Positions 1 through 64,000 of a DNA stretch of 64,000 nucleotides are shown here, piece after piece. The position numbers were made by a program, and so were the translations under genes. Source of the DNA: Ramazzottius varieornatus (lineage: Eukaryota > Animalia > Tardigrada); contig BDGG01000011.1 of NCBI GenBank assembly GCA_001949185.1, positions 517,552 to 581,551 on the forward strand, written 5' to 3'. The notes under the pieces were generated by a model, which ran no database searches, was not told where the DNA came from, and worked only from the letters and a program-made list of their open reading frames with translations. Each line of letters begins with the position of its first letter. Positions within the stretch are counted from its first letter, which is position 1.

Positions 1-546
1 AGGCGGTGTGCATATGTGAGGCGGTGGCAGTGGCGATTAGGCGGTGACAAGATAGTCACACCACAGTGCATTACTAAGCGAGCTAATGAACCTTGGTCAT
101 ACTCTCCATCTAATGCCGGTGCTAGATCTCGCGACCGAAGAGTCTGTAGACTTCACGGTAAGAAATTGACGCTTTTTTTCAGCATCAGAAGCCCAAGACC
201 AGCTTTACCGTGTCTATGGAGTGGTTCCTGACTTCAAAACGGATCCGCCTCGAAATTTTCGTCAGTAAACACGAAACTTGCAACTGAACTTGCACGCTGC
301 GATAGCTATTCTATTAACAAAGAAAGGAAAGATAAGCTGCTCAGTTCCTGTCGGAGTGTGACCACGCCTGTAAAAGCGTTTTTGCGCCCAGTAACTAGCT
401 CACCATCCATTTTCTAATGTTGGACATAGGATAGCTCAGTTAAATACAGCATTCAAAATCAACCACGATCAGAAGAAGAGTTGAAAATACCTGGAAACAG
501 GAACAAAACTAATCTAGTTCAAAAAGATATGGACGAGTTTTATCAG

Positions 547-1318
547 TTAGCATATCTGGGCACTACCAGGGCATTGTCCAGTTAAACTCGACTCTTCATG
601 TTTATCTTTCGCAACATCACAGATAATCTCATCATACGATGGAGGAAGAAAAAGCCGGTACTCGGGTGGAGACTGCTCATCCAGCTCCGCCAAATATTCT
701 CCACGCGTTAGCTGGTGATTGCAGTTCTCCAGGTTACTTCCTTGCACGCCCATAGGACGTCTACCGTAGTACCACCTTTCGCAAAGTGATTGGAAGTACA
801 GCATCGTGCGGAAGGCAATCCAGACAGTTGCCAGAAGAGCCCAGCACACTGCAATTGCTTTGATGGTGTTGATCCAGGTTACTCGCAAATCATAAAGACT
901 TTTTCGCGTCACATCCGAACCTGATGAGGATTGTAAAACACATCGTGTGATTCCCATCGTCTCAGTTAAAGGTGGATACTGTTTGTTTGTGTGTGTGTGT
1001 ATGTATCCTACCGGTACGTGTGGGATCTGCAGATTTATCGAGACATCTGAAGGGTTCGTTGTCTGTTGACAGCATTCCTTCGAAGCTTGGGTGAAAATCC
1101 ATTTTGGTGTGTTTCGGGCCATCTTGAGGGCTTCCTCTCAGGTCACCGTCTTTGTAGTTATCGCCGGCCTGAACTACTGGGCTCGTCGATTGAGGCACAC
1201 TGTGCTCCACAGCGGTGGTGGCTGAGACGAGTATTCCGAACGACAGAAACTTCGCAGATGAACCGGGAAGTAGCGCGCTGACCAACCAGGCGTTAACTTC
1301 TAACAAGCCCAGCTGCAT
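547..1318 (-). CDS. Orphan single-pass membrane protein with cytoplasmic PY motifs (2 exons: 1318-1012, 920-547)
   Basis: ORFs 962..1318 and 547..1122 join in frame through a phase-1 intron at 1011-921 (G|GTAGGA...CATCAG|GT). Hydrophobic segment IKAIAVCWALLATVWIAF is followed by SPPEY and LPPSY. Confidence 0.55.
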
Positions 1319-2225
1319 CGTTTCAAATATCGATTACCGTCTAGAGCTCGCGTACAGTTGCGCCATTCCTTCGAACTTCATCCAGATGGATTACGTTGAA
1401 AACACACGCTATTAGCCTGTTTTCTAGAGTGAATTTGGAATAATTATAGCTTTTCAGTGTTAACGTCTATTCATCCGTTTTCTTGAAGGATGATGAAGGA
1501 CAGATAACAGCACAATGAACCGAATCAAGCTTCACTGCTCCCGATAAGATTTTAAAAGGGTGACTAATTTATTTGGGTACCAGACATGCTTGATAGGTAT
1601 CAAATCTTTAGTCGTGTGACTTACGCTAAAACGGTGTGGATAAGATACCCAAACGCGAACAATGAAGACTTGCAAACCAGTGGGGATTTCAGTCTGGGCA
1701 TAATTTACGTGCTTAAAGATCAATCAAGCGACACAAGTCAACTAAAGACTGACATAGAAAACTGATATAAAAACTGAGTTACAAAAGTTAGTTTTTAGTA
1801 TTCAGTCTCAGTGAAACAGTTGTACATGATTGATCGAACGGACGGAATTTATGCCCGAGACTGAAATCAACACTGTTGCAAACTCGCTTCATTGTTTACA
1901 ATGCACAGTTCCAATGAAATGTACCAGAAGAAACTCGCCAAAACTTCTTACGCCATTCGAAAAAAATGAGTTCAGAGTAAGATGTGCTCCATAGAAAATT
2001 ATCCGACGAAACTTGCACTCGATGATGACGAAAGACAGGTAAGCACAGTAGAACCCTGTTTGAGGTTCAATCTGACACAAACGAGAGCACTATACAACCT
2101 GATGATACTGCCGAAACTACGCGCAAGATTCGCAATAGGAACACAGAATCCAGAAATACATCAAAAAGCTCTACAAGCCACACAGAAAAGTTTCATTCAG
2201 ATCATGCACCAAAGAGTGACGGAGA

Positions 2226-3198
2226 TCAGACTAGTTCGGGAGGGGCGGTTGGCCGTTTGGTGTAGTCCTGTCTTGTGGCTTCGTTGTAAGACGGTGGGTA
2301 GTCCCGATCATCTTTCACTTGTTCATCGATGTAAGGATAGAGCGGTGAGCCCATGGGACCGGTGGTTGCTTGTGGACTCATTGGTCCTTGGAAGGCCGCA
2401 GTGGCCGGTATGGATATTTGAACGGGCTGGATGTGGGTGATCTGTTCGGTGGCCGCTGTGTCCACACGAACCATCGGTGCTATGCAGCAAACCATCAACA
2501 TTTGATTCAAAGCTAGGAAAAGACCAACACCAACCGCCATCGGGCCGCGTACCAAACGATGAGCCCTGAAAAACACCAAAAACATTTGAATAAGGGAGAA
2601 AACAAGGATCGAACAGTCAACTTTCAGATCACAAAACGTTATGAGAAACCGACTCCGTGACGTCACCACGTAAACGAAACCATCACGTGGCCAGAGCAGT
2701 AAAAGGGATTGTCACGTGATTCATAAATTCACACGTTGCAATTCAAACAATCAAGCATACGCACCAGTCGCTATTATCGTCATCGGAAATTATAATTATC
2801 CCTTGGATGGCTGAAGCCACGGCCAAAACAAATCCAAGCATGACCATGCCCGTGTAGATCCTCGGAAAGAGAGGCTGTGCTGTTACAACACGCTGGCCTC
2901 CGCGAGTCGGATCGTAGACGAGTTGAGAAGAAGGTTTGTTGGAAGCGAAGCAGCTGGCCAGGATGCCACACATACCAGTGAAGGCCAACACGGCGCAGGT
3001 CGCGATCGTCACGGGAAGGGGATATAGGATCAGCACAGGGATGAGCGCTAGGCCCCCTAACAGCAACTGAAGTGTTCCGGTAATGAATAGACGTATTCTG
3101 GGGCCGCGAACAGTCGACTGGGTGACGGTGGTTGTGGTGGTGGTGATCGGCTGGTAAGATACAGCCCCTCCGTTGTGTGCGATCACCGAAGTAGCCAT
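2226..3198 (-). CDS. Four-TM MS4A/CD20-like membrane protein with C-terminal PPSY (2 exons: 3198-2765, 2565-2226)
   Basis: Three hydrophobic helices in ORF 2743..3198 and a fourth in 2226..2669. Phase-2 intron TG|GTGCGT...TTTCAG|G. Pro/Gln-rich tail ending YPPSYNEA. Family assignment is by topology only. Confidence 0.65.
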
Positions 3199-5299
3199 CC
3201 TTCTGCGAACGTAGCTGTCGATTGATCCCGAAGTCTTTAATTACAACAGAACGAACAGGTCAGTAAACTTGGTAGTTGGGAGCAATTCTGAACTTCCATC
3301 AAGGGGAGAATGGCGTCTCCTATTCTCGATCTAGACGGAAGTAGCTGATCCTTACGTCACCACTCACCACTGTAGAGCTGCAGTACTTCGCCTGTTGCGA
3401 ACAACGGCGTGCCAAAACGCTGGCGACTCACCAGCCGCCGTAGATAGGGGAAGAACACCCATCAGCAGTCACACCGGAGGTCAGGGAATCAAGTCATGGT
3501 CTGCCTTTCATACGAATTATTAATTGGAGAGACACTTTAATTCGTATGGTGAAAGACATATTCCCACATCTCAAGGCTCTGGAAAATTCGAAGAAAGGTT
3601 TGGCCTTTTCGATTTTCCAGCAAGGCGAAGTACAGCAGCTCATCAGGATACGTCACACAGTGGGCGGAGTTTTGATCGGAAGTTCTGAAACAAACAACTG
3701 ACGTCATGAACAGCTGTTTGAATAACCGGACATTTTGAAGTTCTGACTTACCTCCCCCTTGCAAGCGCCGGCCGGCCAGTAGCCTCGTCTCCCGTTGGGA
3801 CTTGGGCCTTGGGAACAGATTGTTTTTGGCCGACAATGTAAAAATGGCGTCTGGGAATCGAGATTTTCTGGACACTGGGAGGTGAGATTACGGGTCGACT
3901 AGGGCCGGAAATGGTAGAAAAACGACCACCCTAAATGGCTCTGATGTACAAGAGGTGGAAATTTGCACCCCGAGAGAACAGGGTGGGAACGGCAGGATGG
4001 AAAAGCTGGGAACAAGCGATAGGGTGGGATTACTGTATACTCTCCCGAAATTGACGTACGTCACTCCATTCAGAGTGTAGAACTTAGAGAAAGGGTTCCC
4101 CAATGATTTGAGAGTCAGTGACGTACGTGAATTTCGGGAGAGCATACAGTACCGGCTTTTCATAACTTCAAACCCGGAAATCACGAGTTCTAAGAGAACC
4201 TGCTGTCTGTTTCAAGGGTTCCCAGTTAACCACCTCATTTGTACCCTATAGAGTAGCATTCCCTCCCATCTCGACCACACACCGTCAGCCAGTGCAATCC
4301 TGTAGTGCCACAAAGAGTACTCTGTGACGTCAGTATATCGAAACTGACAGAAGACATCAGTTCGACGGTCCTAGTTACTGGAATTACCTTGGGCGGTGCG
4401 GCAGTATACCACCCTAGGTTCAGAAACAGCAAATCCTTTTTGAATTTTCACTGCTCCGATTACGCAAGGACAGTCGCAGTATTTCGGTACTCTTGTTTCT
4501 GTTTAGACGTACATATCAGACAAGGTTTTTGAAGGACGATACGCGCCGCACCAGACAAGTATCTCTACGTAACACCGCTTCATGATTCGAGACATACATT
4601 TTCCGGTCTTGATTGGAAACCCTCGCTTGCACGAAACCGGTGAACCGTCAGACCAGACTCGAACTGACGATTACCCATAAGTGTGGCCCATTCTCGCTTT
4701 CCTAAAAAACTGAAACAAGCCGCTTGAATTTACTCGATCTGTAGCGACGGCCATGGGGCCGAAAAATCGAGCACGTACGTTTCCAGGTTATTCCGAACTG
4801 GACGCAATGAAGATGACAGCTTTTTCCAGGTAATGACTGATAAAGGGGAACAGAAACGCATGACGTCAGCCTTGTTTACTCTCGAAGTACGGCCTGCCAA
4901 ACCAGACGCTCTTGCTTAGATAGCTGACGGAACGCATGCCCCTGCCATTGTGCTAGTTGAACGAGTGCATGCACTTCTCATCGAATTTGACTTCACTAAA
5001 TAAGCCGCACCCCCCCCCCCACCCCGTTTTGAAAAGTGCTCGAAAGTGATCGCGAACTGCCTTTTCTTGTAGCTATAATCTGCAATGACAACGCAAAACA
5101 ATAGCGCTGTTTAGAGTTTCGCTCTAACTTTCTGAACGCTTCAAAACCTGAGGCTAAACAAGAAGAGAAAAGCGAAGTAGGGATGCACTTCCTACATTTG
5201 CTTCAGAGGTCAATAGCGCTATGGCTATGTTCAAATTACCCGCATCGAAGGGAAAAGCAATCGGTCGATCACCTGTAGCGGAAAGTTTGATATAGGCTA

Positions 5300-8200
5300 T
5301 AGACCTGAGGATGGTGTGGTTTCACCACACCACACCGAAAACAACCACTCTTTTTGGTTTCGGTGTGCTTGAAACACCAAATCGAAAAATTGGTGTCCGA
5401 GTCACACCGAATTTACCGTTTCGGTATCTAGGAACACCACATCACACCAGACCGAAAAACTTTTGGTGCACCAGATTTAATGAGCTAGTCAGCTAGCTTG
5501 GGCTAGATGAGTATCGCAAACTCGCTGTTTCGCCCCGTGGTTGATTCGACTAACTGGCGATTGTTTAAGCTGCGAAAATTTACCTGTGTGGAATGTTTTC
5601 TTTCGAATTCGTCTGTATTACATCTTGCCATCTTTCGACGGCTCTGTTCGTTCTTTTTGAATTCAGATAGCTGTCATGTGTGGAAACAGGCTGACGTTTA
5701 ATCAGGAGCTGGAACAGATTCGTGCGGAGAGCGAAGAAAGGAATGCCGTACGTCGCGAAATGGACGAAGGTGAACTGGACCATGTGCCGATGGAGATTGC
5801 CGCCACCTTCTCTAGGTTCACCGACTTCGACAGTCAAGAGTAAGAGAGCCGCCAATGAAGTGAAACGCCGAGCGCCCATCTACAAGTATTGGAATCTGGA
5901 CGAGAAAGCGAAGAAGTTCAGATGTGGGTTTGGCAAGTGCAGGCAGACTTACGCCGAAACCAACTCGAGCTCGATGCTGACTGCCCATACCAAGTCTTGT
6001 CACCTAACTGAATGGGAGAAAGCCGACGGCAGAACCACGAATTCCACCAGCTCAAAATCAGCAGCAGTAGCCAAAGCATTCCAACCCGTAGATCCAAAGC
6101 TGAGCCCTAAGGAGCAACAAGCGATTGACGATCGCTTCAAACGACTCATTACAGGTGAAATCTACTCTTCGCCCTTGTGGACTATCCTGAATTCAGAGAA
6201 CTTGCCCAAGCTCTGAATCGTCTTTGTGAAGTACCGAGCAGGTTCACTCTCAAAGCTTGCCTGTGCGCCGACTTCGAAAAGTATAGGCAGAAGGTAAAGC
6301 TAATCTTGCAAGACTACCTTCATATTTCTCGACTTCAGAATTTTGATTGTTGATTGTAGGTGAAAGCTGAGCTAGCTAACGTACCTGGACGAATCTCATT
6401 GACGTTAGATCCGTGGACTTCTGTGGCTCAGGAAGGATATCTGGGGCTTACGGCACACTGGGTGACTTCAGAGTTCGAGTTACGGGAGTTACTGCTCGGG
6501 TTTGTTAGCCTACCAGCCGAGCACACTGGAGAAGTCCTGAAAGAAGAAGTCATGTCAATCCTGAGAGACTACGGTATCGCGCACAAGACGTTCGCCTGGA
6601 CTATGGATGGGGCCGCGAACATGAAAGCTTTCTTTAACGACATGAAACCAGACTTCAACTAGAGAGACAGAGCCTGAAAGTGACTACTGAAGGTTTTTAT
6701 TCACAAATCCATTCTTGGAAGTCCATTTCTGAGCTCAATTTTTGCGAACGATTGTGGCTTATGAATCTGCTCTGCAGTGTCAGAATTCCGGAGACGGTGC
6801 GTTTGTCATGTGATGAACAACGTGGCGGAAGTTGGCATTAAGGATGACTTAAGGCTGCTTAGTCGGGTACGTGAGATGGTCAATTTCATACGGAAGCCGA
6901 AAGCAAAGAAACAGTACATCGCATTGCGAGAGTCGGAAAAAGACAGAGACAAGGAAAGACATCTCAGGTTACCCTTGGATGTCTCCACGAAATGGAATAG
7001 CACTTTGCCAATACGGAGTGCTTTTGAGGCGAGGCACCACCTGGAAAAGTTTCGCGGCTACGTACGGTACCACCACGTTCAAGAAGAACCTACTGAAAGA
7101 TTCTGAATGGGATGACGTGAGCCGCTTGATACGTTTTCTGAGTCCATTGGAAGAAGCCATAAACGACTGTTCGGCCTCGAAGTCTCCCACTTTCCATCTC
7201 GGCAAGCAGTGCCTGGCTATCCTTCAAGACCACTTCAAGGTAAAATTAGTTAACTGATAGAAGAGCTACTTCCTGTTCGCAATGAAAGTTTCCTGGTATT
7301 TGTATACCGTGGTTTGAATATTCCACTATTCGCGTTTAGTTTTCATTCTGCTCCAACAGAATTCCAAAATCGAAATGAGAATCACACTAGTATTAGTCAC
7401 CAAAATACTGACGTACGAACCGAGACTGCTCTTCCATCAGATTAATTAATTTTCTCTTAAGGCCGCACAAGACCCGAGCGCGGTGAGAATAATTTCTGCA
7501 TTCGGTTTGGTGGCGTTTTCTATCACGGAACTTCGTTGTAGAAACCCTACATCAAGAAGACAGCAGAGAACATGGAAGCCAAGCTGACGTCGGTCGAACT
7601 GGATAGCTGGCAGCAGGAAGTCACAATCGTTGCCCTTCTTCTGGATCCTTGTGTGCCTTCGCAAGGCTCGAGAGAAATTACAAGCCACGGAGGTGTTATA
7701 GAAATACGTCGGTCTTTACTCGGATCAAAACATCGGTATTCCGGAAAATGTCCCCGTTAGTCAATCACAGCCTACATCTCTTCGCGACTCTTTCCTGAGA
7801 AAGATCACTAACGGGTCGACTGCTCAACAGAATAAAGTCGATAGTTATCTTGGAAGCTCAGCGGAACCGAAGTGCGACGTCCTGAAATGGTGGAAATCCC
7901 AACGTAATGTTTTCCCTGTCTTTTCAAAAATGGTGATTAACTTTATGGCTGTTTGCGCTTCTTCGGTCCCCTCTGAGCGATGGTTTTCGCGTGCTGGTAA
8001 GGTCGTTACCAAGCCTAGAAGTTCACTAGATAGTACGACCGTTCAAGTTTCGATGTGTTTGAAATCTTGGTATTTTTTTGAGTTTCCTACAGTGCAGTTC
8101 GATTTGTCGATGACGGATCAATAAATTGTGAATTCGCTCTTTGAAACTTTTTTCAGTTTGGTGTGGTGTGGTGCACCGAAAGAGTGGTATCCGATCCACA

Positions 8201-8311
8201 CCACACCGGAAAAAGTGGTGTGGCTTTCGCAACGAAAAACCAGTTTCGGTGTGGAGAAGCACCGAACCGAAAAACACCACACCACACTTAATCACACTTT
8301 TCTCAGGTCTA
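5300..8311 (+). mobile_element. hAT-superfamily DNA transposon (3012 bp) with TIRs and 8-bp TSD
   Basis: Ends TAGACCTGAG (5300) and CTCAGGTCTA (8311), extending imperfectly to about 22 bp. Perfect 8-bp TSD ATAGGCTA at 5292-5299 and 8312-8319. Subterminal CACCACACC/CACCGA arrays at about 5313-5470 and 8160-8300. Confidence 0.95.
5722..8124 (+). pseudogene. Degenerate, intron-containing hAT transposase (BED zinc finger, DDE core, C-terminal dimerisation domain)
   Basis: BED finger IYKYW...C...C...H...H; ISLTLDPWTS, TMDGAANM, RCVCHVMN, LDVSTKWNST, eW..l..fL.P and SSVPSERWFS motifs are spread over several frames. Introns at 6294-6359 and about 7240-7540. Apparent frameshifts near 6160 and 7080, in-frame TAG at 6660-6662. 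Confidence 0.88.
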
Positions 8312-9369
8312 ATAGGCTATATCGTTCTCCACCCTGGACTGGCTTGCTAGCCTCCACCTGGACGAGATGTGATGTCAAGGGGCCGGACCCCAGCCAGGGG
8401 TGACATGAAAATTCAGTTAGGATTTTCGAAAGTGGCGCATAAAACTGGTGAAAAATTCAAGAGGACCGCGTCGCGGGCGGCATATGTCGGCTTACGGCGT
8501 GCGCCTTCAGGCATCCCAGTTAAGGTGCGCAGCGGTTCATTATATCACACTTAGGTTTGCGCCGGCTATCAGAAATGCAGTATACCACAGTGTGGGCGTT
8601 GTCGGACGCGCACTCGTGCGAGTCGACCAATGAGAACTGCGCAATTACACAGAGTGAATTGCAGTTGGGGGGAGCGTACCGTGCCGTTAAACCTAATCAA
8701 TGTCAGTTTCCGTTCAGTTTCGTTTACGGAAACTGGCCTAATTATTGGCCTGGACAAGATTTCTGGCCACTGATTTCCGAACCGGCAGCTCTGCCAGCTG
8801 TATTCGGTTGCGTTTGCAACAGAAGTGGCTTCCACCACACATTGCTGCTTTACCGACATGAATAACCGATTAGTGGTGGTCCTGCGGGGGCTGCTCGTTT
8901 GGCAGCGGCGGCCAGCGGTGCCCCGGCAAACAGGACTTTGTAGAAAACAGTCGGGTAATAGCAATGTCGGCCCTTACGTCACGAGCCGAGCCATAACATC
9001 AACCGTGCACGTACGTTGCACCCATGGTGTCGTCTCGTAGAAAAATTCGGGTTCGCTTGAATTAACCGAGTCAGCGATCAGCTGATCGTGACGTCATAGG
9101 CGACAAATAGGAAGGAATTTTATTAGCTCGACAATTCAGTCGACGACCTCCCCGATGTTAAGAGGATCAAAGTCTACTCAGCAAGATGGTGGAAAAAGTT
9201 ACAGTAACCAAAACAGAGTCACCCGGTTGGTCAGGAACGAGTATCGTTATAAAGATCGATCTTTCAGGTTCAAGACAACAAATAGATCCGTTTGGAGTGC
9301 CAGCTAGAGCGACTAAAGGAGAATTTATAACACACAGCGATAAAATTTGGTTAGCCGTTCGGTTCACAG

Positions 9370-10317
9370 TTATAGACCGAACTTCCAAGGAGTGATGCTG
9401 ATGTTGGACGACCAGTTCTCGGCTTTCGGGACAACGTCCACATTGTTCGCGAAGACTCCGATGCGACCGACCATGGAAGACTTAGTGTCGTCAGGGCCGA
9501 CAGGAACTATCCGGCGGAAGCGAGGCTTCACTCCGATGTTTTGCAGGTAATCTTTCAGCTGTTCAGCGGTTACGTGTCTCGGGACACTCCGAATGGCGAA
9601 GTCACGACCCGGCGGTCTCTTGGCTCGCAGCGGGTTGGCTGTTATACTTTCTTCATCAGCCTTCTTCGTACCTCTTACAACAACGCGGGTTGCCTTTTGC
9701 CGTACAGCAGGGTTCCCGGATGGTTGGGATCTCCGGGCAGTAACGGCAGCGAAGGTTGGAGTGATGATAGCCTTGAGTGGAGAAACTACGGGCGTTGCGG
9801 TGGCGGTAGCCTGGGTCATACTGGCGACACTAGCCTTGCTGGCAGGAGGCTCATATGGCGGGACAGGCAGCCGTTGGGCGATATTCTCCAGCAAAGACAA
9901 TCTTCCTAAGATGGATTGCCGGCTTACCTCAAGAGCTTTGACGGTCTTCTGTAGCTCCAGCTTGTCTTCGTGTAGGGATTCCACGAGGCTCTCCAGGCGG
10001 CTGATCTGCTCAGCTTGGCATCGAAGGTGTTCCATGGGCTGGTACATCTGGATCGGCCATATCCGCTCGAATTCCTCTCGACAATGATGCCTCAATACTT
10101 CAGCCATCCCTTCCATAGGCGTGTTGTGTCTTTCCAGGAGCTCATCCTCAGTCCCGACAAAAGATAGCTTCATAAATTTCAGATTTACATACAATAAAAA
10201 GTTTTTTTCCACAAAGGCTTGTTTGCCGGCGCACCGCTGGCGGCGGCGGGGAGCTGCTGTGGTGAAGCCTCGCAAGGCAAACACGTCGGAGAGCTCCGCC
10301 GATGTCCTCCTCACCAT
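9370..10317 (-). CDS. Non-LTR retrotransposon (CR1/L2-type) ORF1-like protein, no ORF2 seen
   Basis: Coiled coil (QISRLESLVESLHEDKLELQKTVKALE), TFAAV motif, and C-terminal RRM-like region (FAIRSVPRHVTAEQLKDYLQ...ENWSSNISITPW) typical of CR1/L2 ORF1p. True start codon uncertain. Confidence 0.6.
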   Translation of the reverse strand: MVRRTSAELSDVFALRGFTTAAPRRRQRCAGKQAFVEKNFLLYVNLKFMKLSFVGTEDELLERHNTPMEGMAEVLRHHCREEFERIWPIQMYQPMEHLRCQAEQISRLESLVESLHEDKLELQKTVKALEVSRQSILGRLSLLENIAQRLPVPPYEPPASKASVASMTQATATATPVVSPLKAIITPTFAAVTARRSQPSGNPAVRQKATRVVVRGTKKADEESITANPLRAKRPPGRDFAIRSVPRHVTAEQLKDYLQNIGVKPRFRRIVPVGPDDTKSSMVGRIGVFANNVDVVPKAENWSSNISITPWKFGL

Positions 10318-10727
10318 CGCTGTTCGACAGCGGTGGAGCCACTAAGGCTTTCTGGACCTTGCTTCCCTGTAATTGCCGTCTTACTTTTATATATTTTATT
10401 GTGTAAACAATACAAATAATGAGAAAAATAAAATCGCCGCTTTCCGTCGCAATCCCCCCAAAAGCACAGTTCCCTTAGGGGAGATAATAAATTTATACAG
10501 GGGCTTCCCAAAAGTCACTGAAGATCACACCCCTTGCTGGGAGACGAGATTATGTGGCAAATTTCCTGGCCACATACAGTACGTTGGGAGACGAGATTTT
10601 GGTACCTGGCCCGCGCTTGGCTGCCTTGCAACTCCCACCACATTGTCTCGCGCTATACTGTGCTCTCGAGTCGCGACGAGCGAAACATCTGGGGAACCTC
10701 TGTCTAACGGGAACATTGCGTAAGAAG

Positions 10728-12847
<2,120 letters not shown>

Positions 12848-13860
12848 TATTTTTGCTCATTACTTCTTTCCGGTTTTACAAAGAGAAATTATCATGGGAT
12901 ATTTTTCTTTGCGCTCGAGAAATGTAAGAACCATTTTTTGTCCAACCACCAATGTTAACACAAGTAGCGATGTTAGTAATTTGCGTTACATGGAAACAAC
13001 GTATCAAAATATAGAAGTTTTTGCACTTCCGTTGTGCAAACACTAGGAACTGTTTTGACTACCGAAAGCCCCGAGATAGTATGAATTCCTGCTGAGCTGC
13101 GGATTCCATGATTTCCGGCGCGATTTTTGATGGCCAGTGTTTACCGCCTTCTGTCCCAACTTATTGACCAATTCTCGATCCGTTGACCGCAAACTTCGAC
13201 CGAGAGTCTGCAGACACTTATGGGGCAATTCCTGTGAAATCCGCCTCCCTATAACGTCCTTGTGGACACTTACCGGATGATGTATGTTTGTTCTTAATTT
13301 TACCCACACGTCGGGATTGCGCAGCTGTCTATTTGCTAGTGGAAATTTCTACAGAACCATGGTCAAGATAACGGAGTGCCCTTGGACACGAGTACTCATG
13401 GACACCCATGTCAATATGAAAGGATATAAAGGAGGCGCCTATTAGATAGGCCTATCAGATAAGCCCTCTCTGATGGCAGCGGGGAACATCGATGTCGTTT
13501 TTCCAAGTGGCGCATGTTTCCAGCCAGTCAAACTGAGGACCCGCGCTACTAAAAAAGCTCGACCAGATCGTTTCATCAACGTGGCGCACGTCTCTGGCTA
13601 AACACCCCATCAAAGTACGCCGCTTCGAAAACTAATCTTATCGAGCTTGTTCGCCGAGCTCCCAGTTAGTCAGGGAGAACCCCGAAACGAAGGTTGTCTT
13701 GTTTGCAGGGTATCCGGAAGAGACGGCTGAAAAGGTAGGACCAACCATGTTGAACGGGGAGAGCGAAAGACAGCTTGTTGTGTAAGTGGTGACGCCCATT
13801 GTCGGTCGATTCAGCAAACGTCGATTTCGGGTGAATGAAGTGCAAGAACCAGTGAAAATA

Positions 13861-14595
13861 CACCCTGTCCCAGCCAACTTGCTACCACCTCGAACTTCGA
13901 CGTCGAAAGACTCAGATTACTGTTTTTCGTTGCTTAGTCCGCACTGTTCGTACAACGTTTTGAGTTCTATCGAATGAGCCACAATTCGATACGATACAGC
14001 AAGAAATAGGTTTGAACATTCGACTGATATGACTTCCGGTGGGGAAGACATGTCGCCGCGACTAAAACACAGTCTACAGAATTCTGTGCTTGAGTTGCGA
14101 TCCCCGATTTCACGTAGATGGGCCTACAACTATCTGTGTAGTCTAGAAAGATCGAAAAAGGCCATAGAACTACCCAACTGGCTCGGCAAATGAATTATAA
14201 GTAGTAAAATTGGCCATTTTGCCGGGAAAACGGTTTTCGGCCAAAAACTCTAGCTATGGTTCTGAACGGCAGATTCACGTTTCCGACCCCTTCTTGGGTA
14301 GCTCACACCCATTTCTAATTATTATCAACAACAAAACTTCAGGAGCTCAGTCACTTGCTGAAAAAAAAATTTTTAAAATGGACGTGAAAACTCCGAAAGT
14401 TGTGAGTTTTTTCACCTCGCACCTTTTCCAGTTTTCCGTCGATTCCGACTTCCTGTGTACAGAATTCCGGCCAATAATTTTCTGTGAGATAGTAAGTAGG
14501 ATACTGAACCAAGGAAATATAGTATGGAAGTTGGAGAACAATTGAGCCGAGAACAACTGTGTTATGAGTGGTAGCAAGTTGGCTGGGACATGGTG
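13861..14595. mobile_element. Non-autonomous TA-flanked TIR element (Tc1/mariner-type MITE), 735 bp
   Basis: 28-bp TIR CACCCTGTCCCAGCCAACTTGCTACCAC (13861-13888) with an inverted copy at 14568-14595 (1 mismatch). TA at 13859-60 and 14596-97. No transposase ORF inside. Confidence 0.8.
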
Positions 14596-14726
14596 TACAT
14601 GGACGCGCCAAAGCGATTGCATGCCAGGTGAATTCTGCAACCTTGTTTCACAGAGGGACAAGAAGTCGAGGCCTTGATATTGACTGTTGGTAGAGCTGGT
14701 TCCACTGGGTAGAACCCGAGCGAATC

Positions 14727-16937
14727 CTAACTTCCGCATCTCGAAACTCGGATGGCATCAGCATTGCCATGATTCGTGTCCAACGAGGACTTCACCATCA
14801 TGCCCAAGGTAGGATCTACGGTTTCTCAATGTCAACCCATACCTAGGGCCTAGGAACATGATCAATTGTGTTACCTGTTCGAAGTACCGAAGAGCCGGCG
14901 GCATCGAAGCAGTTCAAACGATGGTGCGCCTTGCGTAAGAATGTCAGGCGTCTGGACGGTTCGTCCATTTTTTGGTTCTGATGTATATTCGTATATATTT
15001 CGTCATTTGGATCCCAGTAAGCTTTCTTTCCCTCCCGTATTTAACCGCGTGATGGTACAGACGTGCGCGGTCGGCACGTTTACTCTTTCTCTAGCATGAT
15101 CCTGCGTATTGTTTTTCCGTGTATCTAACAGTGCCAAAATGATCAGGCTTTTTGAACAAAAAATCACAGGTCTGTTGTTCGAGACTTTCGACCAGGTACT
15201 TCCTCCCCGCTCGCTTCTTCGTCTTTGAAATCCAACCAGGGATCCGGCATGACCATCATGACGAAAGCCACAGCCACAATGGCGATGCCGCAAATCTGTA
15301 GATTGTTCATGGCCATCCCGCGCATGAAAGCGTCCAACGCTGAAATCAGCCAGAAAGGTTTTACCGCGCCACGCAGTTTGCAAGTCTCAGTTCTTACCTG
15401 TACTAATGGCTACCACGATCACTTCCGCTAGCGACATGAAAAAGGGGTTGGACAAAGCCAGTCCGTAAGCATAGGATAATGCGGATACTACGAGAAAAAT
15501 CACCAAGTTAGAAACGATACTCCATCATGTTTTACTTTCAATTCTCGTACTTAGCGCGCATGTCCAGGCGGTCAGCATAGCTGCCCACGGCATCCGCGTC
15601 AGGTGCCACGGTTCGTAGTCAGTCAGGTTAAAGGTGATAGCAACCGGGAAGAAGACGATGCAGGCGAAAAAGTGCGTCACGGATACAATCAGGGCGACCT
15701 GCATCAGATCAACATTCTGGAAGGCTTTCTTGAAGGCCAGCGTATGCAGTGACATGAAGAGGGCGCCACTCAAGCCGCATATCACCCCAATGTAAATACT
15801 GGCTCCTTCGAACGATATTGCGGCTATGGACAGCGATGATAGTAAACCTGGGTCAGCCGTACTGTTGTCAAAACTGGTGTTGGTTGATTGGAACGCGGAA
15901 GCCGCGAACTCCGGCTTCAGCGACCCGTAACAGATCATGCCAATCCCTGCGAACGCCACCAGGACGAAGCAGCCCTGAAAGATGAATAGCAAAGTCTCGT
16001 GACTACTGGCAGGATCAACCAGGTACGTTCGGTCGTCGAAAAAGTAGTCTACCGACCTTGATGACTAGCATGCGGTTCTTGAGCACAAGCCATGAGAGGA
16101 CGTAGGAGATGGCCACTGTTCCTGATCCGAGGGCTGTCATCAAGGACGATGGGGCGTAGACGTGGCCGACGATCCATGCTACTTGAAGAGATATGGTAAC
16201 GATGACGATGGGCCAGAATTTATGGAGAAGAGTCACGGATTTGATGAGAGTTGGTTGATCTTCCGTACGCAATGGAGATGTGCAGTGTCTGTAAAAAAAT
16301 GTTAGAGAACACGATCGGTGAATTCGTCTCTCCAGTCTTCAGCTGGTCGCGGCACTACATGACGCATAATATACTCAACAAATGGGGGCTGGGTCGGGTT
16401 GCTTCTCCAAGTGGCGCAAGCTTCCGGCCCACAACACTGGTGACGTGCGCCACTCGGCGAACCGATGAGTTTATTGCCGAGCTCCCGTACTGGACAGGAA
16501 TTTGAAGCTAACTCGAGATTCTTCAGGTTTTGGGAAACGATAGAGGTGTGGGGAATAGTAAAGAAGGCCAGGTTATTGCGGCATTACCCTTACAGCCATA
16601 TCTTGTGGACACTAAATGGCCTTCCTTTGCATTTTCGGACGATCCATAGGACTGACAATACAATGAGGAATGTGAAGGATCGGAGGAAGAGTTTACACCA
16701 GATGAAGAGGAAAGGGGCTTTGTAGGGTTTGTAGCGCTCTTCGTTAAAGGCCGAGCTGGTCAACTGGGAAGACGATACCAGGAAGGTAATGTACAGCATC
16801 AGCATCAGGAAGGCAATCAGCCAGTTTCGATGCACAGATCGGTCAGGTTTCGACACTGGTATGACGCTTTCTTTCGCCAGAGGCCATTCCTCGGCCGGAC
16901 AACTGCCCTTTCGCGAATCTTCCGGTTGTAGTTCCAT
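14727..16937 (-). CDS. SLC35F3/F4-like (drug/metabolite transporter superfamily) multi-pass transporter
   Basis: Exon 1 (16937-16594) carries FLVSSSQL...YKAPFLFIWC, resembling the SLC35F N-terminus. Further TM exons at about 16290-16057, 15975-15550, 15490-15397 and 15310-15198. The 3' exons and stop at 14727 are approximate. Confidence 0.75.
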
Positions 16938-17922
16938 TGCCACTGAGAATCCGATTGGAAATCTGGAGAAAACTGGGCGCAGCAGGACAGGTTCCTGACC
17001 GAAAATGTTTACAGGTTACCCATGGCAACAAAAACCGTTGCCATTTTTATTTGCTCAACCCTGTAGTGTTACGCCATGGTCTATGGACGAGAAAGCTGGC
17101 AAAGTGGGGACTGCAGTAACGAGGGACGTAAAGCTGATAGGCTGATTTTATCCTGGATTTACGGTGCCTTGAACTAGGCTGTGACGTTAACATTACAATA
17201 AAGGCGATGGTGAGCGGGGTAGATATTGCGTGTTTGATCAGATAGGCTGGACTACGGCCCCTTTCTATGCAGGACTGTAGCTCCTTACACAGCGGAAGAG
17301 GCAGTAGACACGCGGTCGGCTCGTAGCCGAAGTTGTGATGTCACTGCGACGCGGTGACGTCATCAAATAGCAGTTGTGTATGGGCCCATTCTAGAAGATC
17401 TGCAGTTGCGCCTTCAACTTTTGACGGAACCGTTGGCCTCCTGTGCACATGTTACTGTTGGACGGAGTACACATACTGCGCGGGTCCATGAAAGTTGATG
17501 ATACTTGTCACTGTTGCAGCACACCAGTGGGAGAAGCTGGACTTCAAACTTCTCACATGGTCATACATAACGGTTAGACTGTGATGTGTTCCAGTTCAAC
17601 AGAAAGATCCGTCGAACGTTCCTCGACTTCCGTGTTGACGGCAGTAAACTGGCCCCAGGCTAACTGACACTTTTAACTCGCAGTTTCGGTACCAGTATGT
17701 GCGCGATATGGTCAGTCATTGGCCAAGTTTTAATGCTGCAGAATTCTGCCCTTCTCCATATGATGAACTCAGCTGACAAGACGATGAGAAACTGCGATGG
17801 CCTGAAGGTGGAGAGAACTTCATAGCCGGTAGATGCGACATGGCTCGACCGTTGCGACGTTGCTGCTTTGTGTCTCTTTGCTTCTTCGCATTCTTCGCCG
17901 CAGCACAAAAGCAGGCATCACA

Positions 17923-19252
17923 ATGGGGTCAAGGCAGCGTCTGTGGATCCTTCTCGGTAAGTCGAAGCTCATTCAGTTGAAAGAAATTATTTTGTTTCCC
18001 ACGATTTTCAGTACGGATTTTTGGTGTATCCCTTTGTCTTGCAGGTCTGTGTTGCACGGTGGCGGCAGACCCTGTCCGAGTAGAGATCAAAATCAACCAG
18101 CCCGCTGTCAAATCCAACCAGAACCAAGAACCTCAGGGACGCCATACAGCCGGCAGTGGTCAGTCAATCACCATCGTCCAAATTTCGTCTTTGCTTATTT
18201 CCTTCCATCGCCAGTTGGCAGTTATGGTTCACTTAGCAAATATAGTGAGATATATCTATTTTCTCCAGGTGATAACTACGTCAGCAAAAATGGCGCTGGC
18301 AGTGACACGCTCAACTCGATGGGTCTCTCCAACCTGGGTAAGCATCCACCCTTGCAGTGCAGACCCGTTAGTCTAGCCTCCTGTTTCCCCCAGGTGGATT
18401 CTACTCGGCCTTGTCCAGCGAACTGACGAACGCCGGTAGCAGCTTGGGTGCTCCAAGCCAAGAAAACCCAACGACCTCCAACCAGCCTCAGCAGCCACCG
18501 CGAGATAACTTCAGCATGGACAGCAGCAACAGTAACGCCGAGCCCAACGTCCACCCCAATATCCCTTCCTTCCAACCCCCGCCCGATTCCAGCTTCCCCA
18601 ACCCTGACCAGGGCGGCATGGGCGGTATGGGTGGTATGGGCGGTATGGGCGGTATGGGCGGACCTTCTCCTTTCGGTGGCGGTGGTGGTTATCCCGGTGG
18701 TCCTAGCCCCTACGGCGGTGGCGGACCGGGCTTTGGAGGTCCAGGTGGTCCGGGACCTTATGGAGGACCTGGTGGTCCCGGTCCGTATGGAGGACCCAGT
18801 CCTTTTGGTCCATCACCATATGGGGGAAGCGATCAAGGAGGCTACGGCGAGCAACAGCAAGGTCCACCTCCCATACCGTCGGCAAATCCCTTCGGTATCC
18901 CAGCTGCTGATCAAGGACAAGGATACCTGCAGGAACAAGGTCTTGGACAACTGGGTAAGTTAAGCGTTATACAATTGAGGCGCAACAGTTGAATGAAACG
19001 GCTCTTTGGTACGTAGGTAATTTCTTCAACTCCATGGTGCATGAATTGAACAACGCCGGACCGAATGAGCAGAGTGAACAGAACAATAAGAGGAAAACCA
19101 ATCTTGTTGCCAGAATTCCAGCAACGACTCCGTCCACAACCACTACTATAGCTACGGACGACGCCGAAGATTCAGGAGACTCTTCTGCCGCTGACTCTTC
19201 CAGTTCGGCATCCACCACTGTTGCGCCCAGCAACCGTCCTCGGCGACGATAG
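17923..19252 (+). CDS. Secreted Gly/Pro/Gln-rich low-complexity protein with (GGM)5 and GGP repeats and two copies of a ~25-aa module, 5 exons
   Basis: Signal-like MGSRQRLWILLGLCCTVAA after splicing. Phase-1 GT-AG introns including 18338-18393 and 18955-19016 join ORFs 18059, 18411 and 18989 in frame. Confidence 0.75.
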
Positions 19253-19466
19253 ACGACAAATGTTGCGGAAGATCTCACGTCAGGCAGATGTCAAAATTTC
19301 GAGCTTGTTTTCTGTCCATCTAGACTGTTTAGTTTGCCATTATGTATGGTCGACAGTGTTGGATTTACATCCATCAACGGCAGCTCCTAGACTGTTTCAT
19401 ATGATTTGGTACATATTGAACTCCAGGAATCAGGTCGAACAAAAGACACATACAGTACATCTAGTC

Positions 19467-19662
19467 ACGTACGATGGGTAATTATGGGGCAGCAAAAATT
19501 GTGGGACAGGCCTTCTCGCTACGGCGGTACGGAAGCACGTACGTACACGACCGATTCACACTAATGTACTTTTCAACACTTCTCTAGGGTTAAGTTTCTA
19601 CTTTTGCCATCCTTTCCGCCTGTCCCATAATTTTTACTGTCCCATAATTTCCCATCGTCCGT
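19467..19662. mobile_element. Short foldback MITE (~195 bp) with 45-bp imperfect TIRs
   Basis: ACGTACGATGGGTAATTATGGGGCAGCAAAAATTGTGGGACAGGC (19467-19511) versus the reverse complement of 19618-19662, 5 mismatches. Each arm contains an internal tandem ATTATGGGACAG-like unit. Confidence 0.7.
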
Positions 19663-20720
19663 ATACTGCATGAAGAGTTATCTGTGTCACGCAAATGGGG
19701 AGGATATGTCGGACTATTTTGGCTGGTCGGCATGAAGACTGAAAATTGTCTGTAACATTTCGCCAAGAACAGAAAAATTCCAGTAGCGAATTAAAGTAAA
19801 ACAGTGAAATTTCCACCTTCCGGTTTGCGCTCTCATTCCATCTTCATAATCGCATGACTGTCGATATAAAACCTATTATACTTACCCCGGTGGATCTTAA
19901 GCTAAAATCCAGCCAGATTCAAAGCTGGAACATATCGGTAAGTTAACTGCAACTACAGGCATACTAAGTCGTCGTCGTCCGCTTCCTCATTTGGGTCAAA
20001 AAGTAAGAGCAAGCTGGTGGAGTAGTACATTCTTCGCAAAGATAATACATACGTAGCATACGGATTGCCACTTGAAACACCGACAACTTAGTTAGGTTGA
20101 AAAGATAGTATGCCAGTAATTGTACAGTACCAAAGCGATCCTAAAAACAATGGATTCGACGTTTCTATGCACAATGACAGCCGAAGAACTAAACTCGATG
20201 ATTTCGTTGTTCAAGACAACGTAAAAGAACGCCAGGTTTGCCCACGTCTAGCAGCCATTTCCGTCCATGCACAGCTAAAAGTTGCTGGTCGATAATATGG
20301 TGTTACAAGCTAAACAATGCAAGTAATGACAGGCGTTTTCACGAGAAATTGCGAACATTCGCCACCCTCGAGTACTCAGTTAATTATGGGTCCATTTAAT
20401 TACAGCCTCCATGAAATTTCCGCTGCTCAATCCGAAATTCGATCCTAGAAGCACTGCTTTCCAGTTACTTGATCGTCGTTGATCTGAATCGGAAAATCTT
20501 CATCTTTCACCAATGTTTAATGCACCCTGAGATCACTACGACAGCAAGGATGATCGCTCCGCCCATCGAGTAAACACAACCACCACTGACAAACAATAAA
20601 CCATAGTACAGCACTGCAACACCGAAATCGTAAAGCATCTCCCAAATAACCCATGAATGAAAAGGGGAGAGATAAAGACTTTAGTCATCAAAGGTATTTT
20701 TCCCCCTTCCATGCAGATGT

Positions 20721-21234
20721 CTAGTAGCGTCCTGGCATGCCTTCCTGTCCACCCATCCCCATCCCGGTGGGCGATCGAGTCAGTTCATTGGCCAAAGCAG
20801 CGTAGAAAGGTTCTACAAACACACTTCAATGACACCCTCTGAGTTACGACGTTATCTGGTGAAGATACATACGAATTCCGCCCATGCCCATGTTGTCCAA
20901 CATCTGGTCGGTCTGGCTACGCTGTTGAGCGGGTCGCTGGGGTCGAGGGTTCATGTTGACGTTGCGGTTGTTGTTCATCATATTGTTGTTACGGTTTGGA
21001 CCATTCATGTTCATCTGACGAGGCGGTACTGGTCCAGTAAAAGGGTTCATCGGTCCGTTTCCGGCACCGGGCATTGGCAGTGGTACGGGACCGCCCATCT
21101 GCCCATGAACTACGGTTCCTGTCACAGACAACAATCCTTTCGAGATGCAATTCCGGTAAATTTGAGAAGAAAGCAAGGTTGAGCTCGAACTTACCGCAGC
21201 ACAAAGCAATAGCCAATAAAAGGAGGTATTCCAT
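20721..21234 (-). CDS. Small secreted Met/Asn/Pro-rich protein (3 exons: 21234-21195, 21118-20873, 20812-20721)
   Basis: Signal peptide MEYLLLLAIALCCGTVVHG after splicing. Two phase-1 GT-AG introns. Ends PFYAALANELTRSPTGMGMGGQEGMPGRY*. Confidence 0.75.
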
Positions 21235-22011
21235 CTTGTCTGGATAAAGGTATGTTTTTTCTTGATCAGCTAAGACCAACCTTGACGACGACTGAAATGA
21301 TTCCTGATTCTGTTCGTGCTTAGCGGTTCATAAGAAGAGAGACCAAGGTAACGTCGGGCGGCTTTGTCCGAAAATCTGCCACCGGCGATTTTTTGTCAAA
21401 TTTTCATAGAAAGCCGTATGAAGCCTCGTCTCAGATGAGGTCTCTCGGTCATCGTTCTGGCAGATTCTGCATTGTCAATTAGCCAACCGAAGACAGAACA
21501 CCAGTGCAGGCGGCTTGAATTCGCCGTTCTTGTCATCACCTGAGGACTTCCTGCCGCACTTTCCATGCCGGCATACCAAGAAGACGTTCCGGTCAGCTGA
21601 GCTTGAAACTTCCCACTCATAACCTACGTTTCACTCATCATTGGTGCCGTCACGACGAAGAATAATATCCGCTGAATAATATCCAACCAAAGCAGCCAAA
21701 TCTGCTGTGGCCCGTCTTCTCTGCTCGCCGTTTCCGGTGATTCTGCCTTTTTCCTACGAAAGTCGTAGTCAAGGCCGTGCTGGGCACGAACCTGTTCCGA
21801 GCTTCGCCAGAAATTTCGTAGAAAAATGGCCAGCAACGCCAACTGGAAACCTTCGCAGCTCTACAAGCAACCATCATTTTCACTTTATTATGTCACACAG
21901 TTTTCCACCGTTGGTTTATTTGCAGGACAAAACACACACGAAAAAAATGCAACGAGGACAAGCGTTCACACAATATACAGTCTGAAGAATATGTAAAACT
22001 ATTTATTTATA

Positions 22012-25000
22012 TCACAGGCCATATCTAGTTGACTTCTGATGGCGCGCGGCAGTTACACATTTAGCCATAGTTCTCGAGGCTCTACTGATAGTATTCGTCA
22101 TGTAGAAATCTTCCAGTTCTCTCTGCTGAGCCGGTAATGTCTGGCCCGAATGGCCGGGTCGAGCGGCGTTCCAGACCAGGTCCTTTGACTGCCTGAAGTA
22201 GTTGGCATCTTCCACTTGGCCGTACCGTGTCAAGTGAGGAGCGATCTCGGCTAATCGCTTCCGCACTTCGTCCAGCGAGTCGTAAGGCAGAACAGAGCTA
22301 CCTCGAACGAACTCGGAAAGGGCTCGGAGGATCTTCCAGTCTTCGCGAGCCATACCGGGTGGCGTCACAGCCACATTGCCCCGCTGGGCGCGACCTTCTG
22401 TATTGACGTAGGTCGCATACTTTTCCGTGTAGGCAGCACCTGAACAAAACGTTTCCCCTTTATTATATCAAATTATTTTATCTTAGACCATTCTGTTTTG
22501 TTCTGTTTTATTCTGTTCTGTTCTATTTTATTCTATTCTTTTAAAATTCTATTCTATTGTGTTTTCTTTTATCTTGTCTTGTTTCATTTTGTTTGTTGTT
22601 TTCAATGGTCGTTTTCCAAGTGGCGCACACTTTCGGCCAATTGGAACGCAAATGTACGCCATTCGAGATAAACCATTTTGTCGAATTCATCTGCCGACGA
22701 CTCGTTTCAATTTTACTATTTTTTTCTGCCTTACCGGGTAGGACAGCGTCGGCCATTTCAGCGCCTTTGTCGCCATGATGGCCCTGATAGATGACGAAGG
22801 CATCGCCGGCCAGGTCTCGGCGTTGAACGACGCCGTCATCAGCGCCCATCATGAAGAGCACCTTGGGCTGCATCTGCAAACCAAAACACATCGAATGAAG
22901 CGTGATAGTCGTGCCGGAAGTAGAAGCGCGCAGATATGTACATACCTGCTTGATAGCTGACGGACCGGCTTTGTAGCCTAGGTCGAGTGCACCAACTTGG
23001 TTGGCATGTCGATGCAGCACATTCAGCACTTTCCAGTCCGATTCGTCGCCATTGCTGCTCATCTTTGAACGAAGCGAGTCGGCCAGCACGATAGCGTTAG
23101 CCAGCACGGCAGTTCCGTCGCCGTGTTGCAAGGAGGAACTACCGACGATGATCATCGGCTTCTTGGCCTGCCAACCAACGATAAATTACACTAGAAGCCA
23201 TGCTGGAAAAAAGTCAAGAAAAATACCGCATACTTTAGACAGAATTTCTGAATATTTGTGGTCACCATCAGCCAATTGCGCCAGGACGTGGACCGAATCG
23301 CCCAAGAAGTCCGTCTCGTAACGCAGATCGACGCGTTCGCCGATGGAAGCGATGCGCAGGTTATTATGAAGGTACGCTTTGCGAATACGAGCATTCAAAA
23401 CGGGTGCCTCAAACCGGATATTTGTGCCGATCAGCAGGACCAAATCAGCTTCCTCCACACCTGTAAATACAAAACATGAATTTTACAGTCAGGAGCTGCG
23501 GACCTCCTTGAAAGTCAGAGCACGCACCAGTGATTTTAGTGTTGAGAAGGTAGTTGGACCTCAGATCGGTACCAGCCGCGTTCATGGGGAAGGACTCTTC
23601 GGTACACAGAGTTTCACAGCCCAGTCGGTTCATCAGGTCCTTCAGTGCCGTCAGAGCTTCCACATCGCACAAACCACCCACCAAAGCCGCCATCTCTTGC
23701 CCCGGCACTCGGTTGATACGAGCTGCGATACCAGACAGAGCATCTTCCCAGTCTACCGGCTCCAATAAACCCTGCAAAAAAGAGAAACAGCTTAATTCTT
23801 TGTTCGGTACAAACGCGGTTGGGAGCTCGGAAAACCAACACGGCATGATCGTTCTCCCAAGTGCCGCACACTTCGTGACAATAACACTGAAAGCGTGCGC
23901 CATTTGTGAAAACTCGGCAAAGCCGTCCATTCCAAGTGGCGCAGGTTACCAGCCCACAAGACTGAAAATGTGCGCCACTTGGGAAAATGATCTTGTTGTG
24001 TCTGTTTGTCCAACTCCGGAATTCCTCATTCGGGCGGACAGACCTGTGAGTTTTTCAGCATAGGCTGGGTGAGTCTCTGCCTCTTGAGTCCGTCGTAGAC
24101 GAAGCGTGTCTTGTCACTGATCCATTCCTCGTTAATACCTTCGTGGACTCTGGGTAGAATGCGGATGATTTCGCCACCGCGAGAGTTGACGAGGATGGCG
24201 CTGCCCAGTCCGTCCATGACGTCCACCGACTCATGCTTTCGAAGCTCCCATGGTCGGTAGGTGAACGCGTAGGGCTTGCTGGTCAGAGCACCCACTGGGC
24301 ACAGGTCGATGACGTTCCCGGACAGCTCCGAAGCGAAGAGCTTCTCCACGTACGTTCCCACCTACAAACCACACATCCGTCATGATCCTACATACAAGTA
24401 CCAGCAGTGACTCACTGGACCGACGTATGCAGGCGTCTAAGATTTATGTTACAAACTCGTTCTTAGCGTCCTCCACGGAAATATGGTACGAACCTGCATC
24501 TCGTTACCCCGACCAGTAGTTCCCAAGTCATCCACGCCAGCCACTTCGCTGCCGAAGCGAATGCAGCGGGTGCAGTGAATGCAGCGGTTCATGATGGTCT
24601 TGATCAGTGGTCCGATGTTCTTATCTTCCACTGCACGCTTTCCGTCAAACTTGATATCGGTGAACCGACTGCGATCACTGCCGAACATCATTGACTGATC
24701 CTGCAAATCGCATTCGCCACCTTGATCGCAAATGGGGCAATCCAGCGGATGATTCTGGAAAAGACGTAAAGTTGATCAGGGTTTCCCCATGGAAAACCCA
24801 TGTAATCAAAACGCGCGCAAATCAACTGGACCTACCATCAACAAAAATTCCATCACTCCTTCTCGAGCCTACAACACAACACTGACCATCGAAACCATGT
24901 CCCAGCGACAGCATGAACTGAACCATACCTTTCTTGTCATCGGCGAGTTAGTCTTGACTCTCATTCCCTGGAAGAGAAAGTGACGTATGTAAGACGACGG

Positions 25001-25509
25001 CATCAGCTGAAAAAACTCGAAACCTATTCGTACACATGAGTACACAAGCGCCGCGTTAAACACACGACGCGCTGTATGCAGGTGCGTGACTGATATGTTC
25101 GTACCTTCATAACGGGCATAGCGCATGAGGCGACTGGTTTGACTGATTTTTCCACCTCCACCAGGCACATTCGACAGTTTCCGGCAATACTTAGACGATC
25201 ATGGTAGCAGAACCGGGGAATCTCTACGCCAGCAAGGGCAGCTGCTTGGAGGACAGTGGTACCAGGCTCGACCATAACCATCTTGTCATCGATGTATACT
25301 TCCACACTGTTGGGAGCTGCTGGCGCAGTCGGAGCTGGACCGGTGGGCGGAGGTGTTACAGTACCTTTCTTGGACTCCACAGCGACGGCGGCAGCTGCCT
25401 TTTGTTGCATCAACAGCTTAGATGAACATGTTCCTCGGATGGCATTCTTGACGTGGTGCAGCGACTGGGCGATGTGCCGTGCTCCATGTACCCCTCCTGG
25501 ATGAAACAT
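22012..25509 (-). CDS. NDUFS1: NADH:ubiquinone oxidoreductase 75 kDa Fe-S subunit, mitochondrial, multi-exon
   Basis: [101 protein letters not shown]. Confidence 0.97.
22490..22600 (+). repeat. Degenerate pentanucleotide microsatellite (TTCTA/TTCTG/TTTTA)n in an NDUFS1 intron
   Basis: ttctgttttgttctgttttattctgttctgttctattttattctattctt... directly visible. Confidence 0.8.
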
Positions 25510-25830
25510 CGTGCTGAACACCTATAACAGCAGGTAAGCGTTTATAAGGAGGTCCAACTTGTCTTAGAGGTAGTGCACTCGCTGAAATAATGAAACGGTT
25601 GGTGAACCGTGAACGGAGGAGAAACGATGGAAAAGTGAACTATACGAAAATCCGACTGGAAATTTTTGTTGTCGTCTGAAAGGTCGAACCTCAAATCACT
25701 CGCGCAGGTTGGCTTAAAATCATCCGTTAAAAGCGCGACGTTAATTACCTCATGCACCACCATATCCGGGTTCGGCAAATGATGTTTGCTGTCAATTCGA
25801 AAGAGTAACATTACCTCACTAATGGACTAC

Positions 25831-25902
25831 GGGACAGTAGTCTAGGGGTATGATTTGTGCTTCGGGTGCACGAGGTCCCGGGTTCAATTCCCGGCTGTCC
25901 CC
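25831..25902 (+). tRNA. tRNA-Pro (anticodon CGG)
   Basis: Acceptor stem GGGACAG/CTGTCCC, D arm GTCTAGGGGTATGAT, anticodon loop TTCGGGT, T arm CCGGGTTCAATTCCCGG, C73, and a T5 Pol III terminator at 25905-25909. Confidence 0.93.
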
Positions 25903-26468
25903 TGTTTTTCCCCTTTTTGCTGCAATTCCTCCTGTCAAAATCCCTACATCCTTGCTATCTTCACCTAGCTGGTCGCCTTTGCGGCCGGATATATTCGAAG
26001 AAGGCTTGATTCGTTGGTCTTCACGTCACAGCCACAAAACTTCGGAACGATGAAACAATGTCGTAATTTTACTAAGATGAAAGGGGAAAACGAGAAGTTA
26101 AACAGGACAAAATACTGTCTGCGCAGAGATTCAGCACTTCTGCGGATATTCCGTCGGATAAAACGAAAAGTAACAATAATAAAAACAAACTCAGTAGGAG
26201 TTAACCGATCTAATTTCAACAAAAGAATACTTGGTAAGACAGTAAGCTAATAGTTGCAACTCTGGCAGAAGCTTCAACAGTGACGATAGGAACAATCAAG
26301 CTGTGCGATCTGACCACAAGTTACAACAACTGCTCGAAAACAAAAGAGATAAGTGGGAACAATAAAAATATGATGCATTCCACAGGGTATAGTAATACGG
26401 GTATCTTGAACCGAAAACCACGTCAGCCACTTTCGGACTTCCATTCGAAAAGGAAGTGCACAATTTCC

Positions 26469-29400
26469 TCATTCTTGACTTCCTTCGTCCTCTTCTTGAC
26501 CATAGTCCAACTGGATGCCCTGCATCTCGGTTTTCTGCGGTAGCGAAGGTATGTTGCTGTGATCCATTTCCACTTCTATAAAGACAGAATCAATAAGAAA
26601 TAGATAACCGAAATTCAAACAAACTCGACAGAATAGCTGTTCCAAGTGGCGCAGACTTTCAGCCAATTACACCACCAACGTGCGCCACCCGAAGAAACTT
26701 GATAGCATCGTAATTCCAAATGGCTTTCACACAATAATACTGCCAGCGCTACTTAAACTTTGGGAAACAATCTTGTCGCTCCTGTTTGTCGAGCTGGTGT
26801 TTTTGTATTATAAGCTTTGATAGATACCTGTATGTGTTTCTTCCTGGGCAGGAGTAGTCTGGTTCTCCGTGTGAGCTTGCCCTAGCATTTCCGCCACAGT
26901 ACTATCACTGACCGGAGGAGCTTCTTGCTGCACTTCCCGTACTGGTTCTGATTCTGTTGGTGCGCCAGACGCGGTGGCGTTGATCGACTCCGTGGCCAGA
27001 CTGAGGTCTTGGGCCTTCTCGGCTTCCCTCTTGGCCTTTTCCGCCTTGGCCTTGTCCTGGTACATCTTCTTCTCGTTCTCGTCCAGCTGTTTCCACTGGA
27101 CTGATAGCTGAAGGAGGAAGTCTTTAGCGTGCATTTGGTGCTCGGAAGGAGGTCGCTGGCCAAAGTGTTCACGGATAAAGAGCTGATAGGCCGTCATGGG
27201 ACGCTTCTGAGCATTCTTCTGCTTCTTGTGCGACGTCTTGGCATGAAGCAACTGATGAGCCGCACCTGGAAAAAAAACACCGATATAACTAAGCTCAACT
27301 AATTGGAAACCATTCTACTCAAATCATATTTCGGAGCTCGATAAGCAAATTCGACACGATCGTCTTTCTCAAGTGACGCGTACCTCCGGCCAGTACCAGT
27401 GATGACGTGCGCCACTTGAAAACGGAATTTTTTCGAGTGTTCAAAGTGGCGCGCGCTTTCAGCCTGCGACACTGTAATGTGCGCCACTTAGAAAATCAGT
27501 CTTGTCGAGCTTTTTTGCCAAGCTCTCATTTATTACTACAGTATAGTTGGTTCCCGGATGCTATTTTCAAACACGCACGATATATCGTTACGAGGTCAAC
27601 GACACAATTCGGGCATAGTGGTTTTTCACTCGTAATTTGGGCATATTTTTTCTCAGCTCTTGCTGCGCGTAATGAACTGCTTCCTGTTTCTTGAGGTAGA
27701 CCGGTCCCTCTCCTGGAGGTTTCAATAGGTTTGAGAACGACAAAGCGTTGTGGAGCACGGGAATTTGGCCTGGGAGAGGGATGGGTCTGTCCAATGTCAA
27801 AAAGCCTAATGTTGTATCAACAGGCGTACGATGAGAGATAAATCAAGCGTTGACGATAATGATCAAACGTTTCGCGTTGCCCGAATTATGGTGCGAAAAT
27901 CGGTATGCCAGAGTTATGTCGTTTACCTCGTACAGTATCTCGCCGTATCATTTTCTCAGTTCTACCTAGAGATTCGGCTTCTGCCCGATAACGTTGTTGT
28001 AAGGCGCCATTCATTTCCTTCCAGATCCTCCCGGCTTCCGCCATGATCTGCGACGCCTTCCAGTCGGGGTTCTCGCTCCGTAGTTTCCCATATGTCTCTT
28101 TGTAGAAGAGGGCATAGGCATTGGGAGTACCTTTGGGTCTGACGGGCTTGGCTTTCTCGGGAGCGACGACAGGTAGAGCTGGCTTGCTTTGCGACGGCAG
28201 AGGAACCGGAGCGGAGCTGGCCGGGACGCCGTTCTTCTTCTTCCTTCCTTTGTTTTTCGGCTGAGCTTCGCTGGAGGTCACGTGCTGGTGGTGCTGCTGC
28301 TGCTGCTGTTGTTGTTGGGGTTGTTGCTGATGCTGATAAACGCTGTTCGAATGCGCCTGAAAATAATCACAAGAAATTCGAAGTCTATAAAATAGTTATA
28401 CCAAGAAGAGTATTCGGCCTATCATTTCACTCGTTGACTCTATATGCAGGTTATTTATTAACTATGAGCTTTGAGAGCTTTGAGAGCGTTGAGCGAGATA
28501 AACGGGAAAAAGTACGCTGTTTGGTTCAAGTGGCACGATATCTGTTGATAACACCCGGTAATCTGCGTTAGTTGACAAGAGAGAATATCAGTTTACCAAA
28601 CTGACGCAACTGCTCTGCATTACACTGTACAAAGTGCGCCGCTCTGACCAGTCACTGCTCGCCCTGAAAGAGCGGCGCAATCAGAAGCTTGACTGCGTTC
28701 GACGATGCGCCGCTCTAACCAGAAATTCCAACCCACGTCAAGAGGCGCACCTCGCCCGTTAAACACAGTTCAACAGCGCGTCCCCCGCATTCTCCCCACA
28801 ACTGAAGAACAAGGTACCGACCAGTTCGAGTTAAAGCGTGGGGGCGCATGAACGGGTAAATATAAACAAGGCACAGTACAGGACCCAGATTCCCAGGCAA
28901 ACAAATTCGACCAGATCGTTTCTCCCAAGTGGCGCACACTTTCAGTAAACTACACTCAAAACACGCGCCATTTGGGAAAACGCCCTCCGAGTTTGTTTGC
29001 CGAGCTCTCAATTATGAGGAACCAGATAGTATATTTGTAGAAAAAACAAGGCAAAACTTCTGGAGGTGGAAACGTGACAGAATAGTTATGCTTTCTATTA
29101 CTTGTACCTGCTGAGGATGATTGATGTGATGGAGATGCTGTTGGTTGAGGGAAGGAGCTGCGTTCGTCGTAACATATGGTCCAGTTGGGATGATCGTCAC
29201 CTAAAGTAATGACTCCACTATTCCTCTATTTTCAAGAATTCATTTCTTCCGAAAGGGAAAAACAGCATTGACCTACCTGGCCAGGGTTGTTGGCTCCTGC
29301 AGGGGCGGTCTGGATCATGAAGGTCTGCCCGGAGCCGACATGTTGCTGCAGCTGGCTGGCAAAGCTTTGTAGTGAGGCCAAATTAAGGCTGACTCCCCCT

Positions 29401-29981
29401 GTGTCATTATGATGGAAGGCATCTTGTCCCACTCCGCTGGTGTCCAGGTAAGCGCTGAGGCCGCCATCGCCGTAATGCAGTTGATTGGCGTCGTGTTGTT
29501 GTTGCTGGGCCTGCTGTTGCTGCTGCACTTGGAGCCCGAACCAATTCTGGTAGGCCAGAGCCGGTGAGAGCCCTGAAAGAAACTGCGTCTGTACACCAGC
29601 GGCGGTGTTGGAGGAGGCATTAGCGCTGCCGCCTTGGTTGTTGCTTCCTCCTCCTCCGCTGCTGCTGCTTTGGTTGTTGTCGATGGGCGATTGCGCCTGA
29701 TTAAGAGACGACGCATAGAACTGCATTTCTATGCCTGCACCACTGTGATGAACAAACTGGGTAGGTAGACAGGCTACGTTGAGAGAATTGAGGAGACCAG
29801 CGGCGGAGGCTGAAGCCGAGGCTGATAATCGTGAAAGGGTAGACGCGGACGACGATGAAGGAGACACAACAGCAGAAGAACCAGTTAAGCTCTTACTGCT
29901 CTTGCTGCTCGCCGTTGTGGAGGCCGATTCAGCCGGAGCAGCTGCAGTTGAAGAGGACACGGAGCTCTTGCCTCCTTCCAT
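26469..29981 (-). CDS. Double HMG-box protein with long Ser/Gln-rich N-terminus and acidic C-terminus
   Basis: Box 1 PKGTPNAYALFYKE...AGRIWKEM (about 28140-27980); box 2 KRPMTAYQLFIREH...QWKQLDENEKKMY (about 27205-27040). Joinable by GT-AG introns to exons 29981-29278, 29200-29109 and a last exon ending QEEDEGSQE*. The start and middle exon are less certain. Confidence 0.75.
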
Positions 29982-31823
29982 CAAACGCTCTCTACATAAT
30001 AAACACGCATCCCTTGTTCGTAGCCATATAGGACAGCAGGGAAATTACTCACTCACCGTGACCGAGCTCAGAGCTGAGCCAGCTTTTCTTTCTTCCTGGC
30101 TCAGGATCGACTGCATACACAGTCGATCCTTTCGATTTTTCCTTCCCTTCACTTTCCGTTGCCTCCTCTCTCTCTCTCTTTCTCTCTTCGTGCTCAGTAA
30201 GCGTGATGTTGGTTTACACAGCGGGATTCGCTGAAACTTGAAAGACGATCGATGAAGGAGATGAGAGGAGTGCGCAGACGAGAAAATCTGCAACAACTAC
30301 GGAATTATCTGATTGGTTGGAGTGTTCATGTGATGCACAACGCGCACTACTGAAAAATACCAGAAGCGGAATGCACAGCTGCAGGCGCCGATAACACCAC
30401 GCCTACAATGCCGTGCGGGACTGTTCCAATCGTTAAATCGTCATTGCGCCGGAGGACAAAGAAGGATGGCTGTCGAGGGAAGAGGCTGGGCATTGGCGCG
30501 GTTATAAATAGTCCCGATCACGACGAGATACTACGTACGCTGAACGAACACAGAGTCTTCTCTGATTGATGGCAATTATCGATCATCCGCATCCCACACA
30601 AATAAATTCTCAGAGTCAAGGAAAACGAACAGGAATAAAAATCTCTGAATTTTCTCATCGAATAAAACGTAAGGATTTGGCCGTTGCATTGATCGTCAAC
30701 GACTGCCATTGATTGACTTGGCTGGACTGCGGAAGGCGGCTCCGAAGTTTTGCGGAATTCCGGGTGGCGGAGCCGCTCTTTTTATTCGGCTAACTACTAT
30801 ATTACATATTATCCTCAGTTCTGCTTTTCCTCACCACGAACATAACGGAGGCTTCAGAATTCAAGACCCCGCCTATACTCTTGGTGTTTAAGTTAAAGAT
30901 AGTTGGCTATTTTGGACTAAGCAAGAAGGGTTAATGTGGCCGAATCCTCGGGCCAAATCTTAGAACCAAGCTCAAGCACTGGAAAAAGTCGAAATGCATG
31001 TCTGGATCGTTCTTTTCTGAGTTATGATAGGAAGTCCTCTTTACCTCTCCCAGACTCTGTAGTTGAAGGTAACAAAGGCGTATAAACAAGCAGTCAGAAG
31101 CCAACCACGCATGCATCCAGGAGGTGGGGGAGTATTTTTCTTTTCCGTCCGCGCACGCGTAAAAGAGACCACGTGCGGTCTCTTTTCGAAGGAGTTTCGA
31201 ACTGATCTTCGATGTTGGAAGGTTCTGCTACTAATTGTTTCTGTCGGCTCGTGCCTTTCGGCCGCTCTTTCCACGTCCTCCGATTACGCCATAATCGGTC
31301 CCTTCTCGTTCCCATCTCCAAGAAGTTTTCTGGGGTGACTACCGCTCGTTCTTACGTCCACCACGTCTGCTGCGTTCACCTCCATCGCACGGGCCGGTGA
31401 GATAGCTACCGTCACGTCCGTTTCGGCCATTTTCACCACTGCTCTTCCGCCATAGCCGCCTTCACCCACTTTGAATTCACCAACTCCAAGCCAAGTTCGA
31501 TCTTGCTGCTTCTTGTTCTCTGCAGGGTGACGGTAGCGCGCACATTTTTCTGCGCAAGAAGCTCGGTCTACGAGTACGAGTTAACGAGTAAAATATCGCT
31601 CATGAGCAACCGTGGTCATCTATCCAGAACGGAGCTCTTCATCATCAGCGGTCCGATTTTTTGCGATGCTAACTCAGTCTGTTCTGTATTTATGCGCGGG
31701 AACGGACGCACGTAATGAAACAAAAAAGGAACCAAATCACTGGATTCGCCTGAACTGCAAAGATGGTTGAAATCGAATTCGGCAGTCATCAGGTCTCCGC
31801 GACCCCAAATAAAGCTGCGCAAG

Positions 31824-32133
31824 ATGCCTTATAACCGGTCATACCGAACGCTGTCTTCCAGGACGCCTTCGCTTCCACAATGCGCCAAACTTATCCAGTG
31901 TGACGATTTACTTATCGCTGTTTCTGGTGGTTACGAGTGCCGTATTTATACTTCGTGTAGAAGCAGTACCGATTCCTTTGTCACTTCCAAGCACGTCTCA
32001 AGAAAACATGTTGCTTTCATCTGTTCGCCACCACCACCCAGCCATCGCTCAACCAAACGTTGCCGTTCAGAGCCCACGGGGCCATCGGTCACCTTACTCG
32101 CCCACTCCGGATCACTCCGGAGTGGGCGAGTAA
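31824..32133 (+). CDS. Possible small secreted orphan peptide (exons 31824-31837, 31899-32133)
   Basis: Splicing CG|GTCATA...CCAG|T gives MPYNRVTIYLSLFLVVTSAVFILRVEA-VPIPL..., a clear signal peptide. The donor site is weak. Confidence 0.4.
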
Positions 32134-33176
32134 GGTGACAGCCCACTCCGGATTGAACCTAGCTGATCTACATAATACACTGTAACTTGAGTTTCACATC
32201 GAAATATTTGACGTGCTGTAGTGAGGCTCAAGTACCTCGTACTGTGAATAAAATTCAATAGAAATGTACAGTAGCCGAATATTACCAAGACTGTATATCG
32301 GGAAGTTTCCGGGATTGATCCTACGGAATTCGACGGTGTTTATGTTGGGCATGAATCCAGCAAGATTCTTCGCCTGATTTTTATCGATAAAAATCGAGGT
32401 AGAAAGCGAAATAATTTTCGCCAGATATTTTCTCGCCGCAATGGAACTCACATTTCTACAGACTCAGTTACTGGGGAAGTTAGTTGCGGGAATCTGACGC
32501 ACTCCGGCACCGGTATATTTTAGGTTTCTCCACCACTGCATTATTCCGCAGCCGGTCGGATCAACGTCAAAAGTACACGAAGCAATCAAGGCTGGCATCA
32601 GCAGCATCATGGTCATCGTGACATCTGTAGCGGTCCTACTAAAGTCCACTTGGTGCAGAGGGCGAAAGAACGCACCACTGTCATACCGAGCTACTTACCG
32701 CCCGTAGGAAAGTCTATTACATGCTGGTCGCTGGTAGAAGAATGGTCAGTCAGTACCAGCGTGTTCGCAAGGCAAAGATCATCGTGATCGGTGAAAAGTC
32801 GGGTCTTGGATCAGACACTGGGTGCAAAGAGTGGTTTGAAAAAAACTGGTCCTTGTTCCCGGCTACAAATATACGTGGCCATTTTGATCTAGAAGTCCTG
32901 CAGATCGAGTTTGGTTTGTCTTTCAGCACGGTCCTTCCTCGTCTTACGCGCGACGGTTCAAGACTGACGTTGGACGGACGCCATTGTGTCACTTCCTGCC
33001 TACTTCTGTACAACTCCGTGACCGGTGTTAGCTGTACCTGGTTGTATCTGACGGGGTTTCGCCTTCCAGTCACAGTCACACAGTTTCGTGGTTATTCTCC
33101 ATCTTCGCGATAAGGCTTGTTCTCCCATCCGCCTTCCACCTGTCTTCCATTTGAGCTCACCGGACAAGAAGTTTCC

Positions 33177-36100
33177 ATGTTACAAACAGCCAAAATGACT
33201 ATCGTCGCGTTCCCCGACTCGGGCAACGCCCAGGATACTTCATCGGAATACGCCCTCAGATCGTAAGTAAACAGCGCTACACTTCAATCTTGAAGTCGAT
33301 CCGGTAAACAGAAGCTAAAAAGCGAACAAACTTCGACAGCTTTTCCTGGCGAAAAGCTGTTACTGTAATTATGCATATCCTCTGATGGATCTCACAATGG
33401 GGTGTTGGGTGGATTAGCATTATCATGAGCTATGCTTAGGCTGTGGACACATCCCCAGGGCTCCTCAAAGTCACATCAATGTGGTATACCTATCTCGACC
33501 TCCATCAAGCGCAACAGGTTATCGTGATGGAACCTTGCATTTTGACAAAACTCTGTCATTTCTGACAACGGTCTGGGCCAACTCTCTCCTTTTTCCAGCT
33601 AGGACTGCCCAAAGTCCAGAGCGTTTTTCAAACAGCCAGTCAAAGTTCATTTTCCCGAACTTTGGTGCATTATTTTCGAAACAAGCTGCAGACTAGCTTT
33701 GCCTTTTCCAACTCCGTTTTCAAACCGCATTTTAGACTTTAGAGCCGAGTAAAGTTTTTTTTCATGTCTGACAGAAGAATACCCGGAAATGCCTCACCAA
33801 AGATGGTGCTGTACCCCGATCAGATAAGCCTGGACAGCGGCAAGGGCGACTCACCAAGCAGCAGCAGCACCGACGCCCTGCCCTCCTTCGGGTACGACTA
33901 CGTCTCGGAGACCTCATCAACAAGTACCACGTCATCCACCAGCTTCACCAGTAGTGGTACCGCCACACCGACACCATCTTCTCCGCGAGACAGCTTGACG
34001 TACGCCAATGGACCGCTCATCAGCATGAGGTTGAAGAAATCCCTGTCGCTCGTCTCCACGACATCCGATGAGTTCGCTGGTCCAGATTACTGCCCACCGG
34101 CTGAACATGTGTACTCCACCGACCCATCGATCCCAGTCAGAATTCGTCTTGGAAGGTAAGGCCACCAAATTTAACAATTGAAAAATCAAAAATAACGCCG
34201 GAAAAAAATCTTTTTCTGAAACGACACGGATATAAATCGTGCGCCAGTTCACCTGTTCTTTTTCTCAGAGATCCCGCCCATGATGGCATGGTACCCGAGT
34301 CCTTGCCAACCTGGTTCGCTCGTACAGTGGCCAACCACGCGAAGCAGCCCGCACTGCGCGTCAAACGCAACAACGTCTGGAAGACGTGGACGTACCAACA
34401 GTACTTCGATGATGTTCGGGCCGCAGCCAAGGCCTTCATCTACCTGGGCTTGGAACCTTACCATGCCGTCGGCATCATTGGTTTCAACTCACCCGAATGG
34501 TTCATTTCCGACATTGCTGCCATCTACGCCGGGTGACTGTCAAATCTCTCTGCTGATTCTGCGTGCTGTGCTCGGCAAAAAAATTCGGCACAAGTGTTTC
34601 CCCAAGTGGCGGACGCCTCCGTTGGGGTTGACTAAAAGCATGCGCCACTTATGAATCACGATCTTATGCTGTATGTGCAAGTGGCGCACATTGTTAGTGT
34701 TATGATTGGATACGTGCGCCACTTGGAGGAAAGATACGTTCAGATTGTTTGCTGAGCCTCCATTCATGTGAAATTACTTCTGGGACCTTGTGTTGAAATA
34801 ACTTTTGGGTATTTTACAGAGGTTTAGCCGTGGGCATTTACACGACTAACTCAGCGGAAGCCACCCAGTACAATGCCTACGATTCCCGAGCCAACATCCT
34901 GGTCGTCGAGAACGACGCCACCTTGCAGAAAATCCTGAAGGTTCGTGATCAGTTACCACATCTTCGAGCTATCGTTCAGTACAGCGGCACGCCCACTCGC
35001 GGACCGGAAGACGGCGTCTACAGCTGGAAGCAACTGATGGCTTTGGCCGAGTTGGTTCCCGACAGTGCCTTGGATGCCCGGCACTTGCAGATGGCGCCCA
35101 ACAAGTGCTGCACGATCATCTACACCTCAGGAACCACGGGGAACCCCAAGGGAGCCATGCTCAGTCACGATAACCTCATCTGGACATCACGCACGGCTCT
35201 GAAGTGCTTTCTGGAACGGCTGGATATACCACCCAAGGAACAACTATGCTTCATCAGCTACCTTCCGCTGAGCCATGTTGCCGCCCAAATGACCGACCTG
35301 TGAGTATTTCGAAGCTTGGCCAACCAACTCGACAAGATCGTTTTTCCAAGTCGCACACGTTCTCAGTGTTGTCCGCCGTTAGCCTGCGCCGCTCGGTAGA
35401 CGATCTGGTTGAGTTTTCCTAATTGGTGCACGTTTCCTGTGATATTGGCCAGGAGTGCGCGCCACTTGGAAAACGCCCAATTTCCATTTCTGTTTCGCAA
35501 AGATTCAGTTGTGTAGCGTTTTTCCTTGGTAGGTTTTTGCCGATTAGCATTGGTGGGACGGTTTACTTTGCGCAGCCGGACGCTTTGAAAGGCTCACTGG
35601 TGAGTACGCTATGTGAGGTACGGCCACATATCTTCGTTGGGGTTCCTCGTGTATGGGAAAAGATTGCCGAGAAGATGCAAGGCTTGACAAAGCGACAAGG
35701 ACCTATCAAGAACTGGATCGCCAACAAGGCTCAGGAGGTGGGCAAATGTGGTGTCACCAGCCATACTACCCAGAAGAACGGCGAGCGACCATTTGGATGG
35801 TCTCTGTTCAACGCTATCGTTTACAAGAAAGGTAACAAACACGACAATTTTGAGTTAGCCTCAGAAATAGAGTGATCTAACAAGGCCTCTTTGAATAGTC
35901 CGCCAGTCTCTGGGGCTTGATCGATGCCAAATCACTTGTTCCGGAGCTGCGCCAATGATGAGAGAAACGCAAGAGTTCTTCCTGTCTTTCGACATTCCAG
36001 TGTACGATATTTACGGCATGAGCGAAAGCAGCGGTAAGCGCACAGATGCAAACTAACGCTGAGTACTGGTTTGCTCAACCAGGTGGTCGCACTTTTAGGA

Positions 36101-37307
36101 CCGCATATTTTAAACTTACCTGGAGAGTTCCGCATTGGGTCGGCTGGAAAAGAACTGCCGGGAGTACAGACTAAAATTGACAAGCCGGATGCCGATGGAA
36201 ATGGCGAGGTATAAAATACCCGTTTTGACGAGTATCCTATGTCGACTTGTTAATTTCATTCTCCTGTTTCGTAGATATGCATGTACGGTCGTCATGTTTT
36301 TATGGGCTACCTCAACAACCAAGAGAAGACTCTAGAAGCCTTGGACGATACCGGATACCTGCACACCGGAGACATTGGCCGGAAGGATCGAGATGGCTTC
36401 CTCTTCATTACCGGACGTCTGAAGGAATTGCTCATTACCGCCGGCGGCGAGAATGTTCCCCCCGTCCCCATTGAGGTAAGTTGTTTGAAAGATTCCATCA
36501 AACCCAAGCCGACAACCCTCAATAAGATTGTTTCTCAACTGGCGCACGCTAGCACCCAACATAATCAAATACGTGCGCTACTCGGGCAAATAATCTTGTC
36601 GAGTTGATTTTCTCATTCCAAGTGGCGCACTGTTTCAGTGTTATTAACTGGAAACATGCGCCACTTGGAACAGCGATCTCGTCGAGTTTGTCTCGCCGGA
36701 CTGTCCCATAAAGAATTCCCTACAGAATTCTAGCTTATCCGAACGATTACTATTCCAGGATAACATCAAGGAAGAAATGCCTTTTGTCAGCTACGCCATG
36801 GTCTTGGGGGACAAGCGGAAATTCCTGGCGGTTCTACTGACGCTCAAGACAGAAATCAACCTGGATAGCGGCCTACCTTTGGACAAACTAACTCGATTCT
36901 GCAGCGACTGGTAAGCTGAAGGCGCGCGCCACAAAAAGACCATCAATAATTAAGTCTGTCAGTGAATTTTCAGGATTGAGGAGAAGTGCGGTGTGAGAGT
37001 TTGGACAGTTCAGGAAGCCATGAAGGTGCCCAGTCTCCTCAAGTCTATCGAGAGCAGCATAGCCAGCGTCAACAAGCGAGCCACTAGCCGAGCACAGTGC
37101 ATCCAAAAGTTCAAAATTATCCCTGAAGACTTCACCATCCCAGGCGGAGAACTTGGTAAGGGTCTTTAGTCCCCCCTCGATCCCCCAGCAGACAACACTT
37201 CACTCTTTCTGTTTTCAGGTCCGACGTTGAAATTAAGGAGAGGGTTCGTCACGACGAAGTACGCCAGCCTGATAGAGGAAATCTACAGCGACTCTGGCGA
37301 ATCTTAA
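33177..37307 (+). CDS. ACSBG2: Long-chain fatty acid-CoA ligase, bubblegum (ACSBG) family, multi-exon
   Basis: IIGFNSPEWFI, GIYTTNS, AMP-binding IIYTSGTTGNPKGAMLSHDN, SYLPLSHVAAQ, GVPRVWEK, YLHTGDIG, ITGRLKELLITAGGENVPP, GGELGPTLKLRR. First exon 33177-33262 is phase-matched to 33775. The symbol denotes the family, not strict orthology. Confidence 0.93.
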
Positions 37308-37580
37308 ACGCTCCCACCTCTCCACATCTTATATTTTCCTACTATTTTTCTCTACCTTGTCCTTCGTTGTATACAATCTTTTCTACATTTCGAGGCCTAT
37401 TATCCGCCGTTACGCATCATAACTACCCAGTTGCGCAGTCCCATATGATATACGCTAATTTAAACACAAACGTTTTCGTATTTTATTTATTAATTCTCAG
37501 CGTATTCCAGAGTACAGATCCCAGTTAAAACAGTCAATATATTTTCCCATATCAAAGTTAACTTTCTCCCGTACAGTTAG

Positions 37581-38659
37581 TTAGATAGATACCCTAGGTG
37601 TCACAACTGCCTGCTGATCGTTCTTATGCCCGATATTAGCAATGGCTGCTTGGAGATCAGCCGGGGAATTTCCGGGTTCGTTAGTGGGTGGGGGAGCAGT
37701 GGTGGCCTCCTGCGAAGTAGCTCTGGTAGTTGCCTGCTCAGCAGTCGGGGAAGTCTTAATTGCCGGTGAGTCTTGATGGCTGACCGCTGCTGGAGCGGCG
37801 CTAGTATGTACGTGCGTCGAGCCTTGCGCCGTTGTTGGTGCCGATGACGACTCGGCCGTATGGTTGTTGGCACCAGCGTTGAGGATGACCTTTTGGAGGC
37901 CGTCAACGTGGTCGAACATGGCTTTGAATCCAGACTTGAAATCTAGAGGTAATATTCGTCGATCAGACCAGATACTCGAACATTTCCAAATTTTCATGTT
38001 GAAAGATTTAGCCTTACTCTCTGGAATTTTGAGAGAATCGATGTTCTTGAAGATTTCCTCCTTGTTTGCAATACGATCGTCCTTTCCGAATTTGGTCCAC
38101 ATGCGCAGAAGAACCTTGTAGTAATCCCCGATTTTCGAGGCCTGAAAATTCCTTATGGCTGTCATGACGTTGAGGCCTACAGCAAAGGGGGGTTATTTGC
38201 AGTGCGCTGTCGAATGGCTTTTTCGGAGCGTACTACGGCTACAAACTTTACTTGGTATTTTCTGCTCGATGGCCATGACGTTGGAGTTCTGGATGAAGGA
38301 AGCCGCGTGGATGAAACTACGCACTTCATCGGTGCTCATTTTGGATCCGAGGTTACTGAAAGAAAGATCAGAATTTTCTTGTGGGCAACTTCTGTGTACT
38401 GCGTAACTGATGCACCAACTTGGCCATAAAACTCACTTACCTGAGTTCGCTGGGAAAGTACGAGGTGGGAGAGTTGCACTCTGTTAAAACAAATCACCAT
38501 AAACTCAGGCACAGAGCAATTCACGACATGATAGTCTCAGCAACAAAGGTCGCCAGCGGGGCCCGAAAGAGCAGAGATTGGGGAAAGAGCGGACAGACCT
38601 GAATAAGCCACCAACACACCAAGCACGATCGCGACAGTCTGAAAAATCTCCACAGCCAT
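37581..38659 (-). CDS. Orphan secreted protein with helical core and Thr/Ala/Pro-rich tail
   Basis: Signal-like MAVEIFQTVAIVLGVLVAYS. Exons at about 38481-38441, 38398-38252 and 38177-37581 join in frame. The phase link from exon 1 to exon 2 is unresolved. Confidence 0.55.
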
Positions 38660-39344
38660 GATTTGTCGGATGCTTCCGTGAAGGACGGTTCAGTTGATGA
38701 TCCGGTGTAAGCTGGGTGGAAGGCTTACTACTGAAACAGGGAAAGTCGATTTGGCCTTTTGACTAACTAAAATCCCCAAGTGCAACCTCCACATATTAGC
38801 TCAAACTTGAGACGGCAAAGTAGCTCCCCTAGCTGGAAAACGGGATAAAAGGCGAGTGGTAAGCACGAATCTGCCTTGCTGTGACCAGCAGTACGTGCTT
38901 CACTTCACCCATGCCAGCACTTTTTCGCCGACTCTTTACTGGATGAGTTTCAAGTTTTGTTAACCGACGTACGCGGACCAAACCCTTTAAATCACGAAGA
39001 CAAATTTTACTGACGGGGCTGAATCGGCTCTGGGTGTTTGATAGAAGGATGTTTCTCGCGATTAGAAAATTAACAACAGAAGCAAATAGTTTATAGGCGA
39101 AAGATGTGAGAAGTGGATGGATAGGAAACAGGACAATTTTGAGATCTTGTTGACAGGACGTCATTCTTTCTCGTCGGGAGGACGGTGCCATGCAGAATTG
39201 CTGAGGGGAAACCAACCGGGAACACCGGGATAGGTGAACTTGCATAATATTATGCGTGTATGCAAAGCGTGAGGAACAAGTGTTTTAGTCAGCTTTGGGC
39301 AAAAGCAGTTTAAAAAAAACGAAGCGAACTTTCGGCCAGAACTA

Positions 39345-40208
39345 TTAGACGGCTTTGGGTCCATCCAGCTCCTTTTTCGACAGGACGAAACTGATGATGA
39401 ACAGTATACCGTTTATCAAGGCAATCACCTGAAAAGCAAAAACATCTTTATGATCAGAGTTTGCTCCCAGTTCGGATCAATTTGCAGGCAGGAATTATAC
39501 CCCGGCTGCGATGCGAACGCCGTATTCATTACTGGTCATCAGGTCGCGATTAGCGTCGTCTCGTTTGAAGTTTTCCGTTTGTACAATCTCGACAATGCCA
39601 GCGATCAGCAACAATATGGCCAAAACCTGCAACGACGTCACTTTATGGCGGCAAAGGCTGTGAGCATGAGATCAAGACAGCACGTATGCAAGGCAGAACA
39701 ATGAGGGCGTACGTACCATATTCATGATGTTTTCGACCTGGGTCCCTTTCGGCGTCAGCATGCTAGAGACGGTGTGAAAGGCATAGGCCATCAGGATGAC
39801 CAGCAACATGGCCAAGGCGATGGAATGGACACACAGGTAGTACACTTCGCCGCTCATGAACATTTCCCGTCGGTACGAGTAGTAGCTGCCTGCAGCTGGC
39901 GCCCCAGCTGGGCTAGTTACAACTTGCAACTGTCTTTCATCCCTGCAGCGAAAATGGGATGTACATTTCTTGGTGGGCAAAGAGTTTCCGTGAAGAAAGC
40001 TTTACAAGACCTCGATTTGCAGTTTGGCAAACAAACTCGACAAGATTGCTTTCTCAAGTGGCGCACGTTTCCACGGTAATCGGATGAAAGGCGCGCCACT
40101 TGGACAAAGGATCTCATGTGATTTGTTTACCAGGGTCTCAGATCAAACAAGGCTGCTAGTATCGTACCTCATGGATCCAACCAGGCCGATTCCTATCACC
40201 GTTAGAAT
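39345..40208 (-). CDS. MARVEL/Snakeskin-like 4-TM protein, 3' cassette C (4 exons)
   Basis: ILTVIGIGLVGSMR...GEVYYLC...ENIMNMVLAILLLIAGIVE...RIAAGVIALINGILFIISFVLSKKELDGPKAV*. Starts at a phase-0 acceptor, TTTTGCAG|ATT. Confidence 0.8.
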
Positions 40209-40838
40209 CTGCAAAAGCCCCACCATACACAAATATTCATAGTTATATATTGTAAGTGCCCTGAGCTTCTGGTGACCCAGTAAATTCAATGGGATAGCTA
40301 GCCTGCCGCTAGCTTTTCCGAGACCTTCCATATCAGATTCATGCAAAAATAGGAGACACAGCAGCGCGTCATGGACCGAATCTCTTGAGTTTTTCCTAGG
40401 GATATTGCCTTTTTCCTAGTTTTTCCTGTGGTTGTTCGCCAGTCATGTACCATGTTAATTTTCTTCTTTGTCTTGATTTTCTGTTCTTCTATAACGTTGT
40501 TACCCTGTATTGCTTTTGACTTCAATGTGTTATAGGCTAAACGGAAGTTCGGAAAAAAATATAATGCAAAGCTAAGTACACCTTTTCAGCACCGGAAGCA
40601 GCAGTTCCGTGACCGAAAATTTCACTATAGACATCGTAAATTAACTGCAGGAGCTGAAGATGTATATAGTTATACGGTTTAGCGTGGAATATAAAGCTTA
40701 AAATTGTATCAGGATATTGATCTAGCATTTGCTACAGAGCTGAAAAATTTATTCGGGTGAGCTGTCAAGCAGTCGAGTGATTCCAGTTGGTGTCTTTTTC
40801 GCCCATACGGCCGCGCGCTTCGAAGACAAACCGAGTAT

Positions 40839-41795
40839 CTAGCGTGCTTCATTGCGGGGTCCTTGGAATTCCTTGACGGCCAATGCGAAGCTGATCAAGT
40901 GGAAGATCGACAGGAAAAGAGCCAAAGACTACAACAATAAAACAGGAAATCAGCATTCTGACAGGGGGACAGGAGACACGAGGAACTTACCCCAGCAGCA
41001 ATGCGGCATCCCCAATCTTGGAAGAGCATGTCGGGTGATCGGTATACAGCGCGGGTCAGGCCAGCATCGTTGATGGCAATGCCTCCAGGTCCGATCAGTT
41101 GGCCGGCGGCGTTGGTCCGTACCTGGATCTGGTTACCATTAGCGTCCGTAACGATTCCGTTGACTGGCGCGCGGATTTCCCGTCCGTTCCAGGCTTCGCG
41201 GCAAGTCATGGCCAGCTGGACAATACCAGCTGTGGCCCATGCCAAGAACAGCAGGAAGTTGATGACAATTTCGAAATAACTGAAAAATACAGGGAAATAT
41301 TCAGAACACTGTTCACGAACACTGTTGCCGAATACTAGTGTTTCCAGAGTTTTCGAAGATTTTTCGAAAGACATCGGCAACAAGTTGAGCATAATTGTTT
41401 TTCAAAGTGACGCACCCTTTCGGTCAACAATGAAACCGCGCGCCGCTTGAGCTGACTTTTGCATGGTCGTTTCTGAAAGTGGCGCAAAATCTCGGTCAAG
41501 AACAACGGGAATGTGCGCCACTTGGAATAACGATCTCGTCCAAGTCATTTGCCGACGTCTCAATTTTTGATGAATTCAACAGGGTTACTCACGTGGTTTT
41601 TGGTATGAGGACCGACGAAACGACAGACCAAGCGAAGGTGGTCAGTTGGCCGAAAAGGTAGGTGAGGGCAGCAGCGCAGATGCACAGAAAGAAGACTTCA
41701 CCGGCCAGGAAGTACTCGACGGGCCATCCCACCACCGTTGTCGTACCTTCTCGTCGTCGGGAGGCAGCCAATCCAAGCGCTACCACCGTTACGAT
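40839..41795 (-). CDS. MARVEL/Snakeskin-like 4-TM protein, 3' cassette B (3 exons)
   Basis: IVTVVALGLAASRRR...GEVFFLC...EIVINFLLFLAWATAGIVQ...WGCRIAAGSLALFLSIFHLISFALAVKEFQGPRNEAR*. Phase-0 acceptor ATTAG|ATC; AATAAA (minus strand) at 40748-40753. Confidence 0.8.
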
Positions 41796-42237
41796 CTAAT
41801 ATTGATGCTCACAGTTACCACATGCCTGCACCAACTTTATAGTGTTGCATCTACCAAGTCCTTGCTACCGGTACCATTAAGGATTAGTCCCGGCTACCGT
41901 AGAACCAAGCGCTGCGAAACCATGGCCATCGCACTACAGAAGACTGAGCTTTGGGTTTTCGCGTTTTGGGGTATTTACGTTGGCATCTTAGTGAAGGAAA
42001 AAAATGTAAAGCTTTTGGAAACGCGAATTCGGAAGTGGAAAATACAACGTAGCTGCGTGTGTTAGGACATCACTATTGATATAATCCGCATACAGATAAG
42101 GCAAAACGAAGGACATGAAACTGTCATCTGAAGATTAGTTTGATCTAAAAGGTGTCTGGAGCATTGAACCTCATCATTCTCAAAGCTGTACAGTATAGCC
42201 AGCAGATACAAGCGTCGAAAAGACTGCCGCACTACGC

Positions 42238-42928
42238 TTAAGGCAATCTATGGGATTCAGTGTACTTTCGGGTTTCAATGACGTCCCGTTGGATACCGAC
42301 CGGGTGGTCGCGTGCGCTAATGGGGCTGGCACTGAGCGGCGCACTACGCTTGGGTCCTTGCAGTTCCTTGACGGCCAGGGCAAAGCTGATGAGGAAGAAG
42401 GTGCCGATGAACAGCGACAAAGCCTACAGACACGCCAGAGACTCATTAAGCGGCAAGCTCTTTTCTACCGAAGGCATGCTCAACCTACCCCAGCAGCCAC
42501 ACGGCATCCCCAGTCGCCCTGTTCCATCCCTGGACGACCATTGTAAGGGTAACTGTTGGGGACGGTCTGGGCCAGCTCGACGATACCGGCAGTCCAGAAC
42601 ATGAGCATGAAGAGAAAGTTGAAGACTACCTCGTGGATGGTCGTCTTCGGTGTGATAACTACAAGACAGGATTTCTATTGACTAAATTTCCCCGAAAAGC
42701 TACGAAGACCGAAGGAAATGGGACTAATATACCTGAAGACACGACATGCATCATGTAAGTCAGGAGGATGGCCACCAGCCACATCAGTCCGGCCGACATG
42801 ACGCACAGGAAAAAGACCTCGCCCGTCAGAAAGTATTCAATGCGCCATGAATCAGCCGCCGGCAGCTCGAGACCGGGAGCTTCTCGTCGACGTGAAGCGG
42901 CTAAACCCAAAGCCACCACGATGGTCAC
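42238..42928 (-). CDS. MARVEL/Snakeskin-like 4-TM protein, 3' cassette A (3 exons)
   Basis: VTIVVALGLAASRRR...GEVFFLC...EVVFNFLFMLMFWTAGIVE...WGCRVAAGALSLFIGTFFLISFALAVKELQGPKR. Phase-0 acceptor TTGTAG|GTG. Confidence 0.8.
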
Positions 42929-45900
42929 CTACAAGAACGATAGCCAGATGTCAACCTTTGGGCTTTTGCACTGACTGTCCCGATACCTCAACTACAGGGC
43001 GTGGCTTCGCTTTGTTCTCTTTTAATACAGAAGGCTGGTTCAACCCATGCAGAGGAAAACTCAAAAAGTACCACCGCTACCGCCACCATAAATGCACAAG
43101 GACTAAGCAGACACCAACACGCAACGGTAGAGGGCGCCACTGGGCATCACACGTTTGAAATTGAGCAAGCGGGTTAGTAGCCAGAAAGAAGTTAATGGTT
43201 GTGACTTTGAGGCCCAAGCAGCATGCGTGAAAATCTTTTACAGACGTAAAACAGACCATTAAAAGAAATGCCAAAGCTAGCCACGCCCTGTTTGTCTGTT
43301 TTGATTGCCGCCGTTTCATTGCTTTGAGTGCACGAGGGTATTACGCAAGAAGATCTCAACCTGCAATGTAAGCCTAAGTCAGCTTCTGAATCTCTGATGA
43401 TGATAATAGATGACGTTTTACGATGTGAAATGGGAGGTCTTCACAAAAAGAAATTGAGGCTAGTGTTTCACAGCTCGCTGCTGTAGCTGTAGCGCAAGAT
43501 GGATGAATTGGCCGAAGAGAAAAAGAGCTTGGTGTTATCTAGGTTTATCGTCTGTCAGTGGTGGATGGTAGAACGAGATGGACCTCTGGCGGCGATCTAG
43601 GTCTCGTCACGGTCAATGCCGCCCACCGCTACCGATATCTCTCTACCTTCAGCTGCAGATGAGATGGCCACGCAGCGACACTAAAAGCCTTCTTGACAAC
43701 TGCTCATTAATTTTTCACATCAAGGAAAAATGCTAGCTGCAATGTGGAGACGATGGCTTGAACTCAAAAAAAGAGCAGTGCGCGAGAAAGAATATGATCG
43801 AAGAGTGATAAGGTGAAATGTGCCTGCTGGGCTAGCGACCTATAATGAATGTGGAAGAGCCAGGTATCGATGTATAGGAAAGAAGAGCAAAAGGCCACCA
43901 TTACAGTATCACAAAATACCCTTCGTCTTCTACTGCCATCGACAATACGAAAGCTCAGCTAGAAAAGACGCGGCTAGGTCAGACCATCACCCCAAGCATC
44001 TACTACCACCACGATCAAAGCATATCTCAACAGTTAGATCTTGAGCTTGACATTCACCCACCAGAAAATTAGAGCGCACATAAACCATTAACAGGGAAAA
44101 AATCCGAATAAAACTAATTTAGAGTATTGCATGAAGTTTGTGTGCGGATTTACTCCATGGTTTGAAGCTTGGTGCTACCACTATTGCTTATGGCTAGTCA
44201 CGGATAAGGAAGCTCGTTGCTCTGTAAGTGTTCCATGGGCAAAGCTAAAGCGTACCGACGCCGCATGATTAACGCCATTTCACGATCGAACGTCCAAGTC
44301 AGACGTTCCAACAACTAGTGCCGCTTTGGCTTCCTTCCTCTTGCATTTGCATATGCAAGCACAGAGAGCATAGGTACGGGTACAGCGTGAGGCTTTTACA
44401 GGTCGAAAGATCCGGAGCTAGACTAGCTGCCTACCATTATCCTGATGACTTCCTGTTGTGTTACCTTTCAGCCTAGCTTACTGCACATCGATCGAAGGAA
44501 GGCGCTTCCCTACCTTTCCTCTTGTTGACAGCAAGATGAGAAACGAATGAAGCTAAATCCTCGCATTCCAGAGCGCTTAACCGACTGCGTAACCTCAACG
44601 AACATGAGGTTATGAAACGCACGTGAAAGAGATTGCCTGTAGGGTTCTTCAGGCATATACCCAGTCGTCGATGTCAGAGTGTGCTTTGTCAGCGTAACAA
44701 TTCGACCAAAAAGTCCAAACGCAAACAAACATTCGTGCATACACACACAAGCGCTTTTTCGGAAAAGTGTAATGGCTGTTTGCCGCTCTCTTTCCTCTAC
44801 CGCTCTGCCTGGCCTCTTTGTTGGTCAAAACTTGGGTAAACAACTTTGGAAGGTGAAGCAAGCTTTCGCCGGAACTTTTGTCGCCTCCATTGAGCGACAA
44901 TGGGACGGAATGAAAATCAAATATACGCCTTATGAAAACAGGAGGCAAGCTATACTTCCGCTATACTCCATCCGCACAGTCATCCTTTCCTGGAAAAATT
45001 GCCTTCGGTTGTCAACAGGTCGATATTTGGAACATTCCTTCCAATCGACCTCATGATGTAACCTCCGAATATCTTATGCAGGGTTATGCAACAAAAATCA
45101 GAAAAATTTTCTGGGTTTCAGCACAAAAAAATTGTTTGTCGCTCCAAGGAACAAAATTACAGATTTTGAGTCGTTGATATTTGGCACTGTTGAGAATAGC
45201 ATGGGTAGTATGTTTTCGGACAAAGCGATATTACACCAGATCGTCAAGTGGAAACAAGAGCTGAGTTTGTGCTTTTTTTTGTGAAAGTGTTCAAGTGCTT
45301 GTCATAGAGAATTCAATATATGGCTAGGTTAGCCCGCGCTTCCTGGCACAGCACAACGCGACACCGTGTTTGTGGTGCTAACACAAAAGAGGGGTGCTTG
45401 AATTGATTAATATGTGAACCAAGAAGCTCTGATTCACATTTAGAGTTTGCTGACGTATGCGGAACAGATCAGCGCTGAGTTTTATACTTCAAACCCAAGA
45501 CAAACAATCACTTAAAGTACCAGTGCGACGTCTCTTTTCTCTCTGATGGTGCGATGGCCAGTGACCTAGGCTACGCCAAGTGGCGGTTACACTCGGTTGC
45601 GTGTAGCTCCATCCTCTCCGTAATTAGTGCAAAGCGTAGCTGTAGCTCGAGTACACTCGGCCATTGTTGATGAGCCCAGCGCGCGCGTGTTAGTCAAGAG
45701 TAAACTGGGTGATGAGGGACTATACTATACATTGTACAATGACTGGCGAAGAACGATCTTGGTTAGTTAAGACCGTCACCGTTAGGTTAGTGCGTGGATA
45801 GGACTATGGTTAGTTAGAAGTCAGTCCAATCAAGAGTTCAAAGAGGAGAACAAGCTGGCCTGACGCCTGTGTAGTTGAGCTACCAGAGACTTCTCTGTTT

Positions 45901-45953
45901 TGTCAGTTAGGAGGGAAGTCTAAAGGTGTTGGTCAGTACGGGCAATGACTTAC

Positions 45954-46100
45954 CAGTTCGAGGACTTTGAGGATGCCGGGGATCTTGCCGAAATAGTTGA
46001 TGTTGAAGCCGGGCGTGGAGGTGATGGTGGCGTTGACCGAGTTGGTGTGGTTGCCGCGGATGATGCTGTAGTTCAGCGTTTTGGTCGTGGTAGTCACCAT
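45954..46100 (-). CDS. Shared first coding exon of the MARVEL-like gene (49 aa; below the ORF-track cutoff)
   Basis: MVTTTTKTLNYSIIRGNHTNSVNATITSTPGFNINYFGKIPGILKVLEL, then a perfect phase-0 donor |GTAAGT. NINYF..IPGILKVLEL matches the typical start of the MARVEL domain. Confidence 0.85.
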
Positions 46101-49100
46101 GATGATGGATCGGCTACAGGAATAGCACGGTAATCACTTGTGGAATCGAGGGGGAAATATCGTCGGGCAATATGGCGGAACGAGCCAGCGAGCGAGTGCG
46201 AGAAAAATATCCGTGAGAGAGTGATCGAGCTAGAGAGATTGTTATGGCTTTCGAGTGAGCCTAGATGTTGTGTCAAAGGCGCCAAGCTTTGTCGCTGAAA
46301 TGGAATGATGGAAATTACCAGCTATAAGCTGTAGCACAGGAATGTCGTCGAACGACTTTCTCAACCAGGTATATATGCTATAGTACGAGTTTTTCATTCG
46401 ACTTAAACAACCCCGACCGGTACTGTAGTACGCGGTCGACGGTACAGTCCAGTCGTGCTGACTTAGCAGATTACCATGTACCGCTGTGGCATTCAGGTGT
46501 ACAATAACAACGCCGTACAAATCGATGTTGCGATGCGCTGTACAGGTGGAATTGGATACGGGTTAGGTCAGACAGCGATGGCTCTAGATCTGTATCAAGA
46601 TCTCTTTGCCGTCCTAACTTCGTAGGCTGTTGGTTTGCACCCCCAAGCATACCATGAGAAACCGATGATTCCATTGAAAAGCAGCTTTCGGCACTTTTCC
46701 ACCCGTTCGAAGGGTACAACAACTTTCCTATAATGTTGCAGTATATGATCCACCAACAGGATCCTAATTCGAATTCCGAGCTGTGCGTTCTTTGTTGTTG
46801 CCGTACCGCAATAGGGTGTTTTCGCAGTGAATACTGCTGCAGCAGCACGAAACGTCTTTCTTATTCCGGGGTCATGTTCGTACGCGAAAAAGGCACGTAA
46901 ACAAGGATGAGGTCTCGCATATTAGCGTTAGGTTCGCGATGCCTCTTGCGTCGGAGATAACAGCTCCTCTCAGGCCGGTAGTTGCAAATTATGCTGCCCT
47001 ACCTGGAAACCCGGCACACGATCGATCGCCTTCCCCACGTATAAAATTGATCAAAGTATAACAGACCATATTTTGATGTCGAGTGAAAGCAGCTTACTGA
47101 AGGCAGATGATTGGTGGAGTTCCACACAAAGCTTGTTGTCTCTCAATCAAACGGCTCGATGCTCGTGGACCAAAAGATTTTTTTTATTAAAGTGTCGTGT
47201 GGGCGTTAACCGCACGAGAGCCTTCAAAAAGGACTCGATATTCGTTGTCGCTTGCGCATCATCGAACGGAATTGGAAGCAGGGACGAACAGAGGACCGAG
47301 CTCCCCGGAAAGACTTTGAAATTCAAGACGCAACTGTCACTTCCCTATTAAGTCAGACCCCGGTGAGGTGCCTAGTATATTTGCTGGCCACGGCACAAAA
47401 ATTCCAGAGAGTGTTACACCGTCCAGCTGCGTTCAATATTAAAATTTCAGTCTCTGGATGTTTGGCGAGTAACAGCACACTTGATAAAATCGTTTTCCCA
47501 AGTGGCGCACGGTTTAGGTACTAATGGCTGAAAGCATGCACCACTTAGTCAGAGCATGTTGGTGAGGTTTCCCAAGTGGCGCCCGTCTCCGGTGTTAATT
47601 GGTGGGGGCGTGCGCCACTTGCGAAACGATTTTGCTGAGCTAGCTTGACTCGGTCCCGGCTTGACCTCGGAAGTTTTACAGATTCCTAGAACTCAATCAG
47701 ATGACTTGAATGGTACTGATTGAAATGGACGTTTGTTGGTTGGAGCAGACGAACATGTAAATTTCCCGTGTTCGTGTCCCGACCATGACCATGTGTACAG
47801 CCCGACATTGTTCGAAGGCTGGATTCCCATACAGTGCCGAAAATTGATTTGACTTTGACATACCAAAGTTTAACAGACAATTAGATCACAAAAATTTCGC
47901 GCAATGCTCAGCGATCATCTAGTTAGCAACCCTTGTACACCGTATATATATCACTGGCTCACAACAATACCAAGAATAATTGAGCATGCCAAGATGACAG
48001 ACAAGTGCTGCAACGGCACGAAGAAGTTTGTGTGGCTTGGAAGGCCAACGCTAAGCTATTGCCGACACGACTGACTCAGCACTCGAGAATGTTTCTCTAT
48101 ACCTGAGGAAGCCTACCTGGTCACATTCCAGGCGCATTTTTTCTCCATCAGCTGCAAAACAAAACACACCGTGACGAACGCAAGTTGAGCGTCCTTCACC
48201 TTAGCGAATTTCATCAAGCCTCAGTCAGGCTGCACTGATACACGAAACCACAACTTCTTTACCACCTGCAAGCTGGCCTGTAGACAGACCCACCGAACAA
48301 TACACCGGCTCTGAGACGGTAATCGGGCCTTCTTTTGCCTCAAATCGAAACTCGGATTTTGGGAGACCCACATGTCAATACTTGTCAGGTGACATAACAG
48401 CCTTGAAATAGTTTCTTCAGCCGCGACCACATTCCTCATGACAATGTTGTCGGTGCTCCTATTTCCATATTAATCACATAGTCAGTGGGCTCCTTTCGGG
48501 TCATAAGCCTAATCACATGTCCTCAATTAGAAGATGGCAGACTTGCTGGTGCCAGTTCTAATTCGTGTACATGCTTCTTCGAGAATATTCTCTGTTTTAT
48601 TACGAGCCTATACGAGCGCGTGTACATGACTACTGGTTGCTGTGAAAGCGCGGCGGTTTCATTCTTCGTTACCGGTAATAAACAATGCGCCACGGAATTA
48701 GTTTGCAACCAGTTTTTCCGCATTTTTCTCTCAGAATATAATCTTCTTGTTTACGCAACAGACAGAAGATCACAATGTGCCATTGCGTCACCTGCTGTCA
48801 TCAACAACCCTGGCATGCTAAGAGAATAAATGCGAAATTGGATTCATCGATCAACTTCAGCACAAGAAGAAACACTGTGCATTATTCTGGATCGCGACGA
48901 TCGAGGTCTGCATAGATGCTAGTGCTTCTGCATTCCGCAATGTGGAGCCAGGCAAACAAACCCGACAAGACTGTTTTCCCAGATGGCGCACATCTAGATC
49001 TTCAGTGTTATGGGCTAAAGGCTCCAGTAAAAACCCATCTTGCCGTGTTTTCCCAAGTGGCGCACGTTTCCAGTGTCATCTGCGTAAAACGTGCGCGCCC

Positions 49101-50540
49101 TTGGGAAAACGATCAAGTAGAGTTCTTTTCCTGGAGCTCCCATGCGGTCCAAAGCCGGTCCCCGGAGATGTAGGAGTGGCGCCCTCTGGGGCGTGGTTTC
49201 CTGTCGGCCATTCCCCAGCAGGTGGCGCTCGCGCTGTTTTTTGGGGCCTCAACGGGATTCGGAGCGGATGCCCGATGCTTATTCTGATCCTTAAGAACAG
49301 GCTGCGGGCTAACCTGAGCTTCATCTTGAAGCTTTCTTGAGATGGGAAATGTTTGCGCTTTATTAGTGAACTGAACGTCAGCGATTGAATTGTACTGTTG
49401 TGCATAATTGTAGCCTATTGTCACCTTCGCATCTTTTCACCCTGCAACAATCGTAAACATACAGTAGCATTCATCGAACACATTCGAAAAGCTGGTCAAA
49501 CTGGAGCACCGATCTTTTCAAAAGCAATATCGCTAAGCACAGTGTTCTGTCGATAAGTTTCCAACTAGCTCCGATTGAAGGTGTATCGAATTGGGTAGGC
49601 GATGGAAACACTTCTCCCTGCTGGAATTTCAACATGCAAATTCAACTTTAAAGTTGAAGATGGAATCAGTTTTCTCGCGCTCGATTTTCCGATCAAGACG
49701 AGATCCCACTTTCTGGCGTTGATTAGTCAAAGCGGCGATCGTTAAACTATTACTGTACCTGTCATGTTTCTCATGCCGTAAATCGCGCTCTTCGATCTTT
49801 TTCGGAGATTTATCCATGCAGACACATCGAAACACTGCGTCGCTAAACTCACTGAACAAGTACGACTGTGGGGATCTCTGCAGGCTTGGCCCGAATATTT
49901 ATTTGCTGAATCGTCCTCGATTTTTTTGGCGACTTTTTCTGAGGCATCGAATTCTTGAGTTGTACAGGCCGACCGAACGAATCCTATGAGTTACTATTTT
50001 GATAGGTGTTGAGGTTTTGATTGTTGCTCTGAAGGTTAGACTCTCACAACCAGCCTTCGAGCAGCTCTCAAAATTTCACGTCCTAGCGCACAGCAGTTTT
50101 CGCACCATTGCGATTGGCTTATCTGTTGCTGCTGAAGTCCGAAAATAAGCCTGTCGCACCCGGGAGTATATTGTTTGTCATAGCTCTTCTGGCGGATATG
50201 AATACAACGGACGTTGTTGAAGTTGACCCTCTCAGTTTATGCAATTGTTGTCATGCCTGAAGGAACGTACAAGCGACAAAGAAAGTACAGTAAGTTCCTG
50301 TTCGCGAATTTAGCCAATTGCTGTATTCTGCAGTTCCTGCACAGTACTTAACTGTGCTACAAAGTTCAACTTAACACTCTGCCGTAAACAACAAATTTGT
50401 TTTCCATCTGATGTGTCAGAGGCAAGAACTTCATCATCTTCAACTGGTAGCTTTTCGTAGATCTAATCAGTCACTTCCTCGTTCAGAACTTCATTGGCGA
50501 CCTCGAACGTGTATTCATGTTTCTCTGCCCAAATCTCACC

Positions 50541-51102
50541 ATGCATTCGCCGATTGTTGCTTTGTTGATTGGAACGATCCTGTGCGCCGTAAGCGTTAAT
50601 TCTCCCACCAGCAAAAGGGAGGGCCGGCAAAAAATCTCGGAAAGAGTGTTGCCCCAAGTGGCGCAATTCTCAATGTTATTGGTTCGAAATGTGCGCCTTT
50701 CATGTTAACGATCATCCGGAAATTGTTTGCCGGCCTTCAAATCAATCTATAGGTTGTTTTCGAGAATTCTAGTGCTGAATGTGGTTATTCTGAACTCCAC
50801 CATATGTTGTGCAGGGTGGTTGCGTACCAGGAGCCAACGGAACAAATGGCATTCCAGCTGGAGCGCCGTCCGGTCCCAGTCTGAAGCAAGCTGGAAACGA
50901 ATTCAACGCGGGTATTCAGTCTATCGGGAACGCAGGAGCTACAGTTGTAAAGACCGGTGCCGAAAAGGTTGCCAATGCGGTTCGACCTGTCGTCCAGCCC
51001 ATCATCGCAGTGGGTAGCGCTGTTGGCCAGGCGGGAAAGGGCATTGCTCAAGCTGGTGCGCAAGGCATCCAGCAGATCGGTCAAGCTCTCCATGGTCAGT
51101 GA
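50541..51102 (+). CDS. Small secreted Gly/Ala-rich amphipathic protein 1 (111 aa; exons 50541-50588, 50815-51102)
   Basis: Signal exon MHSPIVALLIGTILCA, phase-0 GTAAGC...GCAG intron. Mature region contains AGNEFNAGIQSIGNAG. Confidence 0.8.
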
Positions 51103-51664
51103 GCTATTGGGACCTCAAAGAAACTTCTTGCTGTAATGGGTTCATTTTGCTGGCTGTTTTGGATGTGCGAGTTCGTAATCTTGATTCAGAAAAATTCAGA
51201 AACGACTGACGAAGTTACGTAAGATATATTTCAGGATATTCAGTGTATTAGGGTCTTTCCTGCTGAAAGTTGCTCAAGTGTGTTGAAAGATCGAAACTGG
51301 TTTTTTTACCATCATTACTGCTGACGGAATGTATTCTGGCTAGATAAGTCAACAAATAATATGAATCACGGTCGTTTGTGTCAAAATAAGGATGGTTTTG
51401 TAACGTCAAGTTCGGAGGCTCCTGCAGTAGGTTTTATTTGAAGGCTACCGTCAAATTACTTAACCGCCCTCAGACATTCTGTAGTGCCGGTGGTTCACTT
51501 CCTGTTGGAGTTTGTTTTTTTCTTGTTTCTGCCAGTTAAATCAGCTCGCTCCCTGGAAATCGACACCCTTCCGCATTGCTGTTGAATTAAGTCTTTCCAA
51601 CTACGGCAAACCTCTTTTGCGAGCCTCGGAATACATTTTGAATTCCAGTTTTACCGTTTCCGTC

Positions 51665-52236
51665 ATGACGTTACTTTCTTGCCTGACGTTTGTCGTCTTG
51701 CTGTCTGTCCTGGTAAGTAAACTCAAGGAACGAAATGGGACCCATCCGATCTAACTCGACAAATTCGTTCTCCCAAGCGGCGCCCGGCTCCTACCAGGAA
51801 CACGAAAACCGTGCGCCACTTGGGAAAATGATCTTGTCCAGTTTGTTTGCTGAGCTCCAGAATATCTTCAGAAACAGTTCGAGATGAGGTTTTCCGCTTT
51901 TGAATTTGACTGGACCGCATGCGCGCTTTCCTATTCGTCCAGGTTTCGACTACTGGAGGTCAGACGTTTCATGGAGCCGGACAGGAATTTCGCGCTGGAC
52001 TGGGGCAGATCGGCCACGCTGGAGTTCAAGCTGCTGGCGCCGTCGCACGACCGTTCGTAGAGGCCGGACGCGCAATCGCCCAACCTATCTATCAAGCGGG
52101 CCAGATCGTCGCTCAGCCCTTCATCTACGCTGGACAAAGAGTGAGCCAGGTTGGCCATGCCGTTGGAAACGCGGGCCGTGGAGTTGTTGGGGCTTTCGGA
52201 CAAGGCGGACGTGAAATTTACCAAGCTGTAGGCTAG
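51665..52236 (+). CDS. Small secreted Gly/Ala-rich amphipathic protein 2 (113 aa; exons 51665-51712, 51943-52236)
   Basis: Signal exon MTLLSCLTFVVLLSVL, phase-0 GTAAGT...CCAG intron. AGQEFRAGLGQIGHAG followed by 11-mer repeats. Confidence 0.8.
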
Positions 52237-52542
52237 CCAGAAGTCCTCCACCTTCTGTCAACTTCTATTGTTCCTTTAGGAGAGACTGATGACAGTTTTA
52301 TTCCGACAATACTCTGCGATCCCACAACTAGCCTCTGCAGATCGTTTCTTATTAGGCATGAGATGATTATGTAAGGGAAACGAACCTGATTATAATAAAT
52401 CTAAAAAATTGGCTGTACAGAAACAAGTTAAATGAAAGTGGCTGCAAACTGTAACTGTCCTGGGTAAAATTAGAGACTGATCACAGAGTAAACATTCGAA
52501 GCGCAAGCGAAGCTAGAGCTGAAGCTACCTAAGACTTTCGCA

Positions 52543-54174
52543 TCATGTGACTGTGTAGGTTGTCGATTCGTCGTCTTTACTCTCGAGAGAGAACGGCGGA
52601 ATTTTTACATCCACTGAGCTTCCATCGTCCTTCTCGAACCGGAAAGTCCTATGTAAAAGACCAGAACCGGTCAAAAGCAGTCCGGTCGAAAACTTTTCTG
52701 ATGGAGAAAAGACAATACCTACCCCCACATATGACCGGAAGGTGCTTGAAGACTGACATGCGAGCTGTACTGGAATGCGGGAAGTGACTTTGATAGGACA
52801 GGTTCTTGCCCTACCACGCCACGTCCCCGAACCGTTTCTAATGTCCCTGACAGAGAGAATATCCTCCAATGCCGCTCACGCAGCTGCAGTACTTGTTCGC
52901 CGAGATTCTCTAGCCGTATGCAGTACCTTGAAAAGAAACCAGGAGTGTCCTTTCATCACTGTCGGGACGTCAGCAAACCAACTGAACATGATCGCTTTCC
53001 AAGCGGCGCAGACTTGTAGACAATAATAATGAGAAAGTGCGTCACTCAAAAAAACCGGTCATGTGTACCAAATATATTTCGTTTACCTCCACCAGTAGAT
53101 ACTTTGACTTCCACCCTGCCCTGAATCCTTTTTACAGCCCATGTAGAAAGGGATGACTGTCACGCGGATATTCTCCGTGGTTTCGCGGTGGACATCGGAC
53201 AATTCTAGCCACGGGTGGTTACGGTCCTGCCAAGCCAGTAGCGTTTCCTTCCCTTCAAACTGGCCTTTTGTAGCATCAAAATGGAGAAACTTGTCGAAGA
53301 GCTCGTGAAAGATCGGACTCCTTTCCACACTGACGTATGGCAGAACATCTTCGTGCGAGATATAATCCAGACTGGCAAACCAACAAGAAAATACATTTAT
53401 TTCCGATATAGACCGTAACTCCGTACTGTACTGTGTGCCACTGCACCATTCACGACTTACTGATTTACGCATGACGTCATGGTGAAGCTCGACCAAACTA
53501 ACATTTCGACCAAGCCCCAACGCCAAAACACCTGACGCTATGCGCCGAGACAGACCAACTCGTTAATCACCAATCAACCAACTTACCCGGGTATTGCGTA
53601 CAATGAACGACTCGTTTCCGACTGATGTCCCAAGAACGTCACCGACTCTGTCTGCGCTCGAACGTACGGACAATCCCGCGAGTCGATCAACACCTGGTAA
53701 TATGGCACCGTCCTTCCTTTGACATCTCTGCCGGTTCCAATATTATGAAATTGAGGAGAACTTTCTGTTGACGACGAGGAAGCCGTCGTGGATTTCTCAC
53801 TGCTTGCCTCGGTAACGGGCTTGATTACATCTTTGCGGTTAACCAAATCGCGATCGAAGACTCGTGCCAGCCAAGGGAACAGTATGACACCTGCGCAGCG
53901 GAATCGTGAGCTTGGAATGAAGAATTAAAGGAAAGGGATACTAACCGCGGTAGCCGAAGATACGATGAAGAAACAGCTGGCCAGTGGCATATTTTCCTAT
54001 CTTTGGCTCTTCGAACTTGCCCACTTCCGCTAGTTTGACCGCGGAGCTGTTTGGTCTGCAAGGAGCACCCACTGGCTGGTATACTCTTCGGTGAAGGGAG
54101 GAGTATGGAGAGGCTGGAGGCTGGTATGCGAAGATGGAACGCACAGGAGAGATGCGAGCAACGCAAGCCGCCAT
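52543..54174 (-). CDS. POLDIP2: Polymerase delta-interacting protein 2 (YccV-like plus ApaG domains)
   Basis: GKYATGQLFLHRIFGYRG, YYQVLIDSRDCP, SRSLYAIPGLDY, HPWLELSDVHRETTENIRVTVIPFYMG, YWWRYCIRLENLG, TFRFE...IPPFSLESK. Confidence 0.95.
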
Positions 54175-54758
54175 CGTCCTCGGTTGATTGACTGGTATCC
54201 CGGTTTGATCCGAAACTGTCCTGCCGTCTTTTCCAAGGATGGCACCGTCTTCCGACGATATCTCAGCGGTATCTATAAACAAAGAACGAGTAATATGGTT
54301 CAGCAGTCTGATGGACTGACCAGAAGATGATTTCGCTGCAGCAAAAACGTCCGAGAAGATTCTGATGAATCTGATTCAGAAAGAAAATTAATAAATGTTT
54401 CCTGTTTTGGTTCGCAGAGTACGAACTGCGAAGCCGCGCAGTTACTGCTCGGATGTAGTTCGCTCGTACGATGCCATATTCCCGTGCCGAAGCTTACGTC
54501 CAGCGAACCCGTATCCACGTACACCCGCAGTCCCGCACACCTCTTTCGGTGGTACACCGATACAGAGATACAGTTTTATTTGCCAAAAAATAAAAAATTC
54601 ATCCGCATTCTCGATTCTTCTCGTCAGCTGTTTCTCTTCCGCACTTACTTCCACGTTACCTAACACGGAATAAGCTTCTTTGACGGAATGGTTTGTAGAT
54701 CTGAAGCCCGGACGCAGCTGACGGAGGAGAGTTCCTGAGCGCGCAGCGAATAAGGAAG

Positions 54759-56047
54759 ATGCTGCCCGTGAACACTTCACGCTCCAAATCTGCATCGTGG
54801 AAGAGGAAAGACAGCGACGAAGTGGTCATTCCTTTGCTGGACAACGACCTCTACCACACTAGTGACGACTTCGATGACGTTCCTTTGAGTGACGTTCCTG
54901 CTTCTCGATCTACACGTTCCTTTCAACACCATGAAGCGGCCAGCCGGATGCAAGCCACCACTAGTCGTGGTCTCAGTCCCACTTCTGCCGACCCTTCCTT
55001 CAATTCCTTCGAGATGCGCTCGCGCGTTCGCCGTCCGGATGAAGTCCCGAGCAACCAGCTCAATTCTTCGTTTGTCCTCGTGGACGTTCCCATCGAGCCC
55101 GGGGATACTCTTCCCAGCTTTGCCATCAAGTACCACGTCACGGTAATGTTGAGTGTATTCTGCGTGATTCAATCAGGAAATTCAATCAACCTGTGGCCAG
55201 TCCTGGCACGGCCTTGTTGCGGGTCTGGACGTGTCCCTCAAGTCCGTGCCCGCGCTTTCGCTTCCGTTTTTGGGCGAATTTGTTCGTGGTTCTTTCTGGT
55301 TTTTGAGGGGTCCTTTTCTGATTGCAGACAAGTGAGCTGAAGCGTCTCAATAATATGTTTCAGGTATCGATATCTGTAAAGAGTGAGACTTGTAGGATAA
55401 AACGAGTGACTATTTCTTTCTTCTTGCAGGATCAAGATTTTTACGGTTACACACAACTGAAAGTTCCTATCCATAAGTACAGTCGCCTCTACGAAGACGT
55501 CCAACGCCGAAGCAACATACCCGGAATATCAAGGCAAGACTCTAACGTCGGCGAAAGCACCTTGGTGGACCTGTCGGCGCGAGTACCCAGCTCGTACCAC
55601 GAGGCCGGCCCCGCCGACAGTGCTGGCATGGACCTGGACGAGGTGACAGTTACATTACCCTGGAGTCACACTAACCGCAGCTTGCCTTCGCAGTCGCGAG
55701 AAGCCAAATTGTTTTTACAGAACATGGACCGCGACCTCCAGCGCCTGACACAAGCTGCTCTCGACCGACGACCATCTTCCCTCAACGGAATAGAGGTTCG
55801 CGTTAGTAACGGACGAGTTCAGCCGCTGGAAGATGGCTTAGGCTGTGATGGCGCCGACTGGGGTATTCCTTTCAAAGGCCTTCTTTGTATGTTGTTGTGT
55901 CTAACGGTTGTCCTTCCTGGTGCTTTTTTGATCTACAAGCTGTACTGTATGCACCATCCTGACGCTTGTCCGCCTTCTGATGGCCATTCTGTGATAAATT
56001 CTCACACCAACGCCACCACCTTGATGGCAGCCAACCACGAACGCTGA
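54759..56047 (+). CDS. LYSMD3: LysM-domain type II membrane protein (LYSMD3/4-like), 3 coding exons
   Basis: LysM IEPGDTLPSFAIKYHVT|TSELKRLNNMFQ|DQDFYGYTQLKVP; AKLFLQNMDRDL; GADWGIP followed by a C-terminal TM helix. Confidence 0.88.
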
Positions 56048-56624
56048 GTCCTTTCTTAATCTTCAGAATGAATTTCCAAATTTCTTTATTTTCTTTATGG
56101 ATGTCGCGAATAGTTCTCCAGTGCAGCGACGGGTGTTTTTCGTGATGCCAAAATATGAGATCTTCTGTTCAGAATTTATCCCTGCAGGCTGCGATGTACT
56201 TACTGCCACATCTAATTTCTTTTTTACATTTGAATGGCTCAAAGTTTTCTCAATGCCAAGTGGAACGGCTGGATTGAACTCGGTAACGCGAAGTTTATTT
56301 GTGATAGCGATCTGGTACTTGAAACGTAATTACGTAAACGGCAACAAAAATAACTGGAATCACGGAAGAAACTGCTAACCAGTAGAAAACAGTAGAAAGG
56401 ATTGCCAGGATACTCGAAGATACATTTTTCTTGTGGGATAATTATGATAAAAACGGGAGGCCGGCAAACGAAACATACAAGATTGCTATCTTGAGTGGCG
56501 CAGGCTTCCAGCCAGCAGCAATGAGGGCGTGCGCCACTTCACATAACGATCGCGTACGTTTCGTTTGCCGACCTCCCAGATGAACCGAAATTTGCAACAA
56601 GGGTAACAGGTAGGAACAAGACAC

Positions 56625-57427
56625 TTAAAGCTTTGCGAAGAAGTAAAGCATCACCAGAGAAAAGCTCAAGGTCCAAGGACTGAGCCAGTTGGCCGAGGCT
56701 GCACCATATCGTCCATCGTAGCCATACTGTGTTCCGTACGGCGTGCCGACGGTTCCAACGACTCCGCCGTACTGATTGCTCTGAATTCCATACTGGCTCT
56801 GCGGATAGTTGGATCCATAAGTACCCGGGTTGGACTGTGGTCCGTAGGCCGTGTTCGGGTACTGCTGCCCGCTACCGTAATAACCAGACTGGTAAGTATT
56901 TTGTCCATATACCGCGTTGGGGTTGTACTGGTTGTACCCAGGTTGACCGTAGAGATTGTTGGGACTATTGGTGCCGTACTGGTTGGGAAGGTATCCAGGC
57001 TGTTGTTGTTGGTTGTAATTACTGTACGTGTTGCCGACACCCGAGCTGGGATAAAAGCCCGTGCCGGTGTTGGACCCGATGGCATTGTTCTGACCGGTCA
57101 GAGGGTTGATCACTTGATCGGGGCGACGAGAATTGCAAGAGTCCGATCTGGAAAAGCAAGCAACAGTGCGTGATAATTTTCGTCATTTTTTTCTACGTGG
57201 GTTATTGTTGAAATTCACACAGTACCTGCAGTTGCAAACGGTGGCGCGTGTTGAAGTACCCGGAAGCGTGACGATCTGGCAGTCTTCATCGCCTACGCTG
57301 TACACACCAGGATAGCGACCACAGCCTCGTTGTACTTGTAGTCCAGTATTGGCCATGTAAGGATTACCGTAGGGAATGCTTCCCGAAACGCCGAATTGTC
57401 CTTGTTGCTGCTGTGTGTTGTACACAC
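56625..57427 (-). CDS. Ly6/quiver-like GPI protein, 3' cassette 2 (exons 57427-57226, 57147-56625)
   Basis: Phase-1 acceptor. VQRGCG...EDCQIVTL...TRATVCNCRSDSCNSRRPDQ, then a Y/G/N/Q/P-rich tail and a hydrophobic GPI-type C-terminus. Confidence 0.8.
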
Positions 57428-57799
57428 CTGCGAAGAATTGAAAGCAAAAACTAGTCAAAACACGGTAGACAACAGTCAACCATTCGTCAGCTGAGAACTG
57501 TTGGGGATAATATTTGGGTGGTACGTCTGTGCGCCTCTCAAGTTTTGGTACCTGTTTTGAGCGCAAAAATTGTTTCCACTGTTGATTTTACTGTATACGA
57601 AAGTTCCGACAAGAAAAGCCACAACGGAGTATCAGGGTCAATTAAGAAACCACGACAAACTGAGAAACGGCAGATCCGCCGACATTTGGTTCACGCTTGA
57701 GAAAGGGAAAAAGACTGGAAGGAAATTAGAGATCGTTGACTACGTTGTCAGAAGAGCAGCCGCTTGCAGAAATGCGAAACAGACCATAATGCTGAAGAT

Positions 57800-58932
57800 T
57801 CAGAAAGACAGTAAGGAATAAACAATAACGACAAAAAGATGGAGCATCCTCATCGAAACTTGTCCAGTGGCGCCACCATTCACGCCGTAGTTGGCTTCTC
57901 GCGACATGACAAAGTACTCCACCACTTCCGGTCCTTTTGCTCCAGTCCCTGTGAGGTTGTTCCTCAAATCGTAGTTATTACTGGCCAACACCGGCTTGGT
58001 CCCATCATAGCCCGCACCGGCGTTTTTGATGGCGTTCGAGTTAAACCCACTATTTGGATTCCCGCGGAAACCAACTTGTCCGCCTGGTGAATTTATGTTT
58101 CCATTATACGGTCGATTTCCCGGATCGTTCATCGGTCCTTGAAAGCCTCCCGCGTTCGTAAAGCCTCCTGTTTGCATGTTCTGACCGTAGTTTGCCGGAT
58201 AGAAGCCCGTGTTGGGTGGTCGGTTGTTTTGGTTGTACAAACTTGGGTCAGGTCCATACGCCGTACTTTGTATGTTCTGAGTAGCAAAGTTGGGGTTTGC
58301 GGGATAATACTGGGGTGACCGGTCACCGTACACGAAGTTACTGGGTGCTTGTTGTGGCAAGAAGGGAGTGTTTATCGGTGACTGTTGGTTGTTCATGAGG
58401 TAATTCTCGTTACCGTAACCGCTACCGTAGTACATGACGGGTGGCGGGTTTCCTGCGTACGATGTGGGCTGTAGGGGATACGGGTGAGGTCTGTGCGGCA
58501 CGTAACCGTCCCTGTCAGCTGAATGCGGACTACCGTAGCCAACGGCAGAAGTTTCGCGGTTCATCCCCGGGTACGGGCTGCCCGAGCCATAAGGGGAAAG
58601 AGAGCGTGAGGTACCCGACATGGCGGTCCAAGGTGTGGTGATGGATGAAGAGAAGCCAGCGGAGGGAAGTTGGTCGGGACGCTTGTTGTTACATTCGGTG
58701 GATCGGCACTGGCAAATGGTGGCGCGTGTCTGGGTGGCACTACCGGACAAAGCGGCCACTGAAGGCGGGAGGCTGACGGTCAACACCTTGCACTCTTCCT
58801 GACCGAGGTCGCCGGGCTTGACGTAGGGAGCGGGACCACAACCGCGGAAGACGGTTTGGCCTTGGTGGGGCAAAGCGACAGGCACATCGGGAGAAAGGTT
58901 TTGGGGGAACGTGAGTTTGCTATTTACGATAC
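57800..58932 (-). CDS. Ly6/quiver-like GPI protein, 3' cassette 1 (single exon)
   Basis: Phase-1 acceptor TTTTAG|GT. VFRGCG...EECKVLTV...TRATICQCRSTECNNKRPDQ, then a Y/G/N/P-rich tail and a hydrophobic C-terminus. Confidence 0.8.
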
Positions 58933-61167
58933 CTAAAACACAGAGAAGAAATAAGGCCAAACTGCTTGATGAAATTTCTTTCCTTGAAACTTCAGAAATG
59001 TTTGGCAGGCCGGCCAACGAAACGTAGAGGATCGTTATATCAGGTGGCGCAGACTTCCAGCCAGCTGCAATGAGAGTATGCGCCACTTGAGGTACCGATC
59101 TGATGCGTTTCGTTTGGTACCCTCCCAGTGTTTTGGTTTTGTCATTCGGATTAGTTTTGCCAGTTGGGCCTTATTTCTCTCCACGTTACGGACAACACAT
59201 GTACAATACAAACATACCAATGAGCAGAAAGTCAGATAAACAGATAAAAAATCTGCACCAGTTCATTGGCACTTTCCAAATTCTTTTGCGTAACACTCAC
59301 AAGGAAGAAAATCAAAGTGAGCAATTAAGGGAGTTAGAGTAATTTGCTCTGTAACGGAGCCTCTTCAGTATAAGTGCCAATGTTACATCACATGAACTTG
59401 CATCAAAGTCTTCATTGATCAATGTCAATTGAGGTTTGTCGACTCTGATGTTGGCAGAAACCACAAGGCTCTTCACTGTCGAGTTTGTCCCCTGATGCAG
59501 ATCTCAGCGACATGAATGATCGACCCTCTTTAGTGTTTATGGTTTCTCTTCCAATTGAGCAAACATTGACGGATCAAGATGGCGTGTGACATTCGGCACC
59601 AAGAGCAACTTTGGGTTTCTGAACAGGGAAGTTAATGTTTGCCGGTGGGACATTACATGACGATTGACCAACATCAGCATTTCCCTCTGATGTATTCATT
59701 ATCGGGTCTGTCAATGACAGGTGCTGAGAATCGGCAGAATGCTGCTGTTAGCAAAGATTATCACACTTTAGAAGGACAAATAAATAATCTTGCACTATTG
59801 TTCAAAAATTCGCCGACTCGCATTCTCATCTGTTTTTGTGTTCAAACGATAACACCCTGGCGAACCCTTAAGATTTAGGGGAAAGTGGTTCTCGAAGCCT
59901 TCATGGAGTAAAAATAACAAAAACAAAGAAGAAAAACTCAAGAATCCATTTGGAACCGAGGCATAGGAACTCTAATTGATCGTTCTTCCAAGTGGCGCAG
60001 TTTTTTAACTAAAAGCACCGGTGAAACGCGCCACTTGAATAAACTCCACAAGATCGTCCATTCAGAAGGCGCATGCTTTCGGCTGAAAACACTGAAGACT
60101 TGCCCCATTTAATGAAACAATCTTGTCGAATCAGTTGACCGAGCCCTTACTTTTCACCATCAACTAATGTATTCGAAAACAGCTTGTACTTCTTCGTATG
60201 GCAGGACCGAGATTCTAGCTAAAAGTCAACTTTTGGTGTTTACATGGTCAGCGTTCGATCAAGTGGGCATCAAGCAGCACCGTAGTTCTCATCCCAAACA
60301 GGTCTAATATGTAAGACAGAAGCTGACCATGACTGCGTCGAAGCCAACAACTGGAATAACCGGTTCTGGTCATCACGCGACGAGGAAAACATGTGCCACA
60401 CTGCATACCGTGCAAGGTATGCTAGTAATATCGATCAAGCAGAAGGATGTAATAATGTCTCTCTCCCCAGGTGAATAACCTGACCAGAGTCGCACATGTT
60501 TTCCTGTACTCATTCCTTCGACCATTAATCGATCGATAAGCAGTTTTGGCATTCCATGGTCATCGTTATTGTACGACCATACCGGCGCCGCACCTTTATC
60601 AAGGTACCGGTGTTCCAGTATGCGTAACCACTTTATGTGTTACACTGCAAGTCATGCCTAACGCAGAAGGTAAACTTCCTCATGTGGAAACAATGGTCGC
60701 ACCCTAAAATCGTAACCTTCCGATTTAGATGTTGGGAAACTCAGCATACAGTACAAGCTCGATAACATTGCTTTTTCGAGTGGCGCAAATTATCAGCCAC
60801 GAACACTGGTAACGTGCGCCACTTGATTAAGCAATCTCTTCCAGGTTCGTTTCAGCCAACTCAAAATTTCGGCTTGGCTTATTGGCTTCATCCCGCATCC
60901 CAAACTTTACACGTACAGCAACTGATACTTTAAGACGTTCGCGCCGATAAAAAAGCCAACCGGCGAAAAGGTTGCCCACATTGTTTTCGGAGGAAACAAT
61001 GGAGTACTGCAGCAGACATTATATATGTATCTGCATAACTGCGCGTTTCACGGTTATGGGAAACATCCAGCATGGATAGACACGCTGACCTAGGTCTATT
61101 GTCATTTTAAAATTTCAGCTACATAATCAACCTATCGTATCACAGAATTCCACAGCGGTACTCTTAC

Positions 61168-61571
61168 CGCTGGAGCTTTGTGGTCCAGGTAACACCACTG
61201 TGTAGCAGCTTTGCGAGTCCCACGGGCAATCCTTGATCTGTCTAGAATCGGCGTTGTAGCAGTCCGAAGTACTGGAACTGTAGACGCCATTGTTGTTGTT
61301 CGAACTGGCGAACGAGGAAGAAGAGCTGTAGGAGCCGGAGATGCTGAAGGCCGACGCCGGATTGCACTCGTAACACCGTAACGCCGAGATCTCTGTGAGC
61401 ACACATAATGTAGGTCAATTATGTATTCAAGTGAACGCCGCAATTGCGCTTGACATGATTTTTCGTCTGTTTAAAGTGTTTGTTATTACCTTGAATGACG
61501 GATAATATCATTATGGAAATCAACGTGAGCAATTGCTGCAGAAAAATGGATATCCACGTAGATTTCGCCAT
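61168..61571 (-). CDS. Shared 5' exons (61571-61490, 61392-61168) of the Ly6/quiver-like gene
   Basis: Signal peptide MAKSTWISIFLQQLLTLISIMILSVIQEISA, then LRCYEC...DC...DCPWDSQSCY (first 5 of 10 three-finger cysteines). Phase-1 donor G|GTAAGA. Confidence 0.85.
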
Positions 61572-64000
61572 AATTCAACGCTGTACGAACTCAATGCCGA
61601 AACTTTTAGTTGACGAAAATGGAAGAAGTTCGTTCAAACTTCGAATGGTAAGAAACAATTCCGTTCTGAAGGGGACCAAGTAATCCACACACTGATAATT
61701 CTCCTTGTAATCGTTAGCAAATACACACGAGGAAGATAGCGAAGTGTGTACGGAGGAGATAGCGGAATTCCGTTCAGCTACATTTCGAGTTGCAGTAAGG
61801 CAGAATCGAGAAACCGTGATTGGTGCAGAAACGTTCCGAAGTGAAAGTGAAGAGGGGACGAAAACTGTTTTGGCGGTCAGCTCACTCGCATCGCCAGAAA
61901 AGCAAATGGAAAGAACACCTTTCCGTTTTCCTACAATGACTAGAAAATGTTCACAGTGAACCTGAAAACCGGTCCAGTGTTTACTACAACTAAAGTCTTA
62001 CTTTCGGTTTCCACTGTATACATTATAGCTATCAGAGAAGTGTATGATCATTCCACCTGCTTTTAGCGATATCGAGTACACGTACGACCACCAGTTTGAG
62101 TCAGCTGGAATTCAATAACAAGGTTGAATCACGTAAAGGTGGCATGTAGGCGTACGGTGCGCTTACGTGTGCATACGGGGCCAGATTATTTTCCCCGGTA
62201 GCGCACGCTCCACCTAATTACACTGATAAAGTGCGCAACGTGGGGAAATAACCTGGTCGAGTTGTGCGCCGGGCTACCACTTACGTACGCTGTTTTGCTG
62301 ATACAGTATCATTAGAGGTGCATACACTGTAAGTTGGAGAATGTTGCGATGAATTGTGGTGCTTCAGAAAAGGTGTGAAGTGAAACATCGACAATGAGTT
62401 CTCTATTGGGCGAAGTTTAACTCATGGCTTTGGACCGCCACGCAGACGTATCCAGGTCAAAGCAAATATTGCGCAGCAATCGTCGATCTGGCCGAATGAT
62501 GTACAAACACGGTCAGTCCACCGGACTTTGGTCGCTTATCATACTATTCACTCAAACACACACTTTCTCAGCGGAAAACCTCCACTGAACCCGTCCAATC
62601 GGACCTTGTCATTTAGGTACCCAAGGCACGCACTTTAAGTCGCAGGCGAGAACCCCAAATTTTACTCGGAAGGAAACTGGAACGGCAGGTACGGAAGGGC
62701 ACCAAACTGACTAGTTTAAGCTTTGCCACCCAAAGATATGCGAGAGCGCTCAGACTGGTGAACCATTAGCGTGAGAAAGAAATTCATGGTCATTTTTACG
62801 AGCGAACGTTTTGTCGAGCACTAAAACATGCTAGAAAGCGTTTGCCACTCCAGTCAGTGTTATATTCGAGCTCTCAGTTCTTAGACCCTTCAAATGCTGT
62901 TAGTAGCACGGTACGTGAGATCGAGCCAGAATAACAGTCGGCATTTACATAACAAACGAGGCAATAGGTATGCTGATCCGCTCTATAATAAAACGGCTGC
63001 AAATGCGCGCGTCACTGACCATAACGCCGATCCGCCAAAGTGCTCACTACAGTCCACGGTTCCCCTTCTAATATTCATCTCCCTCAGCGGACCGTGACGC
63101 CATCACAACCAAACTTGACTCTGATCGTCCACATTACGGTCGATTTTGAAGTTTTCGGCTACGAGGAAAATAACATTCTAAAATACCGAATTTACACCGA
63201 AAACTGAGAACCCGAATGAACCTCGAAATTTTATTTAAGTGGTTTTTGTTCCTTAGTGTTTTTTTCCCACACATACAGGTTGATTCAGATCAAACCGACG
63301 GATTTTGAAAATCTATATCGAATCTGCTTTTGGCTCGTTACAGTGAGTCATCAGTCCCTTCGATAGATCAGCATCAGATCTTGATTTGTATGAGTTTTAT
63401 GGTCGTAACTTTGATCGCTTGATTGGTATGACCAACAGAAAACTACCCATTTTCCTGGTGAAAACTAGCCTTTATCAGCAAAATTTCTCTACTACTCGCG
63501 AAAGACTGTCGCGTTGCTCGTACTATTTTCTTGCGGTCAATAAATGTTTGAGGTAATTTATAAACATGATTTGATTACGTTTAAATCACTTCCGAAGAAC
63601 CAATTGAAAATGATCTATAAAATATTTTCAAATTTTTGCTTACTAACACGTTCAATGACCATCGTTTCCAACACGACAAGAAACTTCAGCAGAAGATTTA
63701 CTTTTCCGATACCACAATGCCGTCTCAACAAAACTGCATGAGCGGAATCTTTTCATGAATTTAGCGCAGTGGAACAGGAGCCCAAACTTGGCCATATTTC
63801 CACTTCGAAATACACTCTCGATTTCCAATTTCCGACTACTCAGGAGTTTTTGAAACTTGATTCCGACTCGATCGCGCGATCTCAATGAGATTTTCGGAAA
63901 ATAACCATAAGAATTTGGGATACTTGGGGACAAGATTTCGAGTCGAAGAAAGTATCACAGAATTTTTTAAAGCCTCTCAAAGTCCGTCGGCTTGATTTGA

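What the first reader, a model, noticed from the sequence alone, without database searches (positions are those of the whole stretch)
39345..46100. One MARVEL first exon appears to serve three tandem, whole-protein 3' cassettes
Seen: three paralogous multi-exon modules (42928-42238, 41795-40839, 40208-39345) each begin mid-TM1 at a phase-0 AG (VTIVVALG / IVTVVALG / ILTVIGIG) and end in their own stop. None has a convincing start exon of its own. The only MARVEL N-terminus I find (..NINYFGKIPGILKVLEL|GTAAGT, phase 0) lies 3-6 kb upstream at 46100-45954 and completes TM1 for all three. Known: MARVEL and Snakeskin-type 4-TM proteins act in junctions and membrane apposition. Inference: a single gene makes three diverged junction proteins with different extracellular loops by mutually exclusive terminal-cassette choice, the reverse of the clustered protocadherin layout. 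Annotators would probably call three truncated genes.
Basis: partly seen in the sequence, partly recalled or inferred. Interest (0 to 1): 0.85.

Follow-up and report, generated by a model that had tools for sequence, protein, structure and literature searches.

The report
One start exon, three MARVEL bodies
A tardigrade gene joins one shared first coding exon to any of three tandem exon sets, making three different four-helix MARVEL membrane proteins; RNA data confirm this, but public annotation already lists at least two of the three as isoforms and the layout has a known precedent in worm unc-60.

Summary
The observation and the core interpretation both hold. The window comes from Ramazzottius varieornatus. 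On the minus strand, one start exon (46100-45954, 49 aa) is followed by three paralogous cassettes: A (42928-42238), B (41795-40839) and C (40208-39345). All introns are GT-AG, and each exon 1 + cassette combination is an open frame (232, 242 and 207 aa).

RNA-like contigs from three independent studies carry all three predicted joints: 45954>42928, 45954>41795 and 45954>40208. They also carry every internal joint. No coverage sits upstream of B1 or C1 where separate start exons would lie.

The exon is unique in the genome apart from an intronless paralogue, which differs at 6 of the last 30 bases.

Public annotation already models one gene, RvY_14932. Isoform -1 equals exon 1 + B and isoform -3 equals exon 1 + C.

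The three cassettes are one-to-one orthologous in Hypsibius and Paramacrobiotus, so the layout predates the split of the two Parachela superfamilies. Related insect genes (Hermetia, Culex) show the same isoform pattern.

The fold and Pfam match are MARVEL. A link to Snakeskin or cell junctions is unsupported.

A rare cluster of CTAAC words lies just after the shared donor. It recalls the unc-60 splicing switch.

Verdict: real, conserved, undescribed in papers, but a new member of a known kind.

The parts
45954..46100 (-). Shared first coding exon (E1). It encodes 49 aa: the N-terminal tail plus the first 10 residues of membrane helix 1. Its donor is GTAAGT.
   Evidence: in-frame TGA at 46136 with no ATG in between; contig depth is highest here and the contigs end at the donor, which is the branch point; unique in the genome; the MARVEL match starts at residue 39 and modelled helix 1 spans residues 40-60.
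46101..46139 (-). 5' UTR. It continues upstream of the stretch that was laid.
   Evidence: record 9 of run X13: a 418-letter contig ends at the E1 donor and has 232 letters beyond 46139.
45689..45914 (-). Cluster of seven CTAAC words (four as ACTAAC) within the first 265 nt of intron 1. It is a candidate binding site for a STAR-family splicing regulator.
   Evidence: 7 in 300 nt against 0.84 expected, and none of 2000 shuffles reached 7. It is the densest such stretch on either strand of the window; only 81 triple-CTAAC sites in the 55.8-Mb genome; a STAR_dimer gene is present in the genome. The function is inferred by analogy with unc-60.
42929..45953 (-). Intron 1 for isoform A (3025 nt). 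It is also the first part of the longer introns of isoforms B (4158 nt) and C (5745 nt).
   Evidence: the joint skips 3025 bases with GT..AG ends. An unspliced contig, 42900-45981, is present at low depth; no Rfam match and no repeat elsewhere in the genome.
42733..42928 (-). Cassette A, exon 1 (rest of helix 1, loop 1, helix 2).
   Evidence: joints 45954>42928 and 42733>42658; 82% identical to Hypsibius BV898_03472.
42489..42658 (-). Cassette A, exon 2 (helix 3 and loop 3).
   Evidence: 93% identical to BV898_03472.
42238..42423 (-). Cassette A, exon 3 (helix 4, C-terminal tail and stop).
41956..42237 (-). 3' UTR of isoform A.
   Evidence: the A contigs of three runs stop at 41956-41961, and depth is zero from there to 41796.
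41593..41795 (-). Cassette B, exon 1.
   Evidence: joint 45954>41795; found exactly in RvY_14932-1.
40991..41279 (-). Cassette B, exon 2 (helix 3 and a loop 3 that is about 45-70 residues longer than in cassettes A and C and in other species' B-type proteins).
40839..40928 (-). Cassette B, exon 3 (helix 4 and stop).
40459..40838 (-). 3' UTR of isoform B, with a poly(A) tail after 40459 in one run. Contigs reach 40352 in another run.
   Evidence: loose ends: a T-run before 40459 in X13, with no A-run in the genome at that place.
40168..40208 (-). Cassette C, exon 1 (41 nt, rest of helix 1).
   Evidence: joint 45954>40208; the loose end at 40167 reads into the start of the next exon at 39942; found exactly in RvY_14932-3.
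39717..39942 (-). Cassette C, exon 2.
   Evidence: the loose-end letters match its first 30 bases.
39501..39626 (-). Cassette C, exon 3.
   Evidence: not covered by the stretch that was laid.
39345..39428 (-). Cassette C, exon 4 and stop.
   Evidence: not covered by the stretch that was laid.

Best explanation
This is one gene of the tardigrade Ramazzottius varieornatus, publicly annotated as RvY_14932. Transcription starts upstream of a single first coding exon. That exon encodes a very conserved 49-residue N-terminus and the first half of membrane helix 1. Its strong donor is then spliced to one of three acceptors that lie 3.0, 4.2 and 5.7 kb downstream. Each acceptor opens a tandemly duplicated set of 3-4 exons that encodes the rest of a four-helix MARVEL domain, with its own stop codon; A and B are shown to have their own 3' ends. 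The products are three paralogous membrane proteins. They share the N-terminus and differ over the whole membrane body, most strongly in loops 1 and 3. That much is shown by the data. What follows is inferred. Isoform choice is a race between splicing to the nearest acceptor followed by cleavage at the A poly(A) site, and delayed excision of intron 1 with read-through to B or C. The dense CTAAC cluster just after the shared donor is a candidate site for a STAR-family protein that holds back the exon 1-A splice, as ASD-2 does in C. elegans unc-60. The likely purpose is cell-type-specific choice of MARVEL body under one promoter. The biochemical role of the proteins is unknown.
For: Sequence: all exons, phases and GT-AG sites fit, and there are three open frames. 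RNA: contigs from three studies carry 45954>42928, 45954>41795 and 45954>40208 with GT..AG ends, at word depths of 369/744/364, 256/766/284 and 125/146/54, plus every internal joint. In all three runs the depth of bin 41740-41939 equals exactly the 56 nt of exon B1, so nothing is transcribed stably between the end of A and B1. The same holds upstream of C1 in two of the three runs. A poly(A) tail is seen after 40459 for B, and the A contigs end at 41956-41961. Exon 1 is unique in the genome. The only relative differs at 6 of the last 30 bases, so the 27-30-letter sides of the joints can only be this exon. Public proteins RvY_14932-1 and -3 contain exon 1 followed exactly by the B or C exons. 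Paramacrobiotus LOC129584853 isoforms X1, X3 and X2 are A-, B- and C-type with one identical N-terminus. Hypsibius has exon 1 + A, and next to it a misjoined B + C model. In the tree, the A clade has 94 support, B has 100, A+B has 100 and C has 91. MARVEL: isoform C scores 41.2 bits against the 32.8 cut-off, with the match starting at residue 39 inside exon 1. The AlphaFold model has pLDDT 82 and four long helices, with helix 1 spanning the exon junction. Its best fold match is synaptophysin. CTAAC cluster. STAR gene present. unc-60 mechanism: PMC3469465.
Against: The exon 1 side of each joint is only 27-30 letters, just under the tool's own 31-letter rule for a bridging record. This is what contigs built from 31-letter words do at a three-way branch, but no single long molecule was seen. 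The runs are only guessed to be RNA; splicing and a poly(A) tail say they are. Contig depth cannot rank the isoforms. The exon 1 + A protein was not found in the protein database. The 3' end of C lay outside the 6-kb stretch. The regulatory role of the CTAAC cluster rests on analogy only. Intron retention is not specific to intron 1, because a small B intron is retained at a similar share.
Confidence: 0.9

Rival explanations
1. There are three separate tandem genes. B and C have their own promoters and small start exons that were overlooked, and the exon 1 joints are rare read-through products.
For: Tandem duplicates usually carry their own starts. In the fly Bradysia, two adjacent genes of the related family do have separate N-terminal exons. 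Open frames exist upstream of C1 and B1.
Against: Contig depth is zero in 41796-41955 in all three RNA-like runs. It is zero in 40209-40351 in two runs, with only a trace in the third. The only sequence joined to the 5' side of B1 and C1 is exon 1, at depths comparable to the cassettes themselves. Public models and orthologous isoforms carry the shared N-terminus. Without exon 1 each cassette lacks a start codon and the first half of helix 1.
Confidence: 0.03
2. Only exon 1 + A is the working gene. B and C are decaying duplicates that are spliced in by accident when the A poly(A) site is missed.
For: A is nearest and has the highest contig depth in all three runs. B falls below the Pfam cut-off at 18 bits.
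Against: B and C frames are intact, and each has orthologues in Hypsibius and Paramacrobiotus. B also has orthologues in many environmental tardigrade transcripts at 60-94% identity, which means long purifying selection. Their joints have depths 0.15-1.0 times that of A. B's low Pfam score comes from a loop insertion that other B-type proteins lack.
Confidence: 0.04
3. Exon 1 is joined to the cassettes in trans, from separate primary transcripts, as in Drosophila mod(mdg4).
For: Contigs cannot tell cis from trans joining.
Against: All parts lie in one orientation and in the same order in three genera. An unspliced contig runs continuously from exon 1 through the intron into A1. No transcript starts are seen at B or C. 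Cis splicing explains everything.
Confidence: 0.02

Closest known systems
C. elegans unc-60 (UNC-60A / UNC-60B ADF/cofilin), PMC3469465
   Same: It has a common first exon and separate tandem series of downstream exons. Each series encodes a complete paralogous protein with its own 3' end. The choice is mutually exclusive. CUAAC repeats in the intron after exon 1 drive the switch there, and a CTAAC cluster lies in the same place here.
   Different: There are three cassettes here, not two. The shared exon here encodes 49 conserved residues and half a membrane helix rather than little more than the start codon (the latter from my own knowledge). The proteins are MARVEL membrane proteins, not actin regulators. 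No (TG)n stretch lies next to the CTAAC cluster, and the only one is 1.2 kb away. Regulation here is untested.
MARVEL domain family (Pfam PF01284: synaptophysin, synaptogyrin, MAL, CMTM, occludin)
   Same: Four membrane helices. The Pfam match is above the cut-off for isoform C and for A-type orthologues. The best fold matches are synaptophysin and synaptogyrin.
   Different: No sequence match to any solved structure. There is a long, very conserved Thr/Asn-rich N-terminal tail. Isoform B is below the Pfam cut-off.
Arthropod CG1572-like MARVEL proteins (about 160-166 aa; automatic names include 'CKLF-like MARVEL transmembrane domain-containing protein 8', 'plasmolipin' and 'singles bar')
   Same: They are the nearest relatives outside tardigrades by profile search (E 1e-15 to 1e-4). 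They share the N..GYLKT.PG.LK motif at the start of helix 1. In Hermetia illucens (three isoforms) and Culex pipiens pallens (two isoforms), isoforms of one gene share the N-terminus and differ over the whole rest. Fused gene models place the cassette start at the same residue as here.
   Different: They are shorter, with short loops and only 20-29% identity. The insect cassettes are 69-79% identical to each other, so they are younger and duplicated independently. The genomic layout in insects could not be read here. The family has no known function.
Clustered protocadherins / UGT1A
   Same: One locus makes many related proteins by joining a variable unit to a constant unit.
   Different: It is the mirror image. 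There the variable first exons each have their own promoter and the 3' exons are shared. Here the start is shared and the ends vary, so choice is made by splicing and polyadenylation rather than by promoter choice (from my own knowledge).
Drosophila Snakeskin (smooth septate junction protein)
   Same: A small protein with four membrane helices (from my own knowledge).
   Different: No relative found here is named snakeskin. No direct comparison was possible because no Snakeskin sequence was on hand by reference.

Membership tests
MARVEL domain (Pfam PF01284) | Whole-protein score above the curated cut-off (32.8 bits) | tested here: met
   Isoform C (P0041) scores 41.2 bits, the intronless paralogue 38.7 and the Hypsibius A-type 34.9. 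Isoform B (P0073) scores only 18.0, and single exons at most 13.6. So the feature is met for C and for the A type, and not by B on its own.
MARVEL domain (Pfam PF01284) | Four membrane-spanning helices in an up-down bundle | tested here: met
   The AlphaFold2 model of isoform C has mean pLDDT 81.9, with helices at 40-60, 93-118, 131-157 and 170-202. Best PDB fold matches are synaptophysin (TM 0.59, E 4e-4) and synaptogyrin (TM 0.61 by target).
MARVEL domain (Pfam PF01284) | N- and C-termini in the cytoplasm | not testable with these tools
   No topology predictor or experiment was available. The conserved NxS/T triplets in the N-terminal tail are worth checking.
unc-60-type gene layout | A single first coding exon shared by all products | tested here: met
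   One copy in the locus and in the genome. It is present in both public isoforms.
unc-60-type gene layout | Two or more tandem series of downstream exons, each encoding a complete paralogous protein body with its own stop | tested here: met
   Three series.
unc-60-type gene layout | mRNAs join exon 1 to the first exon of each series and never mix series | tested here: met
   All three joints are seen in three studies. No joint between cassettes was listed.
unc-60-type gene layout | Separate 3' ends for each series | tested here: inconclusive
   The A contigs end at 41956-41961. B has a poly(A) tail after 40459. The 3' end of C lay outside the 6-kb stretch.
unc-60-type gene layout | Tissue-specific choice driven by RNA-binding proteins on the intron after exon 1 | not testable with these tools
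   Only a candidate element (CTAAC cluster) and a candidate factor gene (STAR_dimer) were found.
Snakeskin | Sequence relatedness to Drosophila Ssk | tested here: inconclusive
   No relative that carries a source's name in four look-ups (about 130 names in all) is called snakeskin. There was no direct alignment because no Ssk sequence was available by reference.
Panarthropod CG1572-like MARVEL group | Significant profile match and a shared motif at the start of helix 1 | tested here: met
   A profile of 26 tardigrade proteins hits collembolan, spider, crustacean, tick and insect MARVEL proteins at E 8e-15 to 1e-3. The alignment shows N33, Y36, P41, G42, L44 and K45 invariant or nearly so.

The most novel reading that the evidence does not exclude
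The split between a constant N-terminal exon and an exchangeable MARVEL body, at an intron in the middle of helix 1, may be an ancestral design of a panarthropod MARVEL family (the Drosophila CG1572 group). On this reading the design has been re-expanded independently: three old cassettes in tardigrades, three in Hermetia and two in Culex. Cassette choice would be switched by a STAR-family protein acting on a CUAAC cluster behind the shared donor, the same logic as nematode unc-60. That would make it a recurrent way to give different cell types different membrane-organising proteins from one promoter.
Probability: 0.3. Interest if true: 0.6.

Novelty: new member of a known kind. Interest (0 to 1): 0.42.

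Why it matters
It is a clean, RNA-supported case of three near-complete proteins made from one promoter by choice of terminal exon set. It has been conserved since before the two superfamilies of parachelan tardigrades split, and it is apparently mirrored in flies and mosquitoes. It offers a second, independent system beside unc-60 for studying how a donor site is kept waiting for a distant acceptor, and it comes with a concrete candidate element. It also marks a recurring annotation error: fused or wrong-frame models in Hypsibius, Hermetia and Culex. Finally, it points to an uncharacterised panarthropod MARVEL family whose extremely conserved N-terminus suggests a shared binding partner. It is not a new principle, and at least two of this gene's three isoforms are already in public annotation.

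Tried and rejected
Exon-by-exon Pfam search gave only a sub-threshold MARVEL hint (E 0.07 for A2), because single exons are too short.

Instead I used exon references, the natural intronless paralogue (L004:3824-4447:-) and public proteins that equal the B and C models.

A sequence search against solved structures found nothing. An Rfam scan of 39000-46600 found nothing. Intron 1 has no other copy in the genome. No fourth cassette or remnant exists in the window.

As a result, the genomic layout in Paramacrobiotus, Hypsibius, Hermetia and Culex was inferred from protein isoforms and fused models only, and I could not check whether orthologues of the intronless paralogue also lack introns.

The exon 1 + A protein (possibly RvY_14932-2) did not appear in either homologue search and could not be looked up.

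Reading intron-1 retention as a specific sign of regulation was rejected, because a small B intron is retained at a similar share. (TG)n as a SUP-12-like partner site was rejected, because the only stretch lies 1.2 kb from the CTAAC cluster.

Full report
**What is there**

- A start exon runs from the ATG at 46100 to 45954 and ends GAACTG|gtaagt in phase 0. An in-frame TGA lies at 46136 with no ATG in between.
- Three exon sets follow:
  - A: 42928-42733, 42658-42489, 42423-42238.
  - B: 41795-41593, 41279-40991, 40928-40839.
  - C: 40208-40168, 39942-39717, 39626-39501, 39428-39345.
- Every intron is GT-AG, and each set begins at a phase-0 acceptor and ends in its own stop.
- Joined to the start exon they give 232, 242 and 207 codons with one terminal stop each. 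This joining was done only inside a local script, to count frame and stops.
Searches used single exons by reference, a natural intronless paralogue, or public proteins.
- The sets are clearly paralogous. A1 vs B1 gives E=1e-15, and C2 vs A1 gives E=8e-10. Identity is about 52-64% between A and B exons and about 33-52% between C and either. DNA repeats between A and B are 75% identical.
- There is no fourth set or remnant in the window.

**Where it comes from**

The genome has 55.8 Mb in 200 contigs. Database names identify it as the tardigrade Ramazzottius varieornatus.

**RNA evidence**

This is 6000 letters, so C exons 2-4 could not be included. It used four runs from four different sources.

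- Three runs (X1, X5, X13, from three studies) behave as RNA: they are spliced, and one carries a poly(A) tail. X15 behaves as low-depth unspliced DNA.
- All three RNA-like runs carry the three predicted joints with GT..AG ends:

| Joint | Word depth X1 / X5 / X13 |
|---|---|
| 45954>42928 (A) | 369 / 744 / 364 |
| 45954>41795 (B) | 256 / 766 / 284 |
| 45954>40208 (C) | 125 / 146 / 54 |

- They also carry every internal joint of A and B.
- A loose end at 40167 has letters that are the start of C exon 2.
- The exon 1 side of each joint is only 27-30 letters, just below the tool's 31-letter rule for a bridging record. That is what contigs built from 31-letter words must do at a three-way branch. 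The letters are exact.
- The only other exon-1-like sequence in the genome differs at 6 of the last 30 bases. The sides therefore belong to this exon.
In bin 41740-41939 the depth in each run equals exactly 56/200 of the B1 contig depth (71.5, 214.5, 79.4). In bin 41940-42139 it equals exactly the A 3' UTR contig from 41956-41961 onward.
- So nothing is stably transcribed in 41796-41955.
- Likewise 40209-40351 is empty in X1 and X13, with only a trace in X5.
- B ends with a poly(A) tail after 40459 in X13, and the genome has no A-run there.
- Contig depth cannot rank isoforms. I say only that all three are present in all three studies.

**Independent support from annotation and other species**

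- A search with the intronless paralogue returned RvY_14932-3 (207 aa) and RvY_14932-1 (242 aa).
- Exon peptides occur in them exactly and in order: exon 1 + C1-C4, and exon 1 + B1-B3. The public annotation therefore already treats this as one gene with isoforms.
- An exon 1 + A protein was not among the hits, and I could not check whether it is isoform -2.
- In Paramacrobiotus metropolitanus (Macrobiotoidea), LOC129584853 isoforms X1, X3 and X2 are A-, B- and C-type, with one identical 49-residue N-terminus.
- In Hypsibius exemplaris, BV898_03472 is exon 1 + A.
- The neighbouring model BV898_03473 starts in the wrong frame of B1, continues through B2-B3 and runs straight into a C-type body.
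- Many roughly 1-kb transcript contigs of other tardigrades encode the same N-terminus (94-98% identical) fused to A- or B-type bodies.
- A tree of the parts after exon 1 gives:

| Clade | Support |
|---|---|
| A | 94 |
| B | 100 |
| A + B | 100 |
| C (all three genera) | 91 |
| C + the single-gene type | 100 |

- This was a quick search with SH-aLRT support. Rows shorter than 180 aa, and ten rows without the cutting motif, were left out. The A cassette of this genome was placed by exon-wise BLAST only.
- The three cassettes are thus older than the split of Hypsibioidea and Macrobiotoidea.

**The intronless paralogue**

- G000:C3:558823-559446 (RvY_06625, 208 aa) is one uninterrupted frame.
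- Its first 147 bases are 84% identical to exon 1. The rest is about 65-70% identical at DNA level to the C exons, and the whole protein is 56% identical to isoform C.
- It runs straight across all four intron positions of the exon 1 + C mRNA, and in the tree its clade sits next to the C clade, inside the same 100-support group.
- This fits an old retrocopy of an exon 1 + C mRNA. I rate that about 0.6. The alternative is intron loss.
- Either way it shows that the exon 1 peptide and a cassette together make one complete protein.

**What the proteins are**

- Pfam MARVEL scores are 41.2 bits for isoform C, 38.7 for the paralogue and 34.9 for the Hypsibius A-type, against a cut-off of 32.8. Isoform B scores 18.0, because of a loop-3 insertion that B-type proteins of other species lack.
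- The match starts at residue 39, inside exon 1.
- An AlphaFold2 model of isoform C (pLDDT 81.9) has four long helices at 40-60, 93-118, 131-157 and 170-202. Helix 1 spans the exon junction at 49|50.
- The best fold matches are the MARVEL proteins synaptophysin and synaptogyrin, followed by claudin/TARP-type four-helix proteins.
- The cassettes differ most in loops 1 and 3. Under the usual MARVEL topology these face outward. Topology was not tested.

**Relatives outside tardigrades**

- A profile of 26 tardigrade proteins finds arthropod MARVEL proteins of 160-190 aa: collembolan, spider, crustaceans, tick and insects.
- The insect group includes Drosophila CG1572. It appears in papers only in gene lists.
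- None of the named relatives is called snakeskin.
- Hermetia illucens LOC119656890 isoforms X2, X3 and X4 share the first 43-50 residues and then differ to the last residues.
- Culex pipiens pallens LOC120412825 isoforms X1 and X2 do the same.
- Fused models in Hermetia (277 aa) and Culex quinquefasciatus (333 aa) place the start of the second body directly after the ..LK..QL residues. That is the position of the tardigrade intron.
- This points to the same layout in flies.

**How the choice may be made (inference)**

[quoted passage not shown] There, STAR protein ASD-2 and SUP-12 bind CUAAC repeats and a UGUGUG stretch in intron 1A. This holds back its excision until the distal series is transcribed (PMC3469465).
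- Here the first 300 nt of intron 1 hold seven CTAAC words. Shuffles give 0.84 on average, at most 5 in any one, and none of 2000 reached 7. It is the densest such stretch on either strand of the window.
- Three such words within 25-nt gaps occur only 81 times in the whole genome, and many of those lie in dispersed repeats.
- The genome encodes a STAR_dimer protein (39.1 bits against a 26.3 cut-off).
- There is no adjacent (TG)n.
- An unspliced exon 1-intron-A1 contig exists at 2-9% of A depth. A small B intron is retained at a similar share, so I draw nothing from it.

**Verdict**

The junction/Snakeskin function is unsupported. The prediction about annotators is wrong for this genome. The kind of layout is known (unc-60), and at least two of this gene's isoforms are already in public annotation. 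What is new is the three-cassette MARVEL case, its age, its apparent recurrence in insects, and a testable regulatory element.

Noticed in passing
G000:C3:558823-559446 (L004:3824-4447, minus strand): Intronless paralogue RvY_06625 (208 aa, MARVEL 38.7 bits). Its first 147 bases are 84% identical to the shared exon. The rest is nearest to cassette C, and it runs straight across all four intron positions. It is probably an old retrocopy of the exon 1 + C mRNA. It is conserved in Hypsibius (83%) and Paramacrobiotus (68%).
   Followed up: partly
window 45689-45914 (minus strand): Seven CTAAC words sit within the first 265 nt of intron 1. This is the densest such stretch in the window and rare in the genome. 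It resembles the STAR-protein site of unc-60 intron 1A.
   Followed up: partly
Hypsibius exemplaris BV898_03473 (P0077); Hermetia illucens CAD7089939 (P0130); Culex quinquefasciatus KAL9700774 (P0282): These public gene models fuse two cassettes head to tail. The Hypsibius model also starts in the wrong frame of B1. They are mis-annotations caused by the shared-exon layout.
   Followed up: partly
Hermetia illucens LOC119656890 (P0178, P0199, P0190); Culex pipiens pallens LOC120412825 (P0293, P0137): These insect relatives (the Drosophila CG1572 family) have isoforms with one shared N-terminus and bodies that differ to the last residues. This suggests the same alternative-cassette layout arose, or persisted, in Diptera.
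   Followed up: partly
window 40056-40101 and 41513-41523, and 16 other sites between 22618 and 60824: The dispersed palindromic word AAGTGGCGC[AG]C occurs 19 times in the window against 0.07 expected. Copies lie in the first introns of cassettes B and C. In the DNA-like run X15, one contig matches only short stretches (41394-41426 and 41507-41527) next to the 41513 copy and then runs on into unrelated sequence.
   Followed up: partly
residues 1-38 of the shared exon (window 45987-46100): The N-terminal tail is 94-98% identical across tardigrade genera, far more than the membrane bodies. It holds three conserved NxS/T triplets and is modelled, at low confidence, as a beta-hairpin. That is odd for a tail expected to be cytoplasmic.
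   Followed up: no
window 42900-45981: An unspliced contig covers the whole 3-kb intron 1 in all three RNA-like runs, at about 2-9% of isoform A depth. The spacers between cassettes have none.
   Followed up: no
window 40991-41279 (cassette B exon 2): Loop 3 of isoform B is about 45-70 residues longer than in cassettes A and C and in most B-type proteins of other tardigrades. The nearest in length, Hypsibius and one environmental transcript, are only about 5-20 residues shorter. The extra length pushes isoform B below the Pfam cut-off.
   Followed up: no
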